DNA of 6,178 nucleotides from Octopus sinensis (lineage: Eukaryota). Under the pieces are notes generated by a model that was not told the DNA's origin, searched no databases, and worked only from the letters and a program-made list of their open reading frames with translations. This document shows, piece by piece, positions 1-6,178 of the stretch (position 1 is its first letter; every line of letters starts with the position of its first letter). The translations under genes were made by a program, and so were the position numbers. The stretch is from assembly GCF_006345805.1 (NCBI RefSeq), contig NW_021829438.1:1-6178 (forward strand), given 5' to 3'.

Positions 1-123
1 AAGTTGCAAACAACAAGGGTGATACATTATTGTTAATTAGTAGCTATTTTTATTAAACTTATAAAGAATTTAAATTTTTAAAAACGGCGGGAACTTAGTT
101 GCCAACCCAATATTGTATCACTT

Positions 124-159
<36 letters not shown>

Positions 160-186
160 GCCATCTATCAAACTATATATATATAT
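124..186. repeat. (TCTA)n then (TA)n microsatellite
   Basis: Directly visible tandem TCTA units at about 124-159 and a TA run at 174-186. Confidence 0.9.
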
Positions 187-210
187 ATACTAGCTACGGC
201 GGTACATATT

Positions 211-243
<33 letters not shown>

Positions 244-292
244 GGCCCCTGAGCAAGGATGACACGCAAATTCGTGAAGCGGTCCATATTTT
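187..292 (+). ncRNA. U6: U6 spliceosomal snRNA, full-length copy (probably a retroposed copy rather than the functional locus)
   Basis: Hand alignment to human U6 as recalled gives 97/106 identities without gaps. ACAGAGA box at 227-233, AGC triad at 239-241, 3' CCATATTTT ending at 292. Upstream is (TCTA)n/(TA)n with no recognisable PSE, and a LINE tail follows directly, which favours a retrocopy. Confidence 0.95.
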
Positions 293-370
293 CTAAATGG
301 CTGTGCCCCAGCATGGCCACAACTCGTGAGCTGAAACTAGATAAAATAAAAAAAAATAAAAAATTAAAAT
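187..370 (+). mobile_element. U6-LINE chimeric retroposon (U6 head, 49-nt LINE 3' tail, A-rich tail)
   Basis: 293-341 matches the reverse complement of 5710-5758 (LINE 3' UTR) at 44/49 nt, ungapped, followed by (TAAAA)n-like tail 342-370. No clear TSD; flanks are microsatellite. Confidence 0.85.
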
Positions 371-450
371 ATGTCTATCTATCTCTCTGTCTTTCTGTCT
401 GTCAATCTTTCTGTAAGTAAATAATATTTATCAGACGATAATAGACACAA

Positions 451-560
451 CATGGCCTGATGAAATGCTGGGGTTATGCAATAGGGCAAAATTACGTAAT
501 AGCATGTAACATTAAGCTTATTGAATAAATGAAAACGGCATTGAAATCTGTGTAACAATG
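451..560 (+). ncRNA. Degenerate type I hammerhead ribozyme-like motif (candidate)
   Basis: CTGATGA 457-463, stem II AATGCTG 464-470 pairing with CGGCATT 536-542 (7 bp, one G-U), GAAA 543-546, minimal stem III, GTA 552-554. Stem I (CATGGC 451-456 / ACAATG 555-560) pairs only 4/6. Confidence 0.35.
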
Positions 561-586
561 ATTTCAGTTGTCCATTCTTGTTTCTT

Positions 587-743
587 CATACAAATACATA
601 CAAACCAATATACATATATATATATGTGTGTATGTGTGTGTGTATATATACACACACATATAGATAGATGAATGAATGAATGGATGGATGGATGGATGGG
701 AGCAGGGAAATGCATGTATGCATATATATATATATATATATAT
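587..743. repeat. Compound microsatellite (TA)n/(TG)n/(TGAA)n/(TGGA)n
   Basis: Directly visible tandem units. Confidence 0.85.
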
Positions 744-1198
744 GGTATAAACGGAATAAGAACGCAATGGATGACAATGAAAACATACTGACAGAGAGAC
801 GATACAAAGACGGACAGGGAAACCCAGGACGAATCATTAGTGGTCTTCTGTTCATCAGTCAAGCTCCAATTATCATTTCAGTTTCAACATGTTACACTTG
901 AGACTGTTCAAAATTGGTAGGCCCCAAAAATCTAAGCTATGAACATTAAATTTTTGGAAGGAAGCTATCGAATGTGTACGGCAACACAGACAAAATACGA
1001 GAAAACGGAGAAAATGTTACACAATTAGAAATACAACATGAATAGCAACAGGTGTCTTTCGACTGATAAGTTAAGTTGAGCTGGCGTGTGGAGAGAAAGC
1101 CTTGAGTCAAAAATCATAGACAAGAAAATAAGGTGTTGTATGGACAGCGGTCAGGCCAAGAAAGTAAGATCATGTTTGGCCGAACACCGGTCACGTGA

Positions 1199-1345
1199 AG
1201 AAACAGAGAGAGGTAGAGACAGAGGGATAGAAAATCAGTGAAGGAGCTAGAGAAGGAGAGAGAGAGAGGAGAAGAGAGAGAGGGTGGAAGGGACAGAAGT
1301 ATATATATATATATATATACACATGTATATATATATATATACACT
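1199..1345. repeat. GA-rich low-complexity tract followed by (TA)n
   Basis: Purine-rich (GA)n at about 1199-1298 and (TA)n at 1300-1340. Confidence 0.8.
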
Positions 1346-1414
1346 ACAGCATAGATACATTTAAACACTAATTTATATTGAATACATTCCTTCTTTGGCA
1401 AATTTAAGTTGCTA

Positions 1415-1605
1415 TAGATATGTGTGTATACTTATACAGTACAATAAGCATACATGCAATATGTCCAACGCATATATGCATTCATATTTATATATTATGC
1501 ACGCATATGTTAGATGCACACATACATCCATACATATATGCATATATACATGCATCCATACATATATACGAACATATACATACATATACACATGAATGCG
1601 TACAT
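1415..1605. repeat. Degenerate (CATA)n/(TA)n microsatellite
   Basis: Alternating purine-pyrimidine CATA/TACA units with substitutions. Confidence 0.7.
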
Positions 1606-1831
1606 AATTCACTGCTCAGTGAAATAATTCCGAAGAAAGAATTGCCAAGTAAACCAATCCAATCTGTTTCTAAGGAACGGTAGAAACACATCTTAACTTT
1701 ACAATGTTCTCTGAAAATATAAAAGAAAATTTAGAATTTAAGAACAAGTACGGCTACGCCATCAATGTAAAACACAAGAGAAGTGTTTTTCAAATATTTA
1801 CTTATATCTTTTCATACAGAATAGGAATATA

Positions 1832-2107
1832 CCATGCGCGTGTGTATATTCACACGCACATACACACACACACACCACCACGCACGCACACATACATATA
1901 TATGTGGATATATATATATATAATATCTATAATATATAATATATATATATATAATAAATAATATATATATATAATATATATTATATACTATATATATATA
2001 TACGTGTGTATACGTGTGTATAATTTTCCATGCATACATATATGTATGTGTATACATATATATATATATATATATACGTATGTATATACGCATATATCTA
2101 TATACGC

Positions 2108-2153
<46 letters not shown>

Positions 2154-2557
2154 GTATATATACATATACATAATACAAATATATACATATATATAGGCAT
2201 ATACTTATGTACATATATACATGTATATATGTGTATATAGGTATATAGTTGCATGTTTTATATATACATATTTTATACGCACATATATATACACACACAC
2301 ATACATATGAATATGTAAATGTATATACGTATATTATATACACATGTACTCATATGAATTCACAGATATATGACGACTCACTAGCTCACACAGATACACA
2401 CACAAATAAATATACAAATACATATATATACATATATATATATATACATATATATATATTATATATGTATATGTATATATATATATACATATATATATAT
2501 TATATATATATATGTATATATGTGTGTATATATATATATGTATATATATATATATGC

Positions 2558-2588
<31 letters not shown>

Positions 2589-2665
2589 CGTACATACATA
2601 TATACATACGTACATACATATATACATACGTACATACATATATACATACGTACATACATATATAA
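1832..2665. repeat. Long compound (TA)n/(CA)n/(TACA)n microsatellite tract
   Basis: About 830 nt of near-continuous alternating purine-pyrimidine repeats. It explains the YI/HT/CV-rich ORFs on both strands. Includes four copies of a 20-nt unit at 2586-2664. Confidence 0.95.
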
Positions 2666-2842
2666 ACACTTGAATCTCCTTCAGGCATTGAAAACAATTT
2701 TTCTAGTCTATTTTGCGAAGCTTATCAACTTCGGCTTTCGATTATACCTTTCACATTATGTTGCTTTTACAACTCAATTACAAGAAAGGAATAGGGAACA
2801 TGTGATTCCTCTATACACACCTTATACTCTCTCTTCATTCTG

Positions 2843-2844
<2 letters not shown>

Positions 2845-2890
<46 letters not shown>

Positions 2891-3082
2891 CTCTCTGTGC
2901 CTTACATATAAGCATGCATATACATTCATATAAATACATAAATACATGCATAACATACAAACATATATAAACATATAAACATGTATATATATATGTATAT
3001 ATATATATATACATATAAATATATATATGCATATGTATGTATATATATATATATATACATGCATATCTATGTATATACATGA

Positions 3083-3113
<31 letters not shown>

Positions 3114-3160
3114 ATATATATATATATATATACAGACATATATGCATACGTAGATAGATT
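2845..3160. repeat. (TC)n followed by (TA)n/(TACA)n microsatellite
   Basis: (TC)n at about 2845-2897 and TA/CATA-rich sequence at 2903-3150. Confidence 0.9.
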
Positions 3161-3171
3161 GATATCTTTAT

Positions 3172-3550
3172 GAGTGGCTGTGTCGTAAGGCGCTTGCTTA
3201 CCAACTACAAGGTTCCTGGTTCAGTCCCACTGCGTGGCACCTTGGGCAAGTGTCTTCTACTACAGCCTCGGGCCGACTAAATCCTTATGTGTGGATTTGG
3301 TAGACGCAAACTGAAAGAAGCGTGTCGTATATATGTATATATATGTATATGTGTGTATATGTTTGTGTGTCTGTGTTTGTCCTCCAACATCGCTTGACAA
3401 CCGATGCTGGTCTTTTTACGTCCCCGTAACTTAGGCCGAAAGAATATGTACTCCGCTTACAAAAAAATAAGTCCTGGGGTCGATTTGCTCGACTTAAGGC
3501 GGTGCTCCAGTATGGCCGCAGTAAAATGACTGAAACAAGTAAGTAAAAAG
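3172..3550 (+). mobile_element. tRNA-derived SINE, family A (octopus OK/OR-like), lacking about 7 nt at the 5' end
   Basis: A-box-like TGGCTGTGTCG 3175-3185, B-box-like GGTTCAGTCCC 3218-3228, internal (TA/TG)n tract, LINE-type tail GGCGGTGCTCCAGTATGGCCGCAG...CTGAAAC 3498-3536. Colinear with the reverse complement of 4687-5096 except for a 16-nt deletion after 3434. The exact family name is not verified. Confidence 0.9.
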
Positions 3551-3663
3551 TGTATGTATGTCTCTTCTGTGTTTAATCATTTGAATTCTTCCTCTGTAGA
3601 AGGAGCTGGTTTCTAACAATGATACAAAGCTCCATCTTTGAAATGTAGATAACTAAAACAATG

Positions 3664-4119
3664 TCACATTTTCAACTTGAGAAAAGTCTTGCATAGTTTT
3701 ATTGTTCCCCTTACAGGTTGTATTTATAACGTGCGAATCAGTTAGTTGATTTTTTCTGAAAATCCAAGCTTATTCAGACTCACAGTTAGGTATTTACTTA
3801 CAAAACTAAGTGCTCCGATTATTGTTGGTATAAATGTAAATTTGTTATCGAGATATAGAAGCTAGCGGTTTCGAAGCTGTTGTCAATAATTATCTTTTTC
3901 TCTTTCATTTTTAAAGAGATAATCACATCAGCAGGCCAGCTGACATCTATGACGGTACATACTTTTTTTGTATGTCCCAAAAATAATATCCTGCCTGACA
4001 GATGTTTTGATAGGAATGTTCCACCAGTATTCCTTGTGCTGGTATTTGTGCACGAATTCAATTACCGGGAGGGTCTCTATACTTATTCCAGGACAGTCTT
4101 TTTTTCCGGACGGTATTTT
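3664..4119 (-). pseudogene. R4-like ORF remnant: restriction-like endonuclease domain and C-terminus
   Basis: Parts of track ORFs 3928..4179 (KKDCP...EYWWNIPIKTSVRQDII) and 3819..4061 (KKVCTVIDVSWPADV), then FIPTIIGAL and GTIKLCKTFLKLKM* with stop at 3664-3666. Several frameshifts. Confidence 0.8.
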
Positions 4120-4135
4120 TTCCGAACGGAATGAA

Positions 4136-4365
4136 GGCGGTGGGCTGGCAGAAACGTTAGCACGCCGGACGAAATGCATAGCGGTATTTCGTCTGCGTTA
4201 CGTTGTGAGTTCAAATTCCGCCGAGGTCGACTTTGCCTTTCATCCTTTCGGGGTCGATAAATTAAGTACCAGTTACGCACTGGGGTCGATGTAATCGACT
4301 TAATACCTATGTCTGTCCTTGTTTGTCCCCTCTGTGTTTAGCCCCTTGTGGGTAATAAAGAAATA
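4136..4365 (+). mobile_element. tRNA-derived SINE, family B, with a Meta/Sauria-like central domain
   Basis: A-box-like TGGCAGAAACG 4146-4156, B-box GAGTTCAAATTCC 4207-4219, core GACTTTGCCTTTCATCCTTTCGGGGTCGATAAATTAAGTACC 4229-4270 resembling the MetaSINE/Sauria SINE core as recalled, A-rich end. TSD GGTATTTT at 4112-4119 and 4366-4373. Confidence 0.85.
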
Positions 4366-4686
4366 GGTATTTTATATTCTTTTTGTGACTGCATCATGTC
4401 GCATAGGGCGGTAGTACTTTGATGACATTTTTGGGCAGCTGCTAATCACATGTATGATGTTTTCACAGAAATTGTCAATCTATATTTGCGGTCGCATCTT
4501 GGAACTCCAAAGGCTTCTCTGTCGCTTTTATTGATTAAGGGATTTAGTGGCAATCTTTTCTTCTTGGATTGCAAATGCATAACCTTCGAAGTGTGATGTG
4601 ATGTAGCGGTTATGAGTTCAAGAGAGGCTTCTCGTCATTCCAATGTTATCATCTTCTTCAAGTCTACGAGAAACATACCCATGCAT
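4366..4686 (-). pseudogene. R4-like ORF remnant: linker, degraded CCHC zinc knuckle and RHD motif
   Basis: MHGYVSRRLEE...ITSHFEGYAFAIQEEKIATK, then CDRKYRL..IIHVISSCPKMSSKYYRPMRHDAVTKRI (RHD codons at 4393-4401). Contains stops and frameshifts. Confidence 0.8.
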
Positions 4687-5096
4687 ACTCTTTTACTCTT
4701 TTACTTGTTTCAGTCATTTGACTGCGGCCATGCTGGAGCACCGCCTTTAGTCGAGCAAATCGACCCCAGGACTTATTCTTTGTAAGCCCAGTACTTATTC
4801 TATCGGTCTCTTTTGCCGAACCGCTAAGTGACGGGGACGTAAACACACCAGCATCGGTTGTCAAGCAATACTAGGGGGACAACACAGACACACAAACATA
4901 TATACACACACTTATATATATATATATAATATATAGACAGGCTTCTTTCAGTTTCCGTCTACCAAATCCACTCACAAGGCATGGTCGGCCCGGGGCTATA
5001 GCAGAAGACACTTGCCCAAGATGCCACGCAGTGGGACTGAACCCGGAACCAAGTGGTTGGTTAGCAAGCTACTTACCACACAGCCACTCCTGCGCC
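4687..5096 (-). mobile_element. tRNA-derived SINE, family A, full length
   Basis: Starts GGCGCAGGAGTGGCTGTGTGG, A box 5076-5086, B box 5033-5043, internal microsatellite about 4885-4935, LINE-type tail 4705-4750, (GTAAAAGA)n end. Flanking direct repeat CCATGCAT at 4679-4686 and 5095-5102 (CC overlaps the SINE's first GG). Removing it restores KMTMHGYVSRR in the R4 frame. Confidence 0.93.
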
Positions 5097-5383
5097 ATGC
5101 ATGGTCATTTTTTTTTTCGAAATGTTGAGAGTTTCACTTCCGGGTCTTCTTTGAGGTATGCTTGTCCGACGGAATTGTTGTTGTAAAGGGAGGGGGGTCA
5201 TCAGGAAGTGAGTACTTCCTGAGAAACTCACTTCCAACACGTAGGATATTATTTCCTGCACTTTTCAGCACAAAGCAAATATACTGTATCTATTTTTCCT
5301 GCTGTTTTTTAAGCAAATGCTGTCTGAGATAGACTATGGGCCATTCAGAGTCTGCACTGACCTCAAGCCCCTAACTCCTTATT
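5097..5383 (-). pseudogene. R4-like ORF remnant: post-RT thumb/linker region
   Basis: GVRGLRSVQT (GGRGL-like) near 5350-5379, IVYLRQHLLK, NNILRVGSEFLRKYSLPDDP, KMTMH joining the segment on the far side of the SINE. Frameshifted. Confidence 0.7.
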
Positions 5384-5432
5384 TGTATGTATGTATGTAT
5401 GTATGCATGCATGCATGCATGTATGTATGTAA

Positions 5433-5463
<31 letters not shown>

Positions 5464-5499
5464 TGTATGTATGTATGTATGTATGTATGTGTGTATGTA
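5384..5499. repeat. (TATG)n microsatellite
   Basis: Near-perfect TATG array with CATG variants. Confidence 0.95.
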
Positions 5500-5632
5500 G
5501 TTTTTCTCTTTTCAATTTAAAAGAAGATTTGACCGGCTACCGACTTGGTAGCAAGGTTGTGAAGGAAAGCATCTTCTTTTGTTCATCATCCTTTGATTGT
5601 TAAGGTCTTGCAGATTTTTTATGATTCCACGC
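5500..5632 (-). mobile_element. Short 3' fragment of a second R4-like element (last codons and 3' UTR)
   Basis: 5602-5630 aligns with 3683-3710 at about 22/29 nt and translates (one 1-nt indel) to RGIIKICKTLTIKG*, versus RGTIKLCKTFLKLKM*. The 3' UTR has a GCTACC/GGTAGC hairpin and ends AAAAGAGAAAAA. Evidence is short. Confidence 0.5.
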
Positions 5633-5665
<33 letters not shown>

Positions 5666-5682
5666 TGTATGTATGTATGTAT
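5633..5682. repeat. (TATG)n microsatellite
   Basis: Perfect TATG array. Confidence 0.95.
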
Positions 5683-6145
5683 GATTGATTTGATTTTGAT
5701 TTTGATTTTTCCAGTTTCAGCTCACGAGCTGTGGCCATGCTGGGGCACCACCATTTGGTTTTCTACATGATTTTTACCCTACGAATGCTTTTTAGCAACT
5801 GCCATTTGGTGCATGAGAGAGTTCGATGCAGCTGCCCTCATCTGCACCTCCTGCCGTGAAGTTGGTTCATCCGGGGCACCTGACAGGAAGAGATCCAGTC
5901 CTACTTTAAAGACATCCACATCTCACCATGCAGGTCCCTCAGGTCTTCGGGAGGATATTGAACACTCTGGGCCTCTGAAGCCCAGGAATCACAGTATCTT
6001 GTCCTACATCTTGATGGCAAATTTGGAGTCCTTGGTACCACGCAGTGCACCCGGTTCTGGCATTTGTGTGACTCTCGATGCCAAAGTTTGAGACAAGTCC
6101 TTCCAGGATCTTCCAGAGTAAATTATGGCATATCTTTCTCGCCTA
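5683..6145 (-). mobile_element. 5'-truncated LINE 3' end, CR1-like (ORF2 C-terminus, short 3' UTR, (AAAATC)n tail)
   Basis: Minus-strand translation with frameshifts: RRERYAIIY.WKILEGLVSNFGI...LGFRGP..FNILP.DLRDLHG.DVDVFKVGLDLFLSGAPDEP...RAAASNSLMHQMAVAKKHS* (stop 5779-5781), typical of invertebrate CR1-group ORF2 ends. 3' UTR about 70 nt, tandem tail 5683-5710. Clade assignment needs the RT domain. Confidence 0.88.
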
Positions 6146-6178
6146 AGATTTCTAGTGCTGCTTTCGGGAACTCGGGGA

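Follow-up and report, generated by a model that had tools for sequence, protein, structure and literature searches.

U6 snRNA and other small RNAs joined to the minimal 3' tail of a LINE in the genome of Octopus sinensis

Introduction

How does a complete U6 snRNA come to be fused to the last few dozen bases of a LINE? The question is raised by a locus in the Octopus sinensis genome (RefSeq assembly GCF_006345805.1), on contig NW_021829438.1. The window analysed here is the whole of that contig, an unplaced piece of 6,178 bases in a genome of 2.72 Gb. A preliminary description of the window offered two readings of the fusion, a one-off chimera with a non-L1 LINE or a member of an amplifying U6-headed SINE family. 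Joins of this kind would be raw material for new SINEs. The joining of a SINE head to a LINE tail has so far been inferred from finished families, while here the products of single events can be counted. Outside human L1, the choice between template jumping and RNA ligation as the source of chimeras is still open.

Results

The locus is a promoterless U6 copy on a minimal LINE tail

The head of the chimera is a full-length retro-copy of U6, variant A, on the forward strand (187..292). It matches the Rfam U6 model at 187-293 with 101.1 bits (model positions 1-105 of 105), ends at 292 in a run of four T, and equals the variant A gene of a tandem array at 101 of 104 positions. The layout of a functional U6 gene, with an element at about -77 and a TATA box at -30, is absent from this copy. 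Upstream lies instead a (TCTA)n + (TA)n microsatellite (124..189), the likely target of the insertion. Two linker bases, CT (293..294), which neither the sampled LINE copies nor the sampled U6 genes have at this position, lead into a minimal LINE tail on the forward strand (295..337), made up of AAA, hairpin 1 (298-319), hairpin 2 (320-333, with one pair broken in this copy) and GAAAC. On the same strand follows the simple-repeat tail (338..369, A-rich over 341-369) that belongs to the (ATAAA)n subfamily of the LINE, and then a TCTA/TGTC microsatellite (372..414) related to the upstream one (83% to 124-158). No clear target-site duplication was found around the chimera.

Positions 293-341 align with the opposite strand of 5710-5758, with 44 of 49 bases identical (BLAST inside the window, E 2e-18). 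The latter stretch belongs to a 3' fragment of the partner LINE on the reverse strand (5685..6178), which comprises the end of ORF2, a short 3' UTR, a two-hairpin tail (5714-5757) and an AAAATC repeat. The end repeats of the two pieces differ, (AAAATC)n in the LINE fragment versus (ATAAA)n-like in the chimera, hence each belongs to a subfamily of its own, and it is by coincidence that they lie near each other in the window. A weaker match, starting at the same point, links the chimera tail to the tail of a tRNA-type SINE, SINE A, on the reverse strand (4680..5089); this SINE tail has the same two-hairpin fold. These results agree with the preliminary description on the extent of U6, the LINE match and the A-rich tail, and a U6 chimera with a non-L1 LINE, laid out as a small-RNA head plus a minimal recognition tail whose boundary is common with the SINE tail, is borne out. 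A second SINE A copy lies in the opposite orientation (3172..3560, forward strand; 83% identical to the first), together with a forward-strand copy of SINE B (4131..4365). SINE A and SINE B have an inner motif in common (3474-3497 with 4280-4303), and genome-wide their 5' ends, frequently those of SINE A, are partners of U6 and 5S.

Scans of the window and 72 loci returned no Rfam family other than U6, tRNA and 5S, and a ribozyme or other Rfam family in the LINE tail was rejected on the same matches. The window locus is a dead pseudogene, a U6 retro-copy without a promoter joined to a minimal LINE tail.

Since the window is an entire small unplaced contig, the fusion might be suspected of being a misassembly. 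The same structure is found at dozens of loci on large contigs, however, and the window copy has private substitutions and flanks of its own, which leaves this explanation with next to no probability. A search of sequencing runs found at least half of the search words in 2 of 24 listed runs, one of them probably the source; as these words include conserved U6, such matches are no evidence for the junction.

U6-tail chimeras recur across the genome

U6 genes of three variants, A, B and C, supply the heads discussed below. Each variant has a gene-like locus with an element at -76 to -78 and a TATA box at -30. Variant A, which carries a UACG 5' loop, forms a tandem array on contig C1 (L037-L060, 141.83-141.96 Mb) of at least 28 genes spaced by about 1.1 and 1.4 kb (28 of 100 listed U6 matches), variant B is represented by the single locus L185 and variant C by the single locus L072.

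A 106-base junction query gave 792 candidates, of which 40 were scored. All 40 have E values of 7e-27 or lower, and in most of them the match crosses the junction, hence the fusion is present at no fewer than 40 loci; it is neither a one-off event nor single-copy at its junction. A gapped exact pattern found 36 junctions. Merging duplicates left a working set of 37 loci with U6 on the same LINE tail, biased towards window-like copies. Their heads are of variant A (n = 10), B (n = 11) or C (n = 8) or are cut at the 5' end (n = 8), 28 different junction strings occur among them, and head variants combine freely with four tail subtypes. Among the 29 full-length chimeras, only CpG transitions recur at least three times. 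Outside CpG, three pairs have one common transition and no pair has two, and the two core changes of the window copy are private to it. Upstream flanks are dispersed and unrelated (four matches among 60 upstream sequences). Candidate target-site duplications of at least 8 nt were detected in 12 of 36 loci versus 16% in shuffled pairs, nearly all of them microsatellite.

Could these copies nevertheless be a U6-headed SINE, amplified from one or few masters? At least 40 dispersed loci have one layout, their 3' tail is LINE-derived with a conserved fold, as in SINEs, and three junction strings recur three times each. Substitution sharing per pair is also slightly higher inside the family (0.106) than between groups (0.061 and 0.046), the comparison groups being picked differently, from copies selected for an unmutated 25-mer. 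In O. vulgaris, a published annotation lists a SINE family 'U-L1' of 52,753 bp (PMC13282606). Against amplification, the head variants are those of the U6 genes, 28 junctions occur in 37 copies, heads and tails mix, and private mutations in common are lacking. Identical copies (L010/L011 and L023/L024) have common flanks and are DNA duplicates. The tail itself does not need a SINE for its spread, as its 41-mer has 1,318 exact copies in the genome, and U6 stands 5' of only one of 90 sampled tail copies. No internal promoter is reported for snRNA genes (Kojima 2015, PMC4494074), and neither of the two marks by which SINEU is recognised there applies to the U6-tail copies: LINE copies that end in the same tail do exist, and no masters are evident. 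Instead the U6-tail copies show the features of U6/LINE chimeric retro-pseudogenes, a sense U6 complete to its T-run on a 5'-truncated retroelement with an intact 3' end. We consider an amplifying U6 SINE very unlikely and recurrent origin of the copies very probable, while a small U6-SINE sub-lineage could still exist among the unsampled copies.

The test first put forward for a SINE, a fixed junction plus shared U6 substitutions, proved misleading. The junction is fixed and the copies do share substitutions, yet the causes are a truncation hot spot in the LINE (see below) and the U6 genes. Because head variants A, B and C are ordinary gene types, the substitutions that copies share mimic subfamily diagnostics, and we rejected them as such. 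Annotators should be warned that a fixed junction together with U6 variants shared between copies can pass for a SINE family.

The partner LINE is inserted mostly as a bare tail

Intact copies of the partner LINE encode an ORF2 of 1,033-1,039 aa with only the Pfam domains Exo_endo_phos and RVT_1, and no RNase H, plus a separate ORF1 with a weak zinc finger. The ORF2 stop lies about 28 nt before the tail motif, and the short 3' UTR contains stem-loops and ends in a simple repeat. A homolog search with ORF2 returned no clade names, its best named match being an Argonauta protein (61%). We tentatively place the element in the CR1 group, from its C-terminal motif. The two-hairpin fold of the tail has 97% of cells paired and three pairs changed on both sides in 14 hand-picked tails from several families, values which are inflated by relatedness. 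Single-sequence fold z-scores range from -1.7 to -2.6.

To what extent tail copies continue upstream along the LINE was measured for all 79 tail matches on contig C1 and 11 on C2. Most (56/90) stop 0-12 nt upstream of the first hairpin, 48 of them at 3-8 nt. One stops at 13 nt, none at 14-30 nt, and the other 33 extend over 36 to >590 nt. Sequences upstream of the short copies resemble each other only via scattered repeats, and these solo tails favour A/T-rich sites. A control pattern anchored in hairpin 2 (n = 30) gave 17 copies whose upstream limit falls at the base or 5' arm of hairpin 1, two that stop earlier and 11 longer ones. Although its loci largely overlap those of the 90-copy sample, this control led us to reject an artefact of pattern ascertainment as the cause of the hot spot. 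The LINE thus inserts mostly as a bare tail that begins 1-3 nt before hairpin 1, and the minimal tail is delimited by this sharp truncation point beside the recognition hairpin. This hot spot is present with or without U6 and accounts for the fixed U6 junction.

Two side observations concern target sites. One 6-mer stands in front of three unrelated bare tails (L137, L220 and L247). It is the reverse complement of a LINE word 7 nt further up, which could be chance or pairing between RNA and target. A U6 chimera with another tail type (L182) and a bare tail (L121) occupy the same site in a common flanking repeat, before (TA)n, a sign of target preference.

U6 adjoins element ends

For an unbiased view from the side of U6, we took the 72 dispersed copies among the first 100 of 190 U6 matches. 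The 3' neighbour was the minimal tail in 31, and in 23 it was the 5' end of a full-length SINE or tRNA-like head (SINE A 15, one of them by eye; SINE B 6; other tRNA-like 2). The remainder adjoined another repeat (n = 7), an inner part of SINE A (n = 1), unassigned sequence (n = 3) or no element (n = 7). An inner part of the partner LINE was never found next to U6 (0/72). Had capture followed all truncations, zero internal joins would have a chance of 0.002 (13 captures on the LINE tail, hand count). Short SINE-A-type tails also occur on U6; their source was not found, and we count them against our preferred explanation. U6, and also 5S, is joined at variable inner points of an internally repetitive retroelement in L079, L082, L086, L100, L104, L114 and L118, hence run-off at a fixed end is not the sole route.

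These data also bear on a two-event origin, in which the U6 gene or pseudogene was there first and a solo tail was later inserted behind it. Solo tails are indeed common and favour A/T-rich sites. The upstream promoter element, however, present in 12 of 15 gene-like loci, was found in none of 87 chimeric loci, and the window flanks show no similarity to U6 gene flanks. Moreover, in 62 of the 72 dispersed copies a retroelement starts right at the U6 3' end, in sense wherever the partner could be oriented. The flank check proposed in the preliminary description therefore speaks against a truncated LINE behind a genomic U6, and we regard two separate events as extremely unlikely.

The same tail carries tRNA, 5S and U2

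Viewed from the 56 bare tails, six have a captured small RNA at their 5' side (95% interval 4-22%), namely U6 (n = 1), tRNA (n = 3), 5S (n = 1) and, by eye, a SINE B end with a T-run (n = 1). Whole pre-tRNAs occur on the bare LINE tail in L143 (Thr), L212 (Arg) and L228 (Cys), without CCA and with trailer and oligo-T, a proto-SINE layout with an internal promoter. 5S chimeras made up 27 of 30 sampled copies (L267-L296, of 53 matches), with the same partner classes, classed by eye. The captured 5S 3' trailers differ in length and so record the trimming of the precursor, and six 5S-tail junctions are all different.

A full-length U2 sits at the same tail point in L320, with possible CACC microhomology, and this single case weakens oligo-U as a strict requirement for an acceptor. 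The U2 sample, the best-scoring 30 of 48 matches, consists mostly of genes and gives no capture rate. Serial joins were also found. The tripartite chimera L234 (390-650) combines pre-tRNA-Trp, 5S and the LINE tail, and L287 combines 5S, 5S and another repeat. Linkage of tRNA and 5S genes was considered as the cause of L234 and discarded, since five other 5S-tail loci have no tRNA match.

Junctions bear on ligation and on jumping

Of the 37 U6-tail chimeras, 34 had junctions that could be parsed (three were left out). Extra bases explained by neither parent are present in 22 of these, and 12 are clean. CT(A) accounts for eight of the 22 extra linkers, and in 21 of 85 chimeras, across all three heads, the T-run is followed by CT; this CT may be the trailer of an unsampled U6 gene, as it is for 5S. 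T-runs are 4-7 long in 69 of the 85 chimeras.

One way to make such joins is recurrent ligation, in which an endonuclease cut at the base of hairpin 1 leaves a 5'-OH, RtcB attaches U6 by its cyclic phosphate, and the joined RNA is retrotransposed. RtcB needs exactly these two ends and makes precise joins, and the route is demonstrated for human U6/L1 (PMC6789731). Ligation would also account for the fixed point and for the lack of internal joins, and both the clean junctions and the T-run lengths fit it. The extra bases in most junctions do not, and neither does the range of partners. Pre-tRNA, pre-5S and U2 heads would be expected to lack a cyclic phosphate, and SINE and 5S 5' ends, the latter as joined in L234 and L287, to lack a 5'-OH. 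We hold ligation to be rather unlikely as the main source of these chimeras.

Template jumping, which we think likely in preference to ligation, is favoured by capture both at the stop and at SINE 5' ends, by whole sense precursors, by serial joins and by the extra bases. Clean junctions, T-run lengths and the recurring CT count against it. For the R2 reverse transcriptase, jumping requires untemplated addition, mostly of A (PMC8857657), and bases added in this manner would pair with oligo-U acceptor ends. The same source describes overhangs of at least three A as non-productive for R2, attributes L1 chimeras to ligation and doubts a physiological role of jumping.

From genome sequence alone, it is fairly likely that the dozens of joins were each made independently, by a LINE reverse transcriptase that left its template at the 5' end and then jumped to the 3' end of a small RNA. 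The thrice-recurring junction strings and the slightly higher sharing inside the family weigh against independent origin. The LINE family inserts mostly as a piece of about 55-75 nt. Its stop would be a real RNA 5' end, most simply that of a part of the LINE mRNA protected by bound ORF2p from 5'-3' decay. Such protection of a decaying mRNA agrees with the rarity of solo SINE A tails (3/37). The small RNAs, in sense and 3'-complete, lie precisely at the LINE stop or at the 5' end that full-length SINEs naturally have. The enzyme would add a few untemplated bases there, pair them with the acceptor 3' end, mostly Pol III oligo-U, and copy on, sometimes twice. Acceptor 3'-OH and 5'-triphosphate RNA ends are assumed. 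U6-headed products would be dead, because the U6 promoter lies upstream and is not copied, while those headed by tRNA and 5S, with internal promoters, could seed SINEs.

Discussion

Chimeras of U6 with non-L1 LINEs have been described in platypus, lizard, opossum and turkey; the partners are L2 and RTE, the SINEs that depend on them, and one CR1-like element (Doucet et al. 2015, PMC4476161). Those vertebrate chimeras resemble ours in that the U6 T-run is joined to a short 3' fragment, either of a stringent LINE or of its SINE (Mon-1, AnolisSINE2), target-site duplications are short or unclear, and template switching is proposed. In platypus, however, almost every U6-L2 copy is cut at the 5' end, whereas in octopus 29 of 37 retain a 5' head that can be assigned. 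Joins of U6 precisely to the 5' end of a full-length SINE are frequent here, unlike in those systems, and the available part of that paper describes neither a fixed LINE breakpoint nor a solo-tail hot spot. The human U6/L1 chimeras of Moldovan et al. (2019, PMC6789731) likewise carry full-length sense U6 ending in 4-8 T, but their L1 piece is variably truncated at no favoured site and joined precisely, in contrast to the fixed break and frequent linkers in octopus. Other small RNAs, tRNA and 5S among them, also form chimeras with human L1 (Law and Burns 2025, PMC11838501), where the tRNA partners are mostly antisense halves; here they are whole sense tRNA and 5S precursors with trailers.

SINEU elements are similar in placing an snRNA-derived head on a short retroposon, with recurrent addition of snRNA heads by template switch (PMC4494074). 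Their heads are U1 and U2, they have masters, and LINE copies with their 3' end are lacking, the latter two points being the opposite of our case. Template switching has been put forward as the origin of SINE heads and tails (PMC4824008, PMC5786205, PMC4758252, PMC7245038), CR1-type tails with conserved stem-loops serve mollusc SINEs (PMC4824008, PMC5786205, PMC4758252), and tripartite chimeras are described from fungi (PMC2104539). The three papers on mollusc tails infer the joining of heads from finished families, whereas the tRNA-tail and 5S-tail copies found here are unamplified products of single events.

The window locus itself is therefore of a known sort, and what is new is a LINE whose insertions are mostly bare tails, at which many small RNAs are collected. 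Searches of the open-access literature yielded no description of U6 chimeras in molluscs, a U6-headed SINE or a truncation hot spot at a hairpin base. In the O. vulgaris annotation, the 'U-L1' SINE family has two recent insertions, which together make up 353 bp, and another SINE family is labelled 5S; a word search of its main text gave no mention of snRNA or chimeras (PMC13282606). The consensus library of that species may already contain U6-tail sequence.

More tentatively, and on balance doubtfully, the LINE might produce a discrete tail RNP of about 55-75 nt, the footprint of ORF2p, as its main inserting form and as a universal adaptor for reverse transcriptase jumps to pre-tRNA, 5S, U6, U2 and SINE RNAs. 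If so, about a tenth of minimal insertions would be ready-made proto-SINEs, and the octopus genome would be a standing SINE nursery, with in vivo evidence for end-to-end template jumping over ligation in stringent LINEs.

Two minor observations concern the small-RNA loci themselves. In L070, L083 and L089, U6 has a nearby inverted partial U6 copy and no retroelement partner, and L070 and L083 have a common 3' flank. The sampled U2 loci (L297-L326) include many near-identical genes, both dispersed and clustered, with two or three promoter types.
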